Virus record (IMG/VR): IMGVR_UViG_3300046168_000050
DNA length: 64,000 nt
DNA from: a virus
Reading direction: 5' to 3' (one strand)
Shown here: positions 1-64,000 of the stretch, one piece after another
Numbering within the stretch: position 1 is the stretch's first letter
Layout of the letters: every line of letters begins with the position of its first letter
The notes under the pieces: model-generated
Database searches by the model: none
What the model saw: only the letters and a program-made list of their open reading frames with translations
Told to the model about the DNA's origin: nothing
Made by a program: the position numbers and the translations under genes

Positions 1-123
1 GATTATTTAGAGACTAGATTTTAGGTTGTTGTGATTGTTTAGTTGGTGCTATTATATATCAAATACACGAAATTGAAAACAGTTAAATGCGCTGTTTTAA
101 AAATAATATTTTGTTTTTAGGGG

Positions 124-152
124 TTTACAAATATTAAATATCGATGTATAAT
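124..152 (+). promoter_or_regulatory. sigma70-type promoter (GTTTACA-17-TATAAT, T4 early-like), antisense to the spanin genes
   Basis: TTTACA 124-129, 17 bp spacer, TATAAT 147-152. Confidence 0.55.
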
Positions 153-160
153 AAGAAGAG

Positions 161-538
161 CTATTCTGAGGGAGGTGATACATCTGTAGGAGTTAAAGCT
201 TCTTCATAATATCCTATGATAGCCTGTGTATCTTTTATGTACCTACGCATCTCAGCAATACCTAACGCTAGATTTTCATATCCTTTTGGAGTAATTGCAA
301 AGAATACTACGTTACCAGTTTTAGCTTCGAGTTCTGCAATCTTTTCATCTAGATTTTCTTCAGTTACTACATACCAATCGACAGGAGGAAATTGTACTGC
401 CTTAGGTCTCTCTTGAAGAGGAACATTTTGTTTAGCGTATTCGGTTGAAACAACTACTTCTGTTTCGGGCGCTCTATTGCCCAGACACGCTGTCAGTAGA
501 AGCAGGCTCATCACTGGGAGGAGTAGTTTCGGCTTCAA
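161..538 (-). CDS. o-spanin-like outer-membrane lipoprotein (Rz1-like)
   Basis: Lipobox LLLLTAC followed by Pro-rich segment; overlaps 3' end of upstream i-spanin; start probably TTG 538 or ATG 511 rather than 595. Confidence 0.7.
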   Translation of the reverse strand: MKPKLLLPVMSLLLLTACLGNRAPETEVVVSTEYAKQNVPLQERPKAVQFPPVDWYVVTEENLDEKIAELEAKTGNVVFFAITPKGYENLALGIAEMRRYIKDTQAIIGYYEEALTPTDVSPPSE

Positions 539-893
539 TTTTTTGGAGTAATTTGCCAACGGCGTTGTCAACCCTATCTTCAAGTCCTTGTGCATTTGTT
601 AATGCCTCCATAGTCAAATCTATCTTAGCAAATACACCTCTAAGCTTGTCAAGGTGTTGCTGTGATTGTTGCAATCTTTTTGTTAAATCTTTATTCAGCT
701 GTTCATTCTTTTTTTGATCAGCTTGAATCTGTTCAATAGTAGCCTGTAAAGTTTCGGCTGTAGTTTTAAGCTTTACGTTATTTTCTCTAAGAGTATTTAT
801 AGTAGCTTCAGACCAGATATAATACTGGTATCCGCCATACCCCACTCCACTGAGTAAGCTTACTACGATTAATATTAAATATAATTTAGCCAT
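474..893 (-). CDS. i-spanin-like inner-membrane protein (Rz-like)
   Basis: N-terminal TM helix plus long coiled coil; paired with overlapping lipoprotein gene. Confidence 0.7.
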   Translation of the reverse strand: MAKLYLILIVVSLLSGVGYGGYQYYIWSEATINTLRENNVKLKTTAETLQATIEQIQADQKKNEQLNKDLTKRLQQSQQHLDKLRGVFAKIDLTMEALTNAQGLEDRVDNAVGKLLQKIEAETTPPSDEPASTDSVSGQ

Positions 894-1326
894 TATCTTC
901 CATATGCCTTCTAAATCTTTTTAGCAAAACAGGCAGTTTATTTTTTTTACGTCTACGGTCTGTTACATGTATTTCTTTAGCTCTTGGGCCCATGTTAGCA
1001 GTATCTTGAGGAATTCCGGCGTCAGCAGTAGTAGTCACTTCTTCTAGTGATTCAAACTGAAATGTTTTAGAATAATCTGCCACTTTCTTACCTCTCTTAT
1101 CATATTGACCAGCATCCATGGCCTGTTGTTTAGCATAAGCTTTAGGGCTGTAAGTATCACCCCATTCCCAATCTTTATATCGTGGATCCCATTCTAAAAC
1201 TTTCCACTCACTGTTTTTGTGCCGCTCGTATTCATCTAGCTGCTTCTCAATCTTAAACCGTCGGCCAGTAGGAAACTTAATTTCTAACTCGCCACTAGGG
1301 CCAGCTTTTTTCCATCTAGGTATCAT
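886..1326 (-). CDS. hypothetical protein (possible virion protein)
   Basis: ORF coupled by overlaps to both neighbours; internal SLEE motif. Confidence 0.6.
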   Translation of the reverse strand: MIPRWKKAGPSGELEIKFPTGRRFKIEKQLDEYERHKNSEWKVLEWDPRYKDWEWGDTYSPKAYAKQQAMDAGQYDKRGKKVADYSKTFQFESLEEVTTTADAGIPQDTANMGPRAKEIHVTDRRRKKNKLPVLLKRFRRHMEDNG

Positions 1327-1913
1327 CTAGACAGCTCGCTTATTGCAACGTAAATATTTTTATTTGTTTTGCTATGGGTTACTTCATAAATGTTTAATCC
1401 AAATATTTCACCGATTGGGTAACAATCTTCTGAAACTATAACTTTATCTCTTGGTTTAACAACCTCGTCGAATGTGTCATTAATAAGTTTTTCACTTAAT
1501 ACCTTATATGATCCTGGAGATAATTTATTATTTTCTAATACAAACCATTCTGTTTGTTCAGACATAAAATCAAGCGGATCAATATTAAGTGATTTTTTTA
1601 TTTCTTTATCGCTGACACCAAACTTTTCTTTTAGTAAGAATAGCGCTGCAGCGTAAGAAGCTATTCTAGACCCACCACCAGGCACCTTTGCCATAATTTT
1701 TTTGATATTAAATACCAGCCTATGAAAAGGAGTATAATAATTTTTATACGTATCCCTATTATCCATAGTATTAAGATCAAATGTTTTTAATTTTTTACCG
1801 TCTTTATCGATGATACCTTTTTTGTAGGCTTCGGTATCTTCAAAACTTGTAGTAAGAAGCCTTAAGAATCTAAACGTATAGACAAGATCACCAGCTCGTT
1901 TGACCAATCCCAT
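1323..1913 (-). CDS. conserved T4-like phage hypothetical protein
   Basis: DLVYTFRFLRLLTTSF..TEAYKKGIIDKDG N-terminus typical of marine T4-like late gene. Confidence 0.7.
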   Translation of the reverse strand: MGLVKRAGDLVYTFRFLRLLTTSFEDTEAYKKGIIDKDGKKLKTFDLNTMDNRDTYKNYYTPFHRLVFNIKKIMAKVPGGGSRIASYAAALFLLKEKFGVSDKEIKKSLNIDPLDFMSEQTEWFVLENNKLSPGSYKVLSEKLINDTFDEVVKPRDKVIVSEDCYPIGEIFGLNIYEVTHSKTNKNIYVAISELSR

Positions 1914-2281
1914 TATATTTTCCTTAATTTGTCTACTACATTCTGATCCATTGTTATATCAGTATACTGATCATTTTTAATATAATTTAAGAAGATAAGA
2001 AACGGTTTTAAAGCTGACCAATATCTATCTTCTATTTGATACTCTAGCATTCTCAATGTCGGTTGTACATCAAATACGTTAAACAATACTATAAGATGAT
2101 TAAGTATTAATCTTTCAGGCACACTACCATTATTAGCATAACGAAAAAATAAACGTTTAAGATACATAAATCTTTTCATGTCATTATAAAATTCTTCAGC
2201 ATCTATACAATTAGGCTTATAGTATTGCTGCATTGCATAAAGCATAAAGTTATCTTCTGACAACTTATCAAATAATTTCAT
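1913..2281 (-). CDS. conserved T4-like phage hypothetical protein
   Basis: NFMLYAM..YYKP.C...EEFY.D.KRF.YLKRL...ERLILNH motif. Confidence 0.75.
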   Translation of the reverse strand: MKLFDKLSEDNFMLYAMQQYYKPNCIDAEEFYNDMKRFMYLKRLFFRYANNGSVPERLILNHLIVLFNVFDVQPTLRMLEYQIEDRYWSALKPFLIFLNYIKNDQYTDITMDQNVVDKLRKI

Positions 2282-2322
2282 AACACACCTAATTAGTTTT
2301 TATATACTAAATTATATATAAA

Positions 2323-2679
2323 CTATTTACTAAGTACTGTTTTCATTGCTTGTACTAAAGACTTTTTAGACTTTCTACGGTCAAGCTCAACGCCATTTTC
2401 ACGCCCGAGCTCTTCAAGTTCAACTTTAGACATGTCTTCTAGTTCCATGTCCATCATAGCAGACTGAATCTTGCCTTCAGTAATCATATCTTGTACATCT
2501 TCTTGTGTTGCTTCTTGCACTATAGGAGCCGCCGCAGGAGTCACGTTGCCATGAAATGCATCGACTTCTGCTTGAGTAAATCTAGAAGACTTATATAATT
2601 CCCCAGACTTAGGATCTACCCAACCTTTATTTTTATCTGGAACTGCGTGTGCACACCACGCCGGTGGTTTAATTGCCAT
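2323..2679 (-). CDS. hypothetical protein with C-terminal Rho-N/HeH-like domain
   Basis: Start reassigned to MAIKPP (2679); LEDMSKVELEELGRENGVELDRRKSK. Confidence 0.6.
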   Translation of the reverse strand: MAIKPPAWCAHAVPDKNKGWVDPKSGELYKSSRFTQAEVDAFHGNVTPAAAPIVQEATQEDVQDMITEGKIQSAMMDMELEDMSKVELEELGRENGVELDRRKSKKSLVQAMKTVLSK

Positions 2680-2683
2680 AATA

Positions 2684-3628
2684 TTATGCCTTTGTTGCTG
2701 ATGGAATAACTTTACTGTCGCCTGCCTTATTGTCGTTGGTTCTAGCTTTTTTACTGGGTCCAGCATTAGCTGCCTTTTTAACATCATCACCTGAAGCTTC
2801 AGGGTTATCTTTAACATCCTTTGTAGTATTTAACATATCCTGAGCACCTTTAGATGATTTAGATGCATCATTAGGTTCTTGTGCGGCTGCAGCACTTTTG
2901 TAATGCTCTCCACGCTTTTCCATGATCCGCGTATATACTGGCCATACAGTTGATTCAATTGCAGAAACCTCGTTATCACCCATTTTAGCTTTCTTGGTTT
3001 CTTTTTTAGGATTAACTACTACTTCGTCCTCTTCGTTCTTAGACGCCTTAGGAATATCAAAAGGAGCTTTCTTCAAAGTAACGGCTTTCTTACCCTTTTC
3101 TGACGAGGCTGAAGCCTTTGCTAACTTTTTAGCTAGTGCCATGTTTTTACTCTCTTCAACTTCTTCTTTCATAGATTTTTTATATAGATCCAATGCCTTT
3201 GCGTACTTTGGATTCTTCATCATACGTTTTGATTCACCGTGATCTGGATCATCGTGAGCCATACGAACAGTAGGTTCATCTAAGTTATGAGTTTTCATAT
3301 GCTTTTTATATGCATCAAACTTTTTAGGATCAACAGTTTTGCCAAAACTTTTACTCATAGGTCTCATGCTGCGAGAAATTTCATCCAAACTTGCTTCTTT
3401 TACGTCATCAGCAATTGCCTTAGCGGTATCTTTTTTCATAGTAACAGGATATTTTTTACCTGCAAAATTAAAGTGTGATTTACCAGCTTTATGTGCTCCA
3501 GCCGCTGCGCCGTGGAACGCGGTGCGCTCTGCTGCTTGAATAGTTTCTGGGATCTCAAATTCGTTGAGTTTATTTTCTGCGACCTGTTGCAGTGCGGCCG
3601 CCATTTTACTAATTGATTCTTGATTCAT
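2684..3628 (-). CDS. probable head-internal virion protein
   Basis: K/E/A-rich, many gp21-type xE sites (LNE, VKE, LDE, MKE, IME). Confidence 0.55.
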   Translation of the reverse strand: MNQESISKMAAALQQVAENKLNEFEIPETIQAAERTAFHGAAAGAHKAGKSHFNFAGKKYPVTMKKDTAKAIADDVKEASLDEISRSMRPMSKSFGKTVDPKKFDAYKKHMKTHNLDEPTVRMAHDDPDHGESKRMMKNPKYAKALDLYKKSMKEEVEESKNMALAKKLAKASASSEKGKKAVTLKKAPFDIPKASKNEEDEVVVNPKKETKKAKMGDNEVSAIESTVWPVYTRIMEKRGEHYKSAAAAQEPNDASKSSKGAQDMLNTTKDVKDNPEASGDDVKKAANAGPSKKARTNDNKAGDSKVIPSATKA

Positions 3629-3637
3629 TTTATTTCC

Positions 3638-3922
3638 TTACATCCAAATTTGGGCTGCGATTGCACTGGCGCCAACAGCAATGGCAATCCAGAATAATTT
3701 ATTGATGACGTTAACGGTATGGGCGTTTTCATCACATTTTTTTTCGATGATATCAAGTTTTTCTGAAAACTTGTTCATTCTAGTCCAGGAGTCATCCCTA
3801 TACTTATTGTATGAATCCATCTTCTCTTCAAATCTTGCAAGTGTGACTAATGCGTCTGCCATTTTGTCCATCTTATCTTCGATCCGGTCGAGTCGGGCTT
3901 CCCAGTTAACTTCTACCATCAA
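3638..3922 (-). CDS. coiled-coil protein with C-terminal TM (XhlA/holin-like)
   Basis: RLDRIEDKMDK heptads, C-terminal hydrophobic helix, late promoter upstream. Confidence 0.5.
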   Translation of the reverse strand: MMVEVNWEARLDRIEDKMDKMADALVTLARFEEKMDSYNKYRDDSWTRMNKFSEKLDIIEKKCDENAHTVNVINKLFWIAIAVGASAIAAQIWM

Positions 3923-3947
3923 TAGTTTCCATTTAATTTATTAGTGT

Positions 3948-3955
3948 TATTTATA
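3948..3955 (-). promoter_or_regulatory. T4 late promoter TATAAATA
   Basis: Exact consensus, intergenic; gp55 encoded in window. Confidence 0.75.
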
Positions 3956-3976
3956 ATATAAATTATTTACTGACAT

Positions 3977-4240
3977 CTAACAATTCCAGCGCCTACGTGC
4001 TGCTTTACCTCTTTCACCAGTCCAACTTTTTGATCTTGCACAAAACGATTTCCTACGACCAGCCGCCTTAGATCCCTTTTTTAGTTTACTGGGTTTAGTT
4101 GTAACAGCTGTTTGTAGTTTACTACCTGGATTCGCCCGTTTAAACGCATCGACGCCTTTCTGAGTCATACCAGCACCCTTGTCGGCTGAACGAAAGTGTC
4201 CTTTAGAATCTTTTTCTAAAAATGTTTTAAACTTATCCAC
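3977..4240 (-). CDS. small basic protein (DUF6321-like), CTS-like N-terminus
   Basis: NPGSKL...RRKSFCAR...ARRRWNC; N-term MDKFKTFLE. Confidence 0.7.
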   Translation of the reverse strand: MDKFKTFLEKDSKGHFRSADKGAGMTQKGVDAFKRANPGSKLQTAVTTKPSKLKKGSKAAGRRKSFCARSKSWTGERGKAARRRWNC

Positions 4241-4466
4241 CGAACTCGTGCCCCGCTACCCTACGCATTTGCTTGTTAAATTCAGATTGTGATGGCTTAG
4301 ATTTATATAGTTTAATAGAAATCTCAGGGCGTTCTTTACCTTTGATTCTCCAGTTATGGCCTTTTTCTTTATGATCAGCACTAGTAGTTTTAACAACACG
4401 ACGTTTGTATCCGGCCTCCCAGGACTCAGACTTTTTTTCTACCATAAACTGCTTAAAACTAATCAT
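4233..4466 (-). CDS. small basic protein, CTS-like N-terminus
   Basis: MISFKQFMVE; overlaps both neighbours. Confidence 0.65.
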   Translation of the reverse strand: MISFKQFMVEKKSESWEAGYKRRVVKTTSADHKEKGHNWRIKGKERPEISIKLYKSKPSQSEFNKQMRRVAGHEFGG

Positions 4467-5703
4467 TTGTTTTCTCTTTATTCAGCATTTTACGCAGCTT
4501 AAGAAGCTTCTCTTTATTGCTATCTGATACCTTTGCTACTTTAGTTGTAGCTTCTGATTTCATAGCATTTTTTACATGCCGCAGTTTTTGTTGATACTTA
4601 GCAATCTCTTGGTCAATAGACGGATTTTTTGCACCTTTTAATTTTTTAGTTTGAAGATCACCGATTTGTCTGCTAAAACTAGCATGCTTATCTTTTAATT
4701 TATTTGCCGGATGTTTAAGATAAGGATTCATGTCTTCTTCAACTGCCTCACCATAAGGTTTTTTAGTAACTGCTTTGCGAAACTGCTTGGCTCTCACGTT
4801 TGTAGCCATGTCCATACCTTTTTCGCGCCGGCGAATAACATCTTTTTCTTTTGAGATGTCTTTATTGCCTCTTACAATCTTTGCAGTTGCAGAGTTACGC
4901 GCACGATCACTTTGTGCTTTAGCTTTATTATGATACCTATCCATTGCTCCTGGAGTATCTAATACTTCATCAACTGATTCTTTTTTTCTTTTTATTCCTA
5001 CAGCGTGTATAGCACCCTTTAAACGGTTATTTGCTTTTCTTGTACCGCTGAAAGCATCATCACCCTTTGTTTTATCTAAATAAGATTGGGCGGTTTTTTT
5101 AGAAATTTCGTTAACTTCTTCTTTCATATCTTTAACTTTACCATTCTTTAAATGGCGCTTAATAGTTTTACCAGCTTTTGTTTGCATAGTTACAATATGA
5201 CCACCATCTGGGTGAGGCTTACTATTGATGATTTTCATTTTGTCACGCTGCCCGGCATAAGTATTAGCTTCATTTTTCTTTTGAGCCGCAATATATTCTT
5301 TTCTACTGCACCAATTTTCTCCGGCCATGTCATAAGCGTCGTACATGCAGCTTTCGTTTGTGGGCTTACCATACGTATCACCGCATGATTTACACACTTT
5401 TTCTTTCATAGAATAAGATTCATTCTTTGGAACACAATTAGGTACCATTTTGTTTCCCTTTTTCTTCATTCCAACTTGCTTATGGCTATCCCAACAAGCT
5501 TCATCTGTTTTTTTCTTAAAGGTTTCAAGACCTTTTTTACTACCAGCAGCCATTCTGTCAGCTTTATTAGCCTGAGTAGTTGCAATGCGCTTCATACCGC
5601 CTTCACTCTTAACTACTTCTTTATCTACAGGAACCATACGAATTTTAGGTTTTCCATCAGGTCCTACATATTTTTCAGGTTTTCTGTCTGCTGATTTTGT
5701 CAT
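4459..5703 (-). CDS. basic modular head protein
   Basis: EACWD..KQVGMKKKGNKMVPNCVPKNE module; repeated xNE/xDE/xEE junctions. Confidence 0.6.
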   Translation of the reverse strand: MTKSADRKPEKYVGPDGKPKIRMVPVDKEVVKSEGGMKRIATTQANKADRMAAGSKKGLETFKKKTDEACWDSHKQVGMKKKGNKMVPNCVPKNESYSMKEKVCKSCGDTYGKPTNESCMYDAYDMAGENWCSRKEYIAAQKKNEANTYAGQRDKMKIINSKPHPDGGHIVTMQTKAGKTIKRHLKNGKVKDMKEEVNEISKKTAQSYLDKTKGDDAFSGTRKANNRLKGAIHAVGIKRKKESVDEVLDTPGAMDRYHNKAKAQSDRARNSATAKIVRGNKDISKEKDVIRRREKGMDMATNVRAKQFRKAVTKKPYGEAVEEDMNPYLKHPANKLKDKHASFSRQIGDLQTKKLKGAKNPSIDQEIAKYQQKLRHVKNAMKSEATTKVAKVSDSNKEKLLKLRKMLNKEKTND

Positions 5704-5704
5704 T

Positions 5705-5962
5705 TTAGCCTCTTACTTTCGCTGCCAGATCTTTGTCTGCTTTTCCCCATGTACCAGATGATTTGGTAACAAATGAATTTACTCTTGCATGTCCCCATTG
5801 TGATGGAGTAGTACCCGGCCGATGACCGGTTTTCCACGCGGCTACACCTCTATTATAAACCTGACGAAGAACGCCTAATGGCATGCCAGTTTTTTCTGCT
5901 TTCTTTTTTAAAGAAGCTGTCGCATCTTCTGCAATATATGCTTTAAAATTAATCATCGCCAT
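5705..5962 (-). CDS. DUF5824-like small basic protein, CTS-like N-terminus
   Basis: LRQVYNRGVAAWKTGHRPG...QWGHARVNSF; N-term MINFKAYIAE. Confidence 0.7.
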   Translation of the reverse strand: MAMINFKAYIAEDATASLKKKAEKTGMPLGVLRQVYNRGVAAWKTGHRPGTTPSQWGHARVNSFVTKSSGTWGKADKDLAAKVRG

Positions 5963-7100
5963 ACATCTTTCTATATTTTATGGTGTGTTTAGATAATCTT
6001 GTTTTTGCTTTTGCATCACCAGGCGCAGGCTTATATGCCTTTGGATCACTATCAGACATTTTTGCCTGTTTTTTAAACTGCCTATCTCTTGCAATTTTCT
6101 GTGCTTTCTTTAGGCCTCTATGATAATTAGCCGGCTGAGAACCTGGCCTATCTTTAATGTCACTATCTTGTGCTTCTGTTGTTTCACCTGGAGTTATTTT
6201 CTTAGCTTTTCTAGTTGATTCGGGCGTACCCCAATCAGGTTTATCCGCATACATTGATGCTTCATTAGTAATATCTGAATCTATCTTAGACACATCATCA
6301 AGCCAGCATCTCCACGTTTCATTTTTTGACTCTACTATAAGATAGTTTGTGCCAAGGTATTTTATATTGCCTACAATACCCTTTTTAGTTAGTACAACTT
6401 TTTCACCTTCTTCAAAAATATTATCTTTAAGATAAGCCTCACGCAGGTCAGAGACGGGCTCTAATTGAATATGATTTTTAAATTGTTTTTCTTCTTTTAG
6501 CCCTAGCCCAGACCTTACATCATTAAATAATCGTTTTGCGTTTGAATTTGACATATTGGATGGAAGGCTTCTGGCAAACCCAGTAAAATCATTGGCTACG
6601 GCATATTCCCTCTGTTTAGTTCCGGATGCGCCTTCTGCTCCATCAGCATCGGGGTCTCTTTCACCTGCAGATATAATTTTTATGCCGCCTTCAAAATTAT
6701 AAAATCCATGATCACCTTTTTTTCCATTATATTTATTTAAACGCACATCATATTGAGTAACGCGATCTGATCCTGCAACCATAACTACCTTCTTATAACC
6801 TTGATCATATAAAAATGATAAAGCATGAAAAGGTGTTTTAATTTTATTATTTAAAATAATAGACCGTGCGTGCTTCGGAAACATTTTTCTAATATGTTTT
6901 ACTTTATCTTTATATTGCAACGGATTTTTTTTCTTGTCATTAGATTGTGACAAGAATATTCTATATGGAAATCTCCGTGCTTTTTTAGATAAAGTATCTA
7001 GTAACTTACCATGACCAATAGTAGGTGGATTCATTCTACCAAAGGTAAAATAAACTACATTTTCTTCTTCAACAAGAAACTGACTAAAACGATTTATCAT
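5949..7100 (-). CDS. HxGH nucleotidyltransferase (cytidylyltransferase/NMNAT-like) with C-terminal extensions
   Basis: FGRMNPPTIGH, AGSDR, SGTKQR motifs; N-term MINRFSQFLVEE. Confidence 0.8.
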   Translation of the reverse strand: MINRFSQFLVEEENVVYFTFGRMNPPTIGHGKLLDTLSKKARRFPYRIFLSQSNDKKKNPLQYKDKVKHIRKMFPKHARSIILNNKIKTPFHALSFLYDQGYKKVVMVAGSDRVTQYDVRLNKYNGKKGDHGFYNFEGGIKIISAGERDPDADGAEGASGTKQREYAVANDFTGFARSLPSNMSNSNAKRLFNDVRSGLGLKEEKQFKNHIQLEPVSDLREAYLKDNIFEEGEKVVLTKKGIVGNIKYLGTNYLIVESKNETWRCWLDDVSKIDSDITNEASMYADKPDWGTPESTRKAKKITPGETTEAQDSDIKDRPGSQPANYHRGLKKAQKIARDRQFKKQAKMSDSDPKAYKPAPGDAKAKTRLSKHTIKYRKMYGDD

Positions 7101-7101
7101 A

Positions 7102-7557
7102 TTACCCGCGTTTTCTACCTAATTCTGTTTGACGTATTTTAGGAAGCATTTTTTTGGCCAACCTAGTTATTCTAGGGGCCATTTTATCTAAACGCTTTTC
7201 AATCTCTTGTTTCCGGGCCGGAGTAAGATCTGCCTTTGAAATACCCTTAGTAAGCTTTTTAGCTATCGCATTACGAGCAGCCTTACGAGATCTTTTAGCA
7301 AGAACCTTAGGGTTAGCAACTTTAGCTGCTGCCTTTTTACGGCCAACTGCTAACCTAGCCTGATACTTTTTCATTGATCTTGCTTTAGCTCTTCTCTGGG
7401 TCATAGTAAGAGCCTCATCAGTAGGTTCTACTGATTCACCGGTATTTCCGGTAGGCGAATATTGTTTACGTTTTTTGGCTGCTTGCTTAATCAGGTCATC
7501 TTCACCTGGCATGTAATCAACAGCCATAAAGTCTTTAAAATTTAAATTCTTTGCCAT
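7102..7557 (-). CDS. basic virion/core-like protein
   Basis: Highly K/R-rich after ..TDEALT; N-term NFKDFM. Confidence 0.6.
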   Translation of the reverse strand: MAKNLNFKDFMAVDYMPGEDDLIKQAAKKRKQYSPTGNTGESVEPTDEALTMTQRRAKARSMKKYQARLAVGRKKAAAKVANPKVLAKRSRKAARNAIAKKLTKGISKADLTPARKQEIEKRLDKMAPRITRLAKKMLPKIRQTELGRKRG

Positions 7558-8787
7558 TTAGTTCCTCGTTGGCTTATCCCATCCCTTTAATATATCTGGT
7601 GAAAAATTATTGTATGAAAATTCCATACGATCAATAATTTTTACCGCATCACCACCAAGTTTATCAATTGCTACATAACCTTCTTCACCGGTTACTTTAT
7701 AACCGTTACGAGTTTTAACGAAAGTATTGATTTTACTCAATTTATTAAGGTTATTTATAAGTTTTAATTTTGCTAAAACTATAACCTTTTGCAAATCAAA
7801 CATATACTTTAGGCTATCTTTATTACCTTGTGAGAAAAAACTAAGTATTTCATTTAGTTTTTTCTGTTGTGCCGACTTACCCTTTTCACTTTTACGTTTA
7901 TCTATTTCTTTCTGATACTTCTGACTAATCCACTTGATAAGTGCGGTGACATGTCTGTTGGTATCTCCAATGATTTGCCCTTGTCTGACATAGGAGTTAT
8001 TGAATTGCTCCACAAGCCTGGCAAGCTCTGTATTGGATTCCAGTTGTCGTAGAGTTGATCCGGCGATTTTATTGAATATAAACCCAGCTTGCGAAAGATA
8101 GTCGCTAACAATTTCGGTATCCTTTTTGCTCATAGTAACATTAGTTAAGTCTCTTAGCATTGCATCTTGAGACCATACACTTTTAACTGATTTTAGTTTT
8201 GAAACATCAACACCGTAAGAAGCTTTCATAGATTCAAAAGTATTACCCTTATAGGTTGTATGCCAGACAATACCAATTTTTGCAGATTTAACTGCTTCAG
8301 CTCCAGCCGATTTACTTGGCAATGCATAAACAATAGTATTCGGATGAAATGTTACATAAGATTCACTTTTTATCTTTTTCGTCTTGACATCTCCAGGGCC
8401 AAATAAAAAGTCTCCTTGTATTACACCTTTAATCCCTAAGGCTGGAAGGTGCTTAAGAGCCAGCTTAAGTTTAACTGCAAGATCACCAGAAGTGTCAGCG
8501 TCCACGTCAGCATTAGACTTATATACCTTAGGATTTTTATTGAAAATTCCTTTCTTAGCAACAAAGAAATTACCATCGCGGGGATCAGTGCCAGCAAAGA
8601 TGGCAGGTGCTCCGTCCCACTTAACACTGACAGATCCATCATGCACTCCTCTTAACATATCTCTCAATTCACGCAAAGCTAGAATAGCCTGCCTTGTACC
8701 CTTAACGCCGCCATAGATAACTTTATCCTCTATGTGCGTCATATGAGTATTTTTACTTTCTTTTATATATGATGTAAAGTTTTCCAT
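7558..8787 (-). CDS. ligase-fold nucleotidyltransferase (DUF6267-like)
   Basis: KNTHMTHIED; ligase-like motifs VKWDG (I), QGD (III), EGYV (IV), VKI (V); N-term MENFTSYIKE. Confidence 0.7.
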   Translation of the reverse strand: MENFTSYIKESKNTHMTHIEDKVIYGGVKGTRQAILALRELRDMLRGVHDGSVSVKWDGAPAIFAGTDPRDGNFFVAKKGIFNKNPKVYKSNADVDADTSGDLAVKLKLALKHLPALGIKGVIQGDFLFGPGDVKTKKIKSESYVTFHPNTIVYALPSKSAGAEAVKSAKIGIVWHTTYKGNTFESMKASYGVDVSKLKSVKSVWSQDAMLRDLTNVTMSKKDTEIVSDYLSQAGFIFNKIAGSTLRQLESNTELARLVEQFNNSYVRQGQIIGDTNRHVTALIKWISQKYQKEIDKRKSEKGKSAQQKKLNEILSFFSQGNKDSLKYMFDLQKVIVLAKLKLINNLNKLSKINTFVKTRNGYKVTGEEGYVAIDKLGGDAVKIIDRMEFSYNNFSPDILKGWDKPTRN

Positions 8788-8792
8788 TATTT

Positions 8793-9602
8793 TTAACCAA
8801 TTTTTATTTTAGGTTTAATTGTCCCTTGAGTAATAACATCTAAGTGGACATCACTTAATTTTGGTTTACCGACCATTACTACTTCTCCTATTTGAGAAGC
8901 CGGTGTTTTATTGACCATTAAGATAAGAGGGTTTTTAGCAAGATAGCCATGTGCTGCTTTTACATAAGGTGCTTCTACGTCTTTTTTCCACATAGGTGCC
9001 AGCTCATTGTCGCTTAAAATAGCTTTTATCTGGCTACCTGACACCCCGGCCTTTTCAGTTGCCAGCTTTTTAATTTCAGGTTTCATGTCGCGTAATCTAA
9101 GACCAGCGGAAACCATTTTATCGATAGGAACAGTACCGCCTAATTTAAAGTTCTTAAAAAATCCTTGACTTATATCACCAGCCTTTACTTCGTAAGGTTT
9201 ATTACCAATCACGATATCCGCGCCGGCAGATGCCCCACCACCTAGATGCGCGTCGTCTAATATAAAATATAGTGTAGCCTCTCCTGGACCAACGCCCTTT
9301 AGATTATAGCTGTGAAGAATTTTAAACTTATTTAAATTTTCTTTTTTTAGCATGCCTATAACATTGTTTAGCTTGCTAATGGTAGGTGTACCCTTTAAGG
9401 TTTTATCCAAGTCAAACTTAGGAAAGAAATGCATGCGAAACAAATATTGTATTTCAGCCTTATGCTTTAAATTAGTAAAATCATTAGGTGTTAAATTAAA
9501 CGATGTTATCTTCTGAGCGCGTTTTAAAAAATCAGTATCTAAATCTGCTACACTAACCATAGACATCTCCTGTAATGTATAATAATTTTTAAAGCGCCGC
9601 AT
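8793..9602 (-). CDS. putative PD-(D/E)xK nuclease-fold protein
   Basis: GVGPGE...GADI...YEVKA; N-term MRRFKNYYTLQE. Confidence 0.5.
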   Translation of the reverse strand: MRRFKNYYTLQEMSMVSVADLDTDFLKRAQKITSFNLTPNDFTNLKHKAEIQYLFRMHFFPKFDLDKTLKGTPTISKLNNVIGMLKKENLNKFKILHSYNLKGVGPGEATLYFILDDAHLGGGASAGADIVIGNKPYEVKAGDISQGFFKNFKLGGTVPIDKMVSAGLRLRDMKPEIKKLATEKAGVSGSQIKAILSDNELAPMWKKDVEAPYVKAAHGYLAKNPLILMVNKTPASQIGEVVMVGKPKLSDVHLDVITQGTIKPKIKIG

Positions 9603-9625
9603 AGTAGCTCCTATTATTTTGGTAC

Positions 9626-9633
9626 TATTTATA
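9626..9633 (-). promoter_or_regulatory. T4 late promoter TATAAATA
   Basis: Exact consensus ahead of AGGAG RBS of 9602 gene. Confidence 0.8.
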
Positions 9634-9637
9634 CAAT

Positions 9638-9661
9638 AAAAAAAGAGGCCTAAGCCTCTTT
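9638..9661 (-). terminator. rho-independent terminator
   Basis: AAGAGGC-TTAG-GCCTCTT followed by T run on minus strand. Confidence 0.8.
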
Positions 9662-9668
9662 AATTAAA

Positions 9669-9851
9669 TTACATGCGATCTATGTACAACTTATCCTTCT
9701 TTTTTACAACTTTATACTCATATTGGTTATAACCAGAGTCTATAAGATCTTGATTAAGATTGCTTACCCACTTTTCATATTCATCAACACGATCACCAGG
9801 TTCAAGAACCCCCAACAATGAGGGGTTCTTTTCATCATTTATAATTTTCAT
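9669..9851 (-). CDS. hypothetical protein
   Basis: ATGA overlap with upstream gene. Confidence 0.6.
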   Translation of the reverse strand: MKIINDEKNPSLLGVLEPGDRVDEYEKWVSNLNQDLIDSGYNQYEYKVVKKKDKLYIDRM

Positions 9852-10805
9852 GCTGCTGTTGCAAACTCTACCGCCTTGTTAGCGGCGTTAATCTTACGCC
9901 CTTGATTGTAACCAAACCACTGGTTATTCAACCGACTCTCTGAGCTACGACCTTGAATGTGGTCAGTCATATATGTTACAGAGTTAAATGCCTGCCACCA
10001 AGTTCCTTGACCGAACTCTGCACCAGGCTGAGTCTCAAGATTAGAAGCTGCTAGTTGAGCTGTGCGTGAGAGGTCCTCAAACGCCGACACAGTACGCTGC
10101 TCACGGTGTGGGAATACTTCATTGTAATACTGCATTAAAGATTCAGTATTAAAGCGACGAGTTGACAAGAATTCTGCCATCTCTTTGTACTGAGCAAACT
10201 TTTCAGAAGCAAGGCCCATTTGCTCTTTAACCATATCAGCATCGAATGTAGAGCGATGGCCAACTTTTACAAAGTTTTTAGACTTTGAGTTTAGAGAAAA
10301 TGTGAGCGTGTTATTGCATACAACACGAATGGGAGTAAAGCGAATATCAACAGCTTTACCATATTGGTGAGGATTGCTAAACAGTAAATAGGAGTCAACT
10401 TGGTCTTCGCCGAGAATAGTGAAAGACTCTTTGACTTTTGCGAGAGCGAATACATTTTTTCCATCCTTTAAAGATCCTGCTACATTCATTTCCATATCAC
10501 CGGCCATTACGAAATCTGAAAAGAATTCGAAAGCTTGTGTATTTTGTACTGGATTCCAGTCGTCACCGACCATATCTAAAACTGAACCGTCAGAAGAACG
10601 AACCAAAGCTTTTTTACCAGGAATTTTTACACCTGATACTGTTTGTACTTCTTCTTTTTCGACTGTCCCAATCAAGACCAGCTTTTTGCATCATCTGTTC
10701 GGGAGTCATGTCATTGCGTACTTCTACGCCAAGACCGTGCCAAGGTACATCGCCAACATACGCGAGTTGAGCTTGACCGTTAATCATTTCTACTTCGTGT
10801 GCCAT
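9848..10805 (-). CDS. DUF932 (TIGR03299-like) protein, split by one extra base at ~10668
   Basis: MAHEVE...PWHGLG...AGLDW joins TVEKEEV...TPIRVVCNNT after removing one G. Confidence 0.8.
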
Positions 10806-10840
10806 AATATAATTCCTTCATTTCACCATTTGATATGTAT

Positions 10841-10869
10841 ATACTAACATATTACAAGCGGTTTGTACA
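10841..10869 (-). promoter_or_regulatory. early promoter TGTACA-17-TAGTAT
   Basis: Motif recurs with exact 17 bp spacing at several intergenic sites. Confidence 0.75.
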
Positions 10870-10888
10870 CAGTTAATTTAGCATTTAG

Positions 10889-11050
10889 CTAACTTTTTTT
10901 AGTTAATTTCCATCCGCCTATTTCAGTTTCTTCCCAGATAATTGTATCGCCCACAGATAAATCTAATTTATCCATAATTTCATCTGGGATCTCAAACCCT
11001 AGTTCGCCGTCACCAGTATCTACAATAGGCACATTCCAAATTTTATTCAT
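10889..11050 (-). CDS. AbrB/MazE/SpoVT-like DNA-binding protein (53 aa, not in ORF track)
   Basis: MNKIWNVPIVDTGDGELGFEIPDEIMDKLDLSVGDTIIWEE; AGGA RBS. Confidence 0.65.
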   Translation of the reverse strand: MNKIWNVPIVDTGDGELGFEIPDEIMDKLDLSVGDTIIWEETEIGGWKLTKKS

Positions 11051-11123
11051 TATATTTCCTTTTTTTCATTTTGTTAGCACTAACATTTTATACATAGGTT
11101 TATTCAACATAGGAGTCTGCTAC

Positions 11124-11342
11124 ATGTGTTCACCTTTCGTGCGAAAAGAAGCTAATCGTTTAAACTGGCTAATAAAAGGTCATCTTATTAATATAAATGA
11201 AAGTGATAAGACAGTCGAAAGGATTTATAATAGCTACATAGAAAGATTATGGAACAACACCGAAAGAAACGAGTACGGACTAATTGGATTTGAGGCAGCC
11301 TATAAAAGGCGAGAAGCTGAAATTTATTCTTCTATGACATAG
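11124..11342 (+). CDS. hypothetical protein
   Basis: AGGAG RBS; fills gap between minus-strand genes. Confidence 0.6.
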   Translation: MCSPFVRKEANRLNWLIKGHLININESDKTVERIYNSYIERLWNNTERNEYGLIGFEAAYKRREAEIYSSMT

Positions 11343-11581
11343 GTGGTATCAGTACCGCTTTGAGTAATTACTGAGCTAAATTCAGCCGCTGCCCATGTCA
11401 TAACTAAAATACCTACAAGCCCGATAGCTACCCATTTCATTTTCATATCATCGACAATCATTTTGATGCCAATCATTTCATTTCCTAAAACACGAAATTG
11501 CAATTCCATTTTACCTTCTGGCGTATCTTCGTCTCTAATTGCATGAGGTGCTTTAACTTTAACTTTTTCTTCTTCGGCCAT
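11324..11581 (-). CDS. small membrane protein
   Basis: Single TM WVAIGLVGILVMTWAAA; AGGAG RBS. Confidence 0.65.
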   Translation of the reverse strand: MAEEEKVKVKAPHAIRDEDTPEGKMELQFRVLGNEMIGIKMIVDDMKMKWVAIGLVGILVMTWAAAEFSSVITQSGTDTTYVIEE

Positions 11582-11590
11582 TGTTGTCTC

Positions 11591-12145
11591 CTAGTTGTTT
11601 AAAGGATTATCGAGAGCTTCTTGTAACGTCTCTCTTATGTCGTCGTCTAGTTTATCCATTTTAGCGTCAAGGTCTTTGATCGTCTCTTTCATTACATTAC
11701 GAACATCTTTCTCAGATGCTCTTACAGTGGCTTCAACTTCTCGAATAGAAGAGGTTACATCTTTACTTTGTTCATTTAAATCTTTACGCACTCCGGCAAG
11801 CGTTGATTCGATAGATGCCTGAGTATCTTTCATTCTATTCTCAGCATCATCAACCTTATCTTCCATTCTTTCAATATTTTCTTCGAGCTTAAAGATATCA
11901 TCTTTTAATCCCGATTTAATATCTCTTGTATATTCAATAGCTTCATCTAGCTTAGTCTCAATCACATCATTACGGGCAGCGATTGCATCAGTATCGATGT
12001 TCTGAATAATCTCTTTCATATCCATATAGTCTTTATAGATTTCAAACCCACCCCAAGCTGCGCCGCCTAATGTCGACAGTGCAGTAAGAAGCGCGACCAT
12101 CTTACCGCCAGAAAATTTTAATCCACCAAATTCTACTTCAGCCAT
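11591..12145 (-). CDS. membrane-anchored coiled-coil protein
   Basis: N-terminal TM then long heptad region. Confidence 0.7.
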   Translation of the reverse strand: MAEVEFGGLKFSGGKMVALLTALSTLGGAAWGGFEIYKDYMDMKEIIQNIDTDAIAARNDVIETKLDEAIEYTRDIKSGLKDDIFKLEENIERMEDKVDDAENRMKDTQASIESTLAGVRKDLNEQSKDVTSSIREVEATVRASEKDVRNVMKETIKDLDAKMDKLDDDIRETLQEALDNPLNN

Positions 12146-12147
12146 TT

Positions 12148-12552
12148 TTAATCCTCAAACTGTAATTCCCTAAGCTGCTGCAATTCTTTTTCTAGCTTGC
12201 GAACTTCTAGTTGCTTCTTTCTTAATTCTAACTCGTATAATCTATTACAATCAATGCGTGATTTGACTCTTTTGCCTAGCGGAATAGTTATTCTTGCATA
12301 AACACCTACATCTGTTTCTGTATCAGTATTATAGTCATAAACCGGATCGTACTCACCCTTGTCTATTAATCCTGTTACACCAAACTCTAAATTAGTAGCA
12401 GAGCCAATGGCATTAGAACAATCTAAATCGCCTGTACGAAACTTATCAGACTGGTAATTACCAGGAACACTAGGCAAGGCAAGATTTAATGAAGTAGACT
12501 CAGCAAAAGCCGTGCCACATATTACCGTTAACATTAGTGGTAGAAATCTCAT
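12148..12552 (-). CDS. exported protein (beta-hairpin plus coiled-coil)
   Basis: Signal peptide AFA; Cys pair; GVYARITIPLG. Confidence 0.65.
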   Translation of the reverse strand: MRFLPLMLTVICGTAFAESTSLNLALPSVPGNYQSDKFRTGDLDCSNAIGSATNLEFGVTGLIDKGEYDPVYDYNTDTETDVGVYARITIPLGKRVKSRIDCNRLYELELRKKQLEVRKLEKELQQLRELQFED

Positions 12553-12560
12553 AGTTCATC

Positions 12561-12938
12561 TCACTTTACCTTCGAACAGATCCTTGATTTAATACCTGTT
12601 GACTGTACATCTTGTTTTAATTGTTTAGATGTGGTACATATATATTTTATTCTATTCAAATCACTATCTCTGACGTAAAGATCGAATGTTGTTCTACCCA
12701 AGTATGCTATTTGTAATATTTTATTTTCAGACGCAAAAGCTACTGGTTTCCATTCTTCATCAAATACTCCGATTTCATAATATAATACATCCTCTCTTCT
12801 ATTCCACATCTTCATTTGAGTCACAGAGACGTCTTCTATATACGAAGGTCTCATCTTTGGATAAGTTGGCGTTAATTCGTGAGCAGTAGCATTTGTATAA
12901 ATCAATGCTACTGCAATTGCATAATATATATATTTCAT
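12561..12938 (-). CDS. exported Ig-fold, PapD-like chaperone candidate
   Basis: Signal peptide ATA; LTPT, alternating beta pattern, ICT...RICS. Confidence 0.45.
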   Translation of the reverse strand: MKYIYYAIAVALIYTNATAHELTPTYPKMRPSYIEDVSVTQMKMWNRREDVLYYEIGVFDEEWKPVAFASENKILQIAYLGRTTFDLYVRDSDLNRIKYICTTSKQLKQDVQSTGIKSRICSKVK

Positions 12939-13438
12939 TATTTTGCGACACACTCCGCTACAACACTAGCTTTGTACTCACCGCCAGGCAGTGCTTTAGC
13001 TGACCCATACTTAGCTTCTGACTCAATTTTAAACCAGGTTGATCCTGCAAGTGTTAAACCAAATTCTGTATGGTTTTCATACTCAACCTTAGCCGCTTCG
13101 TAAGCTGACATTCCTGATACAGAATGGCTAGCCACTGTTGTCTCCCCATCCCAATTTACTGCATCCGAAAGACTAGGTGATGACGTAAATGAATTCGGCC
13201 ATGAAATCTTTGCTTTGTATTTGTCTGCGACCGTAACATCATAGCGGACGATAGGATCCACGCCACCATCAGCCGCCTTTGTACTTAATTCGTCTGGTGT
13301 AGGGTTACCATAAACACCTGGCGTATCCGTAAAAATTGAACACTTGGATGATATATTACCGGTAATAGGTGTCTCATTGGCAAAGGCCGCTGTCGACATC
13401 AAACCTATAGCACCCAAGGTAAAGATTGATTTGAACAT
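12938..13438 (-). CDS. exported pilin-like subunit
   Basis: Signal peptide AFA; ITGNISSKC N-term strand; C-terminal LPGGEYKASVVAEC. Confidence 0.5.
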   Translation of the reverse strand: MFKSIFTLGAIGLMSTAAFANETPITGNISSKCSIFTDTPGVYGNPTPDELSTKAADGGVDPIVRYDVTVADKYKAKISWPNSFTSSPSLSDAVNWDGETTVASHSVSGMSAYEAAKVEYENHTEFGLTLAGSTWFKIESEAKYGSAKALPGGEYKASVVAECVAK

Positions 13439-13447
13439 TAACTTCTC

Positions 13448-14356
13448 CTACTGTTCTCTGTCGTATTGCGAGCGTACCATTTTTCTATGGTTAGCGTCAG
13501 ATGCTAGATTTCTCATCGCTCTAGGGTTATCAGGTAAAGTTGTATCTTCAAGTTTTAATGCATCTTTATATTCACCACCTGGTATATCTATTATATAATA
13601 ATTCTCTATTTTCGGTGTTTGTGCTAGTGCAGCTAGCATTCTTGTCTGCGCTTCTACATCAACAAGATCACCTATACTATTTTCTCCTCCAAGATCTTTC
13701 TCAAAATTTGAAAGATTCTCTTCTGGCTCTTCTGCTTGTTCTTCCTGCTCAGCCTGCTCAGCCTCATCGTTAATAGATAAGTTCGCCTGAATCCATTCAT
13801 CATAAAATGGATCGCCTGGTAAAAGATCACTAAGACTTGCAAGATACTTTGCCAGTGCTTCTTTAAACCCCGGACAAGAAGGGTCAGCGAGAGGAGATGC
13901 CGCGCATAGCATTAGCTGCTCATCAATATCCATCTTGTAATTATATGTAACCGACTGATTAACTACTTGGCCATCGCCTTCTACGTCAATTGATCCATTT
14001 CCCCATTTAGTAGAATCAGTGTACGGAAATCTAAAAAACTTTGTTATATTTCCACCAGGAATTCCAGACCAATCATCTTTCTCTTCAAATACATATCCCC
14101 CATCAGGATTAACGTTTCTTACATAGACCACTGCATCCGTTTCAAGATCTTTAATCATGGTATATCTATAGTTTAGACCGTTTACCTGTACTGTAATATA
14201 TGAAGAAGTAGCGTCTGGTAGCACGGGTCCCATGCTCCAGGTCAATCCAGCTATAGCCGCATTCGGTGTCACTCCATAGGTAGTATCAGAGTAACAGCAA
14301 GAGGAGAAGGCCACCGACAGCAGCGCCGCCAATGGTAGTTGATTTCTCATCGTCAT
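13448..14356 (-). CDS. exported protein
   Basis: N-terminal signal-like segment; beta-rich domain; C..PL.DPSCPG; acidic tail. Confidence 0.65.
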   Translation of the reverse strand: MTMRNQLPLAALLSVAFSSCCYSDTTYGVTPNAAIAGLTWSMGPVLPDATSSYITVQVNGLNYRYTMIKDLETDAVVYVRNVNPDGGYVFEEKDDWSGIPGGNITKFFRFPYTDSTKWGNGSIDVEGDGQVVNQSVTYNYKMDIDEQLMLCAASPLADPSCPGFKEALAKYLASLSDLLPGDPFYDEWIQANLSINDEAEQAEQEEQAEEPEENLSNFEKDLGGENSIGDLVDVEAQTRMLAALAQTPKIENYYIIDIPGGEYKDALKLEDTTLPDNPRAMRNLASDANHRKMVRSQYDREQ

Positions 14357-14891
14357 CCATATCCTTTAGTGGGTTGAAAGATCCAGTATCTTCATCTGGC
14401 TGTTTCTCTTCATTTGCCAACCATGCGGCTTTTGCCTCAGGGCCAATCATTCCATCATAAGGACAGGGTGTGCCGGCATCCATCATTGCGTCAAATACTC
14501 TTTCGTCTTGACACATGACTGATACTGCAGCCACTTTCATTCCCATATCGTAGAGAACTTTTGCGTTCTTTAATTTTTCACAATTCATATCACGAACCGT
14601 TTTACCAGCTGACATGCCAAGAATTTGAGTTTGAACTGCGCCAGATACTCCTACTGTACATAAATCTGAGTTAGAAGAATTTATTGATGGCGCAATTGCA
14701 GAAGGGGGCGGTGATTCTACTTTTGTGGTAGAATTAGATTGACTAGATACTGTGCTATCGGTTTCATTTTTTGTGCACACATATCCATCAGGACAGTCAG
14801 CATCTTCAGAAAAAGACATAGTGCCAATAAATATGACAACTATTGCCGCTACAAGCAGTTCCACTATTTTTTTGTACATACTATACCCCAT
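14286..14891 (-). CDS. exported Cys-rich protein with C-terminal hydrophobic anchor
   Basis: Signal peptide; PPPSAIAP..DLC..GVSGAVQ..G.S.G....D.NCE; ends GGLLLLLLL. Confidence 0.7.
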   Translation of the reverse strand: MGYSMYKKIVELLVAAIVVIFIGTMSFSEDADCPDGYVCTKNETDSTVSSQSNSTTKVESPPPSAIAPSINSSNSDLCTVGVSGAVQTQILGMSAGKTVRDMNCEKLKNAKVLYDMGMKVAAVSVMCQDERVFDAMMDAGTPCPYDGMIGPEAKAAWLANEEKQPDEDTGSFNPLKDMDDDEKSTTIGGAAVGGLLLLLLL

Positions 14892-14906
14892 AATGTGAAT
14901 CAGCTG

Positions 14907-14914
14907 TATTTATA
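14907..14914 (-). promoter_or_regulatory. T4 late promoter TATAAATA
   Basis: Exact consensus heading the exported-protein operon. Confidence 0.75.
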
Positions 14915-14918
14915 ATAA

Positions 14919-15092
14919 TTAAGTTTTTACGCAAATTGCTTGTTGACCGTTAAGAAAATGACCAGACACACCGCTTAATTCAGCCCCAAGATTTTCTCTG
15001 GCTTTAAAACATTCTACCATGTCTTTATGTACACTGTGCTTTTCTACATAAGGATGTGTGTCATACATATAAACAAACAATAATATCCACAT
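14919..15092 (-). CDS. small hypothetical protein (57 aa, not in ORF track)
   Basis: MWILLFVYMYD...ECFKARE...QQAICVKT; TAATG coupling. Confidence 0.6.
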   Translation of the reverse strand: MWILLFVYMYDTHPYVEKHSVHKDMVECFKARENLGAELSGVSGHFLNGQQAICVKT

Positions 15093-15439
15093 TACAAGTC
15101 TTCTTTCTTTTCATCCCATGGTTGACGGCCCGCATAAGGTACCCACTCAGCACCAGCAATAATCAGGCATGACATTGGAGGTTTGTCTTCATTTGGAAAA
15201 GATAAAACAAAGGCTAGCGTGCCAGTGTCTTGGTTTAAAAATATTTGAGCGGCTGACGTAAAGGTTCTTCCATCTTTAGAAGCAATCGTTCCGGTACCTT
15301 GGAGAAGTAATGCATTCTTATATTGCAGCATTATTCTCATTACTTCAGGAGCCGGATCGCACGGTACATTTATCTGTAACATGTCTGCATGCGCAGATGT
15401 ACTAGTAACTAGCCCTAAGGCTAATAATAATTTTTTCAT
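15092..15439 (-). CDS. exported hypothetical protein
   Basis: Signal peptide AHA; Cys pair. Confidence 0.65.
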   Translation of the reverse strand: MKKLLLALGLVTSTSAHADMLQINVPCDPAPEVMRIMLQYKNALLLQGTGTIASKDGRTFTSAAQIFLNQDTGTLAFVLSFPNEDKPPMSCLIIAGAEWVPYAGRQPWDEKKEDL

Positions 15440-15457
15440 AGTATATCCCTTCTTAAT

Positions 15458-15485
15458 AAAAAAAGGGGGCTAACCATGGCCCCCT
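15458..15485 (-). terminator. rho-independent terminator
   Basis: AGGGGGCC..GCCCCCT plus T run. Confidence 0.8.
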
Positions 15486-15521
15486 GCGCACTTATTAAGT
15501 AGTGACCCTTGTAGGTATTTA

Positions 15522-15914
15522 TCAGAAGTTAAAAGTAGCACCTACTTTTGAGCTTATTGCGTCTTCTGCATCGATATCCCAGGTTGTTTCACCAAACAAC
15601 TCAAGCCCGCCAAACAACTCATATGTTGCACCAAGATTGATCTTTGGATTATCAAATGCTTTATCTAATTTAAACTCTTCGTTGTTATATACCGGCAAAT
15701 CCATGTCTGCAGTGAGACCTACACCAAACATTGTGTATCCGACTTCAGGCGTTACCTTTACGCCAAAATCTTCTACGTCGGCGCCGGTCGCGTCATTGAT
15801 TGTGTACGCTGCTTCTGTTTCTACACCCCAAGTAATACCCGTTGCTCCAATCTCGTTTGCTGAGACTGATGTTGCCGTTACAAGAGCGGCCGCTGCGATT
15901 GCTGCAAATTTCAT
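15522..15914 (-). CDS. outer-membrane beta-barrel protein
   Basis: Signal peptide MKFAAIAAAALVTATSVSA; amphipathic strands; C-terminal KVGATFNF beta-signal. Confidence 0.7.
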   Translation of the reverse strand: MKFAAIAAAALVTATSVSANEIGATGITWGVETEAAYTINDATGADVEDFGVKVTPEVGYTMFGVGLTADMDLPVYNNEEFKLDKAFDNPKINLGATYELFGGLELFGETTWDIDAEDAISSKVGATFNF

Positions 15915-15949
15915 TTTTTTTAGTTCCCTTTTAAAATTATCATGATAAG

Positions 15950-16167
15950 CTGCCACGTTTTCTGTTGCTAGGTAAGTGGCCAACCCCCTGTGTTATGCAG
16001 CTAGTGCGTAACCAGATGGTGCAAAATTATCGTTTGCATTTGTGTTTTGTAAACTAGAATACATGTCGATCCTAAATTTCTGCCCCATCAGAAATACATC
16101 TTATGTACTTGTGGTGGAGCAGCGCGGTACTGCCCCGCGGTCCATACATCCGTTATTAACGCTTACA
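15950..16167 (-). ncRNA. ssrA: two-piece (circularly permuted) tmRNA
   Basis: T-arm CGCGG-GGCAGTA-CCGCG, CTGCTCC-A-CCA ending 16112; intervening segment; GGGGCAG 5' end at 16086; tag ANDNFAPSGYALAA* at 16037-15993; outer ends approximate. Confidence 0.93.
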
Positions 16168-16173
16168 ACTTAT

Positions 16174-16202
16174 ATATTAACATGTGTTTTAAATACTGTA
16201 CA
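16174..16202 (-). promoter_or_regulatory. promoter TGTACA-17-TAATAT for tmRNA
   Basis: Same motif and spacing as other early promoters. Confidence 0.7.
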
Positions 16203-16271
16203 TGCTCCATCACAATCTTTCTTGAGTGTGATATAATTAGCACATAGCCATCCGGATCGTATGCAATCCAT

Positions 16272-16550
16272 TTATATTTCTTCTTCGCTATCGTGAATGT
16301 AGAGTTGGATGAGGGCATAGTGGAGAACTTTCATTAAATCCTTTCGAGCATCAGCCCGAGTGCCTTTTTTACCATAACGATTCGAATACTTATCAACATT
16401 TCCCATACAAAAGCCTGTACCATGGCCTCTTGCAATAATTACTTCTGTTGATTGGAACTTATTAGTTGCATAATGCCCATCATATGTAGCATCAATATAA
16501 TTTTTAAATTCTGCTATCAATTCACCTTCATTAAATTTATAATTAATCAT
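16272..16550 (-). CDS. DUF3310-like protein
   Basis: YIDATY..HY...GFCMGNVDKY..RYGKKG...DLMKVLHY. Confidence 0.7.
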   Translation of the reverse strand: MINYKFNEGELIAEFKNYIDATYDGHYATNKFQSTEVIIARGHGTGFCMGNVDKYSNRYGKKGTRADARKDLMKVLHYALIQLYIHDSEEEI

Positions 16551-17033
16551 TTATTCGTCCCAAACTCCATCCCATGTATAAAATACGTGTTTATCAATTA
16601 CCTTGCTTACTTCCATCTGATCAGCCCAAGACGGATTTACATACGTTGCGTGATAAAAAGTAGCACCTTCAGAAGGATCATCTACGTTTCCTATCATCAC
16701 GTCGCGCGCAATGACTTTAGCCTGACCCCATGCTTTTTTTTCAGAAGGAGTTTGATCTTTAATCATAAACGTCCAGCTAAATTGCTTAGGCTGATATACG
16801 ACGTCACAAATATTATTCGGCCATTGTGCGTGTTCCACGCGATTTAGTGTAACATGCGCAACTGCGATCTGGCCTTCTACGACTTCACCCCGAGCCTCGT
16901 GATAAATGTTCATAGCCAAGCATTCATGGCTTTTAGCATCTATCTCGGGGTGCATCATAGTCAGAGTTACTGCTACTGCTGCTAGTCCTGACATGGTTAA
17001 TAATCCACTTGCTATATTGACTGCTCTTGACAT
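16551..17033 (-). CDS. SleB-like cell wall hydrolase (Hydrolase_2) with N-terminal TM
   Basis: CLAMNIYHEARGE...VAHVTLNR...QFSW...YHATYVNPSW...HVFY. Confidence 0.88.
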   Translation of the reverse strand: MSRAVNIASGLLTMSGLAAVAVTLTMMHPEIDAKSHECLAMNIYHEARGEVVEGQIAVAHVTLNRVEHAQWPNNICDVVYQPKQFSWTFMIKDQTPSEKKAWGQAKVIARDVMIGNVDDPSEGATFYHATYVNPSWADQMEVSKVIDKHVFYTWDGVWDE

Positions 17034-17037
17034 TGGA

Positions 17038-17045
17038 TATTTATA
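17038..17045 (-). promoter_or_regulatory. T4 late promoter TATAAATA
   Basis: Exact consensus 4 nt before the hydrolase ATG. Confidence 0.65.
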
Positions 17046-17071
17046 AACCTAATACTCTATATGATTTACCT

Positions 17072-17302
17072 TTATGCAGCATTAGCGGATTCCTCCATTT
17101 TAATTTCAGTCATCCAAATATCATGTTCAACTTCCATATCAGCTTCTATACGCTCAATATTTTGCTGAAGATCATCTACAATGTCAAGCAGTTCAATTAA
17201 AACAGTGGCACGGCTATGACCAAAATTATGAGAACGACGAACGATGCTCATCAATTTCTTTCTCATCATTATTGCATCTTGAATATCATTTACCATAATC
17301 AT
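17072..17302 (-). CDS. hypothetical early protein
   Basis: TAATG coupling to upstream gene. Confidence 0.6.
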   Translation of the reverse strand: MIMVNDIQDAIMMRKKLMSIVRRSHNFGHSRATVLIELLDIVDDLQQNIERIEADMEVEHDIWMTEIKMEESANAA

Positions 17303-17703
17303 TACGCTACTTCCTCCATTTTGTAAATTAAATTAGCTGCTGACATTTCAGGCTTAAATCCGATTGCAACAAAACCATAGTTAGCTACAACCATTACATT
17401 ACCTTCTACATCAACGATGATATCACCGACTGAAAGTGAAGACATACGTGAGAAACGTGTAATCGCTGACTCAGGGCCAATGTTCCCGATTTCAAAGCAA
17501 TGCTCAGGAGTTTCAGCACGAATATCAGAAACATGAGTATAAAGGCCATCTGTGAGAGCTTGATCAGCAATACCAGAAATGTTATTACCGCTGAAATCAA
17601 AGTTCATCTCAGTTTTAGCTTCGCGCTTAGCATTAGTTTCGCCAGCGTTGATAGCTTCGATATCTGTGTCAGAGTATTGAATTTGCCAAACTGTAAAAAT
17701 CAT
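17302..17703 (-). CDS. hypothetical early protein
   Basis: AGGAG RBS; SLSVGDIIV motif; directly after early promoter. Confidence 0.7.
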   Translation of the reverse strand: MIFTVWQIQYSDTDIEAINAGETNAKREAKTEMNFDFSGNNISGIADQALTDGLYTHVSDIRAETPEHCFEIGNIGPESAITRFSRMSSLSVGDIIVDVEGNVMVVANYGFVAIGFKPEMSAANLIYKMEEVA

Positions 17704-17728
17704 GTCATTATCTCCTTATGATATAACC

Positions 17729-17757
17729 ATACTACACTGTTCCAAATCGTTTGTACA
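17729..17757 (-). promoter_or_regulatory. early promoter TGTACA-17-TAGTAT
   Basis: Recurrent motif. Confidence 0.75.
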
Positions 17758-17807
17758 CAGTTAATTGCGGCCCAACCGCATTTTGTTTTTATTTAAAAAC
17801 AATAACT

Positions 17808-17815
17808 TATAAATA
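17808..17815 (+). promoter_or_regulatory. T4 late promoter TATAAATA
   Basis: Exact consensus ahead of GGAGG RBS of 17837 gene. Confidence 0.7.
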
Positions 17816-17836
17816 TCGTTAATATGGAGGAATGAA

Positions 17837-18319
17837 ATGATAGATCCGATCACGGCAATTAGTGCTGCGACGGCTGCTTTCAATGGTGTGAAGAAACTCG
17901 TGGCTGCTGGCCGGGATATAGAAGATGTTGTTGGTCAATTAGGAAAGTGGTATGGCGCCGCAGCAGATTTAAGTAGAGCTGAACAGCAGAGGAAAAATCC
18001 TCCAATGTTTAGCAGATTATTCATGAGTGGTTCAGTCGAAGAAGAGGCGCTGGCCATTATAGTTCAAAAAAAGAAATTAGAAGAGCAAGAGAAAACTTTA
18101 CAAGAGTTATTAAACCATAGATTTGGTTATGGCACTTGGAAAGAAATGGTAGAATTACGTCGAAAGATTAGAAAAGAGCGTGAAGAAACCGTATATAAAC
18201 AGCAAGAAAAACGTCAGGCATTTCAAGAAGGATTACTCTTAATTTTTTTAGTCGCCGCCGGCTTTGCTATTGTAGGCGGTACTACTTTTATGGTAGGTTT
18301 GGGAGCCGGATGGTGGTAG
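17837..18319 (+). CDS. membrane protein (MIDPIT-type, C-terminal TM)
   Basis: GGAGG RBS, late promoter, coiled coil plus TM. Confidence 0.75.
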   Translation: MIDPITAISAATAAFNGVKKLVAAGRDIEDVVGQLGKWYGAAADLSRAEQQRKNPPMFSRLFMSGSVEEEALAIIVQKKKLEEQEKTLQELLNHRFGYGTWKEMVELRRKIRKEREETVYKQQEKRQAFQEGLLLIFLVAAGFAIVGGTTFMVGLGAGWW

Positions 18320-19336
18320 CTACATCATAAAGGCTTCTAACGATTGTTGTGCTACTGGAGGATTTCCTTGCCTTTGTTCCCAGCCAGATTCCCACCCGGA
18401 TGCATTAGCTAGTGTTGAAGGAATATGATCAAACGTGCCGTTGCCACGTGGGACATAGTTTTGCCCAAATCTGACAAAGTCACACATCACATCTTCTAAA
18501 TCTTTTGGTTTGCCGCCAGTTCTTTCACGAAGTAAATCCATAAAGTTATCAGCTTTCCAACCACCAGATAGTTTTTTCATGCAGCGTACTGCATTATTTC
18601 CTAAATATGTGTGTGAATCAACGTCACCATGTTCAGGGAAATAGTCAGAACAATCCATAGAAAAGGCCGCATATTGAAAGTTAAATTTTCTATGGCCGTT
18701 CGCTGCATTATGTGTATTAAGAAAGTCAACTATTTCTTTATGTCCACGCTTTTCTTTTAAGAAGAAATCAGTAAATCTGTTCATAAGATCAGGTAATTCT
18801 TTTACCATAAAGTCTACATTAGACGTTCCTTTTTTTGGTGCAGGAGGCTGATTACCTATTGATGTAAACAGCGGTTTACCTGATGCCTTTGTTTGCACTA
18901 GGTCTTCTGACATATCTTGAACATCACGGTGTTTTCCCCAATGCTGTACTATATTATTACGATAACCATGATCGTTTTCAAATGATGCACCAGACCCTGT
19001 AATTCTGTGACACATAAAAACATATAACCACGTTTTAATATCCCACTGAATATTATCATTCGCTGCTGATATTTTTCTTCTATCCTTTTTCTGCCAGCGC
19101 CACTTCGGAGTCTTAGAACCAAATCTTAAGTCCTGTAGTACATTTGAAAAGCCAGCAGCATTTCGTGTTTTACAGTCGTAGATATCAATCTTCTGCATCA
19201 GAGGATCGTTAACAATTTTATTTGCCTCTGGACCTTCATAATCAAGCTCTCCCCAGTTTACATTATCTTGAAGCCAGCCAGCTTTTGGATAATAATAATT
19301 GACAAGAACATCGATTGCTTCTTCATTAAGCCACAT
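18320..19336 (-). CDS. amino acid:DNA transferase (aGPT-PPlase clade 2-like)
   Basis: IDIYD..R..AGFS, WLYVF..HRITGSG...DHGYRN, FTSIGNQPP; context next to PLP enzyme. Confidence 0.7.
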   Translation of the reverse strand: MWLNEEAIDVLVNYYYPKAGWLQDNVNWGELDYEGPEANKIVNDPLMQKIDIYDCKTRNAAGFSNVLQDLRFGSKTPKWRWQKKDRRKISAANDNIQWDIKTWLYVFMCHRITGSGASFENDHGYRNNIVQHWGKHRDVQDMSEDLVQTKASGKPLFTSIGNQPPAPKKGTSNVDFMVKELPDLMNRFTDFFLKEKRGHKEIVDFLNTHNAANGHRKFNFQYAAFSMDCSDYFPEHGDVDSHTYLGNNAVRCMKKLSGGWKADNFMDLLRERTGGKPKDLEDVMCDFVRFGQNYVPRGNGTFDHIPSTLANASGWESGWEQRQGNPPVAQQSLEAFMM

Positions 19337-20210
19337 TCTTAACCCAGTCTCTATAGGAATCAATACTATCAGGAAGATTTTTATTTTGCAGTACAGGCTC
19401 TTTACCTACGTTCCACATTAATATATTCTTGCCTGAATTTTTTGGAATGTATTTCCATACTTTGCCATCATATGTATCTATAGTCGGAAATGGTGGCAAG
19501 TTTTCTTTTTTCTCTGTAGCTGTAAATGCCAAAGGCTCTGACACAGCTTTGGCTGTACCCAGTTCCCCTGCCTTCATATTACGAGATACACAAACAGATG
19601 TAAACTTGGCATTTGGCCAAGCTATTTGTAATGCACGAGTAAGAACACCGGTGGATGTTGCAACATATACCTCATCAGGCGGATCAATTGCCATAGCACT
19701 TTTTACAATACCAGCGGTTACCATTTCGTGTTTTAAGCCCAATGGAACAAAATAAGCGTCTTTGTTTTTACTGGCCCATTTTTGTGCAATCAAGTTTAAA
19801 TTAGGCATTGCTGCTATTCGGTGAAATTCTGCAGAAGCTCCTCGCTCAATGCAACAGGCTTGGTGATCGGAAATGCGTTTGGAGGAAGGCATAAACAGCT
19901 TAACATTTTTTCCGTGTCTTTTGGCCACATCAAGTATACTAACACCAGCAAGACCAGTGCGAGGCTGAACATATACGATAGTACGGATATGATCAGGGAG
20001 AGAAGATATGAGACAATCCCCGCCACGAACCTTACTGCCAGTAATATAATCATCGCGAACAACACGTACACCAGAGTGTTCAGTGACAATAGGTTCTCCA
20101 TATGGATCCTCCCAATCTTTTGCAAGTTCTAAATAGTATTCTTTTGGATCGCCGTATAATGCCGGAATATCTTTATTAATGCCATCAATTACATGATTAT
20201 TATGTGCCAT
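19326..20210 (-). CDS. PLP-dependent enzyme (fold type II)
   Basis: VVRDD..GSKVR, ATSTGVL, PTIDTYDGKVW, WNVG. Confidence 0.75.
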   Translation of the reverse strand: MAHNNHVIDGINKDIPALYGDPKEYYLELAKDWEDPYGEPIVTEHSGVRVVRDDYITGSKVRGGDCLISSLPDHIRTIVYVQPRTGLAGVSILDVAKRHGKNVKLFMPSSKRISDHQACCIERGASAEFHRIAAMPNLNLIAQKWASKNKDAYFVPLGLKHEMVTAGIVKSAMAIDPPDEVYVATSTGVLTRALQIAWPNAKFTSVCVSRNMKAGELGTAKAVSEPLAFTATEKKENLPPFPTIDTYDGKVWKYIPKNSGKNILMWNVGKEPVLQNKNLPDSIDSYRDWVKNVA

Positions 20211-21145
20211 TACATAAAACTTTCTAATGTATTTTCTGAAATGCCCCAGTTCATACGACGATAGTACATCGGATTAAGATGAACTGACTGAGGTTTTTCC
20301 ATTCTTTCTGCAGCATAACGCTCTTCATCCATGTCATACCACGCTTGAGGTGCTTTTACTAATTTCATTCCATAGATTTTCATACAGCCTTCCATATTCC
20401 AAGCTGCTAACATTCTTTCGCCTCTATCTCCCCAAAATGGTTTGCCTTTATAGTAACCAGTTTTAGGCAGCTTACGGTCTTCGAATTCAATAGGCCATGG
20501 TACGGCATATTCTACTTCAATACCAAGACTTCTACCAAAATCAGAATAAGCTTCTACCATTTTATAGATGTCAGTTTGAACCCTGCACAGATGGTGGCGC
20601 ACATCAATATTACCAAGAGATATAGTAACACCTTTATGATGTGGTTTGATATGAGATCTGATATATGCAAAGTCTTCTTTGATCTGACCGAACAATGTAG
20701 TCCCATCTTGTTTGACTACACTTGAATTCTTCGGGGCGTATGCGCACACGTGGCTATCACCAATCGCTAACCATTCGTGTGGTAAATCGCTACCTACAAG
20801 AGACTTAGCTTCAGAAAGCTTCTCAGTTATAGCATCACACCATACTTTATCTATAACGTCTTTTCGCTTCTTTAACTGAGCGCCATAGTCAACTGGAGGA
20901 CCGTCAAGCACTGTTATTGTTTCTGATGCAAGTAAGTTATCAATCCAATCCTTAATAACTTCAGTAAAACCTCCCATAAGATTAATGCTTCCGCCAAAGT
21001 TAGCACCAGGCAAAAGATATACATCTTTATGCTTTCCATTCGTGTGGTCAATAGGTACGCCAAGATTTTCTGACCAAGTCCTGGCATAACCATAGCTATG
21101 GCTCGATTCTTTCTTTGGTATTTTACTAAAGGTTCCGACTATCAT
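20210..21145 (-). CDS. SGNH/GDSL-like domain protein in DNA modification cluster
   Basis: IGDSH, GTT, LGNID, SVHL blocks. Confidence 0.5.
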   Translation of the reverse strand: MIVGTFSKIPKKESSHSYGYARTWSENLGVPIDHTNGKHKDVYLLPGANFGGSINLMGGFTEVIKDWIDNLLASETITVLDGPPVDYGAQLKKRKDVIDKVWCDAITEKLSEAKSLVGSDLPHEWLAIGDSHVCAYAPKNSSVVKQDGTTLFGQIKEDFAYIRSHIKPHHKGVTISLGNIDVRHHLCRVQTDIYKMVEAYSDFGRSLGIEVEYAVPWPIEFEDRKLPKTGYYKGKPFWGDRGERMLAAWNMEGCMKIYGMKLVKAPQAWYDMDEERYAAERMEKPQSVHLNPMYYRRMNWGISENTLESFM

Positions 21146-21582
21146 TCTACAAACTCATATGTTATACCTGCTTCGTTGAACAATATTTCTGAGTGGCCCC
21201 AAGATTTTTTCCAATTTTCTTTTATTTCCTGCTTCGGCATAACAACGCGCTTAATACCTACTTGAATCACGCCTTTTGCACACTCAGAGCACACAGGCAA
21301 ACCAGTGACATATATTGTGGATTGATCTAAAGACACGCCGTTATATGTGGCGTTATAGATCAAGTTTTGTTCGGCATGTACGATATATTGGTACTTAAGT
21401 TCTCTATCATTTAAGCGCGCGCCGCCATCAAATATGCCTCGAGGGAATCCATTATATCCTTGTGCTAAAACCTGACCTTTAGATCCTACGGCTACCGCGC
21501 CAATTTGCGACGATGGATCTTTAGACCAGGTTCCTACTGTTCTAGCAAGCTCTAAGTAACGAAGATCCCATTTATTACTCAT
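21142..21582 (-). CDS. cd: dCMP deaminase
   Basis: GYNG, HAEQN, PVCSEC. Confidence 0.9.
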   Translation of the reverse strand: MSNKWDLRYLELARTVGTWSKDPSSQIGAVAVGSKGQVLAQGYNGFPRGIFDGGARLNDRELKYQYIVHAEQNLIYNATYNGVSLDQSTIYVTGLPVCSECAKGVIQVGIKRVVMPKQEIKENWKKSWGHSEILFNEAGITYEFVE

Positions 21583-22283
21583 CGCACTAACTCAAAGTGC
21601 CGCTCATACACATGAAGATTTTGAACCTGCCAGATCATCATACCAGGCTCAATGGCTGTACCATTTCCATTTGAAGTACGTTCAAAGCGTCTGAAATTAT
21701 AATCATCACACAATTTTTGTACTACGTGCATTTGCCATGCATTATCATTCTTATATCCGAAGACCACATCATTAGATCTCATTTGCACAACAGAATGTAG
21801 TAGGCCGTCACGAACATAATACGTGACTGCATTAGTACAAATAAAATCATTCTTGCCATTATCTTTATAGTCTACCCAGATATTAGGGCGGTTGTAGACC
21901 ATAGTGGCGCGTCTACCATCAGGATGTTCTAAAAGCTCTGTCAGTACATTATCATATTGATTGTGATATGAGTCACTAAAAATAAGTTTGCCATAGTTAG
22001 AATTAATTTCACCATGATGGTTGGCAGCATACTTCCATGCATCAGGCGGACCTCGATGCTCACCATAAATGTCATTAATATTAGTTGACATATTATGATA
22101 CCATAATAATTCTTGGTTAATATATCCTTGATTTGGCTGTCCGAAGATTGAAGGTTCAGTTGCAACAAATGACGCGCCGATCAATTCAATAGTCTTAGCG
22201 CCGGTTTTATCTATAGTGAATGCTTCATCATTGAGCTCACCTATAAAAAACCGGCGGATATCTTCTACGCTATCCATTCTCAT
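21579..22283 (-). CDS. 42: dCMP hydroxymethylase (T4 gp42-like, thymidylate synthase fold)
   Basis: GEINSNYG, DFICT, MRSNDVVFGYKND, LHVYERHF. Confidence 0.8.
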   Translation of the reverse strand: MRMDSVEDIRRFFIGELNDEAFTIDKTGAKTIELIGASFVATEPSIFGQPNQGYINQELLWYHNMSTNINDIYGEHRGPPDAWKYAANHHGEINSNYGKLIFSDSYHNQYDNVLTELLEHPDGRRATMVYNRPNIWVDYKDNGKNDFICTNAVTYYVRDGLLHSVVQMRSNDVVFGYKNDNAWQMHVVQKLCDDYNFRRFERTSNGNGTAIEPGMMIWQVQNLHVYERHFELVR

Positions 22284-22600
22284 TATTCATCTCCTGTTAT
22301 ATAGCGATCATCCATATGATGATGCCCATCTGATATGTGCTGCATTAGTATCATTAATTGTGTGGTGGCGTGTGCAAGATGACTATAGCCTGATTCAGGA
22401 TCTAGATCTTCACCATTCCAGAATGAATTAAGGTGGCGTTGAATAGACGAATATGTACGAGACCATTCTGTACAATGTCCGTCATCACGCCAGTTATTAG
22501 TACCATATTTATTAGCGCCAAAGCCAAGTACTTCTGCAACTTGGGTCAGCGAATCAATGGGTACTAGTGCGTGCGGGGCTTTTCCATTATCATATTTCAT
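22283..22600 (-). CDS. dATP/dGTP diphosphohydrolase-domain protein (DUF5664-like)
   Basis: KYDNGK, FGANKYG..NW, RHL..F..GEDLDPESG.SHLAHA. Confidence 0.8.
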   Translation of the reverse strand: MKYDNGKAPHALVPIDSLTQVAEVLGFGANKYGTNNWRDDGHCTEWSRTYSSIQRHLNSFWNGEDLDPESGYSHLAHATTQLMILMQHISDGHHHMDDRYITGDE

Positions 22601-22602
22601 AA

Positions 22603-23040
22603 TTATATTCTATCATATTCTAGTGGATATGTAAACCTATTATTTTTATTAATATGTTTTAGTGCATCTTTTGCATCAATATAATCTAAGATTTTATACT
22701 CGACTACTTGGTTTTCTTCAAGAGGACCAGGCCATGGTCTAGACCACATCCAAATTCCAAGTTTATCAATGCGGCCATTGCGTATTTGTTTTTGAATATA
22801 TTCTGATACATGAACACCAGACTTAGAATACATCTTATAGTCAATGGATCCAAGCATCTGATGATATGTATCATATTCATAGCCATCATACAAAGTCTGA
22901 AACTGATCAACCTTTGCTTGATGGAATTCTACGAATTCAGAATCCCACCGAAAATAAGGGTTCGGTCGATTATCTTCGTTGATTTTTTCGTCACGCTGAA
23001 TAATAAAAGCTTTGTCGACCTTAGCTTTAAAGTGTGTCAT
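22603..23040 (-). CDS. hypothetical protein
   Basis: GGAG RBS; ORF. Confidence 0.65.
   Translation of the reverse strand: MTHFKAKVDKAFIIQRDEKINEDNRPNPYFRWDSEFVEFHQAKVDQFQTLYDGYEYDTYHQMLGSIDYKMYSKSGVHVSEYIQKQIRNGRIDKLGIWMWSRPWPGPLEENQVVEYKILDYIDAKDALKHINKNNRFTYPLEYDRI
22607..22635 (-). promoter_or_regulatory. promoter TTTACA-17-TAGAAT, apparently leaderless
   Basis: -10 ends 6 nt before ATG 22600. Confidence 0.55.
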
Positions 23041-23207
23041 ATTACTCCATTTTCCATAAGTTGAAAGATTTCAGTTGCAGTTGCATCAAACTCCTCTTGC
23101 GAAGATTGAGAGAAGTCAAAGCCAAGACCACCCATATTATCAAAGATTTTTTCTGCATGATCTAATGTGCAGTTAAACATTTTTTCAATTTCACGAATAT
23201 ACAACAT
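23037..23207 (-). CDS. small early protein (56 aa, not in ORF track)
   Basis: MLYIREIEKMFNC...GFDFSQSSQEEFD; GGAG RBS; ATGA overlap. Confidence 0.65.
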   Translation of the reverse strand: MLYIREIEKMFNCTLDHAEKIFDNMGGLGFDFSQSSQEEFDATATEIFQLMENGVI

Positions 23208-23232
23208 TTATTTTTCTCCATTTGATATAACT

Positions 23233-23261
23233 ATACTACACTATTACAAATAGTTTGTACA
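23233..23261 (-). promoter_or_regulatory. early promoter TGTACA-17-TAGTAT
   Basis: Recurrent motif. Confidence 0.75.
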
Positions 23262-23299
23262 TAAAAAAATGCGCCAAAGCGCATTTTAGTTTTGTTTGT

Positions 23300-23312
23300 A
23301 ATCAATAACTTA
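23300..23312 (+). promoter_or_regulatory. IHF-like site
   Basis: AATCAATAACTTA matches WATCAANNNNTTR; near-copy at 17797-17809. Confidence 0.5.
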
Positions 23313-23318
23313 GAATTT

Positions 23319-23801
23319 TTATCCAAATCTAGCTAAATATTGTCCTATTCGACCTACAAAAGGTAGAAGCATAAGAGCCATAAGTAAGTTCATTCCCGTA
23401 TGAGCCATAGCAATTCGTAGCGTATCACCTTTTGGCATTCCATCAGAAACAAATAAACCAGCTAACCATATTGTACCTGTCGTACCGATGTTAGCTCCGA
23501 GCACACAAGCAATAGCGGCGGGTAGAGGTAAAGCACCAGAAGCGACTAGTGCAATAATAGCAGTAGTAGATAGTGAAGACGATTGCCATAGCAATGTCAT
23601 GATGATTCCACCGAAGAACATATAGATCGGACTACCTAGAAACCAGTTAAGGTGTTCCATATTCCCCATAGATTTCATTCCACCTGAGAATGTCTTAAGT
23701 CCAATATAAAAAATGACCAGCCCAACAAGGGCTGTTATCATCGGGTTTCCTAGGTCCATTTTCTTTACCTTTTTCCAAAGTTTTTTACCTTCATTTTTCA
23801 T
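23319..23801 (-). CDS. Na+/Pi cotransporter-family protein (single repeat)
   Basis: QSSS and GANIGTT motifs, several TM helices. Confidence 0.85.
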   Translation of the reverse strand: MKNEGKKLWKKVKKMDLGNPMITALVGLVIFYIGLKTFSGGMKSMGNMEHLNWFLGSPIYMFFGGIIMTLLWQSSSLSTTAIIALVASGALPLPAAIACVLGANIGTTGTIWLAGLFVSDGMPKGDTLRIAMAHTGMNLLMALMLLPFVGRIGQYLARFG

Positions 23802-24214
23802 TAGACGATGCTCGGCAGATCGCCATGATTGCCTTCATGGGACGGCGGTGTCCAACCGCCTGGCTTTAATAAATCAGGTAAACCAAAACGATTAGGCCGA
23901 CCAGGTTTTACGCCAGGTTCTTTTGCCATATTGGCATCATAGATCTTATTCCATGCCTCATTAGCATCTACGCCCATTACATCAAGAGTGCCAATAGCAA
24001 ATACACACATATCAATTAGGCCGTCAACAACTTCTTCTGCATCAGAATTATTAATAGCAGACAGCGTCTCTTGGTACTCTTCACCAATCATAAGCATACG
24101 AAACATAAGATATTTCTGCATCAAAGTTTTGTCGCCACGATTAGCTTGAAACCAATCGTGTACACCAAACTTGTCGTGCATGTTTTTAATATCATTTACC
24201 CAATTGTCACTCAT
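23801..24214 (-). CDS. MazG-like/PRA-PH NTP pyrophosphohydrolase (dCTPase candidate)
   Basis: EEYQE...EEVVDGLID...ANMAK...DLLKP.GW..P. Confidence 0.8.
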   Translation of the reverse strand: MSDNWVNDIKNMHDKFGVHDWFQANRGDKTLMQKYLMFRMLMIGEEYQETLSAINNSDAEEVVDGLIDMCVFAIGTLDVMGVDANEAWNKIYDANMAKEPGVKPGRPNRFGLPDLLKPGGWTPPSHEGNHGDLPSIV

Positions 24215-24240
24215 TTAATTCTCCTTGTATCATATAGCAT

Positions 24241-24269
24241 ATTCTATCATATTTGTGAAATATTGTAAA
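24241..24269 (-). promoter_or_regulatory. promoter TTTACA-17-TAGAAT
   Basis: Recurrent motif variant. Confidence 0.65.
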
Positions 24270-24277
24270 CATCTAAT

Positions 24278-24721
24278 TTACGGCTTATACGTTTTACTTT
24301 TACCATTATGCTCATTACATGTCACACTTACAACACTGCACCTATCACCTGTTACATTTGCGGCAGTCTTACTAATTTCTTTATATGCCATATATGCAAA
24401 ATGTTCTGTACTAACTATAGGAACAATTTTGATTTGAGCCAGTCCTCTGCCTTCTAATAATTTAAATGTTTTAAGCTGAGGATCAGATTCTAATAAAATA
24501 ACCTTATACGCAAAATTATTTTCTAACCATTTGTTAAATGGTTTCAGCGCATTAAAATCTATTACTACCCCATTTGAATCTAGCTCATCACATGTAAAAT
24601 CTACGCTAAACGTTAATGAATAGCCATGTAAAAATTGATCGTACAGAGTTGAATTTAAATGTCTAAGGCACCCTTGTAATTCATTATTATACCCATAAGT
24701 TTTTGTACTATAGTAAGCCAA
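24278..24721 (-). CDS. QueD/PTPS-like protein, apparently degenerate active site
   Basis: YYSTKTYG, LHGYS, ELD.NG.VIDF..LK; lacks the usual Cys and first His region. Confidence 0.65.
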   Translation of the reverse strand: MAYYSTKTYGYNNELQGCLRHLNSTLYDQFLHGYSLTFSVDFTCDELDSNGVVIDFNALKPFNKWLENNFAYKVILLESDPQLKTFKLLEGRGLAQIKIVPIVSTEHFAYMAYKEISKTAANVTGDRCSVVSVTCNEHNGKSKTYKP

Positions 24722-24944
24722 GTTGTCCCTTCTCTAATTTTTTAATACCTAGAGCCCAGTTTTCAGCTGCCGATTCTACATACGATAAAGCTTTGCCAGG
24801 AAATTCTTCTTCAAACTTTAAAACATCATTTAGGCCGTTAAAGTATTTTATATAAAACATTTCATTCTTTGCGTCTATTTTTACTTCGCAATAGTCATCA
24901 GTGTCTGATTCGTCTTTGTAATACGTAGAGATTAATCGGCCCAT
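24708..24944 (-). CDS. hypothetical protein
   Basis: ISTYY...YVESAAENWALG. Confidence 0.65.
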   Translation of the reverse strand: MGRLISTYYKDESDTDDYCEVKIDAKNEMFYIKYFNGLNDVLKFEEEFPGKALSYVESAAENWALGIKKLEKGQLGLL

Positions 24945-24946
24945 TT

Positions 24947-25633
24947 TTATTCTCCTATAAAGTTTTGAATACTTGGATAAATTTGTCCTATAGCTTCAGC
25001 AACAGACAAGGCTAAGTCCATATGTTCTTTTTGTGTACCATTAGCAGATCTTAATTCAATATAATGAATCCATGACCTAATAGTACCATTTACATACACC
25101 CTTGAAACAGTATTTCCTTCGGGCAATACGGCCCTTGCCTGCTCTTTTGCGATACCATTATCTATAGCCCAACTATAGGCCATTTTAGCAGTTTCAATAA
25201 CTGCCATCTGTTTATTCGCCCATTCATCTTCAAGAGCCATATCATTATTTTCGACGCTGTTCTGGCGATTCTTAGGATCTTGTAACCTTGCATCTCTTAA
25301 GACGAAATCTGTATCTAAGTCTCTGATATCAGCATATCGCTGAGAGAATTCTTGAAACGAAAAGGATCTATGCCTTAGTAATTGTCTAGCAATATCACGT
25401 GTTGTTTCAATCTCAATGCACGCAGACGCCATTTCAAATGGGCTCCAATGCCGATGCTTAATTAAATAATCTAAAAGCTTAGCAGTTGTTTTAGTATTCG
25501 CCTGATTTGATGGATTAGAAACTCTTGCACAATATGCAACTAAATCTTGAATATTTTCAAGCCCCATAATCCCAGGTTCACCTGAGTGAACATGCTTTAC
25601 CGGCTGGCTATATGATATAAGACGGGTTTTCAT
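24947..25633 (-). CDS. thyX: flavin-dependent thymidylate synthase
   Basis: HWSPFE, RHRSFSFQEFSQRY, EQARAVLP. Confidence 0.95.
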   Translation of the reverse strand: MKTRLISYSQPVKHVHSGEPGIMGLENIQDLVAYCARVSNPSNQANTKTTAKLLDYLIKHRHWSPFEMASACIEIETTRDIARQLLRHRSFSFQEFSQRYADIRDLDTDFVLRDARLQDPKNRQNSVENNDMALEDEWANKQMAVIETAKMAYSWAIDNGIAKEQARAVLPEGNTVSRVYVNGTIRSWIHYIELRSANGTQKEHMDLALSVAEAIGQIYPSIQNFIGE

Positions 25634-25752
25634 TATTTGCCCTGTCCCCTATACTTTTTATATCCACGTTTTTTATGTTTATTCATCGATGCCATCTTAA
25701 CGTTTCTGCGGCCGATGCACGTCTTCTTTGAATTAGTAAAACCTTTTGCCAT
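25633..25752 (-). CDS. tiny basic protein (39 aa, not in ORF track)
   Basis: MAKGFTNSKKTCIG...SMNKHKKRGYKKYRGQGK; AAGGA RBS; TAATG coupling. Confidence 0.7.
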   Translation of the reverse strand: MAKGFTNSKKTCIGRRNVKMASMNKHKKRGYKKYRGQGK

Positions 25753-25762
25753 TATCTATTCC

Positions 25763-27133
25763 TTACTGTATTTTAAAATCTTTAAAGCGTTCATTCATGT
25801 GGGACTTATCAAAAGCCGGAACATCATCCATGACACCATCAGTCGCATTCTCTGCATCATAAAGTCTCATCCTTGACCGGTCAATACCTATAACAAATCT
25901 TTTATTTGCATTAGGATCGTTATATCTATTCTTAAGTTGTTTGACCATTATTTGGCCTTCTGTCTCAAGCTCTTCTGATGATATAAGGGCGAACATGAGA
26001 TCTGCGGTAGCGGGTAATCCAAAAGACTCGGACGTATCTTCAAGCCCAGGATCCGAGCTAGTATAACCACTACGAGTCGTTTGTGTTGCAGATACGATCG
26101 GAACGTCAAACTCCACCGCAAGACCTCGTAGCTCTTCAGCAATTGCTTTAATGTAGGTGTATGAATTGATTGCACCACCCATTCCTTTCATACGAGAAGA
26201 AGAACATATATTAAGATAATCAATAAAAATCATATCTGGCACAAAGTTCTTTTTTAGTTTAAGTTCATTGAGCAAAGCTCGGAAGTGTCCGGTATGAGCA
26301 GAGCCAGTTGGATACTCTTTAATAATAAGCTTGCCATTTGTCTTTGCCGCAACCTGATCAACTTTAGAAGTCAGCATATCTTTCGTGATGTGCTGTAACT
26401 GATCTAACGGAATATTTAATAGATTAGCATCAATGCGTTCTGCAATACGTTCTTCTGCCATTTCCATGGTAATGTAAAGTACGTTTTTTCCTTGAGTAAG
26501 GACATTACCTGCCATATGACACATAAACAACGATTTGCCTACACCTGTGCCAGCAAGAGCGATATTAAGAGTTTTATTAGGTAATCCGCCTTTGGTAATC
26601 TTGTTAAAATAATCTAAGTCAAACGGAATACGCTCTTCATCTTCGTGATAAAACTCATAACGTTTTTCAACATCTTCAATATAGTCATGACCTACAGACG
26701 GATCAAATGTTACAGATAAGGCTTTTGATAGCAAGTCAGGCATAGCGGTTTTAGTAAGTGTCTGATGCTTGCCGTCAATAATACTAATGCTTTCCATTAC
26801 TGCATTATGAATAGCTCTGTCCTGACACCATTTTTCAGTAGTATCTATAAGCCATTCTTCATCAGCCTTCTCACTCTTATCAAACACATTCGGTAAAATT
26901 TCCATAGCCGCAGTGTATTGATCATCATTAAATTTATCAGACTGGTCTATTTCTATTTTAAAAGAATCAATGGTAGGAAGTTTATTATACTTAGCAACAA
27001 ACTTTGCTACCTCTTTGAACAGCTGATTGTACACTCCCTGAAAATATTCAGGTTTAATAAAAGGAAGAACCTTACGAGTGTAAGGCTCATCAATCAATAG
27101 ATGTTTAAGTATTGTCTGTTCAACGTTACTCAT
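25763..27133 (-). CDS. 41: replicative DNA helicase gp41
   Basis: LAGTGVGKS, YITMEM, IDYLNI, SESFGLP. Confidence 0.95.
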   Translation of the reverse strand: MSNVEQTILKHLLIDEPYTRKVLPFIKPEYFQGVYNQLFKEVAKFVAKYNKLPTIDSFKIEIDQSDKFNDDQYTAAMEILPNVFDKSEKADEEWLIDTTEKWCQDRAIHNAVMESISIIDGKHQTLTKTAMPDLLSKALSVTFDPSVGHDYIEDVEKRYEFYHEDEERIPFDLDYFNKITKGGLPNKTLNIALAGTGVGKSLFMCHMAGNVLTQGKNVLYITMEMAEERIAERIDANLLNIPLDQLQHITKDMLTSKVDQVAAKTNGKLIIKEYPTGSAHTGHFRALLNELKLKKNFVPDMIFIDYLNICSSSRMKGMGGAINSYTYIKAIAEELRGLAVEFDVPIVSATQTTRSGYTSSDPGLEDTSESFGLPATADLMFALISSEELETEGQIMVKQLKNRYNDPNANKRFVIGIDRSRMRLYDAENATDGVMDDVPAFDKSHMNERFKDFKIQ

Positions 27134-27416
27134 TATTTTCCATTTCGTTTAAGTTATTAACTAGTATGCTTTCTAATATTTTTCCGGCGTATTTTTGAAA
27201 GTCGACATTGTCAACCGACAATTCGTTATCAGGAGAAAAATGCATGTTAAAATCGAATTTCATTTCAGCACTATTGTCATCGAATTTAATATTACCAAAG
27301 CTAATTACCGACTCAATGAATTCGCCGTTTTTGATACGAATATGCCAGTATTCCTCATCGCCGGGTATTAACTCATAATCAATATTTTCTTCTAGCATAT
27401 TAGGAATTTTAACCAT
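27126..27416 (-). CDS. hypothetical protein (gp40 position)
   Basis: Between uvsX and 41; start uncertain. Confidence 0.55.
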   Translation of the reverse strand: MVKIPNMLEENIDYELIPGDEEYWHIRIKNGEFIESVISFGNIKFDDNSAEMKFDFNMHFSPDNELSVDNVDFQKYAGKILESILVNNLNEMENNE

Positions 27417-28461
27417 TAGCATCCTCCACGATATCATCCATATCTACTAAAGATTGATGACCAATACTATATTGCTTCTTTAAGAAATCTTTAAAATCTG
27501 TTTCAGCAAAGATTGGATCCCAGAAGGATTTATCAAGAGTGGCATCATGCCGAACCTTAGATCCAATTTCTCCAGATGTCTGATCAACAGCAGCATACCA
27601 GCCATTAGAAGGCTTAGTGACATAACCACCAGCAAGAGCGCAATCGAGCAACCCAGAGTACTTACGGACACCACCGTCCCAGGAAACAGTAATAGGAATT
27701 TTAGACTTTTCTTTAACATAACGACTTTTCTCCACGTTAATTACAAAGTGATAACCTTGAATCTCAGTGCCTTTCTTATCTTGTTGCCGGCCGAGGATCC
27801 AGATATTATCTGCGCTGTAGTATATACCAGTACCTCCACCAACAATAGCCTTTGGAAATAATCCAATTTCCATATACGTGTGATTGACAGCAATAAGTGG
27901 AATATTCTTCATTGTAAGATACGGTGTAGACATGCGGAACAAACCTTTTAAGGCTTTGGCGCGAGACATATCTGCAACGGACTTTTCATTGATAGCATCT
28001 TCTAATTCTTTTTTTGATGCTAAGTTGCCAATAGAGTCAATAACAATAATGACTTTATCATTTCTATCAATCTGTTCTAGTTGCCCAATAAGATCAAACT
28101 TGAGTTCTTCTACGTTAGCAATAGGAGTATGTAGAATGCGGGATGTGTCAATGCCAAACTGCTCAAAATAACTTTGAGGTGAACCAAACTCTGAGTCATA
28201 GAATAGCATAACAGCGTCTGCATGTTTCTTGAGATAGGCGCCCGCCATCAACAATGCAAAAGAAGTCTTAAAGTGTTTAGACGGTCCGGCTAGAACCGTA
28301 AGCCCGGGCGCTAGCCCGCCGTCAACTGATCCCGACAATGCCACATTAACCATAGGCACATCGGTCGGAGTCATATCTTTCTCTGTAAAAAACTTAGAGT
28401 CTGCTAGGACTTCAGCCGTTTTGATTTTACTGTTTTTCTTCAGTTTGTCCATAATCGACAT
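27409..28461 (-). CDS. uvsX: RecA-like recombinase UvsX
   Basis: AGPSKHFKT, YDSEFG, DSIGNL. Confidence 0.95.
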   Translation of the reverse strand: MSIMDKLKKNSKIKTAEVLADSKFFTEKDMTPTDVPMVNVALSGSVDGGLAPGLTVLAGPSKHFKTSFALLMAGAYLKKHADAVMLFYDSEFGSPQSYFEQFGIDTSRILHTPIANVEELKFDLIGQLEQIDRNDKVIIVIDSIGNLASKKELEDAINEKSVADMSRAKALKGLFRMSTPYLTMKNIPLIAVNHTYMEIGLFPKAIVGGGTGIYYSADNIWILGRQQDKKGTEIQGYHFVINVEKSRYVKEKSKIPITVSWDGGVRKYSGLLDCALAGGYVTKPSNGWYAAVDQTSGEIGSKVRHDATLDKSFWDPIFAETDFKDFLKKQYSIGHQSLVDMDDIVEDANG

Positions 28462-29263
28462 TTTGTTCTCTTTCTCTTTCGTCTAATTCATACATAGCTC
28501 TGTATTCATTATTAATTCTAACACATTCTCCAAGCAATGTAAACCCTTTATCGTGATTAAATAATGCACTTGTATCTTTTGGAAAGCATGCTCCACCATA
28601 TCCACGTTTATTGTCAAGACCTGGCACCGCAGTATGAGATTGTCCAATACGTGGGTCGGATATAATAGCGTTTACTATTTTATTATAAGAACCCTTGTTA
28701 TTTTCTATCACATCGTAAAACTGATTAAAGAATAACACTTTCATAGCTAAGAAAGAATTGATCCCATACTTGACATAGCTGGCATCTACTGCTGACATGC
28801 GATGAACCGGACAAGGCCGGCAAAGACTATGCTCTTTATAGTAGAATTCTAAGTCATCAATAATACCGTTTTCACCACCAAAAATATGCATACCTGGATT
28901 GATGAAGTCGTCAACAGCATTTTTTTCTGTAAGAAACTCAGGGTTATATATGATTCTATTTCCGCCTGATCCTTTTATAAGACTTTTTATAATATCAGGA
29001 GTAACAGTCGACTTAATGACAATAATACCTGACATTCGTTTTTTAAGTTGTTTGACGGTGTCTACTAAGATACTAGAATCAATAACTCCGTTTTTTCCCA
29101 TTGGCGTTGGCACACATACAAATGCTATATTTTCTTGTAATTTAATATCTTTAAGACTTACATTGTATTTAGGATCTACTAATTGTATTCTTACACCCGG
29201 AGTTTTAAAACCATATTCTACGGCCTTACCGACAAAACCATGGCCTACAATAGTAATTTTCAT
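28427..29263 (-). CDS. UDP-glucose/GDP-mannose dehydrogenase family
   Basis: GHGFVG, CVPTP, KSTV, NPEFL, GYGGACFPKD. Confidence 0.88.
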   Translation of the reverse strand: MKITIVGHGFVGKAVEYGFKTPGVRIQLVDPKYNVSLKDIKLQENIAFVCVPTPMGKNGVIDSSILVDTVKQLKKRMSGIIVIKSTVTPDIIKSLIKGSGGNRIIYNPEFLTEKNAVDDFINPGMHIFGGENGIIDDLEFYYKEHSLCRPCPVHRMSAVDASYVKYGINSFLAMKVLFFNQFYDVIENNKGSYNKIVNAIISDPRIGQSHTAVPGLDNKRGYGGACFPKDTSALFNHDKGFTLLGECVRINNEYRAMYELDEREREQNVDYGQTEEKQ

Positions 29264-29267
29264 TCTT

Positions 29268-29678
29268 TTATCCTATATTTGATAGACGAGTTCTTAATTC
29301 CGATGACGAAAATCTATGATCTCTTTTATTATAATACAATTCAATGTTTCTGGCAGAACAAATAGATCTGCCTGTAAACGTATCTCTTTTATATTCTTCA
29401 CCTAAAATTCTTACGTCGAAATGAAACATCTGCAGAATGTCTTCTAGATCTTGCTCCGTTTGATATGGAATTATTTCATCTACATATTTTACGCCTTGAA
29501 GCTGAGTCCATCTTTCTACTAAAGATTGAACCGGTGAATTCTTATTTGACCGATCTACACTCGGATCTACTTGCAAACCGCATATCAGATAATCACAAAC
29601 TGTTTTAGCTTCTCGTAACATTGATATATGACCTGCATGTAGCAGATCAAACGTCGAAGCAGTAAATCCTATTTTCAT
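29268..29678 (-). CDS. TagD-like cytidylyltransferase
   Basis: STFDLLHAGH, R.H.FSSSELR. Confidence 0.85.
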   Translation of the reverse strand: MKIGFTASTFDLLHAGHISMLREAKTVCDYLICGLQVDPSVDRSNKNSPVQSLVERWTQLQGVKYVDEIIPYQTEQDLEDILQMFHFDVRILGEEYKRDTFTGRSICSARNIELYYNKRDHRFSSSELRTRLSNIG

Positions 29679-30052
29679 GGGTTTGAACTATCGTCATCAA
29701 AGTCATCATCCATATGATATCCTACAGTTTCACGTTCAATATCGTTATGATTAAACTCGGCCCAATATAATTCATAAGCTATGCCTTCTTTAAGACATTC
29801 AAATTGATGATAGAGACCAGGTTTTACTTTATGATACTCTCCTTCATCTAGAACAGTGACATCACATAAATCATAGTCACGCTGCCATGTGCGGATAAGC
29901 ATTTTACCAGATTCAACATAGAAGCCATTCCATTTATAACGATGCAAATGTTTTGAGCAAACTCCACCTTCTTCCATTTCAATACGATGAAACTCTAAAG
30001 CACCATTGGCTTCAATCAGTTCTGTCGTGCCCCATATTTTACCGGCTTTCAT
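29675..30052 (-). CDS. cupin-domain protein
   Basis: KIWG, CSKHLH, YHQF. Confidence 0.75.
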   Translation of the reverse strand: MKAGKIWGTTELIEANGALEFHRIEMEEGGVCSKHLHRYKWNGFYVESGKMLIRTWQRDYDLCDVTVLDEGEYHKVKPGLYHQFECLKEGIAYELYWAEFNHNDIERETVGYHMDDDFDDDSSNP

Positions 30053-30200
30053 ACTCTATCTCCATTAATTGTGCAATTCTTTTATATGCATTCTGTACTT
30101 CATCTTGTAATTGATGTACATTATTTTCAAGTAAATCTATTTTATTAGCTTGAGCGATAATGATCTTTCTATTTTTCTCAGCTTCCATCTCATCTGGCAT
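30039..30200 (-). CDS. small coiled-coil protein (53 aa, not in ORF track)
   Basis: MPDEMEAE...LQDEVQNAYKRIAQL; fills gap with coupled start. Confidence 0.55.
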   Translation of the reverse strand: MPDEMEAEKNRKIIIAQANKIDLLENNVHQLQDEVQNAYKRIAQLMEIEYESR

Positions 30201-31147
30201 CATAGCATAACTCCATTTTTATATGCGTATTCTAGTGCATTATTAGCTTCGGTTTCTAACGGCCGGTTTTCATATATATTAGCTGTATCTTTATCGATTT
30301 GTTTAATAAGATCTACGATTTGCACTGCAGTAATAGGATATTTTTTTTCAATAGCATTACCGGCAATAGATATCATCATTCTATAGATCATGCGATATCT
30401 ACCAGTTCCATCAATATTAGCAATACTCATATATTCTTGTAATAATTTTTTATTTACAAATGGGCAATCTGCGTAACTAGACCAAACATAATCAGTATTA
30501 TCAAGTTTAGATTTGCGGTAATCGATTATCTGTTCACGCCATGCGTCGGGCAGCCTGTCAAGAAAGTTCTTACTATTCTGTTTTTCGCTATATTCCCATT
30601 TGGCCATTAGCTCATCGGGATTAATTACCTTACCACTATTATTAGAAAATACAAAGTTATAAGCATTACTGTAATCTGCAGGAACATAATACATACGAGA
30701 TAAATCTTTAGTTTGTTTATCTCCAAGCGAATCAATCTCGGTATTGAGGGCGAACCAGAAGTGCTTGATTCTATCAGCTTCAACCGTTGACGTAAGCGGA
30801 AAAACAATTCTGAACTTAGGTAAATTATGAGTGCTGCTGGCAGTAGAATAAACAATATATTTTGAATGGCCAAAGCGGTTTCTAAGATCATCTTCTAGCC
30901 CGCCTTTAGGTAAGTAATCATCAACATCAACAGCAGCCCAAGCTCCCCAATAAGCCACATTTTTGTTTGCCCGAGTAGTCCCATCAAAATAAGTAGCCGG
31001 TGATATAAGTTCAGCATCTAATTTCCCTTCAAGTTTTCTTTCCGACAGTTTATATATGAATTTTTCAAACTTGTCCCAAGACTCAAAGTCCATGCGCCTA
31101 TGAGTTTTATTATCATATCTGCTCTTAAAAACAGTAAGTGAATACAT
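30200..31147 (-). CDS. AEP/PrimPol-like primase
   Basis: ISPA.Y...R...NV, VDVDD, YSTASS...PKFRIVFPL, D.QTKD.SRMYYVP. Confidence 0.65.
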   Translation of the reverse strand: MYSLTVFKSRYDNKTHRRMDFESWDKFEKFIYKLSERKLEGKLDAELISPATYFDGTTRANKNVAYWGAWAAVDVDDYLPKGGLEDDLRNRFGHSKYIVYSTASSTHNLPKFRIVFPLTSTVEADRIKHFWFALNTEIDSLGDKQTKDLSRMYYVPADYSNAYNFVFSNNSGKVINPDELMAKWEYSEKQNSKNFLDRLPDAWREQIIDYRKSKLDNTDYVWSSYADCPFVNKKLLQEYMSIANIDGTGRYRMIYRMMISIAGNAIEKKYPITAVQIVDLIKQIDKDTANIYENRPLETEANNALEYAYKNGVML

Positions 31148-33687
31148 TACATAAAATCTTCTAATGTGGCTACAGGTTCTGGTTTCCAATTGACGGCATC
31201 AAGTATAGGCTGCAGCGGTTCAATAAAGGTCTTCTCAAACATTATACCATAGTCTACATATGTTTGTAAACCTATTTCTTTAGGTAATATGCCAGGAAAT
31301 GAAATAACATTCTCTTTGATAGGATTCGGTATCTTAAGATAAAGGAATTTTACTTTCTCACCGTTCTTGATAGTTTCATATTTTCTACCAAGATTGTTTT
31401 GGTTTATTAGATGATTATACAAGAGAGACCCACGTACGTGGATGGGTGTGCCTTTACCATAAATAGTCTTGCGATCTTTCCACTTATTTACACTTGTTAC
31501 ACCACGTGGAAAGGCAATGCTTTCTGCCGGCAAATTATTAAACTCATGCTTAAAGTCGGCTATAAACTTTTGCGTATCTTTCTCGGTACTATTGATAATA
31601 ACTTTAAAGATCTGTTTAAACTTGTCACGAACAACTTCAGGCGTCGAGGACTTAATGGCTTCAATACCCATCATCTTTAGCTTGGGCTCTGCGAATTGTA
31701 CACCTTCTGAATTATGCACATTTAAGATATATCTTTTCTTAGCGGTCCATATACCTCGATCAGCAATAACCTCGCGGGCCATTTCCATCCGAGGCATATA
31801 TCCGTTCATGACAGAGAAGAATTCATCATACGATTTTGCCATTGATTTTTCAAAATGCTCTGAGCATATTTTATCAAGAAACTTGACAGGATCTTTAGGG
31901 GCGAACTGTTTAACCAATGGACCCATATTCACATAGATTGAATCAGTATCAATAGCAACAATGTAATCTTTGTTTGCTTTAGTAATATCGTTCATAGCCT
32001 TATTCATACACTGCTCGGCCCACTTAATAACAGTCTGACCCGTGAGTGTGACAGACTCTGCTAGTGCGTTATCAAAATACTTAAAGTACTTATTAGCCAG
32101 TGCGCCATACAAAGAGTTGAGTAGAATCTTAATTGCCATCTGGTTGTTTTCAAGCTGGTTAATTTTAGACTCTAGTGATTTATCTTTTGTCTTCTCATAT
32201 TCCGATTGAGCAGCAAGCATTTGTTTTTTAATAGTACTTCTTTCAGCATAGTAGTCGACAATCAATTCTGGAATAATACCTTGCTTGGACCGCTCAAAGG
32301 GTACACCAGAGGCGCACACAGCATAGTGTGTGTCTACAGGCTTAGATCTATCATGTTGTGAAAGATAGTAATCGACGCCCTGAGGGAAACGAATATTATG
32401 ATCGCGGCATAGGGTTTCAGGTGAAATATTCTGTTGCACAATGATATTTGGATATAGTGAATTAAGATCAAAAGATACAACCCAGTCGTGCGCGCCTACT
32501 TGAGGATTTTTAACAAAACCACCAGCGATAGCTGTGCCGCTACCACCTTCAGCGCCGACTACAGCATATGGGACTTTTTGTATTTGAGTTATCGGTGATA
32601 TGATATTATTACCTAATAGTCTACGATATATAATCGATTCCCATATATTTGTAGTGCCAAATGTATCACTCACATTTACGCCACCACGATACGCCATAGT
32701 CAGCGCTAGCGATATAAGCCCCATCTTTTTATCGATATTGTTGACAAGCTGTACATCTTTAATATTATAGTCAATAAACTTTTGGTGGTCTTCTTTGTAT
32801 AGTGTATAAAGATTACCATGTTCTTCGTAAGACAGCTTCTTTTCACCTAATACAGTATAGGCAATATGATCAAGTTTATATGATTCTTGATTACCATATG
32901 AATATCCGAACTTCTTGAACAGCTCCAAGTAATCAGCCTGCTGTATTCCTACTAGTTCAAAAGCCAACAGATCGCGCTGCATAGATCTAACTTTACGTTC
33001 GTTTATAAGATTCCATGGTGACAGACGCTTCATAGCAGACTCAGTACCTAGCATAGCTATACGATTCACAAGATAAGGAATATCAAAGAAACGGATATTC
33101 CAACCTGTTATAACGTCAGGATAATTTTTAGTCCAGTATCCTAAAAATTTACCGAGCAGTTCTTCTTCTGATTTACAGTGATGATATTGAACTAGATCGC
33201 CGCCAAGATCAATTGATATCTTAGAAGGATCATACTCATCTAGACCCCATACTTGATAGACCGAGGACTTACTAGACTTTAGTGCAATAGAGATAATAGG
33301 ATATGCTGCTTCTTCAGGAGTAGGGAATCCGTTATCAGATGCAACCTCAATATCAAAGTTAACTACATTCACATGATTAATGTCAAATTTTACATCATTA
33401 GGAAACTTTTCAGTAATAAACTGATGGATATAGTTTGTGGTGCCATGGACCGTAAAGCTTTCAATACCATCGTATTTCTCAACAAATTCTTTGGCGTCCC
33501 TCATCGATGCGAGCTTAATTGGCTTAAGCTGTTTACCAAATAAGGAACGGTACTTCGAAGGGTCTTTCGATTCAATGTATAAAGAAGGTTCAAATTTATA
33601 TTTCTGGGCTATGCTACTTCCATTGTCAGAATAGCCGCGGTATAGTATTGAATTACCGTATCGGTTTACGGATGTATAAAAAGCCAT
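31147..33687 (-). CDS. 43: family B DNA polymerase gp43
   Basis: DIE exo [23 protein letters not shown]. Confidence 0.97.
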
Positions 33688-33709
33688 GTGTTCTCCTATC
33701 AACAGCACC

Positions 33710-33746
33710 ATTCTAACACAAAAAAGGGGAGTTGTACACCCCCCTT
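33710..33746 (-). promoter_or_regulatory. g43 promoter TGTACA-17-TAGAAT overlapping a terminator hairpin
   Basis: -35 lies in the hairpin AAGGGGGG...CCCCTT-TTTT. Confidence 0.65.
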
Positions 33747-33860
33747 TTAAATATTTTTTCCGTCAGGCGTATGAGTGCCTGAATTATGTAATGCCCATCG
33801 AAAGCTGTCCACATGTCCCAGCCTTCTGATCTAAGTTGGGCATACCATTGTTTAAATCGT

Positions 33861-34058
33861 TTATATCGTTGGATTATATTGCTCTCCATTGTAACCGGGA
33901 TATGACTGGCCTTTATGAACACCAGAGTTACAACCTACAACCACCACAAGTAGAAAGATGATTGACCACAATGTGACTCTCTTAGACCACACAATAAATT
34001 GCTCAAACGTTTTTTCTGCTTCTTTCTGCGCGGCAGCTCTTACTTCTTCATCGGTCAT
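33861..34058 (-). CDS. small TM protein resembling aa3 cytochrome c oxidase subunit IV
   Basis: AEKTFEQFIVWSKRVTLWSIIFLLVVV resembles EKTF.GF+TM signature. Confidence 0.45.
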   Translation of the reverse strand: MTDEEVRAAAQKEAEKTFEQFIVWSKRVTLWSIIFLLVVVVGCNSGVHKGQSYPGYNGEQYNPTI

Positions 34059-34234
34059 TAAGATCTCGTTCTGTAATATGATCTATAAATTTCACGTAGC
34101 TCAACGCTATCAGTGGATTCTTGCACTATATAGTCAGTTTTATCAACTCTAGCTGCATCGGCCATACCAATAGCATCTTCTTCTCTACTAGCAATAGCAA
34201 TAATTTCACCATCTTTTTTTCTTATTATAAACAT
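34058..34234 (-). CDS. small hypothetical protein (58 aa)
   Basis: MFIIRKKDGEIIAIASREEDA; TAATG coupling. Confidence 0.6.
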   Translation of the reverse strand: MFIIRKKDGEIIAIASREEDAIGMADAARVDKTDYIVQESTDSVELREIYRSYYRTRS

Positions 34235-34404
34235 TAGTTAAGCCCAAAACAAGGAAGGATATTAAGGTTGCAGTACCTTCCATAATCTTCAAGACCTACC
34301 ATTGCCATTAGTAGCAGGACGGGAACAACTGCAATCATAAATACAATAACCGCAAATGCTTTTCCAAGGTCTTTAGTTGTACAATATTCAGTGTGCTCAC
34401 TCAT
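34234..34404 (-). CDS. small membrane protein (56 aa)
   Basis: MSEHTEYCTTKDLGKAFAVIVFMIAVVPVLLL. Confidence 0.6.
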   Translation of the reverse strand: MSEHTEYCTTKDLGKAFAVIVFMIAVVPVLLLMAMVGLEDYGRYCNLNILPCFGLN

Positions 34405-34405
34405 A

Positions 34406-34642
34406 TTAACGCTCCGCTAACACTATAGTAGTTTGAGAATCGTGGTAATCTCCATTTTCATAATAATCCCTAAAAGCTTCTTCTTTTACCATTACACCGT
34501 CTTTTACACGATATGTTACAATTTCTCGTCGAATAACATCTGTAGTGTCTGCATCAAATGCTGATTTAAACGGCCCCTCATCACCCATTTTCAACCAATC
34601 CCCTGCTGTAGTAAATTTCAAGTCTTGCATTTCATTATTCAT
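34406..34642 (-). CDS. hypothetical protein
   Basis: Start reassigned to MNNEMQ. Confidence 0.55.
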   Translation of the reverse strand: MNNEMQDLKFTTAGDWLKMGDEGPFKSAFDADTTDVIRREIVTYRVKDGVMVKEEAFRDYYENGDYHDSQTTIVLAER

Positions 34643-34925
34643 GTTCGCCGCCCGGTCCTCTTCCGCTATAAAATCCATATGGCTTACGCTTAGCCAGTTC
34701 AAATGTAGCAACCGTAATAGCAACTGCGCCGAGTAATAATGAATGAGCGATCATACTATAAAGACCTGCCCACATACTACCCGCTATGAAACCAAATACA
34801 ATACACCACATCCAAGCCAACACTTGCATTATCATATGCCGAGTGTTTAAATCAGGAATATTACTTAATGGATTAAGATTGTGATCCATTACCACATTCC
34901 AGCAACTAAAAATAAACGCTCTCAT
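34635..34925 (-). CDS. small 2-TM membrane protein
   Basis: NPLSNIPD..RHMIMQVLAWMWCIVF. Confidence 0.65.
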   Translation of the reverse strand: MRAFIFSCWNVVMDHNLNPLSNIPDLNTRHMIMQVLAWMWCIVFGFIAGSMWAGLYSMIAHSLLLGAVAITVATFELAKRKPYGFYSGRGPGGEHE

Positions 34926-35146
34926 TATTTTTTCTCCGAAACAAAGCTATACATTTCTTTTGCTTTATTCATTAAATCGTCCATAGAATACATTTTATAG
35001 GCATCTTGTACTTCTTCATAGTTCTTTTTGCCTTGCTCATACATGTCGTTCATGAGCTGTACATTCATACTGTACTGTTGATCCATATAATCTTTTGCAA
35101 GCTTAAGCATATCTGCTCTTATTTCGAATGGGTTTTTATTAGTCAT
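34925..35146 (-). CDS. conserved phage hypothetical protein
   Basis: NKNPFEIR.DML.LAKDY...AKEMYSFVS. Confidence 0.7.
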   Translation of the reverse strand: MTNKNPFEIRADMLKLAKDYMDQQYSMNVQLMNDMYEQGKKNYEEVQDAYKMYSMDDLMNKAKEMYSFVSEKK

Positions 35147-35339
35147 TAACATATCCTTTCATATCAGTTGCAAGCTTATGAACGGCTTCATCCATAGCTT
35201 TAAGTTGATCTTTATAAAAGTTGAAAGTATAAGCATTTGCTGCTTTGCTAAAAGTATCCCAACCGGCTACTTTTAAGTCGACCATTTCTTCATAGAAAGT
35301 TTTATTATGGTCCATAAATTGTTTGTATGTAAAAATCAT
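35139..35339 (-). CDS. hypothetical protein
   Basis: AGGAG RBS preceded by CA-repeat. Confidence 0.65.
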   Translation of the reverse strand: MIFTYKQFMDHNKTFYEEMVDLKVAGWDTFSKAANAYTFNFYKDQLKAMDEAVHKLATDMKGYVND

Positions 35340-35372
35340 TTACATCTCCTATTTGTGTGTTGTGTGTGACTA

Positions 35373-35407
35373 AGAGGGCGATCTCCCGCCCTCTGTGCTT
35401 ATTTATA
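35373..35407 (-). promoter_or_regulatory. late promoter (35400-35407) followed by 5' hairpin
   Basis: TATAAATA then AGAGGGCG..CGCCCTCT. Confidence 0.6.
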
Positions 35408-35414
35408 TGGATTA

Positions 35415-35591
35415 CTAATTATCATGTAATTTTTGTATTTCCATCATGCACTTCCGAGACTCCTCGTGAAGCCCCATTCTTGCGAGCTCCGCTGCCGCTC
35501 TGGAGTATCCAATCGTCTGCGTAAACCGATCGAATGAAGACCACAAACCCGACAAGGGTGAGAAGACATAGTTTGCTACTAAAGCTGTCAT
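35415..35591 (-). CDS. small hypothetical protein
   Basis: GYSRAAAELARMG; TAATG coupling. Confidence 0.6.
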   Translation of the reverse strand: MTALVANYVFSPLSGLWSSFDRFTQTIGYSRAAAELARMGLHEESRKCMMEIQKLHDN

Positions 35592-35845
35592 TAGACCCAT
35601 CCTCTTAGATTATTATTAGCTTTGACATTATTGATGGTCTCATTAGCCCGTGCAACCGTATAAATGTCGCCGCGTGTAAGACCAATATCTGCTAAATCAT
35701 AATCTGATAATTTGCCTAATTGATGTTCTGTTTCTTTAATAGCCCGAACTTCTAGACGATGCTGCCTATAGCTACGGATTGCGTCAATAAGTTGCTCAAC
35801 TACTCTCGTTGAGAAGCTGTGCGCTGTTAGTATATGTTGTGTCAT
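35591..35845 (-). CDS. DUF1127 (YjiS-like) protein
   Basis: R..R...T..QL.KLSDYDLADIGLTRGDI. Confidence 0.85.
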   Translation of the reverse strand: MTQHILTAHSFSTRVVEQLIDAIRSYRQHRLEVRAIKETEHQLGKLSDYDLADIGLTRGDIYTVARANETINNVKANNNLRGWV

Positions 35846-36266
35846 TTTGACCCTCGTTTTTTCCAATTGAAATTTTACGAGGACGCATTTCTTCAGGGAT
35901 GACGTACTTCAGTTCGATTGCAAGTATACCATCTTGAATATCTGCTCCGTGCACATTTACGTGCTCAGACAGCCGGAAGGTTCTTTTAAACTTCTTCGTA
36001 GAAATACCACGATGAATAAAGTTTCTACCTTTTGAAACATGCTCACCTGTCACAGTCAAGGTACGATCCTTAACTTCAACAGTTAGTTCATCTTGACTAA
36101 AACCGGCCACAGCTAATTCAATCAGATAATCCGACTCAGATGTTTTAATAATATTATGGGGCGGATAGTGATCGTTTGAATGTTTAGCCGTGTATTCTAA
36201 CTCGTTAAACAGATGGTCGAAACCTACAAAAGATGAACGGGGAAATAGTGTTGTTAAGCCTGTCAT
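35796..36266 (-). CDS. small heat shock protein (Hsp20/IbpA-like)
   Basis: FVGFD, YPPHNI, LAVAGF, HRGIS, DGIL, PEEMRPRKI. Confidence 0.93.
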   Translation of the reverse strand: MTGLTTLFPRSSFVGFDHLFNELEYTAKHSNDHYPPHNIIKTSESDYLIELAVAGFSQDELTVEVKDRTLTVTGEHVSKGRNFIHRGISTKKFKRTFRLSEHVNVHGADIQDGILAIELKYVIPEEMRPRKISIGKNEGQNDTTYTNSAQLLNESS

Positions 36267-36321
36267 TGTTATCTCCTTTTGATCAAGCAAGATTTTAAAT
36301 GGACCCAGTTAACTGGCATCC
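36267..36321 (-). promoter_or_regulatory. ROSE-like RNA thermometer in sHSP 5' UTR
   Basis: AUCUUGCUU pairs with AAGGAGAU (SD) with bulged G; upstream hairpin GGAUGCCAG..CUGGGUCC. Confidence 0.75.
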
Positions 36322-36326
36322 GTAGT

Positions 36327-36359
36327 TATTTATATAGTGTTAGCTATTACAAATGTACA
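36327..36359 (-). promoter_or_regulatory. late promoter plus TGTACA element upstream of sHSP
   Basis: TATAAATA 36327-36334; TGTACA 36354-36359. Confidence 0.6.
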
Positions 36360-36377
36360 TAGCCGTTATTCATTTTT

Positions 36378-36683
36378 TTACACTTCTATGTCAATAAATT
36401 GCCCCTGAGTCTCTCCTGGACTAATACTATCACCATCTCTATTATATCGTATAGCAGCCTGCTCTCTTAGCGCTTGCACTTCTTTTGCGCGCTCTTCGAC
36501 CTCTTTAACTTGATTAAGTTTAATCTCAGTACGAGTAGCTGCTTCCACCACACGAATACGTTCTTTTTCTTGTGGAGGCTTAATATGTTCACTATTTGGA
36601 TATACGCTGGGATGACCATATTTAGCTGCTTGAATTTGCTGATACATTTCAAATGGCATGCCGTGAGTAGGAAGTGCTTTCAT
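36378..36683 (-). CDS. hypothetical protein
   Basis: TAATG coupling to regA; ends GQFIDIEV. Confidence 0.6.
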   Translation of the reverse strand: MKALPTHGMPFEMYQQIQAAKYGHPSVYPNSEHIKPPQEKERIRVVEAATRTEIKLNQVKEVEERAKEVQALREQAAIRYNRDGDSISPGETQGQFIDIEV

Positions 36684-37090
36684 TACTTATTTCCTATGTT
36701 GTATTTAGGGCAAAGTTCCCATTCATTTTTTTCTTTAAATGGTATAATTTTAATGAGTCTTATCGGAGCGCAATCAAGTTCTTGATTTATCTCAAATTGT
36801 ATTAAGCCCCAGTCACTTAAAAGTTGCGCGATCGTATTTCTACGTTGAATGTCAGACAATTCTAAGTTAGCCTTTTTACCATCCAGTAAAAATAACTCTT
36901 TAAAATGTACTATAAAATATCTACCTTGTTTATGTAGAATATGGCATGACTGAAATAGTTTCTTATCTTTACGAGAAGCTACACCAATGCGAGTTAATGT
37001 TTCTCTTACTTTAAGAAAATCATCTGGCTCATTTAAGTGAATCTCAAACATCTGCGTTGGAGACCACTCTACTAAATTATTTTCTTCCAC
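36683..37090 (-). CDS. regA: translational repressor RegA
   Basis: PDDFLKVRETLTRIG..LFQSCHILHKQGRY.IVHFKE. Confidence 0.95.
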   Translation of the reverse strand: MEENNLVEWSPTQMFEIHLNEPDDFLKVRETLTRIGVASRKDKKLFQSCHILHKQGRYFIVHFKELFLLDGKKANLELSDIQRRNTIAQLLSDWGLIQFEINQELDCAPIRLIKIIPFKEKNEWELCPKYNIGNK

Positions 37091-37454
37091 CTTTGTTCAC
37101 CTTCTTTTTTATTATAGTTATTTGTTCAGGTGATAGAAGGGGCAGGATTTGTTTAGCTTTTTCGTTGCTATAGCCATAGTATTCTTTTACCACTTCAATA
37201 TCACGTTCAGTTTCAGGTTTTATCCATTTCGAAAAACGTTTCCGCTTACGAATTGTATTTATAAGAAAGTGATATTGAAGTTTTTTATCTATTTGGTGGT
37301 ATTGATTTACCACATTAGCAAGACCAACAGTGTCATTAAAATAAGAAAGACTACGATTAATAAGATAAGAATTGTATCCTCGCTCATCTATGTCGTCCTC
37401 CATTATGTCTTTTTTTGTAGAATTAATACTATTTAAATATTCAAACGGATTCAT
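37077..37454 (-). CDS. 62: clamp loader small subunit gp62
   Basis: INRSLSY..DT...AN, RKRKRFSKW, YYGYS. Confidence 0.9.
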   Translation of the reverse strand: MNPFEYLNSINSTKKDIMEDDIDERGYNSYLINRSLSYFNDTVGLANVVNQYHQIDKKLQYHFLINTIRKRKRFSKWIKPETERDIEVVKEYYGYSNEKAKQILPLLSPEQITIIKKKVNKGGRK

Positions 37455-38386
37455 TGAAAATTCACTTGTGCCATAATCTCGGTTAGGCATGCCACCACGT
37501 TCAGTTCATGATCAGCCACAAATGCATCTTTATACTGATAGTCAGCAAGTATAAGAACAAGCTGGGGTATACTTTGAGGCTGCACGGTTTCATGCATATT
37601 ATCATAAAGACCTCTAAAAATAGAGGAGGTATCTATATCCATGTGGTTAACGACCCAAGACCTCATCTTCTTAAAGTCCTTAGCCTTTAGATATTTACTT
37701 AAATCACTGAAACTATCTATACTTGAACTACTTTCATCAATAGATGAACCCGCAATAGAGCTTCTTTGGCATTCATTAATCACTCGGCGCCAATCTGGAG
37801 CGTGTTTCATAATTAAGCCGGCTAGGCCCTTACTAGTAAATGACACGCCTTCTTTATAGAGAATATCAGCAAGCCGATCCATAAAGTCGCCGCAAAGCTG
37901 AGCCATATCTTTTTTACTTGTATTAAATTCATACACGCCACAACGAGAGTGTAGAGGCTCAATGATTCGATTCTTAAAGTTACAGGTAAGAATAAATCGG
38001 CAATTATTTGAGAACTCTTCGATAAATCCACGAAGCGCTGGTTGAGTAGATTGAGGATTGAGATAATCAGCCTCATCAAGTATGCATACTTTATATCCAC
38101 CGGATAATGAAACTGTTGATGCAAACTGTTTAATTTTTCCCCTGAGCGTATCGATATTACCTTCTTCTGAACCGTTAATTATAATGTAGTCAAGCCCTAG
38201 CTCATTGCATAGGGCTTTTGCTATAGTAGTTTTACCTAAACCGGCAGAGCCGGTGAACAGCATATTAGGCAGCTCACCGGTCTCTACGATACTCTGAAAC
38301 GTCTTTTTTAATGAAGATGGTAGTATAGTTTCAGAGATTTTTGTTGGACGATATTTTTCAACCCAAAGAAAATTATCTTTGTTCAT
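37451..38386 (-). CDS. 44: clamp loader large subunit gp44
   Basis: WVEKYRP, GLGKTT, DEAD, SRC. Confidence 0.95.
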   Translation of the reverse strand: MNKDNFLWVEKYRPTKISETILPSSLKKTFQSIVETGELPNMLFTGSAGLGKTTIAKALCNELGLDYIIINGSEEGNIDTLRGKIKQFASTVSLSGGYKVCILDEADYLNPQSTQPALRGFIEEFSNNCRFILTCNFKNRIIEPLHSRCGVYEFNTSKKDMAQLCGDFMDRLADILYKEGVSFTSKGLAGLIMKHAPDWRRVINECQRSSIAGSSIDESSSSIDSFSDLSKYLKAKDFKKMRSWVVNHMDIDTSSIFRGLYDNMHETVQPQSIPQLVLILADYQYKDAFVADHELNVVACLTEIMAQVNFQ

Positions 38387-38403
38387 AATATAATAATACC
38401 TTT

Positions 38404-38631
38404 TTATTCAGATTCAGCGGCCTGATCTTGTTGATGCGTTTCGCACATACTGACCATTTGTGTACACTGATCACGCAATTGGCCAAGAGTAGATAGCTCC
38501 TCACCTTTAATAGCTCCACGTTGTACCATAGTATCTACTACGGCAATGGTAGATCTAGAAATACGATTTGCTAGATCGTATACAGGATTATGTGACTCAT
38601 GAGCTAATTTTACTTCATCTTCTTTTGACAT
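38404..38631 (-). CDS. hypothetical protein
   Basis: RSTIAVVDTMVQRGAIKGEEL..GQLRD; GGAG RBS. Confidence 0.65.
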   Translation of the reverse strand: MSKEDEVKLAHESHNPVYDLANRISRSTIAVVDTMVQRGAIKGEELSTLGQLRDQCTQMVSMCETHQQDQAAESE

Positions 38632-38632
38632 T

Positions 38633-39307
38633 TTATTCTCCGTAGGTTGATGTCTTTTCAAGTGCAACCCAGTAGGTTACGTTGCTGTTTTGACTTTTAA
38701 ATTCTGAAATGAGTTTAGATGATATCTTGACATCATATGAGTCAGTTACCATCTTTAGGCTTGAAATATTTAAAATAAATTTAAATTGTTCGCTAGTATA
38801 TCCTCCATCTACTTCAATTGAATATTCGTTAGCAGTAGTATTCTCTGGATCAAAGATCGACAGTTTAATAGCCCCGCTAGAAGCTTCTACTGCAACTTGG
38901 CTATTACCTAATACGCTTGAGCCACGCTTTAATGAATTTAATGTACCTTCATCTAAGGTAAACCAAACATCAGCTTCTGGCATAGTTATAGGTTTACTTG
39001 GTGTCGTAAGCATCTCTGTATCAGAATAAAAATACTTAATGTTCTCACGGCCGCTCTGGCTCTTGATAACCATATGCGTATCTTCAAAATTAACATTAGG
39101 CTTATCAACCAATCCTAACACATTTAGGAACTCTTGTAAATCATAAATTCCTACAACAGCATCAAAAGTTTCAGTCAGATCCGCTTGGGCCAGAACATTC
39201 TTAGCTTCTGATACTGTAAGTAAAGTATTCCCAGGCTTAATAACAATATTACTATTGATACCAGCAAAGTTCTTGAGAACACTGACAGTATTTGCACTTA
39301 TTTCCAT
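38633..39307 (-). CDS. 45: sliding clamp gp45
   Basis: LKNFAGIN, IYDL.EFL, YWVALE. Confidence 0.93.
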   Translation of the reverse strand: MEISANTVSVLKNFAGINSNIVIKPGNTLLTVSEAKNVLAQADLTETFDAVVGIYDLQEFLNVLGLVDKPNVNFEDTHMVIKSQSGRENIKYFYSDTEMLTTPSKPITMPEADVWFTLDEGTLNSLKRGSSVLGNSQVAVEASSGAIKLSIFDPENTTANEYSIEVDGGYTSEQFKFILNISSLKMVTDSYDVKISSKLISEFKSQNSNVTYWVALEKTSTYGE

Positions 39308-39309
39308 AA

Positions 39310-41031
39310 TTAATTACCTTTAATTTTACTGAAATTCTTTTCTTTATAGACTTCGATCTTATTATCAAATCTTCCGTCTAGCATTTCACCCTTATGTGAT
39401 ATCACAAAGACATTGGTATCATCACCAAGTGTCTGTATAATTTTCATTAGATTGTCTACTCCTTCATAATCTAGTGATGAATCAAAAGTCTCATCAAGCA
39501 TCAACAGATTAGTTGACACGCTGTTTTTCATCTTAGCAATCTGTCGCCACGTGAAAAGAAGCGCTAGGTCAATACGCTGTTTTTCACCTTCAGAAAAGGA
39601 ATCATAAGAGAAGTTATCTCTATGGCGTGATTTAATTGTCTCGGAAAAGGCTTCGTCTAAATAGAAAGAAACGAAGAAGTCAAGCACCTGTAAGTACTTA
39701 TTTACGAGGTTATTTATAACAGGTAGATATTGCTTTATGATTTTTGTTTTGATGCCTGTATCTTTTAGCATCTCCAGTATAACAGTATTATAACTTAAAC
39801 TTTCATTAATGTACAATCTTTTTTCAAATAAATCATCCTTTAATTTTCTAAGAGTTTCAAGCTCATCGCGTGATTTACTTAGATCTCCTCCAGATCCCCG
39901 TATCTGTTCGATCGAACTATTGATAGATGCAATCTGTTCTTGTAACCGACCAATTGTTTTATTGTTAGAAGTAATAATAGAGGTTTTGTCTCTAATTTCG
40001 CCTGCGGTATTCGTGAGCCTTTCAATAGTTGACTCCACAACAGCCGCTCTGTCACTGACATCACGTACGGCACTGCTAAGTTTGCTAGCTTTTTCTTTAG
40101 CGGCTTCCAGCTTTGTGTCTCTGACGTCCGGACTAATATCTTGGGTACATGTGGGGCATGTATCATTCTCTTCGTAAAACTTAGTTTCTTTGACCAGTGT
40201 TTTGATTTTTTGATTGAACTCGGCTTGGTAGTGTAATAGGCTTTGCCTTTTATCGTGGTTTTCTTTGAGGCCTTCTTGGAGTCCATCGGACCTTTCTTCG
40301 ATCTCAGCTGATAATGAAACATTTTCACGTTGAAAGGAATCAATTTCTTCTTGTGCATTGCTGATGTCTGCTTCTTTACTATTGATTTGCTCAACCGACA
40401 AAGCCTCCACTTCTTTAATATATTTATTCTGAAGATCAATCTTTTCTTTATTTAGATCTGCATCATAGTCTACACTTTTAAGATCATCTTTAAGAATACT
40501 ATTTTTCTCTTTTAGTATCTGATTCATTTTAGAAAAGACATTAATGTCCAGAAGATCCTCGATAACATCACGCCTATGCTGTGCAGGGAGCTGCATGAAA
40601 GGAATGAAGGAGGAAGATCCAAGCACAACAATTTGGTGGAACGACTTGTGGTTCAACTTAATGATGTTCTGTTCGAGGATCTTCTGGTACTCTTTGGCAT
40701 GCGATGACTGATTAATCATCGTGCCGTCTTTCCATATTTCAAACTTATTAGGTTTGATGCCACGCACAACCTTATATGCCGAACCTGAAACATTAAACTC
40801 AATAGTTACTATGCAATCTTTATTGTTAATTGTATTAACTAATTGTGGTTTACTAATATTTCTGTGCGCTTTGCCAAACAGGGCAAATGACAATGCATCG
40901 AGCATCGTAGATTTACCTGACCCATTATCTCCGACAATTAAATTAGATTTGTGGTTAGTAAAGTTAATACTGCTATAGGAATTTCCGGTTGATAGGAAAT
41001 TCTTCCATTTTAGGTTTTCAAATATAATCAT
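39310..41031 (-). CDS. 46: recombination ATPase gp46 (Rad50-like)
   Basis: NGSGKST, CPTC hook, FSEGEK, LDE. Confidence 0.95.
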   Translation of the reverse strand: MIIFENLKWKNFLSTGNSYSSINFTNHKSNLIVGDNGSGKSTMLDALSFALFGKAHRNISKPQLVNTINNKDCIVTIEFNVSGSAYKVVRGIKPNKFEIWKDGTMINQSSHAKEYQKILEQNIIKLNHKSFHQIVVLGSSSFIPFMQLPAQHRRDVIEDLLDINVFSKMNQILKEKNSILKDDLKSVDYDADLNKEKIDLQNKYIKEVEALSVEQINSKEADISNAQEEIDSFQRENVSLSAEIEERSDGLQEGLKENHDKRQSLLHYQAEFNQKIKTLVKETKFYEENDTCPTCTQDISPDVRDTKLEAAKEKASKLSSAVRDVSDRAAVVESTIERLTNTAGEIRDKTSIITSNNKTIGRLQEQIASINSSIEQIRGSGGDLSKSRDELETLRKLKDDLFEKRLYINESLSYNTVILEMLKDTGIKTKIIKQYLPVINNLVNKYLQVLDFFVSFYLDEAFSETIKSRHRDNFSYDSFSEGEKQRIDLALLFTWRQIAKMKNSVSTNLLMLDETFDSSLDYEGVDNLMKIIQTLGDDTNVFVISHKGEMLDGRFDNKIEVYKEKNFSKIKGN

Positions 41032-42089
41032 ACTATTTCTAAGGTTTGTGCCTCAATCATAAGATCATGCATTTCTTTTTTAATGCGATCTTTATCCAAT
41101 TCAGTTTCTACATTATCGACATAAGAGTCCAGTAGGGTACTAGTATCGTCCATAGAGATGTTCTCATCCTCTACATTTTGCCCTAAGAACTCAGAAAAAT
41201 TCTCCTGTATTTTTAATTCATGAATGTTTCTGTTATTAATTCTATCAACAAAACGATCAAATGTAAACAGGTCATTTTTGTTTATTACAACTATTTTTAC
41301 AAATTTATTCTCTAATATTTTTGTATCATATTCTCCGTAATCTGTTTTACGGTCGTCATATATTATCTTATGAAATAACGTGTGAGGATTGTGTATAGAA
41401 TCTATTTCTCTTGTTTCAGTATCTAGAACGTGAAAATACTTTTTATCATGAGCGTCGTTCCAAAAAAATTCCATCTGCGAGCCTAAATACTTAATATTTT
41501 CTCGAGAAGATTTTGTGTGGAAATGGCCAGATAATACTGTTTCAAATCTATTAAATAGTTCTGGATTAAGTCCGTGTTCGTTCTTAATACCTTTCATCAT
41601 TTCATAGCCACTAATTTCAAAGTGGCCAGCTAGCCAATCACACTTTGCGCTAGCAATAAAATCTAATGACTGCTTTTCGTTAGCAGCCGATATCCAAGGA
41701 ACAAGACCTATCTTAAAACCATCATAGCATTGCACCATAGGTTCATGAATAATATTCACTTCGTTCATGTAATGACCTAAGAGCTCTTTTAGACTATTTA
41801 AGTCATTTGTATTTTTATAGAAGGTATCATGGTTACCACAGATAATATCCATAGTAATACCATGGTCTCTTAACGGTTTAAGAAAGTGATGCCTGTTACG
41901 GTTAAGAGCACGGAAGTTGACAAACTTCCGGTTATCGTAGTAATCACCAAGATGCACAATATGCTTAATATTATGTTCCAAAAGATAAGGAAACAATACA
42001 TCAGAATAAAATTTCTCTGCATTATCGAGAAATACGTCAGAGCTATTGCGGATACCACAATGAGTGTCATTTAGAATACATATCTTCAT
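41028..42089 (-). CDS. 47: recombination nuclease gp47 (Mre11-like)
   Basis: DTH, GD..D, GNHD, GHFH. Confidence 0.95.
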   Translation of the reverse strand: MKICILNDTHCGIRNSSDVFLDNAEKFYSDVLFPYLLEHNIKHIVHLGDYYDNRKFVNFRALNRNRHHFLKPLRDHGITMDIICGNHDTFYKNTNDLNSLKELLGHYMNEVNIIHEPMVQCYDGFKIGLVPWISAANEKQSLDFIASAKCDWLAGHFEISGYEMMKGIKNEHGLNPELFNRFETVLSGHFHTKSSRENIKYLGSQMEFFWNDAHDKKYFHVLDTETREIDSIHNPHTLFHKIIYDDRKTDYGEYDTKILENKFVKIVVINKNDLFTFDRFVDRINNRNIHELKIQENFSEFLGQNVEDENISMDDTSTLLDSYVDNVETELDKDRIKKEMHDLMIEAQTLEIV

Positions 42090-42249
42090 TTAATTCATTC
42101 TCTAGTTGAACAATCTGTTCTTTCAATTTTAGTTTAGTTTTTTTAAGAAAAGAAACCCTAAGATGCGCATACGGACCTAAGTCCTTTATCTTTACATCTA
42201 ACTCAGCATGAGATGCCTTAAGGCTATCTAGTCTTGATTTTTTATTCAT
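42067..42249 (-). CDS. small DUF465/YdcH-like protein
   Basis: RL..L...H.ELD..I....LKKTKLKLKEQI. Confidence 0.5.
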   Translation of the reverse strand: MNKKSRLDSLKASHAELDVKIKDLGPYAHLRVSFLKKTKLKLKEQIVQLENELNEDMYSK

Positions 42250-42838
42250 CTTCAAAAAAACCTGCTAAACTTGAATCACTTTTAAAGCTGCGCCTTTTCC
42301 GGATCTTTTGTTCTTTTGCATAGCTTTTAAATTTAGTATCTTTTTCTTTAATCTTATCCATTCGATCCTTTAATTGATCTAAGAATGTATTCATTACATT
42401 TGTAGCTGCTATATCATTGACATCACCATAGACATATTGCTCAATACCAGACTGCGAAAGATATTTAAATTTTAAATCTTGCTGTTTCTTTTCTTTTTCA
42501 ATTCTACGCAAAAATGCGTACCATGAAATTTGAGTAAAATACGCAAATGCATTTGGCTTACCCGTACGTGTAGCCACGTCTACATTATAATTATCAATAG
42601 CTTTGAGACAGTTTTCGACTGCATCCATTACCATTTCTTCGCGGTAAGTATATCGAATAAAATTAGACTTATGTGATAGGCCTTCTGCAATCTTAAGAAA
42701 GCACTGGGCAATATAATCAGGAACTAAAGGAAGAGAAGCATCATTTTCTTTTGCCTCTTTTAATCCTTTACAATAGTCAACAACTGCTTGTGAAAACTCA
42801 GCATTATTAACGTAATGAATGCTTTTCTTTTTTGCCAT
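42242..42838 (-). CDS. 55: late transcription sigma factor gp55
   Basis: HYVNN, KIAEGLS...NF..YTYREEM..DA.ENC, NAFAYFTQI. Confidence 0.95.
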   Translation of the reverse strand: MAKKKSIHYVNNAEFSQAVVDYCKGLKEAKENDASLPLVPDYIAQCFLKIAEGLSHKSNFIRYTYREEMVMDAVENCLKAIDNYNVDVATRTGKPNAFAYFTQISWYAFLRRIEKEKKQQDLKFKYLSQSGIEQYVYGDVNDIAATNVMNTFLDQLKDRMDKIKEKDTKFKSYAKEQKIRKRRSFKSDSSLAGFFEDE

Positions 42839-42863
42839 AACGAATCCTTCATATATTAGTTAT

Positions 42864-42892
42864 ATTCTATCACATGTCATATAGTATGTACA
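42864..42892 (-). promoter_or_regulatory. g55 promoter TGTACA-17-TAGAAT
   Basis: Recurrent motif. Confidence 0.7.
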
Positions 42893-42988
42893 CAGTAAAA
42901 AAAATTAAATTTATGTATTTTTAGTATGTACAAACCGGCCAGACAGTGTATAATAAATTAAGAGCTTTTTGGTGGGGATAGTATACCT

Positions 42989-43399
42989 TTAATGCATTTT
43001 ATCCTTGTTAGGAAATACGATAACATTTTCGTCTCCTAACGAATCTAAATCAGCTTCACTCATTTCAAGCTCTACTTCTTCGGTAGATAGTTCCTCAGAC
43101 TGTTGTTCTGCATCAATTGACTGTTTATAGTGATCAATCAGATTAGATACTGGATTAGCTTCAGATGTTATATGTTGAGAATTAATCGATTGGTATATAC
43201 CATCCTGCATCTGCAACGTATACCACGGCCTAAGAGAATGAATCCTATAACCGTTTGAGGGATTATAAAAGACTTTTATTTCATATACATTACGTACAAT
43301 AATATCAACATAATCATCTTCTTCAGCTGGCCATTCTACAACCTCACAGATAATTTCATCACCTGACAACAACTTAAACTGTTTTAACTGCTTATCCAT
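42989..43399 (-). CDS. conserved T4-like hypothetical protein (between uvsW and 55)
   Basis: FKLLSGDEIICEV...LRPW. Confidence 0.7.
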   Translation of the reverse strand: MDKQLKQFKLLSGDEIICEVVEWPAEEDDYVDIIVRNVYEIKVFYNPSNGYRIHSLRPWYTLQMQDGIYQSINSQHITSEANPVSNLIDHYKQSIDAEQQSEELSTEEVELEMSEADLDSLGDENVIVFPNKDKMH

Positions 43400-44888
43400 C
43401 TAAATCTACCTTAATAATTTTATAGTTAAACTGTTCTTTTTCGTATATCTTTACGCGCTGAGCTCCATGCCCTAGTGTATAATTTTTTCTCGACTTCCAG
43501 TGCAGATCATCGGTAAGATCGTAGAGGGTTGTTTTTCTTCCGTCATCTGAGACTCTAAGACCACGTCCAATACTCTGCAGAACTTTGATTTGGGATTTGC
43601 TTGGTGAAGCGAATATAATATTATGCAAATTCCGTATATTAATACCAGTGCTAAAAGTTCCCAAGGAGGCCACGATAATCGCATCTTTTTGTTTCTCAAC
43701 TATTTTACGTATTGCTTCTCTATCTGCGGTATCAACCTCTCCTGATACAAAATAAACTTTTCTATTGCTACCTACCTTCTTATTTATCATTTCATAAAGG
43801 GGTTTTCCATGAGCATCCACACGTAGGAATAAAACCAGAGTGTTTCCGTTAGAATCAATAGCCAAATTACGAACGAGGCGATTACGAGACTCGTTTCCGA
43901 TAATGAAATCAATTTCATCTTGATATGACTTTTTACCAAATTCTTCCCTTACCTTCTTTGAGTAATTTAATAAAAGAACCTTTATATCTAATGGTGCAAG
44001 TGTGCCATCATCTTGCAAGTCTTTAGTTTTAGTAACTTGATACACTGGACCAAACAGACCTTCAAGTACTAGTTTATGTGTCTGCGTGCCATCTAAAGTT
44101 CCGGTTGTACCGAATCTATATTTTGCTTCAGTGGCCTTATTCATAATTGATGACAGTGACTTGGATTTAAACCCATGACACTCGTCACCTATAACCATAC
44201 CGAATTGCTCAAACCATTTCTTAGGGTATTTATATATGCTTTGCCATGTAGATATTATAATGGCCTTATCTGTATTCTTATCTTTTCCTGAATATATTCT
44301 ATGCATGCCTTCAGGGTTTTGACCGTAGTCGACAAAGTCTTGGTGCATTTGCTCGACTAACGACGTAGTCGGTACAATAACTAATATTCTACTACCTTTA
44401 GGGTAACCAATACCTTCTGTAATGTATTGTAACCAGTATTTGGCTAGCAGATAAATAATGAATGACTTCCCTGATCCTGTAGGAGATAAAAGAATTGCTC
44501 GAGTTCGTGTTAGGGCTGTTTCAATCGCATCGTATTGATATTCTCGAGGCTGAAATGGAAGTGCTTCGTCAGCTAGTAGATGAGGTATATCTTGAAGAGA
44601 AGGTTTCGCCGGAACAGGAAAGCCATAGCTTGACCCTTCAGTGTCAACAGAATATGACCGCTCAGCTGCAAACTTTATTAAATACACATATAGCCCAGCA
44701 GAGAGCTCTCCAGTTATGCGATTAAATAATCTAATCTTGCCGTCCCATATTTTATGCTTATAGGCCGGCATGAACTTGTACCCTGGTACGTAAAAAGAAA
44801 AATATTCAGATAATTCTGCGGCATAGCCAGGCTCGCAGTCTACATACAGCATACTATAATCTTTTAAACGTACCGTAAATTCAGCCAT
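43392..44888 (-). CDS. uvsW: UvsW helicase
   Basis: SPTGSGKS, DECH, TGT, QSIGRGLR. Confidence 0.95.
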   Translation of the reverse strand: MAEFTVRLKDYSMLYVDCEPGYAAELSEYFSFYVPGYKFMPAYKHKIWDGKIRLFNRITGELSAGLYVYLIKFAAERSYSVDTEGSSYGFPVPAKPSLQDIPHLLADEALPFQPREYQYDAIETALTRTRAILLSPTGSGKSFIIYLLAKYWLQYITEGIGYPKGSRILVIVPTTSLVEQMHQDFVDYGQNPEGMHRIYSGKDKNTDKAIIISTWQSIYKYPKKWFEQFGMVIGDECHGFKSKSLSSIMNKATEAKYRFGTTGTLDGTQTHKLVLEGLFGPVYQVTKTKDLQDDGTLAPLDIKVLLLNYSKKVREEFGKKSYQDEIDFIIGNESRNRLVRNLAIDSNGNTLVLFLRVDAHGKPLYEMINKKVGSNRKVYFVSGEVDTADREAIRKIVEKQKDAIIVASLGTFSTGINIRNLHNIIFASPSKSQIKVLQSIGRGLRVSDDGRKTTLYDLTDDLHWKSRKNYTLGHGAQRVKIYEKEQFNYKIIKVDLDG

Positions 44889-45537
44889 TATATTTTTTTC
44901 TCGCATCAAGAAACAGCGGTAGATAATCATGCGTATTTACAGTAAACACTTGAGGTTCACTATGATCTACGGTTATAAGAATTACACCTTGTTTTATTGG
45001 AATTCCAGTTCTTTCATAGAAGGCTGCAGCATAGAATGATGCCTGTATAAAGTAGTTAGTAATCCATTCTACTTTTTTAGGTTTACGTGCTGTTTTAAAA
45101 TCTATGATAGAAAGCTGATTATCGAACTCTGCAATACAGTCAACTTGTCCTGCGCATTTGAGCTTGTCGCTGTATAAAAATTCTTCTTGGAACCATATGT
45201 TATTTACCCTCTTATCTATAATTTCTTTTAGATGACTAAAAGTATATAGATTATTGGGCATCGCATCTTTATCCCACCCTTCTATATTGTCTAAATAATC
45301 TTCTGCCAGCTTATGGACTGACGTGCCCCGGCTAGCAGCCTGAAAGGATATTTTATTTGCTTCTTCTTCACCTACCCTTTTTCGCCATTTCATAATGCCA
45401 TCTTTACTTAGCGCACCTAAAACTGTAGTAATAGAAGGATATGCATTACCTTCAGGCGTAAAATATTTACGGCCTGTTTTTAAAGTTTTCCTTGTCATTT
45501 TAGGAAGAGTTATGCCGTGCTCGACGTGATTAAACAT
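44881..45537 (-). CDS. PD-(D/E)xK exonuclease
   Basis: YPSITTVL, RGT.VH, AGQVDC, IDFKT, Q...Y. Confidence 0.85.
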   Translation of the reverse strand: MFNHVEHGITLPKMTRKTLKTGRKYFTPEGNAYPSITTVLGALSKDGIMKWRKRVGEEEANKISFQAASRGTSVHKLAEDYLDNIEGWDKDAMPNNLYTFSHLKEIIDKRVNNIWFQEEFLYSDKLKCAGQVDCIAEFDNQLSIIDFKTARKPKKVEWITNYFIQASFYAAAFYERTGIPIKQGVILITVDHSEPQVFTVNTHDYLPLFLDARKKYNG

Positions 45538-45980
45538 TATGAACCTGCCTCAAATTGGCGCCACCTGATCATATTACCTATTGTCTGATGTCTCCAATTC
45601 AGACTTGTAACAATCTCTTTCAATGTATCTATAACTGTATTCCAGTACTCTATTTTTTCAACGCTAGTTTGAATCTCTGGATCGCTATCATAATAATAGT
45701 CCATTTCACCCTTCATAATTTTAAGGCCATCAAACGGATCCGGCTCCCAGCCTAATGCTTCTATTGCATCGCGATCCATTTTGCCGTTATAGTAAAGCCA
45801 TTTTTTCTTGAGTAATTTTTTCTGTGAAAGCTCTGCACGCTTCTTTGCCAGCTTTGCTTCGGCCAGCCATTGCAGATATTTAGCGTGATATGCTGGAGTA
45901 ATCCTAGAAGTTTCATCTAAGTTATTTCTATCAATAGCACTATCAGCAGCCCATTCTTCAAGAATGTTCTTTAAGTCCAT
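45537..45980 (-). CDS. uvsY: recombination mediator UvsY
   Basis: W..DS.ID, HAKYL, YY.G, N.I.WR.F.AG. Confidence 0.88.
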   Translation of the reverse strand: MDLKNILEEWAADSAIDRNNLDETSRITPAYHAKYLQWLAEAKLAKKRAELSQKKLLKKKWLYYNGKMDRDAIEALGWEPDPFDGLKIMKGEMDYYYDSDPEIQTSVEKIEYWNTVIDTLKEIVTSLNWRHQTIGNMIRWRQFEAGS

Positions 45981-46006
45981 AATATATCCTCATAATATAA
46001 GTGTAT

Positions 46007-46555
46007 TTATTTTAGTTCAAAGGTAGTAAATCTGAATGTGGCCGGAAATGTAATGTATTGAACATCTCCGCTTGTAGATTCTAATGACATGTCACCTAGA
46101 CTTGTAGGAATACAGTCAGTATATCTTATTGTTCTTGTAGTATTATTGTGGCTTGATAATATAGAAAGTGTAATATCAGAATATGTAGGAGGCACTGTAC
46201 TAGTTCTATCAAGAGCTCTGGATTCATTTGTCTGAACCATTCTGTTCATCCAATTAAACATTTCTGTATAAGAATTTAAATTTTCATCTACGATAATTAT
46301 ACAGGTAAGCTCAGTAAATGTTAGCTTATCACCTGCAAAAGGCACAGAAGAAATATTCCTATAAGGAACTTCCATTGAATTTACTGATAACGACGGATGT
46401 AAAACAGTCTGGCAAAAAAATTCTAGATTTGCATAATGCTTGCGATCAATTGTGAGTTTAAATGCAGAAGGCTGCAAATAATTTAGATTATTCAAGCCAG
46501 ATGAGCTTGATGTAGTACTAACATCAACTGTTATATTTGTGTTTAAATCAGGCAT
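46007..46555 (-). CDS. 3: tail tube terminator gp3-like
   Basis: NYLQP..F, FFCQ, VDENL..Y.E.FNW; position after g23. Confidence 0.8.
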   Translation of the reverse strand: MPDLNTNITVDVSTTSSSSGLNNLNYLQPSAFKLTIDRKHYANLEFFCQTVLHPSLSVNSMEVPYRNISSVPFAGDKLTFTELTCIIIVDENLNSYTEMFNWMNRMVQTNESRALDRTSTVPPTYSDITLSILSSHNNTTRTIRYTDCIPTSLGDMSLESTSGDVQYITFPATFRFTTFELK

Positions 46556-46577
46556 ATCACCCTCCGAAACTTTATTC

Positions 46578-46611
46578 TATTTATACTATCATATTACGAT
46601 TGAAATGTACA
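46578..46611 (-). promoter_or_regulatory. overlapping early (TGTACA-17-TAGTAT) and late (TATAAATA) promoters
   Basis: TAGTATAAATA fused element. Confidence 0.7.
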
Positions 46612-46625
46612 CAGTTAATTAACAT

Positions 46626-46654
46626 AAAAAAAGGGGCGACTAAAAGCCGCCCCT
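46626..46654 (-). terminator. g23 terminator
   Basis: AGGGCGGC..GTCGCCCCT plus T run. Confidence 0.8.
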
Positions 46655-46676
46655 AGTAATTCCGAAACTCTTAATC

Positions 46677-48014
46677 TTATGTTAAGATGTTATCAACACG
46701 GAAGATTCTGTAGTACTGGTTGGTTTTAACTGCAGCCAGACCATTTGCAGGTGTGCCACCTACATATGGGTTAGACGCCATACCATAACGAGTTTTAAAC
46801 CCGATACGTGGCTGGAAGTCATTCTCACCAACAGCACGGACCATAGTCAATGGTACATATGGGCAATAGAATACACCAGCGTCATATGGGTTAGTACCCT
46901 TATAACCAACAGTGATGTAATCAGCAGTTGCATACGGATCGATGTATACTCTCATACGACCGTTCAGAACACCTGCGAATGTGTTGCCTGTATCATCTAC
47001 ATTCAAGTTTGTTGACAATGCTGGAGCATAATCCAAAGTACCTGAAGCAACCAGTGCTGAAGCAACATCTGATGAACAAATCATGATGTTACCTTTACCG
47101 CGACGTGTGTCTTTTGCGATTTGGTTAGCTTCACGCTCTAGCTGAACGTGCAGACCTTTGAACTTCTCAACTGACCAACGACCATCAGCATCTGTTGCTA
47201 GGTTGAAGATACCGTTGATAGCAGTGTTAGCTGTACCAGCACCAGTTTTAGCTTGGCTGTTGATTGTACGTACAACTTCACGGTTGATTTCTGCCATGAT
47301 CTCGGTTGACAAGATGTTTGACAATTCTGATTCTGCATCAAGACCGTGGATAGCTTTCAAGTCTTGTGCAAGCTCGAGTGTGTACTCTGCTTTCAATGCA
47401 CGTGACTTGGCTGTTACAGTTGATTTTTCAATGGTGAAACCCATTTCAGCAAACTGTTGACCGCCAGTAGCACCTAATCCTTCAGCTTCTGCAGTTGAAT
47501 ACAGATCTAAGCCGGCCAATGGATCAACACGCTCGTCATCGATTGTGCCTGGGCCAGTAGAAGATGAATCTACACCAGCAAGACCTGATGGTGATGCGCC
47601 CATTGCAACTGTACCTGAGTCACCTGAGTAGTTGAACGCTGCTTCGTTGAACAGTGCTTCATCATTTGCAGAAACACCTGATTTTGTGTTTTTGTAGTTT
47701 GACTTCATTGCGAAGATCAAACCTGTTGGACCAGCCATAGGCTGAACACCACATACGTCATATGCCATCAAGTTTGGCATAGCACGACGTACTAGTGAAA
47801 TAAGTACAGGGTTCCAGTTAGCAACACTAGCAGTTGTTGTACCTGCTTCTGACAAGAAACCTTGCTCTTGGTTAGTTTGCTCGGCTAGAGCTTTTTCTGT
47901 ATTTTCAAGAATGACAGCAGTTACTGCTTTCTTGTGGGCGTCAGAGATTTTGCCTGCTGATTCTTCATTAAGAACCGGAGACCATTTCTCTACGAGACGA
48001 TCATATGTATCCAT
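46677..48014 (-). CDS. 23: major capsid protein gp23
   Basis: LVRRAMP, GVQPM.GPTG, SRALKAEYT.ELAQDL, GFKTRYG. Confidence 0.97.
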   Translation of the reverse strand: MDTYDRLVEKWSPVLNEESAGKISDAHKKAVTAVILENTEKALAEQTNQEQGFLSEAGTTTASVANWNPVLISLVRRAMPNLMAYDVCGVQPMAGPTGLIFAMKSNYKNTKSGVSANDEALFNEAAFNYSGDSGTVAMGASPSGLAGVDSSSTGPGTIDDERVDPLAGLDLYSTAEAEGLGATGGQQFAEMGFTIEKSTVTAKSRALKAEYTLELAQDLKAIHGLDAESELSNILSTEIMAEINREVVRTINSQAKTGAGTANTAINGIFNLATDADGRWSVEKFKGLHVQLEREANQIAKDTRRGKGNIMICSSDVASALVASGTLDYAPALSTNLNVDDTGNTFAGVLNGRMRVYIDPYATADYITVGYKGTNPYDAGVFYCPYVPLTMVRAVGENDFQPRIGFKTRYGMASNPYVGGTPANGLAAVKTNQYYRIFRVDNILT

Positions 48015-48026
48015 TATAGGATCTCC

Positions 48027-49058
48027 TTATCGATTAGATTTTCTAAGTGCTTCTAGGTACTGAGCCATTGGTCCAGAAACTTCTACAGACTCATCTGTGT
48101 CCATTTCAGTATCTTCAACAATTGAAGACTCAGCGGTTTTCTTTGCGAAATGAGTTTCTTTGATGATTTTTACTTTCTCGGCGAAAGTATCAGCATCTTC
48201 GAAATCAATATTTTCGACAAATGATGTTAGCTTTTCTACTTGAGTTTCAGCAAGATCTTTAGACGCTTCACGGATAACCGCATCACGCTTAAATGATTCT
48301 ACTTCTTCTGCAAGTGCAAGAGCTTTTGACATTGCATCATTGAAGGACTCTTCGAGCTCTTCATTAGCTTGTGCCAATTCGTCAACCAGGTCGACTTTGG
48401 ATTCTGGTACTTCTACATAAGATTCTACGAACAGATCTTTCATCTTGCTCATAAAGCCTTCTGCGATTTCGGTACGCAAACCAGCTTGTACAGCTAATTT
48501 GTTTTCTTCCATCCAATTCTCAACCACATAGTTGAGGTAGCTATCTACTTTCTCTACGAGGTCTTCTTTAGTTGAAGCAACTTCTTCCGCTAATTCGGTT
48601 TTATATGCTTCTTCCAAACGATCGACTTCTTCTGAAAGTTTCGCTTTTACTGCTGCTTCAAAGATCAAAGCTGTTTTGGCTTTAAACTCTTCTGAAAGAG
48701 TTGCCTCAGATTCGACCAATGCATCGAGCTCATTTGAGTAGGAAAATTCTACTTCTGGAGCTTCAACCATCACCGTAGAAGATTCATCAGCTTCTACTTC
48801 TTCCATTTTGTACATCGCTGTCAAGGCCATTTTGTCCATGCCAGCCATACGGCTATTCATTGCAGTGATCAGACCAGCTTTAGTTTTTGGCATTGGATCT
48901 TGCTTAGTGTTGTCACCCTTGCGCGTTGGCGCTTTACCAGTGGCATCACCTGCTTTATCCGTTGCCGCAACAGATTGCTGTTCTGCGTTCTTTGGATCGT
49001 GAGCTTCTTCGATTCCCTCGTCGAGCTCAATATCCTGATTTTCTACTTGATCAGTCAT
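48027..49058 (-). CDS. 22: prohead scaffold gp22
   Basis: LSEEFK.K...IFEAAV, VDSYLNYVVENW. Confidence 0.93.
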   Translation of the reverse strand: MTDQVENQDIELDEGIEEAHDPKNAEQQSVAATDKAGDATGKAPTRKGDNTKQDPMPKTKAGLITAMNSRMAGMDKMALTAMYKMEEVEADESSTVMVEAPEVEFSYSNELDALVESEATLSEEFKAKTALIFEAAVKAKLSEEVDRLEEAYKTELAEEVASTKEDLVEKVDSYLNYVVENWMEENKLAVQAGLRTEIAEGFMSKMKDLFVESYVEVPESKVDLVDELAQANEELEESFNDAMSKALALAEEVESFKRDAVIREASKDLAETQVEKLTSFVENIDFEDADTFAEKVKIIKETHFAKKTAESSIVEDTEMDTDESVEVSGPMAQYLEALRKSNR

Positions 49059-49068
49059 ATTTGACTCC

Positions 49069-49728
49069 TTATAAGTTAGATTTCAATAACGAGAGGAAAT
49101 TCTTAAACTCGCGAGTTTGAACCTCGTAAAGGTCCGAACGCGGAGCACGCTTAATTTCAGTCTCTATTTTTTCAATTTCTTGAGCTTCAATGATTCCATT
49201 ATTCCAGACCCACTCGACACCTTCCATAATTCCATTTACAAAAGCATTCGGTGCAGATGGATCTTGTACGATATCAACCGTATTAAGAATAAAGTCATCC
49301 TTGACATACGCAGTACCACTACGCTGCTCAAGGCTACCCATACCACGAGTTGAGACACCTAGTTGAACACCACCTTCGAGAAGACCTTTAACAATCTGAC
49401 CCATCGGAGTATCCAATATTTGTGCCTTACCCATCACATTACTTCCCTCCATTTTGAGATTTGTAATAAGATGGGATACTTTATCTAAGTTAACAGTAGG
49501 ACCATCCGGATGGTTTAGTTCACCTACTGCTCTCTTAGCGTTAACCTGTTCTTTGACATATTTATCTACAGCCTTTTCCATAATCGGCTTTGGATATATT
49601 CTGCCATTTCTATTCTTTGCTTCCGCTTGGGCAAATACGCCTTCGATGACATAGTTCTTAGAACCGTCTTCTTTAGCTTCAACAATGCACTGTACATCAT
49701 TTTCAGTATATTCTGTAATCAGTTTCAT
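49069..49728 (-). CDS. 21: prohead protease gp21
   Basis: KNRNGRIY, GELNHP, GVSTRGMGS, DIVQDPSAP. Confidence 0.95.
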   Translation of the reverse strand: MKLITEYTENDVQCIVEAKEDGSKNYVIEGVFAQAEAKNRNGRIYPKPIMEKAVDKYVKEQVNAKRAVGELNHPDGPTVNLDKVSHLITNLKMEGSNVMGKAQILDTPMGQIVKGLLEGGVQLGVSTRGMGSLEQRSGTAYVKDDFILNTVDIVQDPSAPNAFVNGIMEGVEWVWNNGIIEAQEIEKIETEIKRAPRSDLYEVQTREFKNFLSLLKSNL

Positions 49729-49947
49729 TTAGTTGCCCTTAGCCTGTTTAATAAACTCTCTACCCATCTTTTCAGCCTCACGCTGAGTACGATAAGCATC
49801 TAATCTTTCATTATCGATATAGGTAATAAACTTACCCTTTTCTTTATGAATCATTAGAGTCACCCCGTTTATTTTTTTATCATAGACATGCTCACCAGGA
49901 GGCATGCCTTTTGACATTTTTTCACGAAGATGACGAAATTTTATCAT
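49729..49947 (-). CDS. small head protein (gp68 position)
   Basis: N-term MIKFRHLRE; late promoter upstream. Confidence 0.55.
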   Translation of the reverse strand: MIKFRHLREKMSKGMPPGEHVYDKKINGVTLMIHKEKGKFITYIDNERLDAYRTQREAEKMGREFIKQAKGN

Positions 49948-49966
49948 TTTTTAAATCCTTTGGGTT

Positions 49967-49974
49967 TATTTATA
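49967..49974 (-). promoter_or_regulatory. T4 late promoter TATAAATA
   Basis: Exact consensus. Confidence 0.75.
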
Positions 49975-49982
49975 ATAAAAAA

Positions 49983-50246
49983 TTATTCTACTTCTTCTAG
50001 CTCTAATTCATCGATAGCATCTTCAATCTCTTCATCAGTGACATCATCTACATCGATATCATCAGTTTCAGCTTCCATTTCAACTTCTTCTTCTGGCTCT
50101 TCACCATTAAAGATCTGACCTGCTACAGCAATCTTTTCTTGCTCTAGCGCATCATTCATTCTATCTTGCATTAGTTCTTGAAACGTGGGACCTGCTTTCG
50201 CAAAGTCCTGGTCAACTACATTATTAATTAAATCTTCAATACTCAT
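49983..50246 (-). CDS. 67: prohead core protein gp67-like
   Basis: Start MSIEDLI; short helix plus very acidic tail. Confidence 0.7.
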   Translation of the reverse strand: MSIEDLINNVVDQDFAKAGPTFQELMQDRMNDALEQEKIAVAGQIFNGEEPEEEVEMEAETDDIDVDDVTDEEIEDAIDELELEEVE

Positions 50247-50256
50247 GATTTGTTCC

Positions 50257-52371
50257 TTAATTAGATTGATATATATAAAAAGCCCCGCCGTGGGTATAAC
50301 CTGACGGTCCAGCTGATCTTGGCTGCCCGACAAACAATCTGGTGCCATCTTTAGTAAGTTTTAAGGCGTAACCAAAAAATCCAAAGTTAGCCGCAGAGGG
50401 TGACGATATAGTAGATTCTTCAGTCCAACTGCTACCTGCGCTATTATCTCTACTATATATGTAAACTTTTCCCTCAGAGTTATTACTACCGTTATCATAA
50501 TCAGCTGCTCCTATAGCTAAAGTATTCCCATCACCATCTAAATCTAATGCTTGTCCAAATCCATCAAAATATCCTGCAGACTTAGTTAGTGTATCAGCTA
50601 AACTCCAGCTATTACCAGATCCTTTTTTGTAAATATATACGTGACCAGAATCATTTCCAGACATGCTATCCCAACCAGCTTCACTGGTTGCTATCCAAGT
50701 ACCATCACTACTTATAGCTACAGCTCCTCCGAAATGGCTATATGCTCTGCTTGAAGGGCTATCTATACGTTGCAAGTGCGTATATCCTGAAGATGACCCT
50801 AAACTAACTATATGAATCGCGCCATTACCAGCTACTCCGCTGTTTGTCCTAAACTCTCCTATAACAGCATAATTACCGTCTCGTGATATTGCCATACAGC
50901 GTTCACCTTCTACATCAGACTTATCATCGGTTAAATAAGGTTCCATTCCAGGATAAACAAATCTAGGATTAGTGCAACCGAAACTAAAGTTATTTGAAGA
51001 ACTATTACTTGTGATATTTGTAGATTCGTAACTCCACGTGTTTGAGCTTCGCCTTAAGATCCACACTGCGCCTCTTTTATTAGTACCAGCCCTTTCAGAA
51101 ACTAACCCTATTGAGGCATCTTCATCTAATACTATACACCTACCAAAGGTGCCGGCTGAATTTGTGATGTTTAGGCTTTGTTGTAAGGACCAGGCGCCAC
51201 TACTCCACTTATAAAAATCTACGTCTACTTCATTTCTGGCAGTTACTGCCGCCCAGTTACCATCCCCAGAAACAGCATTAGCTTTACCATATTGGTCATT
51301 AGCTACATCATTAGAGAAATATCCATTTGTTTGCGTACTTACAGTAGAACCTGAACGGTTATAAAACCATAAGGTTCCGGCTTCAGCAGTAAAGCTACCA
51401 CCAATGTAATTACCACTAAAATCTACTGAATTACCAGGTATTGAAACAGCTATTTTTTCTCCGTCATTATCTATACTAAAAAAACTACCTAATCCCTTTG
51501 TTTCATTTCCGGCAGGAGTGTTTGTCGTAGACTCTAATGTAGAAGAAGACCAATCAGCTAAAAATACTAAAGTAAAAGATGAGCTTCCTGTAGTACTTTT
51601 TACACCATCTGATACTGTAAACGTCAAAGATCCGCTACCGCCGCCAGGAGCATTAGCGCTACTTTTAGGAGTAATAGTAAATACATTACCAACATTACTT
51701 ACTGTAGCTATATAATTAAATCCAGCATCTCCGGAAGCAGACCATATAAGATTTTGCCCTTCAGGGTCTGACCCAGTTAACGTAACACTAGTAGTTGTGG
51801 TGCCATCGCTAGCTAGCGCATACGTATTGCCTGTACCAGATAATGATGGTGCCTGATTTACTAATGTAAATGCCGAGCTGGAGCTAGTTGCAGTGTTTAT
51901 ACCGTCACTAGCGGTAAAGGTAAGATCAAAAGATCCTTCCAGTGCATAATTGCTAGTAGGAGCTATAGTGAATTCAGATGAGTCATTGCTTACAGTAGCT
52001 AATGATCCTAAACCAGTTTCACTAAAACTATATATAAGAGGCGTTTGATCTGAATCTACAGCATCTATAGAGATTGTAATAGGCGAACCGTAACTCATGG
52101 CATAAGTTGTATCACCTGCGCTGCTAATAGACGGACTAGCGTTAGTAAGAGCAATACTATACCAACCAGTACCATTTGAAATATACAGTCTATCAGAGTC
52201 TTCTACAAAAGCTTTAGTACCAGCAGCAATACCAGTAAGAGGTAAAGCAGCTAAAGAATCGTATTGATTGGCACTTACTCCTGCCGATGCAATCTGCCCA
52301 TCAACTGTAAATACATCGTTCTTTATCGCTTTAGATAATCTACGCGCTACTAAAGTACTTCTACTAGTCAT
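50257..52371 (-). CDS. fibre-like virion protein (Ig/cadherin-like plus FG-GAP-like propeller)
   Basis: RLYISNGTGWYSI, TFTASDG, FG.A.AISSDG repeats. Confidence 0.7.
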   Translation of the reverse strand: MTSRSTLVARRLSKAIKNDVFTVDGQIASAGVSANQYDSLAALPLTGIAAGTKAFVEDSDRLYISNGTGWYSIALTNASPSISSAGDTTYAMSYGSPITISIDAVDSDQTPLIYSFSETGLGSLATVSNDSSEFTIAPTSNYALEGSFDLTFTASDGINTATSSSSAFTLVNQAPSLSGTGNTYALASDGTTTTSVTLTGSDPEGQNLIWSASGDAGFNYIATVSNVGNVFTITPKSSANAPGGGSGSLTFTVSDGVKSTTGSSSFTLVFLADWSSSTLESTTNTPAGNETKGLGSFFSIDNDGEKIAVSIPGNSVDFSGNYIGGSFTAEAGTLWFYNRSGSTVSTQTNGYFSNDVANDQYGKANAVSGDGNWAAVTARNEVDVDFYKWSSGAWSLQQSLNITNSAGTFGRCIVLDEDASIGLVSERAGTNKRGAVWILRRSSNTWSYESTNITSNSSSNNFSFGCTNPRFVYPGMEPYLTDDKSDVEGERCMAISRDGNYAVIGEFRTNSGVAGNGAIHIVSLGSSSGYTHLQRIDSPSSRAYSHFGGAVAISSDGTWIATSEAGWDSMSGNDSGHVYIYKKGSGNSWSLADTLTKSAGYFDGFGQALDLDGDGNTLAIGAADYDNGSNNSEGKVYIYSRDNSAGSSWTEESTISSPSAANFGFFGYALKLTKDGTRLFVGQPRSAGPSGYTHGGAFYIYQSN

Positions 52372-52373
52372 AA

Positions 52374-55300
52374 TTAACCTTCTAATGAAGCTGTTGGGGC
52401 AGTAAAGTTTGCAGTATATCTTGCTAGACCTACAGTTAATCTTATTTGATGTATGTAACCTTCATATCTGCCATATATACCCATCCAATCTGAACGACCA
52501 ACATATCCTACTGGACTAGTCCAACTCACTGTGTCATAACCAGAATGTGTTATAGTATTTGTTCTTAATTGTCCATCATAGTAATGCTGCATTACCCCTG
52601 AAGAATTTCTAGTGATTGCTTGATGCTTAAAAGAACTTCCAACATTGTTGTAGCTACCAATACCGGCAGTCATCTTAAATCTTTCTACACCGCCAATCTT
52701 AAATATAGCATACAAATTATTGTCCGTAGTTATACCACTACGAGTTCCCCCAGGCCCTCCTCCAAAATAAAAGAAATTATTTGTATCTTGAAAAATTTCA
52801 AAAATAGGAGAAGCTGTAGAACCTTGCCAACCCCAAATTCCTTCGATAGTAAATGGTATAGAAGGTTTTCCTAAAATTTCCATAAACTTTAAAACAGTAG
52901 GATCAAAGTTTAAATACCTGTTGGTATTAGATCCAGAGGCAAAGCTAATCGTTGGTTCTGAACCAAACGCAGATTTAGTAGTAGAGCCAGTTGTAGGCCC
53001 GTTCATTTTAATATTATTTACTTGAGATTTATCTATGATCGAAGCATCTGCGCCTTTAATGTGTAGTGCTGCACCAGTTGAAGATAGTGGAACAGTCGGT
53101 GGAGTAAATGCGGAAGTCCTAGTAACAGAACCTTTGATTAAAGATATATCAGAAATATATCCAGTAAAATCTTGATCCCCATTAAATTGTCTGCGCCCAA
53201 AATACCACAAATCTGTTTGGAAATTAGTGCTACTTGTACTTGTGCCTATCTGCTCTCCATTAAAATAAAATTTATGATTGTTTGACGCATCTCTTGTCCA
53301 ACAAAAATGGTTCCAAGTTTTCTGCGGTACGACTTTCGTCACTTGCAAAAAGTTAGAACTTCCATCTGTCAAAATAAATAGATTATTAGAAGTGTTAAAA
53401 ATTAACCTAGCTGACTGCCCAGCATCGGACGCACTGCTTCCAGAGTAGGTAGAGAAAAGAGACTGATAATCTGAGCTTGTTCCATTTGCATAGAACCATA
53501 ATTCTAATGTAAATGCAGAGCTAGCGCCAAGTTGTAAGTTAGAAGCGTGATACGTGCTTATAGTGTCACCACTTCCATCAAAATAAACAGACCCACCGTG
53601 ATCGGCTGCATCGTATTCTGCGTAATCGTAGGGTGAAAATGGTTTTGTTGAAACACTGTTATTAATAACAGGTGCTAATGCAGTTGAAGCACCAGTTTGC
53701 GCAGCCGGATAAGATTTATGCGCCGCAAGAATAACGGTGTTACTATCAGCAACAGTAGCTTCATTATTTACTGCGCCATTGTGCGCTGCTGATCTAACGT
53801 GAAAATCACGAACATCCATTTTTGTATGGTAACTAGAAGTAGCGTACCTATCAGCACCAATTACTAATTGCTGTACATTTGCAGCTGATACGTTTGCCAT
53901 TGCACTATTAGTAGAACTGCCGACTGAACTTCCATCAATATAAAATGTTGTTGTTCCAGATGAATGTGTGATGACGTAGTAAGACCATTTATCAAAACAG
54001 GTTAAACCAGTTGCTGTGTTAATTATAGCACCCACACTTGCCAAAGTTAAACTAAAGTTTTTAAACGATAAATTTGCTTGTAATGCAAAACCATTTCCAG
54101 AAGAATACAGCCTATCAAAATCAAAAATATATGGAGTGCCGTTTGTTGTCCCAGAAGATGGTATATATGCCCAATAGCTAACACTCCAAGTCGTTCCAAG
54201 GCCACTTGCACTAGAGTGATTTGGTTCAAAGCTTTCGTCTGTGCCGTTTAAGCTTATTGAATAACCCCCACTACGATAAGGGCTAAAACTACCTGCGTAG
54301 GCATCGCCATTTACTGTAATTGTATGGTTATTAGTAGATGCATCTGTTATATTATTATTGTCTGATGTATCTACTGCTGTTGTTAGTAGAGTAGTATATC
54401 TACTATTAGCAATTATAGTAATAAAATTTAATGTAAAGCTATTAACAGAAGAAGCTTGGTTAATACCGTCACTAGTAGTAAAAGTTAAATCAAAAGTACC
54501 AGCATGCGCTTCTGTAGTTGTTGGAGTTATTATAAATTGATTAGCATTATAAACAGGCAAGTTAAATTGGGAAATCGTAGTATGATTATCCGTACCCATT
54601 ATAAACATTTTTGAGCCATCAGGTTTAAATGCTATAGCAGAACGACCTGTAGTTATACCAGTAGGTGTATAAGTAACGCTGGTATGAGATGCGGTGCTTA
54701 TATCATATCCTGTTGTTAAACTATATTCATAAATTTTTCCTACATAACCAGCTGTATGAAACGTATTAATCATAAATAATTTTTTGCCATCATTAGTAAA
54801 CTGAAAATAAGGTCTACCAACTGCTTCAGATGCAAAGTCTAAACTTTTATTAGAATAAGTCGCTGTACTAATGTCAAAAGCCGTACTAAGAGTAAATTGA
54901 TAAATTTTACGGTTTGGGTAATGCTCTGCTAGATACACGGCAGAACCATCACTATTAAATACAAAACAACCAAGCTCTCCTCCTGTTAAAACAGAACTAG
55001 AATCATATGATTTATTATCGTAACTTGCCGTACCAACATTCCAAGCAGTGCTTAAACTATATTGATATATAGTGTTGGTAGATTTATCAGCCATATACAT
55101 TTTAGTGCCGTCATTATTAAACTTAGCATCAGTTAATTGACTAACCTGACTAAGAGTGTTTGGGCTAGATCCTACAAAACTTGCTGTACTTACATCCCAA
55201 GCAGTACTTAAAGTATGCCTATTAACACGATCATTATGAGTACCCACATAATACATTTCAGTACCATCTGGTTTAAATGTAAGCGCTCCTACATTCGCAT

Positions 55301-55781
55301 TAACAGTATGAGTTCCGCTTAATATAGAAGCACTTGAAATTGCATAACCCTCACCAGTACCTTGGCCAACAGTTGCTGTAGTACCGCCTCCATTAGTCAA
55401 TGAACCTGTAGTAACAGCATAGTTATATGTTAATGGGAACCCTTCTGGATCTGCAGCAGTTATAGTAAGTACAAGAGCAGAACCATCTGTAGCAAGAGTA
55501 AATGGTGTGGTGTTACTAGAAGGATCTTCTACAGAGGTGATAGCTGGATTTGTGTTTACTAATCCAATAGAATACCATCCAGCGCCGTTACTAATATAAA
55601 GTCTATTAGATCCAGATACAAAAGCTTCATCTCCTGCTGTTAATCCTGTTGTAGGTAAATCATCCAGTGTTGCATATACAGTTACTCCAGCTCCAGCTGA
55701 TATAGCTCCAGATATGTCTAAAACATCATTAGCAACAGCTTGACCTATTCTACGTGCTATCTTTCTATTTCTAGATACCAT
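52374..55781 (-). CDS. fibre-like virion protein (propeller repeats plus LamG domains)
   Basis: QY.LSTAW repeats; SVYFDG, FTLELW, ARYTANFT. Confidence 0.75.
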   Translation of the reverse strand: MVSRNRKIARRIGQAVANDVLDISGAISAGAGVTVYATLDDLPTTGLTAGDEAFVSGSNRLYISNGAGWYSIGLVNTNPAITSVEDPSSNTTPFTLATDGSALVLTITAADPEGFPLTYNYAVTTGSLTNGGGTTATVGQGTGEGYAISSASILSGTHTVNANVGALTFKPDGTEMYYVGTHNDRVNRHTLSTAWDVSTASFVGSSPNTLSQVSQLTDAKFNNDGTKMYMADKSTNTIYQYSLSTAWNVGTASYDNKSYDSSSVLTGGELGCFVFNSDGSAVYLAEHYPNRKIYQFTLSTAFDISTATYSNKSLDFASEAVGRPYFQFTNDGKKLFMINTFHTAGYVGKIYEYSLTTGYDISTASHTSVTYTPTGITTGRSAIAFKPDGSKMFIMGTDNHTTISQFNLPVYNANQFIITPTTTEAHAGTFDLTFTTSDGINQASSVNSFTLNFITIIANSRYTTLLTTAVDTSDNNNITDASTNNHTITVNGDAYAGSFSPYRSGGYSISLNGTDESFEPNHSSASGLGTTWSVSYWAYIPSSGTTNGTPYIFDFDRLYSSGNGFALQANLSFKNFSLTLASVGAIINTATGLTCFDKWSYYVITHSSGTTTFYIDGSSVGSSTNSAMANVSAANVQQLVIGADRYATSSYHTKMDVRDFHVRSAAHNGAVNNEATVADSNTVILAAHKSYPAAQTGASTALAPVINNSVSTKPFSPYDYAEYDAADHGGSVYFDGSGDTISTYHASNLQLGASSAFTLELWFYANGTSSDYQSLFSTYSGSSASDAGQSARLIFNTSNNLFILTDGSSNFLQVTKVVPQKTWNHFCWTRDASNNHKFYFNGEQIGTSTSSTNFQTDLWYFGRRQFNGDQDFTGYISDISLIKGSVTRTSAFTPPTVPLSSTGAALHIKGADASIIDKSQVNNIKMNGPTTGSTTKSAFGSEPTISFASGSNTNRYLNFDPTVLKFMEILGKPSIPFTIEGIWGWQGSTASPIFEIFQDTNNFFYFGGGPGGTRSGITTDNNLYAIFKIGGVERFKMTAGIGSYNNVGSSFKHQAITRNSSGVMQHYYDGQLRTNTITHSGYDTVSWTSPVGYVGRSDWMGIYGRYEGYIHQIRLTVGLARYTANFTAPTASLEG

Positions 55782-55785
55782 TCTA

Positions 55786-58312
55786 TTAACCTTCTAATGA
55801 AGCTGTTGGTGGTGTGAAGTTTGCGGTGTAGCGAGCTAGGCCTTTAGTGACTCTCAAATCTTGGATATACCCGTGATGTAAATAAGAAGTACTATAGTAA
55901 CCACCAATAACCATATATGTGCTAGTATAATCATGCGAATCTGATATAGAAATTTCTTCTGTGCCGTCGATATATAGTTTTGTGGTGCCGCTGTTTCTAA
56001 CCACGGCGGTATGATACCAAGTATTAGTTGATAATGAAAAACTAGGGCCATTTATTCCAGCAGATCCACCACCCGCATAAATTTGCCAAAGACCTGTTTG
56101 AAAACCTAATGCTAATGTTTGACCATAATTTGTTGACTGTAATCCACCCGCAGTTGATGATATTTGCCAAATTCCTTTGTGGTTTGCGATAGACTTATTT
56201 ACCCAGCATTCTACCGTAAAATTACCAGTTCCCATTCTTAATAAATCACTACTCAGTGTGCTCAAATACATCACCTGTTCCATCAAAGTACATTGACTTC
56301 GCACCAGTAAATTTAGTCGTGGTTGATCCAGTAGTATTACCAACCAGCTTTAAGTTAGCGGCCTGAGATTTATCTATGATCGAAGCGTCTGTGCCTTTGA
56401 TATGTAACTCTGCACCAGTTGAAGATAGAGGAGCAGTAGGTGGAGTAAATTCTCCAGAATATATTACACTTTTATTAATCCTTAGATCTGAAATATATGC
56501 TTTAGCCTGTTGAGAGCCGTCTGATTGATATAGCCACGGTTGCCCGACTTTGTAATTTACACTAGAATAAGTGTGTGAGTCTGAGGTACTAATTACTTCT
56601 TTACCGTCAACATAAACTTTAAACGTTGAGCCGTTATGAACAGCGGCAACGTGGTGCCACCCTATTCCAAATATTGTAGTAAAAGGATTTCCATTTGCAT
56701 TCCAAGTAAGATTTGTTCCAGTAGTAGAATTAAAAATATATGCCCCATATCTTCGAAGCTGTATTCCATATTGAGAACCTATATCTGTGGTTGTAAAGTA
56801 TCCTCCGTATGTTGTATTACCGCCTGTTCCATCATCATATATCCACATTTCTACAGTAAATGTCGTGCCCAATCCACCTGAAGATAATGTTCCCGATAAA
56901 TGACCGCCATTAGCCTCAATAAAAACAGATCCACCGTGATCTGTTGCTGAGTATTCTAAGTTGTCATACGGGCTAAACGGACGGATAAAAATATTATTAC
57001 CATTGATAGTAATAGTTTTTGGACTAGAACTTCTTTCTAAAAAATCTGGACCTGAACATCCTAAGAAAACCGTTCCAGTATCAGAGGTTACAGCTGTAGC
57101 AATTGAAGAAGTAGTGGGCTCATTTGCGTATCCTGCTACGATATGAACATCTTTCATATATCCTTTATAATCATTCACACCTTGATATGTTTCACCAAGT
57201 TTACAACCTTGGGCAGTAAAATTTGTAGTATCAGTTACTGTGGTGCCTACCTGAGTACCGTTTAAGAATAATTTATTATTTCCAGATCCATCCCTTGTCC
57301 AACACAAATGGATCCATTCATTTACCGCTGTTGGTGCATCACTATTACTAATATTGAAAATGTATGAAGATTGATTGTGAACTCTTATTAATTGACCGGG
57401 CCATATTTTTAAATACCAACCTGTACCCGAACCAGTTTGATTGTCAATTATGGTCTGTTGCTGCGTATTATTATCAATATATATCCATGCACTTACTGTC
57501 AACGCTCCACTTCCTAATGCATAGTCTGATGAATTTGCACTAACATACGCATTTCCAGCAGTATCAGGAAAATATGTACTATATCCACCATGTCTATACG
57601 GGCTAAACGTACCAGCGTAAGCATCACCATTTACAGTGATGGTATGATTGTTAGAAGACGCATCAGTAATGTTATTATTATCTGACGTATCAGTTGCTGT
57701 CGCTAATAAAGTAGTGTACTTACTGTCAGTAATTATAGTAATAAAATTTAATGTAAAGCCGTTAGCGCTCGTCGCAGTATTAATTCCGTCGCTAGCTGTA
57801 AATGTTAGACTAAATGTGCCAGCATAAGCTTCAGTTGTAGAAGGAGTAACAGTGAATACATTATCGCTCTGAGCAACAGTAGCGGTTGTGCCACCTCCAT
57901 TAGTTAAGCTTCCAGCCGTTACGCTATATCCATATGTTAATGGCACGTCTTCAGGGTCATTTGCTGTAATTGTAATTACAGTAGCAGTTCCATCAGTTGC
58001 TAAAGTAAACGGAGTTGTTCCTGCTGAAGCATCTTGTACAGAAGTAATATTAGGGTTAGTGTTTACTAGCGATATAGAATACCACCCAGAACCATTATTA
58101 ATGTAAAACCTATTAGTACTATTAACATAAGCCATAGCACCGGCATCATTACCTGACAGCGGTAAAAGCTCAGCGGAATCATAAACAGAAGCTCCAGCAG
58201 CTACATCTGCAAATACTATTCCTCCAGATCCAGTACTTTGAAGGAACTGCCCATTGCTGCCACTATCTAGCACATTAGCTAATGTGCTTAAATTCTTTGC
58301 ATTCGCTGTCAT
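55786..58312 (-). CDS. fibre-like virion protein with LamG domains, split by one extra base at ~56269
   Basis: YFDGTGD continues as YLSTLSS...FTVECW in other frame; paralogue of 52374 gene. Confidence 0.75.
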
Positions 58313-58322
58313 TGTTTAGCCT

Positions 58323-61300
58323 CTATACTACTTTAACTTTAAAATTGGCAGATATAATAGAAGTAAATTCAACTGTACTTGTTCCAGCAAAATTTGCTCT
58401 ATAATCAGTTTCAGGCACCGCTTGTCTATACTTTGATGCCGCATCATAATTAATTGTAACACCATCTGATATTGGGCTAATACCAGAATCAGCATATAGC
58501 GCAATCATTAGATCTAATGTATCTGCACTATCTTGGCTAAAATGATATCCATCAGCTACTGAGTCAAGTTGAGCTTTATTCATTCTATTAAACGCCTGAG
58601 ATGTTAAAGCTTGCTGTAGTGTTGCGTGTTCATTATTATTTGTACCATTGACCCAAGTTTCAGACGTGCCATACTCTGATTCAGTTCCAGCGGTATATTG
58701 ATATATTACATCATTAGCGCCTATTGCATAAAATGTGGCACCATTATGCGAATAGAAAAATGCTTCAGGTACCGTTGTTTGACTTGATATTGACACTGAA
58801 ATACCATCTTTATTTATGGTTGATAAATCCCAAGGTGTAGATAAACTATATTGATGTATTGCATCAGTATTATATCCAGCAAAATATAATTTTGTACCAG
58901 TATTGTTAAATGTTACTCCAGTAGTACTACCTTCAGATGACGGCGCTTGATCAAAGCGAATCTCTGCTAAATATGCATTACTAGTAACATCAAGCGTGGA
59001 TAAATCTCCAGGAGTAGAAAGGGCATATTCTCTTAACTTATCGTCTTGACGGCTACCAACATAAAATCTAGTATCGTTTTTGCCTATAGAAATTATCTCT
59101 GTACCGTACGCGTCTGCTGGGCTTTTTAATACATTATTATATGAACCGGTAGAAATGTCCCATGGCGTAGACATTGTAAATTCCATAATACCACCATTAG
59201 TACTATATGAACCACAATAGAATTTAGATCCATTTGAATTGATAGTAAGACTTGATAAAGGATTATTACTATTTGTTGACATTGCACTTACTAAACTAAA
59301 CGTTTTATTGTCATAAGAAGCTGTTGAGATATCATATGCAGTAGAAAGAGTATATTGAAATATTCCCCTAACACCACTAGACGCAGATTGACAAACATAA
59401 AGTTTAGTGCCATCTGGCTTTATAAAAAGATCTAAAGCAGATGTGCCTTCCGCAGAAACGTCCTTTGATTTATTTGCATACGTGGTGCCAGTTAACGATG
59501 GAACAGAAGTTCCGCCATTATTATTATATTGCCAAGTTCCGGAATTATTCTTTGCAATTTTTCTTACACCATCTGATGCCTTTGCTACACCCCAACTTGT
59601 TCTATTGTCTGTCGAGACTGCATAGAATATATCACCAGCATTCTTGGTTTCGTCTGCTGCCATGGAGTTGATATCTAACCAGCTTGATGAATTGATTTGA
59701 CCAGAAGAAGAATTAGTAAGAGCTGGAGAGTAGGTAGAGTATGGATGAACTGTTGAAGTTCCGCCCGTAATTTCATATATCGGGTTAGCACCACCATTAT
59801 TATTATATATAACCCACATTCTTTTCCCGTCACTAGACATTGATAAACCGCCATAAGTAATATTATTGCTGCTATTACCAGTAAGAGTTGATAAATCCAT
59901 TGCCCCTGATGTTTTCGTTAAACTATTACCAGAATTGCCTACACTAAATGCGCTAGGTAATGAATATACTTCAATACCACCATCGCCTAGACCGCTACCG
60001 TGCATCATAAGTTTAAGACCATCTGGCGATATTGCTATTGCCTCTGGATCTGAATTTCCATCAAAGTTTGCAAAAGATGTATATGACATAGTAGACATAT
60101 CCCATCCAGTCGAAAGTGCAAATTCAACAACTGAGTGGTATGGATTATTATCCCACATTATTGTTATCATTTTTGTTCCATCAGAATTAAATTGAAAACT
60201 GAAGGGATTAAAATTCGTTGTAGACGGAACTCCATCAGCACCACTAAAACTATTCCAGTTTCCGCCATTATTAAGATAATAATAGCCATCATAACTTTGC
60301 GTACTTGGAGACCAAGGTGTGCTCAGTGTAAATTGCTTTATTAAATCACTACCATAATCAGACACCCAAATTCTAGTACCGTCTGGTTTTACAACTATAC
60401 CGAATTGATTGGAGTTAAGTTGAGATGTAAAATTATCACTCGAAGCTTCAGTCATAGTAGATAAATCAAATGCTGTAGATAAATTAAATCTTAAAACTTT
60501 TCCGGCTTTTAAAACAAGCGCTATGGTTCCTTCACTATTAAAAACAACAGAACGAAGATTATCAAAAATGCTTGAGGTAGGTGAAACATTATTATTGTAA
60601 ACCATTGAAGCGCCAGAACCACTTGCTCCTGTGGGAAATACGATATCTGATTGTGTTGAATAACCACTCAATTGAATACCACTACCATCAGCCTTACCTT
60701 GTGAAGATGTGAGTGTCCAAGAAGAAATTGCAGAAGTATCTGCAAAAGCAGTAACTGACTGATATGCGCCCGCGGCAGATGTAATAATAGCAGATCCAGA
60801 ATTGCCGGTAACTACTTTACCTACGTCTGCTTCGTTAAATGCAGTACTAGTAGACACTGAAAACTGTCTTACATAACCATTGAAACTATCACTTATATAC
60901 ATCTTACTGCCGTTGTTATTGAAAGTTATATCGGCTGCGCCCGTAGTACCTCCAAATAAAGTAGTTACATCTGCGCTTGTGTTTGTGTAACTTACTGTAC
61001 TAATATCATATGCGGTACTTAGAGTAAATATATGTGGTCCTTTAGTCGGCACATCATCGTTATTATTGACAAATAGTTTTGTTCCGTCATTATTAAATTC
61101 AATTCCATAGTTTGCCCAGCCGGTGCCGGATAGAACATACAGTGTTTGGCTTCCTGCAGTGCTAAGATCATAATTGGTTGATAGAGAATATTCTGCAATT
61201 CTACCACCAGTTGCGCCGCCATCAACTATTGAAACAAAAACTTTTGATCCATCATTATTAAAAGTAAATCCCCAAGCAAAATTATGAGCTGTCAAATTTA

Positions 61301-62030
61301 AATTTACGGAATCGTAGCTTGCTGTACTGATGTCATACGCAGTACTTAAAGAGTACTGCCAGATTCGACTTGAATTTGCTGAACCATTCCAAGCCACAGT
61401 ATAGAGTTTAGTTCCATCACCGTTAAATCTTGAGGCAGTAGGGTATGTAAATTGACTAAAAGAGTATGTTTTATTATCATATGTATTAGTACTTACATCA
61501 TATGCTGTGGAAAGACTATATTGATATATATCTCCACTACTATTATGTGCAGTTGCATACGCTTTAGTACCATTGTTATTAAATATTGTACTATAAGCTG
61601 TAAGGAATCCTGAGTATTGTGCATTTGAAACGCTATCATACGTGGCATTAGCTACATCATAGTAAGTTGTATTTGCGGCACTGTTTGTAAAAGTACCATC
61701 TCCAGTTGCGCTTGGAGTTAAATTAGCAGAAGAATAGGAAATAGGCTTTTCATCATAGAAGTCATAGTTAGTTCCGTTTGAATTAACGTCCCAGTTACCT
61801 TTACTACTTATCCCAATTTGAGGCACCTCTTTATATGCTTGAAGAATAGGAACAGGAGTAGAAGCTTTTGATAGTGTTATATTAGTTGTTTGATTTGAAT
61901 CCATAGAAGCTGTAAGAGATCCAATTGTTTCTCCACCAGCGCTTACTTCACTTGTAAATGCAATTGACCCATCATCTTCAATATTAATATTTCTAGCTAG
62001 TTTTGCAAGATTAAAATTCTTAGTTGCCAT
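58323..62030 (-). CDS. large fibre-like virion protein with beta-propeller repeats
   Basis: FN.DGTK.Y...QYSLSTAYDISTAS repeats; start MATKNF. Confidence 0.75.
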   Translation of the reverse strand: MATKNFNLAKLARNINIEDDGSIAFTSEVSAGGETIGSLTASMDSNQTTNITLSKASTPVPILQAYKEVPQIGISSKGNWDVNSNGTNYDFYDEKPISYSSANLTPSATGDGTFTNSAANTTYYDVANATYDSVSNAQYSGFLTAYSTIFNNNGTKAYATAHNSSGDIYQYSLSTAYDVSTNTYDNKTYSFSQFTYPTASRFNGDGTKLYTVAWNGSANSSRIWQYSLSTAYDISTASYDSVNLNLTAHNFAWGFTFNNDGSKVFVSIVDGGATGGRIAEYSLSTNYDLSTAGSQTLYVLSGTGWANYGIEFNNDGTKLFVNNNDDVPTKGPHIFTLSTAYDISTVSYTNTSADVTTLFGGTTGAADITFNNNGSKMYISDSFNGYVRQFSVSTSTAFNEADVGKVVTGNSGSAIITSAAGAYQSVTAFADTSAISSWTLTSSQGKADGSGIQLSGYSTQSDIVFPTGASGSGASMVYNNNVSPTSSIFDNLRSVVFNSEGTIALVLKAGKVLRFNLSTAFDLSTMTEASSDNFTSQLNSNQFGIVVKPDGTRIWVSDYGSDLIKQFTLSTPWSPSTQSYDGYYYLNNGGNWNSFSGADGVPSTTNFNPFSFQFNSDGTKMITIMWDNNPYHSVVEFALSTGWDMSTMSYTSFANFDGNSDPEAIAISPDGLKLMMHGSGLGDGGIEVYSLPSAFSVGNSGNSLTKTSGAMDLSTLTGNSSNNITYGGLSMSSDGKRMWVIYNNNGGANPIYEITGGTSTVHPYSTYSPALTNSSSGQINSSSWLDINSMAADETKNAGDIFYAVSTDNRTSWGVAKASDGVRKIAKNNSGTWQYNNNGGTSVPSLTGTTYANKSKDVSAEGTSALDLFIKPDGTKLYVCQSASSGVRGIFQYTLSTAYDISTASYDNKTFSLVSAMSTNSNNPLSSLTINSNGSKFYCGSYSTNGGIMEFTMSTPWDISTGSYNNVLKSPADAYGTEIISIGKNDTRFYVGSRQDDKLREYALSTPGDLSTLDVTSNAYLAEIRFDQAPSSEGSTTGVTFNNTGTKLYFAGYNTDAIHQYSLSTPWDLSTINKDGISVSISSQTTVPEAFFYSHNGATFYAIGANDVIYQYTAGTESEYGTSETWVNGTNNNEHATLQQALTSQAFNRMNKAQLDSVADGYHFSQDSADTLDLMIALYADSGISPISDGVTINYDAASKYRQAVPETDYRANFAGTSTVEFTSIISANFKVKVV

Positions 62031-63543
62031 CTGCATCCTCTTCATTATCATCTGGAATTTCACCTGATGACTTTTCTTGTGCTATCTGATCTTTCATCTC
62101 TTTCATCGCATCATCATCTAGTAAGAGAACGTTTTTCATTACATATTCTTTAGAGAAGAATTCACCAACATACTGCTGCATTGTATCTAGAGTCTGTAAT
62201 TTTTCTCTAAGTAACTCTGCATCTCTTAATTCAGAGAAATGATTATCTCTAATATAATCAACTACAATGTCGTTCTTCCAATTATCCCAATCTTCTTCGG
62301 TAATGACACCTTTAAGCATTAACTGCTTCTTAAGAACACCTAAGAATAAGCTTGAAAACTTATTACGCAATCTATCAATAAACTTCTGAAACTTAAGCTC
62401 ATCTCTATTTATCTCAGAAGCTCTACCTAGTAATCCAGCTGCTTGATCTTGTTCTAGGCGAGAAACAGGAACATTAAGAGCTTTATACATCTTCTTCTGG
62501 AAGTATAAGATATCATCAATCTGACCTAGATTCTCACCACCCGGTAAAGTAGTAATCTCCGTACCTCTACCACCTTCTCTGCGTGGCAACCAGAAGTCCT
62601 CTAGCATAGACATATGCTTTCGATCATCCCTGATCTTACCTGTATCAGCGTCGTACACAAGTTTATTACGATAGCGAGACATAATATCTTTCATATATGT
62701 TTCAGCTTTGCCTCTTGGCAAGTTGCCTACATCAATATAAAAGATTCTACGTTCAGGTGCTCTAGCCAGTCTGTAAATAACTAACGAGTCTTCCATCATA
62801 CGCAATTGGTTAATTGGCTTTAAAGCTTTATGAAGATGCGATACGATTCTCTTACGATCGATATCAAGCAAGCCAGAAGTGACATAAGACACAGCATCAT
62901 TTGATAGCTTTACGCCTTGATTCGTTCCACCAGCCTTTTCTTGGTAGATATAAAATTCATTTACGCTCTCTACTAATGAAGCGCCAGTAACTTCGTCTTT
63001 TTTCTTTTTTACTTCTTTTACCTTACGAATCTTAGCAGCATCAATTGGTCTTATTTCTTGAATGCCTGCTTTAGGTTGAGATTCATTAATAACAAGGTGG
63101 TGATATACTCTACCATCAATATACCATCTTCTAAATATATCATGACCTAACTCTTTGAAGTTAAGCATAGAACAAACATCTTCAAACTCTGTAGTAATTA
63201 CTTTCTTAAGTTGATCACTAAGACCCTCAACATGATCTAAGATGAGAGTAACTGGTAGTTCATTCTCACCTGATACGATAGATTCGTTTACAATATCATC
63301 AATAGCAGCATCTACTTCAGGATGATAAGATACAGCCCGGTATTGTCTAATATTCTGAATATTATCTTTTGCGTGTTCGCCGCCATCTACGTTGACATAA
63401 GTGCCATAATGCGAACCGGCTGCTGTAACATATCCAGCTCCGTCCTCATCTACAGGGGGAACAATAGAACGAAGTTTATCATCGGACTTATCTTTTGCCC
63501 GCTTAATTTCAAATCCAAAAAGTCTTATACTATCATCAGCCAT
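62020..63543 (-). CDS. 20: portal protein gp20
   Basis: WYIDGR, EDSLVIYRLARAPERRIFYIDVGN, EDFWLPRREG. Confidence 0.97.
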   Translation of the reverse strand: MADDSIRLFGFEIKRAKDKSDDKLRSIVPPVDEDGAGYVTAAGSHYGTYVNVDGGEHAKDNIQNIRQYRAVSYHPEVDAAIDDIVNESIVSGENELPVTLILDHVEGLSDQLKKVITTEFEDVCSMLNFKELGHDIFRRWYIDGRVYHHLVINESQPKAGIQEIRPIDAAKIRKVKEVKKKKDEVTGASLVESVNEFYIYQEKAGGTNQGVKLSNDAVSYVTSGLLDIDRKRIVSHLHKALKPINQLRMMEDSLVIYRLARAPERRIFYIDVGNLPRGKAETYMKDIMSRYRNKLVYDADTGKIRDDRKHMSMLEDFWLPRREGGRGTEITTLPGGENLGQIDDILYFQKKMYKALNVPVSRLEQDQAAGLLGRASEINRDELKFQKFIDRLRNKFSSLFLGVLKKQLMLKGVITEEDWDNWKNDIVVDYIRDNHFSELRDAELLREKLQTLDTMQQYVGEFFSKEYVMKNVLLLDDDAMKEMKDQIAQEKSSGEIPDDNEEDADGN

Positions 63544-63563
63544 GTTCGTTCCTAAAATTAGTT

Positions 63564-63599
63564 ATAGAGGGGCCTTTAAAGCCCCTCTATCTATTTATA
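63564..63599 (-). promoter_or_regulatory. late promoter (63592-63599) plus hairpin upstream of g20
   Basis: TATAAATA; ATAGAGGGGC..GCCCCTCTAT. Confidence 0.7.
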
Positions 63600-63604
63600 G
63601 CGCT

Positions 63605-64000
63605 TTAAGAAGTAGTCGCTGCTTCCCAATATTGCACTTGGAATTCAACTGTAAATCTTTCAATTTCATTCTCTGAAGCATAGCTCAGATCAATTGGAGA
63701 TAACCCTGTAGGGAAACATCCTCTGAAATTATAAGTTTTAGCGGTTGTGCCGTCTTTGTTAAGCTGTTCAACAATCAGGTCTGCCTCATAGTCAACAGGA
63801 TTAGTAAGACCTGTATTTGCACTATGGGCATTCATTCCGTTCATCCAACGTTCCATCGCATCGCCGGACATTAAAATCTGTGTCGTTAATAATAGTTGGA
63901 GTCCACACATCAAATGTACGATCCCCAGCCATTTTTAATTGACGACCACGGAAAGGAACAATAATTGTACCTACTGTTGATGCAGGCAACTGAGCTGCCT
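63605..64000 (-). CDS. 19: tail tube protein gp19 (3' part; one extra base at ~63865)
   Basis: LP.STVG..VPFRGRQLKMAGDRTFD.W...INDTDF then AMERWMNG, FTVEFQVQYW. Confidence 0.9.

Follow-up and report, generated by a model that had tools for sequence, protein, structure and literature searches.

Organization of the module

The window, a 64-kb stretch of viral DNA (64,000 nucleotides), comes from a marine T4-like phage whose major capsid protein is 59-61% identical to those of its closest cultured relatives (Melnitz and the pelagimyophages). Seven ORFs, named A to G, occupy positions 11324-14891 of its minus strand, with the boundaries drawn in the first-pass annotation, which had described seven tightly packed genes behind the motif TATAAATA. 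The packing is indeed tight, as the successive spacings are -71, 9, -1, 8, 2 and 9 nt (range -71 to +9), the start of B overlapping the end of A by 71 nt. The features of the locus are as follows:

15092-15439 and 14919-15092, minus strand: two small genes upstream of the module, the former encoding a 115-aa signal-peptide protein
14907-14914, minus strand: late-promoter-like motif of the T4 type, TATAAATA, 16 nt upstream of gene A
14286-14891, minus strand: gene A, 201 aa; signal peptide, S/T-rich linker, four-Cys domain and C-terminal hydrophobic tail
13448-14356, minus strand: gene B, 302 aa; exported protein
12938-13438, minus strand: gene C, 166 aa; exported Ig-like beta-sandwich ("pilin-like")
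12561-12938, minus strand: gene D, 125 aa; exported protein with a single-domain PapD-like/MSP fold (ATG taken as the start; the listed ORF opens at a GTG, 12953)
12148-12552, minus strand: gene E, 134 aa; exported protein with two strand-like segments and a helix
11591-12145, minus strand: gene F, 184 aa; N-terminal membrane segment and coiled-coil-like domain
11324-11581, minus strand: gene G, 85 aa; one hydrophobic segment

The two small upstream genes are found only in the closest relatives and lie outside the conserved module. The TATAAATA motif occurs 15 times in the window, which is not above the 10.5 +/- 3.4 copies expected by chance; 14 of the 15 are on the coding strand and several stand immediately 5' of gene starts.

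Each product had been reported to carry a signal peptide or a transmembrane segment, and our data agree: the N-termini of A-E are signal-peptide-like (according to our own heuristic, not SignalP), and F and G each contain a single membrane segment. The N-termini of A-E are charged and have a hydrophobic core (mean Kyte-Doolittle 2.2-3.6), with small residues at -1 and -3; these features are kept in 17-21 of the 19-23 distinct homologues per family. Their first 22 residues are 20-33% identical, versus a mean column identity of 60-67% for the whole proteins; the predicted export signal is conserved as a property, its sequence being free to vary. Alignments also revealed exactly one invariant Cys pair in each of C, D and E. 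These observations support the view that A-G are exported or membrane proteins, organized as one compact unit behind a late-type promoter motif.

Conservation and distribution

Synteny, proposed earlier as a check, proved strict: the order A-B-C-D-E was the same in 32 of 32 IMG/VR loci, at 35-100% identity. Clustering of metagenome homologues at 90% identity gave 599 clusters for B, 1218 for C and 1657 for D, and only 115 representatives of C were present among 1.84 billion proteins. A pattern scan of 185,579 species genomes, which detects close relatives only, found C in just 4 short contigs in MAG bins. Judged from these searches, the module appears to be restricted to phage DNA. No tblastn match of C (E up to 0.01) was obtained in 50,697 phage records, therefore the cultured relatives lack a close homologue of this protein.

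The module families had no match in Pfam or NCBIfam, and the PHROG matches of A (phrog_20531), C, D and E (phrog_37374) are families of unknown function. Neither the libraries nor the literature searched provided a functional name, a curated family or a paper, in line with the initial remark that no function had been described.

Gene D adopts a PapD-like fold

The AF2 model of D (pLDDT 81) is PapD-like: residues 23-125 align with chaperone residues 5-114 at Z 8.2-9.4 (Foldseek, VIA-align), with the superposition extending over the entire N-terminal domain (strands A1 to G1) in all classes of pilus chaperone. The 88 PDB chains matched at Z of at least 8 are mostly chaperones of chaperone-usher systems (classical, FGL, archaic and alternate). 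This bears out the reading of 12561-12938 as a single Ig-fold chaperone domain; no second chaperone domain was found. At the sequence level, Pfam gave nothing for PapD_N, and hhalign against the N-domains of six E. coli chaperones returned a probability of 0.4%. The PapD-like fold also occurs in non-chaperones, such as MSP domains and a GH2 accessory domain (Z 9.8 versus D), and the position of chaperone residue Arg8 is apparently occupied by Tyr in this clade (alignments read by eye).

The predicted mature N-terminus of D, HELTPTYP, is invariant in 36 of 36 aligned sequences, as are E55, W63 and Y54, and the pair Cys101-Cys121 is conserved. His is likewise the first residue in the homologues from an Erwinia phage and metagenome contig L038. 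Such a pattern recalls periplasmic proteins which bind a metal or ligand through a mature His, in the histidine-brace manner of CopC, YcnI and PCuAC. Fold searches with D also listed PCuAC, an only-Cu SOD and an LPMO module, all as weak matches, and C weakly matches YcnI (Z 5.5). D might then be an Ig-like protein of this kind, and the cluster a set of unrelated exported accessories forming no common machine. We regard this as very unlikely: the N-terminal His is missing from the Vibrio-phage homologues, the chaperone matches are far more numerous and higher-scoring than the cupredoxin-like ones, and in unrelated phages C, D and E strictly occur together and are syntenic (see below), which points to one machine.

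Is gene C a pilin?

The product of 12938-13438 had been taken for a fimbrial pilin. The two motifs on which this was based, PITGNISSKCSI and GGEYKASVVAEC, are present in C and nearly invariant in the alignment; the family carries the motifs I-x-G-x-V-x-S-x-C (N-terminal) and PGGEYxAxVxAxC (C-terminal), with invariant Cys33 and Cys163. The AF2 model (pLDDT 73) is an Ig-like beta-sandwich. In the Foldseek comparison suggested by the first-pass annotation, in which D matched PapD-like domains, the top matches of C were chaperone-usher pilins, at E 1e-3 and a low TM of 0.33-0.53. VIA-align, on the other hand, gave Z of at most 7.3 and favoured MSCRAMM-type and Gram-positive pilin or generic adhesin domains, with chaperone-usher pilins absent from the best 50 matches. 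Against E. coli pilins only the N-terminal "I-x-G-x-V...C-x-I" aligned (hhalign probability 53%), and no match to the Fimbrial and SCPU Pfam families was found. Because VIA-align prefers generic adhesin domains, the pilin identity of C is unproven and weakly supported, the fold assignment being generic.

The pair C-D resembles chaperone-usher pili (Fim, Pap, Caf1, Csu, CFA/I) in that the gene of an exported, disulfide-bonded Ig-like subunit adjoins a PapD-fold gene, and in that C carries an N-terminal motif like that of type-1 pilins and, at its C-terminus, G-x-Y-x-A-x-V. The module differs in lacking an usher (as noted at the outset; no homologue of one was found in the window or in the 32 related loci) and a second chaperone domain in D; C and D match none of Fimbrial, SCPU, PapD_N and PapD_C; the partners E, A, B, F and G have no counterpart; and the genes belong to phages, mostly of lytic types, and not to bacteria.

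An usher-less pilus, along the lines of the first-pass annotation, could nevertheless be envisaged, in which C would polymerize by donor-strand exchange through I-x-G-x-V, D would serve as a periplasmic cap and an oligomer of E would form the outer-membrane pore. In addition to the fold of D and the Foldseek ranking of C, this idea draws on the N-terminal 12-residue segment of C, which is modelled with low confidence, has conserved residues at alternating positions and an invariant Gly, and aligns with the donor-strand region of type-1 pilins. It also draws on E, in which a variable, indel-rich loop separates two dyad-patterned strands and a coiled coil is present. However, the only disulfide of C (Cys33-Cys163) joins the first and last strands, whereas classical pilins join A and B, and it may shut the groove required for a donor strand; the VIA-align result also speaks against such a pilus, and pilins offer no precedent for an export pore built from one-hairpin subunits. 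We therefore consider such a pilus unlikely, and we do not think that the module is a classical adhesive pilus.

In favour of such a pilus, fibre export has a precedent in this phage group. The closest cultured relatives, Methylophilales phage Melnitz and pelagimyophages HTVC008M and Mosig, carry a curli module of unknown role (CsgF/CsgG and curlin-repeat proteins, type VIII secretion); the proposals for it are sibling capture, uptake and lysis timing (PMC9004378). Its genomic surroundings (cell-wall hydrolase, tmRNA, thyX) are broadly those of the module of the window, and it is likewise exported, of an outer-membrane fibre-secretion type and absent from the host. The fold types differ and the sequences are unrelated: comparison of Melnitz genes 96-104, which include CsgF, CsgG and the curlin-repeat proteins, with the window gave nothing, and no Pfam Csg family was detected in it.

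Genes E, A, B, F and G

In E, two amphipathic beta-strand-like segments with a variable acidic loop between them are bracketed by the invariant Cys45 and Cys102, and a charged heptad-like helix follows at the C-terminus. Relatives of E are widespread, with matches in 204 phage records when the window protein was the tblastn query (E up to 1) and in 186 when the protein of Vibrio phage Ceto was used (E up to 0.01); the hosts are Vibrio, Erwinia, Klebsiella and Serratia.

The four-Cys domain of A (residues ~76-184) shares 34-57% identity with proteins from phages of Pelagibacter, Roseobacter and Ralstonia, encoded near lysozyme or tail-fibre genes, and its C-terminal hydrophobic tail, TTIGGAAVGGLLLLLLL, is conserved. 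A and E (14286 and 12148) had been said to share a layout. Cys...Cys followed by a helix can be seen in both by eye, but profile-profile comparison detected no similarity, leaving homology unsupported.

The N-terminal half of B is beta-rich; the protein also has a Cys-x9-CPG loop and an acidic linker, and its C-terminus is conserved (...NLASDANHxxMVRSQY). None of its 599 homologues contains a Pfam domain, and PDB, Pfam and the Atlas offered no lead to its fold. F fits its earlier description as a membrane-anchored coiled coil: a conserved, uncleaved, Gly-rich N-terminal hydrophobic segment precedes an acidic coiled-coil-like domain of variable length (relatives 152-231 aa). G has its hydrophobic segment at residues 48-65, and where the gene lies with respect to F differs from one relative to another.

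The C-D-E trio in other phages

Homology and synteny place a C-D-E trio in unrelated Vibrio, Erwinia and Klebsiella phages; the carriers comprise T5-like and other Vibrio siphophages and one Erwinia myophage. The three genes are syntenic in Vibrio phages Ceto (hhalign probability 90% for C and 84% for D; tblastn 8e-8 for E), 51E28.4 (ORFs read) and D60 (annotated genes), and ordered D-E-C in Erwinia phage pEp_SNUABM_01. The comparison shows an evolutionary core of C (Ig-like), D (PapD-like) and E (hairpin and coiled coil), extended by A, B, F and G in marine T4-like phages.

In Vibrio phages the trio adjoins a large unannotated gene without a family match, which we take for a putative tail-fibre or receptor-binding gene. 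The trio is more conserved (44-67%) than this neighbour (26-34%); co-diversification with a receptor-binding protein would not lead one to expect this.

Relation to lysis functions

The module begins ~1.7 kb downstream of a SAR-type cell-wall hydrolase (SAR endolysin, 16551-17033), and the window contains a canonical overlapped i-/o-spanin pair (161-893). F resembles the i-spanin of two-component systems (Rz/Rz1) in having a coiled coil behind an N-terminal membrane segment, and E, a small exported coiled-coil protein, might sit at the outer membrane, so that the two could bridge the envelope. E differs in not being a lipoprotein; no lipobox was present in module members of the relatives, nor was any embedded or adjacent lipoprotein gene. 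As this phage has its own spanin pair and SAR endolysin elsewhere in the window, we rejected the module as a spanin.

An accessory role in lysis would be broader: the module might set the timing of lysis by sensing or modulating the envelope, like an antiholin or a lysis-inhibition system, or aid outer-membrane breakage together with the endolysin and spanins. Besides the nearby hydrolase and the late-promoter motif, several neighbourhoods fit this idea, as the Ceto trio lies just upstream of a putative holin and an M15 peptidase, C- and D-like genes of contig L038 directly follow an endolysin/lysozyme and a complete Rz/Rz1 pair, and A-domain proteins stand beside lysozyme genes in pelagiphages and one Roseobacter phage. 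A lysis-timing role was also proposed for the curli pore of Melnitz (PMC9004378). Nonetheless we find it improbable: the phage is already equipped with spanins and endolysin, other related loci have unrelated neighbours (genes for an esterase and a nucleotidase and a bilin-reductase-like gene), and these folds occur in no known lysis protein. Moreover, slots after lysis or tail-fibre genes are also classic for "moron" genes, which makes position weak evidence.

A putative envelope-remodelling module

Based on our observations, we suggest, with roughly even confidence, that the locus is a phage-borne, Sec-exported envelope module. Late in infection its proteins would cross the inner membrane and gain one conserved disulfide each. 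D would retain C in the periplasm through beta-strand complementation, the way PapD-like domains act. E would oligomerize through its helix, with its amphipathic hairpin serving as an anchor or a small conduit at the outer membrane, and tethering of the assembly to the inner membrane would fall to F, G and the hydrophobic tail of A. The outcome would be a protein assembly, at the surface or in the periplasm, by which the envelope of the infected cell is remodelled. Our best guess at its purpose is receptor masking or another control of phage adsorption and entry at the infected cell and its debris; this role is drawn solely from gene position, the Vibrio-phage trio lying beside a large tail-fibre-like gene.

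Superinfection-exclusion and receptor-blocking proteins of lytic phages (T5 Llp, phi80/T1 Cor, T4 Imm and Sp) are likewise small and exported and have the envelope as their site of action. The llp gene of T5 adjoins the receptor-binding gene, which is comparable to the Vibrio-siphophage trio following its large neighbour. Llp and Cor, however, are single lipoproteins, in contrast to a set of three to seven genes whose products lack a lipobox in the relatives, and llp, imm and sp are early genes, whereas the module lies behind a late-promoter motif.

Organization of the exported gene module

The seven genes A to G form a conserved, exported, multi-protein module, the core of which consists of a PapD-fold domain (D), an Ig-like subunit (C) and a small hairpin/coiled-coil protein (E); this conclusion is firmly supported. 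It represents a new variant, carried by phages, of the chaperone/subunit-type envelope systems, and its function has not been described. The 64-kb window itself belongs to a marine T4-like myophage. PHROG profiles matched its portal, major head and scaffold proteins, a gp43-type DNA polymerase, a gp41-type helicase and a gp46-type nuclease, its major capsid protein shares 59-65% identity with the counterparts in phage C48C1, Methylophilales phage Melnitz and Pelagibacter phages HTVC008M and Mosig, and many seawater metagenomes hold nearly identical DNA.

The first-pass annotation had described seven packed genes for exported or membrane proteins, placed behind the motif TATAAATA. The ORF coordinates, the gaps and an N-terminal heuristic confirm this arrangement, which lies on the minus strand behind what is a T4-type late-promoter-like motif, and in which the largest protein has 302 aa:

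14286-14891, minus strand, ORF, gene A
13448-14356, minus strand, ORF, gene B
12938-13438, minus strand, ORF, gene C (Ig-like sandwich)
12561-12938, minus strand, ORF, gene D (single PapD-like domain, 125 aa)
12148-12552, minus strand, ORF, gene E (small hairpin/coiled-coil protein)
11591-12145, minus strand, ORF, gene F
11324-11581, minus strand, ORF, gene G

The intergenic distances from A to G are -71, 9, -1, 8, 2 and 9 nt. In the 71-nt overlap of A and B (14286-14356, minus strand), the C-terminal Leu-rich tail of A and the signal peptide of B are read in two frames; tblastn and ORF coordinates place an overlap of about 40-70 nt in most related loci. The motif TATAAATA lies at 14907-14914, 16 nt 5' of A. 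It is not enriched in the window (15 copies versus 10.5 +/- 3.4 in shuffled sequences); the coding strand bears 14 of the 15, and several stand directly 5' of gene starts. A strong intrinsic terminator parts the module region from an upstream unit composed of a tmRNA and an OMP-like gene. The features on this side are:

15485-15464, intrinsic terminator (7-bp stem with 6 GC pairs, then a T-run), following the ORF 15522-15914
15522-15914, minus strand, ORF for a small exported protein with alternating beta-strand patterns
15951-16197, minus strand, permuted two-piece tmRNA of the alpha-proteobacterial type (Rfam RF01849, 67.6 bits; RF04321, 76.4 bits)
16551-17033, SleB-type cell-wall hydrolase with an N-terminal hydrophobic segment

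As the tmRNA overlaps the TTG start of the longer ORF 15522-15983, the ATG at 15914 is the likelier start of the small exported protein. This protein is found only in the closest relatives, and its C-terminal end, ...ATFNF, looks like an outer-membrane beta-barrel signal. Contigs from two oligo-dT RNA libraries span the whole of 9000-17500 and those from two rRNA-depleted metatranscriptomes span parts of it, which indicates presence in RNA libraries but does not prove transcription, as DNA carry-over is possible and contigs carry no information on strand or 5' ends. The deepest contig piece (11113-11625) covers G and the sequence downstream.

Export signals and cysteine pairs

Signal peptides were called by a simple in-house heuristic. 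By this measure, signal-peptide-like N-termini, with sites of the signal-peptidase-I type, are present in A-E of the window and in 17-21 of the 19-23 distinct homologues per family. The N-termini of the A-E families are 20-33% identical, versus a mean column identity of 60-67% for the whole proteins, and such variable N-termini on conserved proteins are typical of cleaved signal peptides. F begins with a conserved membrane segment, rich in Gly and uncleaved, and continues as a coiled-coil-like remainder, G has a single hydrophobic segment (residues 48-65), and A bears an extra conserved hydrophobic tail at its C-terminus. One invariant cysteine pair is kept in each of C, D and E, as expected for proteins folding in the periplasm.

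Given that signal peptides and disulfide pairs are conserved, the idea that the module encodes virion structural proteins was dropped. A lipobox scan of the module revealed no conserved lipoprotein gene; the sole match was the N-terminus of B, and B was ruled out as a lipoprotein since the Cys of its SSC motif is not conserved, several relatives having no Cys there.

Predicted structures of D and C

The AF2 model of D (pLDDT 81, core above 90) is a PapD-like sandwich. Foldseek retrieved PapD, Caf1M, FaeE, DraB, SafB, FimC and SfaE as well as MSP domains (E 1e-3 to 9e-3, probability 1.0), and an all-against-all comparison with VIA-align gave a Z of 9.2 for FimC (94 residues, 2.9 A), followed by SafB (9.0), YadV (8.7), CfaA and PapD (both 8.3) and CsuC (7.7). 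When the Foldseek top 1000 were re-aligned, 88 chains had a Z of at least 8, and about three quarters of the top 50 entries were chaperone-usher chaperones of all classes. The chaperone alignments, with Z 8.2-9.4, always pair model residues 23-125 with chaperone residues 5-114, i.e. with the entire N-terminal domain. The proposal that D is a single Ig-fold chaperone domain is thus upheld at the level of the predicted fold. However, a GH2 accessory domain scored slightly above the chaperones (Z 9.8) and MSP domains equalled them; as the fold is common to these domains, it is alone no proof of a chaperone function.

At the sequence level, D had no Pfam match to PapD_N (PF00345) at E <= 0.1, and hhalign gave a probability of 0.4% against six E. 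coli chaperone N-domains. The second chaperone domain, PapD_C, is absent, D ending at the strand equivalent to G1; its homologues have 121-139 aa, in a search that took in proteins of 67-219 aa only. BFVD yielded only uncharacterised phage proteins, including the homologues from phages Ceto and Eowyn. Of the two subunit-anchoring residues in the chaperone cleft, Arg8 would, by eye, correspond to Tyr in D (L-T-P-T-Y-P), versus L-S-P-T-R-V in the homologue on a GC-rich metagenome contig, and Lys112 may have its counterpart in a Lys or Arg that the last strand keeps (C-S-K-V-K in D, C-A-K-V-R in Vibrio phages).

The mature N-terminus of D, H-E-L-T-P-T-Y-P (His20, window positions 12879-12881), is disordered in the model, and all 36 aligned sequences keep it unchanged. 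The Erwinia homologue and one metagenomic homologue likewise begin, when mature, with His, but those of Vibrio phages do not. The motif may act in binding or as a site for a metal; a rival explanation to a chaperone role would see in the invariant His a histidine brace.

The model of C (pLDDT 73, residues 1-29 disordered) is an eight-stranded sandwich. C had been credited with hallmarks of a fimbrial pilin, and on this assignment the comparisons diverge. In its favour, the best Foldseek matches are chaperone-usher pilin domains, i.e. the PapG pilin domain (E 1e-3), HdaB, PapA, FimG, CfaB and CsuA/B, and an N-terminal motif, 'I-x-G-x-V...C-x-I', aligns together with the signal peptide, and nothing else, to 14 E. 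coli pilins (hhalign probability 53%). On the other hand, the TM values of the Foldseek matches are only 0.33-0.53, and VIA-align ranks MSCRAMM and Gram-positive pilin domains higher, with a generic Z of at most 7.3. No Pfam match to Fimbrial (PF00419) or SCPU (PF05229) was found for C, and its only disulfide joins the first strand to the last, unlike in classical pilins. The profile-profile cross-controls, C against chaperones and D against pilins, were both negative.

Similar comparisons showed no similarity of B to C or to E. coli pilins. A and E, for which a shared layout had been suggested, are alike by eye, yet they showed no profile similarity.

Family searches and distribution of the module

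None of the seven proteins had a family match in Pfam or NCBIfam, F giving compositional coiled-coil matches only, and Pfam searches with remote homologues from Vibrio phages and pelagiphages also found nothing. Profile searches of PDB sequences with C, D, E, A and B gave nothing below E 0.4, while neither megablast with the region nor tblastn with C found a match in 50,697 phage records. A, C, D and E match PHROG families, all of unknown function, and B matches none. An Atlas search with E returned only its own viral hypothetical clusters, and one with a homologue of B nothing above 0.79. PDB, Pfam and Atlas offered no lead for B, E and A. No description of these families was found in the literature searched.

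A set of 5.8 billion proteins contains 1218 homologue clusters of C, 1657 of D and 599 of B; no cluster carries a Pfam domain or a telling name. Seawater metagenomes are rich in the module, each protein having roughly 600-1650 clusters at 90% identity. An exhaustive profile search with C gave just 115 matches among 1.84 billion representatives, a few of which are remote relatives over the full length. Among 185,579 prokaryote species genomes, in a scan that detects close relatives only, C is encoded on only four short MAG-bin contigs, none of which provided an usher-bearing bacterial context; from this rarity the family looks phage-restricted.

A scan of IMG/VR with C found 32 loci, and every locus holding the region has the order A-B-C-D-E, at 35-100% identity. 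F and G come after A-E, with an order and spacing that vary among the loci. The flanking genes are those for an endolysin, the tmRNA and DUF932 in close relatives, and for an esterase, a bilin-reductase-like protein and a nucleotidase in other loci; the module therefore moves as a unit inside a variable region. It is under strong purifying selection. On a 183-kb contig from a related phage, the module precedes two genes at 8376-9104 and 10596-11285, one esterase/lipase-like and one of the ferredoxin-dependent bilin-reductase type (phrog_7278).

Outside this group, tblastn with E gave matches in Vibrio, Klebsiella, Serratia and Erwinia phages. The T5-like Vibrio phage Ceto has three overlapping ORFs (4190-4660, 4645-5052 and 4968-5345 of the segment compared) that encode homologues in the order C, D, E (for C, hhalign probability 90% and E-value 2e-6; for D, 84% and 8e-6; for E, tblastn 8e-8). 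The trio C, D and E is also found in the Vibrio siphophage groups 51E28.4 and D60, 3' of a homologous protein of ~800 aa, which carries no annotation or family match and is taken, by position only, as a tail-fibre protein. Erwinia phage pEp_SNUABM_01 (Vequintavirinae) has the three genes as D-E-C. On the GC-rich metagenome contig, C- and D-like genes come after a lysozyme gene and a textbook Rz in which Rz1 is embedded, and a second contig has an E-like, a C-like and a second C-like gene beside a trpA-like gene. The Cys-rich domain of A stands alone in Pelagibacter, Roseobacter and Ralstonia phages, adjoining lysozyme or tail-fibre genes.

Comparison with known envelope systems

D has the fold of the PapD N-terminal domain, but the module differs from chaperone-usher systems in having neither an usher nor a second chaperone domain. 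In tblastn, five E. coli ushers (PF00577, about 800 aa) matched the window at noise level only (E >= 0.35), and the 32 related loci had no match at E <= 0.1, which agrees with the earlier statement that no usher gene is present.

In Melnitz, genes for CsgF, CsgG, curlin-repeat and FecR-domain proteins have been reported near a cell-wall hydrolase, a tmRNA and thyX (PMC9004378). The window has a similar neighbourhood, with the cell-wall hydrolase and the tmRNA, but no homologue of these curli genes: tblastn of Melnitz genes 96-104 against the window recovered the cell-wall hydrolase only, and ten proteins scanned with Pfam had no CsgG or CsgF match. Curli in Melnitz and A-G in the window are therefore two different exported outer-membrane fibre-type modules in the same phage group. 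The Melnitz segment MZ577097.1 50118-56876 encodes CsgF, CsgG, two curlin-repeat proteins, a FecR-domain protein and an adenylate/guanylate-cyclase-domain protein; just upstream, genes 97 and 98 encode small TM-plus-coiled-coil proteins in a layout reminiscent of F.

F has the layout of an i-spanin (N-terminal TMD, then a coiled coil), but was rejected as such because a canonical overlapped pair sits at 161-893:

161-595, minus strand, o-spanin-like lipoprotein (LLTAC lipobox, mature protein of about 105 aa)
474-893, minus strand, i-spanin-like protein (N-terminal TMD and coiled coil)

Llp/Cor proteins are single small outer-membrane lipoproteins with a lipobox, a feature that A-E do not have.

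Possible function of the module

The most economical mechanism would be binding of C by D in the periplasm via strand complementation. E would oligomerise, its two dyad-patterned strands touching the outer membrane, and A, F and G would anchor the assembly at the inner membrane. The loop between the E strands varies more than the rest of the protein and is rich in indels, as expected of a loop exposed at the surface. C itself may polymerise, coat the surface or act in the periplasm.

We tentatively favour a role in controlling how phages adsorb to or enter the infected cell, through receptor masking or exclusion, because the genes lie beside large tail-fibre-like and lysis genes, which are typical slots of accessory genes. 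This reading is weakly supported; in Vibrio phages the trio is more conserved than the adjoining large gene. Alternatively, the module might serve lysis timing.

The first-pass annotation had pictured an usher-less pilus/adhesin system, with C pilin-like and D a chaperone domain, that would build an envelope-spanning fibre or pore. This picture is partly supported: the chaperone fold is present and the usher absent, but the pilin identity of C is unclear. We consider it rather unlikely that several unrelated phage lineages possess a minimal usher-less fibre or surface-layer assembly system, in which D would deliver C to an outer-membrane ring built of E hairpins. Before lysis, the infected cell would then show a structure made by the phage; in marine T4-like phages, A, F and G would couple this structure to the inner membrane, and it would replace the curli module of their relatives.

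An Ig-like subunit that is paired with a PapD-fold protein but lacks an usher would be a new and very small form of the best-studied logic of fibre assembly in bacteria, which viruses would use on cells about to be killed. Taken together with CsgGF of Melnitz and the pelagimyophages, the module suggests that marine T4-like phages repeatedly acquire outer-membrane fibre/secretion modules. Their role, be it exclusion, adhesion or 'sibling capture', or lysis timing, thereby becomes testable. Unrelated phage lineages share the core of the module, and the Vibrio-phage trios sit in culturable phage-host pairs. In the Ceto record (MG649966.1), three short hypothetical genes (gp146-148) are annotated over the 125-aa E-like ORF at 90806-91183 and the D-like ORF is annotated only in part, so that these overlapping genes appear to be mis-annotated.

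What the first reader, a model, noticed from the sequence alone, without database searches (positions are those of the whole stretch)
18320..22283. Thymidine-hypermodification-type enzymes coupled to a cytosine hydroxymethylase: candidate new modified base
Seen: an operon of TS-fold enzyme, dCMP deaminase, SGNH-like protein, PLP enzyme and aGPT-PPlase2-like transferase. The TS-fold enzyme reads RSNDVVFGYKND, keeping the Asp that gives T4 gp42 its dCMP specificity (Asn in dUMP enzymes), and a separate ThyX supplies dTMP. Known: in ViI-type phages a kinase, an amino acid:DNA transferase and a PLP decarboxylase modify 5hmU. No such kinase or glucosyltransferase is visible in this window. Inference: amino acid or amine hypermodification of 5hmC, with the SGNH protein adding an acyl step or replacing activation.
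Basis: partly seen in the sequence, partly recalled or inferred. Interest (0 to 1): 0.85.

Follow-up and report, generated by a model that had tools for sequence, protein, structure and literature searches.

The report
Kinase-less hydroxymethylcytosine DNA hypermodification cassette
An uncultured marine T4-like phage couples the T4-type enzyme that makes hydroxymethylcytosine to relatives of the enzymes that hang amino acids on thymine in other phages, with an esterase-fold protein where the usual DNA kinase would be, so its DNA probably carries a decorated cytosine that has not been described.

Summary
On the minus strand, 22600-18320 is one run of overlapping genes:
- a small MazZ-like NTP pyrophosphatase;
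- a gp42 dCMP hydroxymethylase orthologue (E 6e-64 to PDB 1B5D, with the Cys nucleophile and the Asp179-equivalent kept);
- a dCMP deaminase;
- an SGNH-fold protein;
- a PLP enzyme homologous to the M6 gp52-type DNA decarboxylase;
- a helical protein whose best solved match is PaMx11 gp46/PUGT, an amino acid:DNA transferase.

The last three genes plus the hydroxymethylase were found together in every fetched locus long enough to show them. That covers the longer of 80 IMG/VR loci (two gene orders), a podophage-like contig with a T7-type RNA polymerase gene, and contigs where the SGNH and transferase-like proteins are fused into one chain. All 60 linked hydroxymethylases keep Asp and Cys. No P-loop kinase or beta-glucosyltransferase was found in the window.

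Best reading: after replication, an amino-acid-derived group is added to 5hmC. The SGNH protein would replace the 5-hmdU DNA kinase as the activating partner.

The chemistry is inferred. The transferase-like protein fails Pfam ADDT membership. No paper describing this module was found. This scan has already flagged the same module on other genomes. Cultured Aeromonas phages (44RR2.8t, 31, 25) carry a related SGNH fusion and could be tested directly.

The parts
22607..22635 (-). T4-early-type promoter-like site (TTTACA, 17 nt, TG, TAGAAT) just upstream of the first gene of the run
   Evidence: 10 of 12 matches with an extended -10. A twin site lies at 24241-24269, ahead of the MazG gene. The number of sites in the region is not above chance, so this is a consensus match only.
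22283..22600 (-). Small MazZ-like all-alpha NTP pyrophosphatase (105 aa). It is a candidate for clearing canonical dNTP (possibly dCTP); the substrate is inferred.
   Evidence: Pfam dGTP_diPhyd_N E 9e-28. A homologue lies upstream of the hydroxymethylase gene, one small gene apart, in L004 and upstream in several IMG/VR loci.
21579..22283 (-). gp42-type dCMP hydroxymethylase. Cys149 codon 21837-21839; specificity Asp180 codon 21744-21746.
21142..21582 (-). dCMP deaminase. It overlaps both neighbours by 4 nt.
20210..21145 (-). Two-domain protein: an N-terminal alpha/beta domain with a Gly-rich NFGG..NLFGG loop, then an SGNH domain (residues 122-305; Ser131 codon 20753-20755). Proposed activating or acyl-transfer partner acting on 5hmC.
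   Evidence: AF2 model pLDDT 87.9. SGNH matches at Z 10-11. The GDSH, DGxTL, GNID and SVH motifs are kept in all relatives, in the fusions and in the Aeromonas protein.
19326..20210 (-). PLP-dependent enzyme of the M6 gp52 / ViI gp226 type. Lys60 codon 20031-20033. Proposed decarboxylase of the base-linked amino acid.
   Evidence: PMC8989533 section 19.
18320..19363 (-). Helical protein that resembles an amino acid:DNA transferase. The likely start is the ATG at 19336. Hallmark E290-D291-x-x-C294-D295; Cys294 codon 18482-18484.
   Evidence: AF2 pLDDT 85.7. BFVD and PDB fold matches. Family conservation.
23801..24214 (-). MazG-like NTP pyrophosphatase, the weak best candidate for a gp56-like dCTPase. 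It belongs to the precursor-supply context, not the core cassette.
   Evidence: Pfam PRA-PH E 9e-10. 33% identity over 51 aa to 44RR gp56, E 0.055. TS, PRA-PH and dCMP deaminase co-occur on cytosine-modified contigs in PMC8670742.
24947..25633 (-). ThyX, the separate dTMP supply
   Evidence: Pfam Thy1 E 7e-41.

Best explanation
This is a gene cassette for hypermodifying 5-hydroxymethylcytosine in phage DNA.

Shown by homology:
- The gp42 orthologue makes 5-hm-dCMP.
- The deaminase and ThyX make dTMP.
- MazZ/MazG-type pyrophosphatases are present and may clear dCTP.

Inferred:
- 5hmC is built into the DNA.
- The SGNH-domain protein then converts the 5-hydroxymethyl group into a better leaving group. 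The most likely route is O-acylation through its Ser131/His triad. This is the job done by the P-loop 5-hmdU DNA kinase in thymidine pathways.
- The helical transferase-like protein flips out the base, attacks C6 with Cys294, expels the leaving group and adds an amino acid.
- The PLP enzyme removes the carboxylate, which needs a free alpha-amine. With no radical-SAM isomerase in the cassette, the ViI logic applies: the amino acid is linked through its side chain (for example serine) and then decarboxylated.
- A concrete prediction is 5-(2-aminoethoxy)methyl-dC, nominal nucleoside mass 300. The predicted O-seryl intermediate is 344.
For: gp42 orthology:
- Orthology and catalytic residues.
- Asp and Cys are kept in all 60 linked homologues, counting one read by eye.

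PLP enzyme:
- Homologous to the PAE1 Orf44 / M6 gp52 class, with the Lys aligned.
- That class decarboxylates O-SerT and C-alpha-GlyT on DNA: PMC8989533.
- In M6-like phages the same PLP type sits next to the transferase.

Transferase-like protein:
- The top solved match is PUGT 8Z2M (Z 8.8, rmsd 3.9, 205 aligned).
- BFVD matches include proteins labelled as carrying an amino acid:DNA transferase domain (E 5e-14, TM 0.77, 29% identity), and more weakly 5-hmdU kinase helical domains and Pplase1.
- The E-D-x-x-C motif is kept in 58-62 of 63 members. It resembles PUGT's E243-T244-x-x-C247, where Cys247 is the proposed nucleophile (PMC11472151).

SGNH protein:
- Fold and catalytic motifs.

Linkage:
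- Seven metagenomic representatives fuse the SGNH protein to the transferase-like domain.
- Two of them were looked up. Both sit beside a TS homologue and a dUTPase_2/gp56-like gene, one of them also beside a Pfam PALP gene.
- The four genes co-occur wherever flanks allow in 80 IMG/VR loci, in two gene orders.
- They also occur on a contig with a T7-type RNA polymerase gene.

No kinase:
-.
Against: - No chemistry has been measured.
- The transferase-like family is not recognised by Pfam ADDT. P0002 has no hit even at E 10, and only 1 of 56 relatives hits weakly.
- Profile-profile comparison with four canonical transferases is not significant.
- Its Z of 8.8 to PUGT is tied with HhH DNA glycosylases (AGOG 8.6).
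- The Cys294-to-Cys247 equivalence rests on motif shape and on the aligned ranges, not on a residue-level alignment.
- SGNH enzymes are not known to act on DNA, and no acyl donor is evident.
- The window is part of a genome, and the largest related contig searched is only 77% complete, so a kinase could lie elsewhere.
Confidence: 0.6

Rival explanations
1. The cassette hypermodifies 5hmC as above, but the SGNH protein is not the activator. It would be a tailoring enzyme (acylating or de-acylating the appended group) or an editing esterase. Activation would come from a kinase encoded elsewhere or from the host.
For: - SGNH enzymes are typically esterases or O-acyltransferases.
- PaMx11 ends its pathway with an acetylation step (PMC8989533, Table 1).
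- The rest of this genome could not be searched.
Against: - The SGNH gene is linked to the transferase-like gene as tightly as the kinase is in thymidine systems, and the two are fused in seven representatives.
- No HMUDK_hel match was found in five related contigs.
- No kinase family was reported among the genes called around the podophage-like module or the fusion loci.
Confidence: 0.15
2. The final target is thymine-type. The adjacent deaminase would convert 5-hm-dCMP to 5-hm-dUMP, 5hmU would enter DNA, and the cassette would carry out a classical thymidine hypermodification.
For: - A dCMP deaminase overlaps the hydroxymethylase gene and lies near the cassette in most loci.
- The downstream enzymes have their known relatives in 5hmU pathways.
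Against: - dCMP deaminase together with a TS homologue and a MazG-type gene is the usual set on cytosine-modified contigs, as in T4 (PMC8670742).
- ThyX gives the deaminase an ordinary role.
- A gp56-like dCTPase sits beside the module in L094.
- The deaminase is several kb from the cassette in the second gene order, and no copy was detected in a few loci such as L028 and L035.
- The transferase-like family has Asp where PUGT has the Thr of its metal site that contacts thymine O4. This is only a hint.
Confidence: 0.1
3. The enzymes act on free nucleotides (5-hm-dCMP or 5-hm-dCTP) before replication rather than on DNA.
For: The 5hmC carbamoyltransferase of PMC8670742 also accepts 5hmdCTP.
Against: - The transferase-like protein has the DNA-glycosylase-like, base-flipping fold of PUGT.
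- The PLP homologues act on DNA.
- A PLP domain of this family is fused to a DNA methyltransferase-like domain in Erythrobacter phages.
Confidence: 0.08
4. The three downstream genes are unrelated to base modification. They would be a glycosylase-like repair or anti-defence protein, an amino-acid-metabolism gene and an esterase that merely sit next to gp42.
For: None of the three has a curated family assignment. The helical fold also matches 8-oxoguanine glycosylases.
Against: The set is conserved through two gene orders, two genomic positions, different phage types and gene fusions, and a Cys/Asp-bearing hydroxymethylase is always present.
Confidence: 0.05

Closest known systems
Salmonella phage ViI pathway to 5-(2-aminoethoxy)methyl-dU (5-HMUDK gp67/gp243, serine:DNA transferase gp247, PLP decarboxylase gp226; PMC8989533)
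   Same: - A TS homologue makes a 5-hydroxymethylpyrimidine nucleotide.
- A helical transferase-like enzyme is paired with a PLP enzyme of the same (tryptophan-synthase-beta-like) type.
- There is no radical-SAM step.
   Different: - The base is cytosine (gp42 type, Asp instead of Asn).
- There is no P-loop kinase; an SGNH-domain protein is the obligate partner.
- The transferase-like protein lies outside Pfam ADDT.
Pseudomonas phages M6 and PaMx11 (gp51/gp46 glycine:DNA transferase = PUGT, PDB 8Z2M; gp52 PLP decarboxylase; PMC8989533, PMC11472151)
   Same: - Best solved structural match of the 18320 protein (Z 8.8).
- The PLP enzyme is homologous to the gp52 class (E 1.4e-10).
- The E-[TD]-x-x-C motif shape is shared.
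   Different: - 7% identity, with no significant sequence or profile match.
- Those phages use 5hmU, a kinase and a radical-SAM or FAD enzyme, all absent here.
T4 glucosyl-hydroxymethylcytosine system (gp42, gp56, cd, alpha- and beta-glucosyltransferase)
   Same: An orthologous gp42 (about 50% identity), a dCMP deaminase, a T4-like replication-gene context, and NTP pyrophosphatases.
   Different: There is no beta-glucosyltransferase homologue. The decorating enzymes are of amino-acid-transfer type. In many relatives the cassette lies between a cytidylyltransferase-like gene and a nucleotide-sugar-dehydrogenase-like gene; in this window those two genes are adjacent, between uvsX and gp43.
5hmC carbamoyltransferase making 5-carbamoyloxymethylcytosine (MetaGPA, PMC8670742)
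   Same: A non-sugar decoration of 5hmC in environmental phages. The same precursor set is present: TS homologue, PRA-PH/MazG and dCMP deaminase.
   Different: A different enzyme class and a single step.
Aeromonas phages 44RR2.8t, 31 and 25: ORF233c (795 aa, uncharacterised)
   Same: The N-terminal 330 aa are homologous to the SGNH protein (26-30% identity to P0003, 29-36% to the metagenomic fusions), with all motifs kept. The phage has gp42 and gp56 and no beta-gt match.
   Different: The C-terminal part is not detectably related to the 18320 family; it gives only a weak HMUDK_hel hit (E 0.004) and Foldseek E 2. These phages have no PLP or transferase-like homologue.

Membership tests
T4 gp42 deoxycytidylate hydroxymethylase | Full-length homology to gp42 rather than to ThyA | tested here: met
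   E 6e-64 to 1B5D over residues 5-233. 51% identity to gp42 of CC31/PG7. ThyA equivalogs score 39.5 bits against a 327-bit cut-off.
T4 gp42 deoxycytidylate hydroxymethylase | Catalytic Cys (T4 C148) and cytosine-specifying Asp (T4 D179) | tested here: met
   ICTN and RSNDVVFGYKND align with T4's MCTN and RSNDVVFGFRND.
T4 gp42 deoxycytidylate hydroxymethylase | Activity on dCMP and not on dUMP | not testable with these tools
   Needs an enzyme assay.
Amino acid:DNA transferase (Pfam PF18724 ADDT, formerly aGPT-Pplase2) | Match to the family HMM at or near its cut-off | tested here: not met
   P0002 has no hit even at E 10. Only 1 of 56 relatives hits, at E 1e-3. hhalign of the family against four canonical members gives probability 1%.
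Amino acid:DNA transferase (Pfam PF18724 ADDT, formerly aGPT-Pplase2) | Two-helical-bundle, glycosylase-like fold of PUGT | tested here: inconclusive
   8Z2M ranks first of 48,161 chains, but its Z of 8.8 is tied with AGOG at 8.6 and is below the level that is safe for helical folds. BFVD relatives carry the ADDT domain name.
Amino acid:DNA transferase (Pfam PF18724 ADDT, formerly aGPT-Pplase2) | Active-site Cys in the E-T-x-x-C helix | tested here: inconclusive
   E-D-x-x-C-D is kept in 58-62 of 63 family members and lies at a matching distance from the C-terminus. No residue-level structural alignment was available.
Amino acid:DNA transferase (Pfam PF18724 ADDT, formerly aGPT-Pplase2) | Works with a P-loop 5-hmdU DNA kinase | tested here: not met
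   No such kinase in the window. No kinase family was reported among the called genes of the related loci. No HMUDK_hel match in five related contigs. All of these are incomplete genomes.
SGNH/GDSL hydrolase superfamily | SGNH fold | tested here: met
   Residues 122-305: Z 10-11 against dozens of GDSL esterases and O-acetyltransferases. Foldseek E 6e-4.
SGNH/GDSL hydrolase superfamily | Block I Ser, block II Gly, block III Asn, block V His | tested here: met
   GDSH(131), DG(148)xTL, GN(179)ID and SVH(289) are invariant across marine, podophage, fusion and Aeromonas forms. The block assignment is by motif pattern. Block V lacks the usual Asp three residues before the His.
M6 gp52 / ViI gp226 PLP-dependent decarboxylases acting on DNA | Homology to a gp52-class protein, with the PLP lysine | tested here: met
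   hhalign 96.9%, E 1.4e-10, 216 columns to PAE1 Orf44. The SK motif carrying invariant Lys60 aligns with Orf44's FSK motif. Lee et al. name M6 gp52 K36 as the likely aldimine lysine.
M6 gp52 / ViI gp226 PLP-dependent decarboxylases acting on DNA | Decarboxylation of a base-linked amino acid | not testable with these tools
   Needs an assay.
T4 beta-glucosyltransferase (acceptor domain), for the N-terminal domain of the SGNH protein | Detectable homology of residues 1-121 to BGT | tested here: inconclusive
   hhalign twice picks the same Gly-rich loop (NFGG..NLFGG against BGT's SSINFFGG), but at probability 1.4% and 7.6%. A PDB profile search does not find BGT. The domain could not be folded on its own.

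The most novel reading that the evidence does not exclude
The SGNH-domain protein is a DNA 5-hydroxymethylcytosine O-acyltransferase. It would supply a carboxylate leaving group, giving a kinase-free way of activating a DNA base. A cysteine-dependent transferase and a PLP decarboxylase would then build an aminoalkyl-ether cytosine, for example 5-(2-aminoethoxy)methylcytosine. This would be a new natural DNA base common in marine T4-like phages and also present in other phage types.
Probability: 0.3. Interest if true: 0.9.

Novelty: new variant of a known kind. Interest (0 to 1): 0.78.

Why it matters
- Known amino-acid-derived DNA hypermodifications are all on thymine and all start with a dedicated DNA kinase. 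Known 5hmC decorations are sugars or a carbamoyl group.
- This cassette would extend amino-acid chemistry to cytosine and would replace the kinase with an esterase-fold enzyme.
- It is abundant: hundreds of protein clusters from Tara, JGI, ENA and Logan data, and 160 confirmed IMG/VR stretches.
- A new base in abundant ocean phages would affect restriction evasion, virome sequencing and base-calling.
- The enzymes could become tools for labelling 5hmC.

Tried and rejected
- Megablast of the region and tblastn of the 18320 protein against 50,697 phage records found nothing.
- PDB sequence searches with profiles of the transferase-like, SGNH, PLP and N-domain families gave no useful hit.
- Foldseek against the PDB for the 18320 model gave only weak AGOG glycosylase rows. 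The exhaustive aligner was needed to surface 8Z2M.
- hhalign of the family against gp46 alone, and against four canonical transferases, was not significant. It suggested a different register (residues 205-220) that the structural ranges make impossible.
- An HMM of 63 family members does not hit the C-terminal half of Aeromonas ORF233c, nor does hhalign. I therefore do not count the Aeromonas protein as an SGNH::transferase fusion of this family.
- The BGT-like N-domain lead remained non-significant.
- The ESM Atlas gave no usable hit for the N-domain.
- No whole genome is held for the window.
- Literature searches found no paper on this module.

Full report
**Context.** The window is a marine T4-like myophage.
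- Its gp23 is 65% identical to that of Phage C48C1 and about 60% identical to those of the Methylophilales phage Melnitz and Pelagibacter phage HTVC008M.
- It carries gp43, gp41, UvsX, UvsW, gp44/62/45, gp46/47, gp55, RegA and ThyX.
- G+C content is 34-41%.
- No whole genome is held for it.

**The observation.** Genes on the minus strand from 22600 to 18320 overlap or abut their neighbours by 1-11 nt. A T4-early-type promoter-like site lies at 22635-22607. This is a consensus match only.

The order is: MazZ-like pyrophosphatase, TS-fold enzyme, dCMP deaminase, SGNH-like protein, PLP enzyme, helical protein. A convergent plus-strand ORF ends at 18319, next to the last gene's end, which marks the end of the run.

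**The hydroxymethylase.**
- It is a gp42 orthologue, about 51% identical to gp42 of CC31/PG7-type phages, with E 6e-64 to the T4 enzyme in the PDB. The nucleophile Cys and the Asp of RSNDVVFGYKND align with T4's.
- It falls far below the ThyA equivalog cut-offs.
- I examined 60 hydroxymethylase homologues: those next to the cassette in related loci, plus T4 and 44RR as controls. Fifty-nine show Asp and Cys in the alignment. The sixth (L094) shows them when read directly (RSNDLVYGFCID).
- So the nucleotide made is hm-dCMP, by homology.

**The PLP enzyme.**
- It gives only a weak PALP hit but a strong match to the PHROG named 'threonine dehydratase'.
- That annotation is what M6-like phages carry on the gene next to their amino acid:DNA transferase.
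- A profile of the marine family aligns to PAE1 Orf44 (M6 gp52 class) at 96.9% probability, E 1.4e-10. The invariant Lys60 falls on the SK motif where Orf44 has FSK.
- Lee et al. showed that M6 gp52 and ViI gp226 are PLP-dependent decarboxylases acting on amino-acid:nucleobase conjugates in DNA, and that they need a free alpha-amine (PMC8989533).
- A domain of the same family is fused to a DNA-methyltransferase-like domain in Erythrobacter phages. This also points to a role on DNA.

**The 18320 protein.**
- It has no Pfam, PHROG, NCBIfam or PDB sequence match.
- It belongs to a large metagenomic family: 282 clusters within the length window searched, and 141 representatives at 50% identity.
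- Its AlphaFold model is confident (pLDDT 85.7, all-helical).
- Against viral models, the three best matches are uncultured-phage proteins at 27-29% identity. One carries the name 'Amino acid:DNA transferase domain-containing protein' (E 5e-14, TM 0.77). Next come a second protein with that name (14% identity), then 5-hmdU DNA kinase helical domains and Pplase1 proteins at E 1e-3 to 1e-1.
- Against 48,161 solved chains, the first match is PaMx11 gp46/PUGT, the 5-phosphomethyl-dU glycinyltransferase (8Z2M: Z 8.8, rmsd 3.9, 205 residues). It is tied with HhH 8-oxoguanine glycosylases. The PUGT authors reported the same glycosylase-like neighbours (PMC11472151).
- By sequence the family is not Pfam ADDT.
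- Its hallmark E290-D291-x-x-C294-D295 is kept in 58-62 of 63 members, fusions included. It has the shape of PUGT's E243-T244-x-x-C247, where Cys247 is the proposed C6 nucleophile and Glu243/Thr244 hold the metal that contacts thymine O4.
- The equivalence fits the aligned ranges but is an inference. The Thr-to-Asp difference might reflect cytosine's N4 amine, which is speculative.

**The SGNH protein.**
- The model (pLDDT 87.9) has an SGNH domain at residues 122-305, with Z 10-11 to many GDSL esterases and to peptidoglycan O-acetyltransferases.
- The GDSH, DGxTL, GNID and SVH motifs are invariant across all forms.
- The N-terminal domain (1-121) has conserved SH and NFGG..NLFGG motifs and no assigned fold.
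hhalign repeatedly picks BGT's SSINFFGG loop but without significance.

**Linkage: the new evidence here.**
1. Seven 50%-identity representatives (639-790 aa) carry the SGNH protein at the N-terminus and the transferase-like domain at the C-terminus. I looked up two. Each sits beside a TS homologue and a dUTPase_2-type gene. In L094 there is also a Pfam PALP gene, and the dUTPase_2 gene resembles gp56 (E 1.6e-20). In the other, an unassigned 293-aa gene follows the fusion. This build mirrors 5-HMUDK, which is a P-loop kinase fused to a helical domain of the same superfamily.
2. In 80 IMG/VR loci, the four genes are all present whenever the contig reaches far enough. They occur in two orders: TS-deaminase-SGNH-PLP-transferase, and TS-transferase-PLP-SGNH.
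3. In many relatives the cassette lies between a cytidylyltransferase-like gene and a nucleotide-sugar-dehydrogenase-like gene. In this window those two genes are adjacent at 28427-29678, so the cassette has moved as a unit.
4. A 52-kb contig with a T7-type RNA polymerase gene carries the same four genes plus a deaminase and a MazG-like gene.
5. Cultured Aeromonas phages (44RR2.8t, 31, 25 and relatives; 40 records) encode a 795-aa protein. Its first 330 residues are this SGNH protein, and its C-terminus gives a weak HMUDK_hel hit. 44RR2.8t has gp42 and gp56 and no beta-gt match.

**Absences.**
- In the window, Walker-A motifs occur only in gp41, gp44, gp46 and one unassigned ORF.
- There is no BGT homologue.
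- Five related contigs have no HMUDK_hel match, but none of them is complete.

**Mechanism.** The most economical reading transfers the ViI logic to cytosine.
- The SGNH protein provides the leaving group on the 5-hydroxymethyl carbon. The evidence is obligate linkage and fusion to the transferase-like protein, and the absence of a kinase.
- The Cys-bearing helical enzyme substitutes that group with an amino acid.
- The PLP enzyme decarboxylates it.
- Because the decarboxylase class needs a primary amine and there is no radical-SAM isomerase, attachment through the side chain is favoured.

Shown: gene identities, folds, conservation and linkage. Inferred: substrate (5hmC in DNA), order of steps, acyl activation, and the identity of the amino acid.

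**Literature and earlier notes.** No paper in the searchable library describes this module. The closest are PMC8989533, PMC11472151, PMC8670742 and PMC8256090. This scan has already flagged the same module on several other genomes, with similar conclusions. Those notes are not independent evidence.

**Verdict.** I class it as a new variant of a known kind of system. Interest is high, and the cultured Aeromonas phages offer a practical way to test it.

Noticed in passing
window 28427-30052 (-): A short nucleotide-sugar dehydrogenase-like gene (278 aa, lacking the ends of the family model), a 136-aa TagD/RfaE-like cytidylyl- or adenylyltransferase, and a 125-aa ORF lie between uvsX and the primase. 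In many relatives the hypermodification cassette sits between the transferase and the dehydrogenase genes (for example L018: 2677-3072, cassette, 7051-7869). These are either just the flanks of a mobile cassette or suppliers of an activated donor.
   Followed up: partly
L001 5992-8379 (Aeromonas phage 44RR2.8t ORF233c) and L001 4399-5922: A cultured T4-like phage with gp42 and gp56 and no beta-gt match encodes a 795-aa fusion of an SGNH-like domain and a helical domain. A sodium:solute symporter gene lies next to it. What decorates 5hmC in these phages appears to be unknown.
   Followed up: partly
L003 2326-4764 (Erythrobacter phage ZS04 gp7); also phage R6L gp1 and Microcystis phage Mae-JY30: An 812-aa protein annotated as a DNA methyltransferase contains a PLP domain of the same family as the window's PLP enzyme (33% identity), beside an N6/N4 methylase motif. 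It may be an undescribed PLP-dependent DNA modification.
   Followed up: no
window 23319-23801 (-): A 160-aa ORF matches only the first part of a Na+/Pi cotransporter domain (Pfam E 1e-15). It is followed by a strong bidirectional terminator-like hairpin at 23266-23287.
   Followed up: no
window 24241-24269 and 22607-22635 (-): Two promoter-like sites of identical form (TTTACA, 17 nt, TG, TAGAAT). Each lies just upstream of a pyrophosphatase gene start.
   Followed up: no
window 24278-24721 (-), 5949-7100 (-), 7558-8787 (-), 35796-36290 (-): Auxiliary genes: a PTPS/QueD-like protein, a 383-aa cytidyltransferase-like protein (PHROG E 3e-69), DUF6267 and an Hsp20.
   Followed up: no
L005 (ENA contig, 51.7 kb): A contig with a T7-type RNA polymerase gene carries the whole cassette with a much more divergent SGNH protein (31% identity over the core only). 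This shows transfer of the cassette between phage types.
   Followed up: partly
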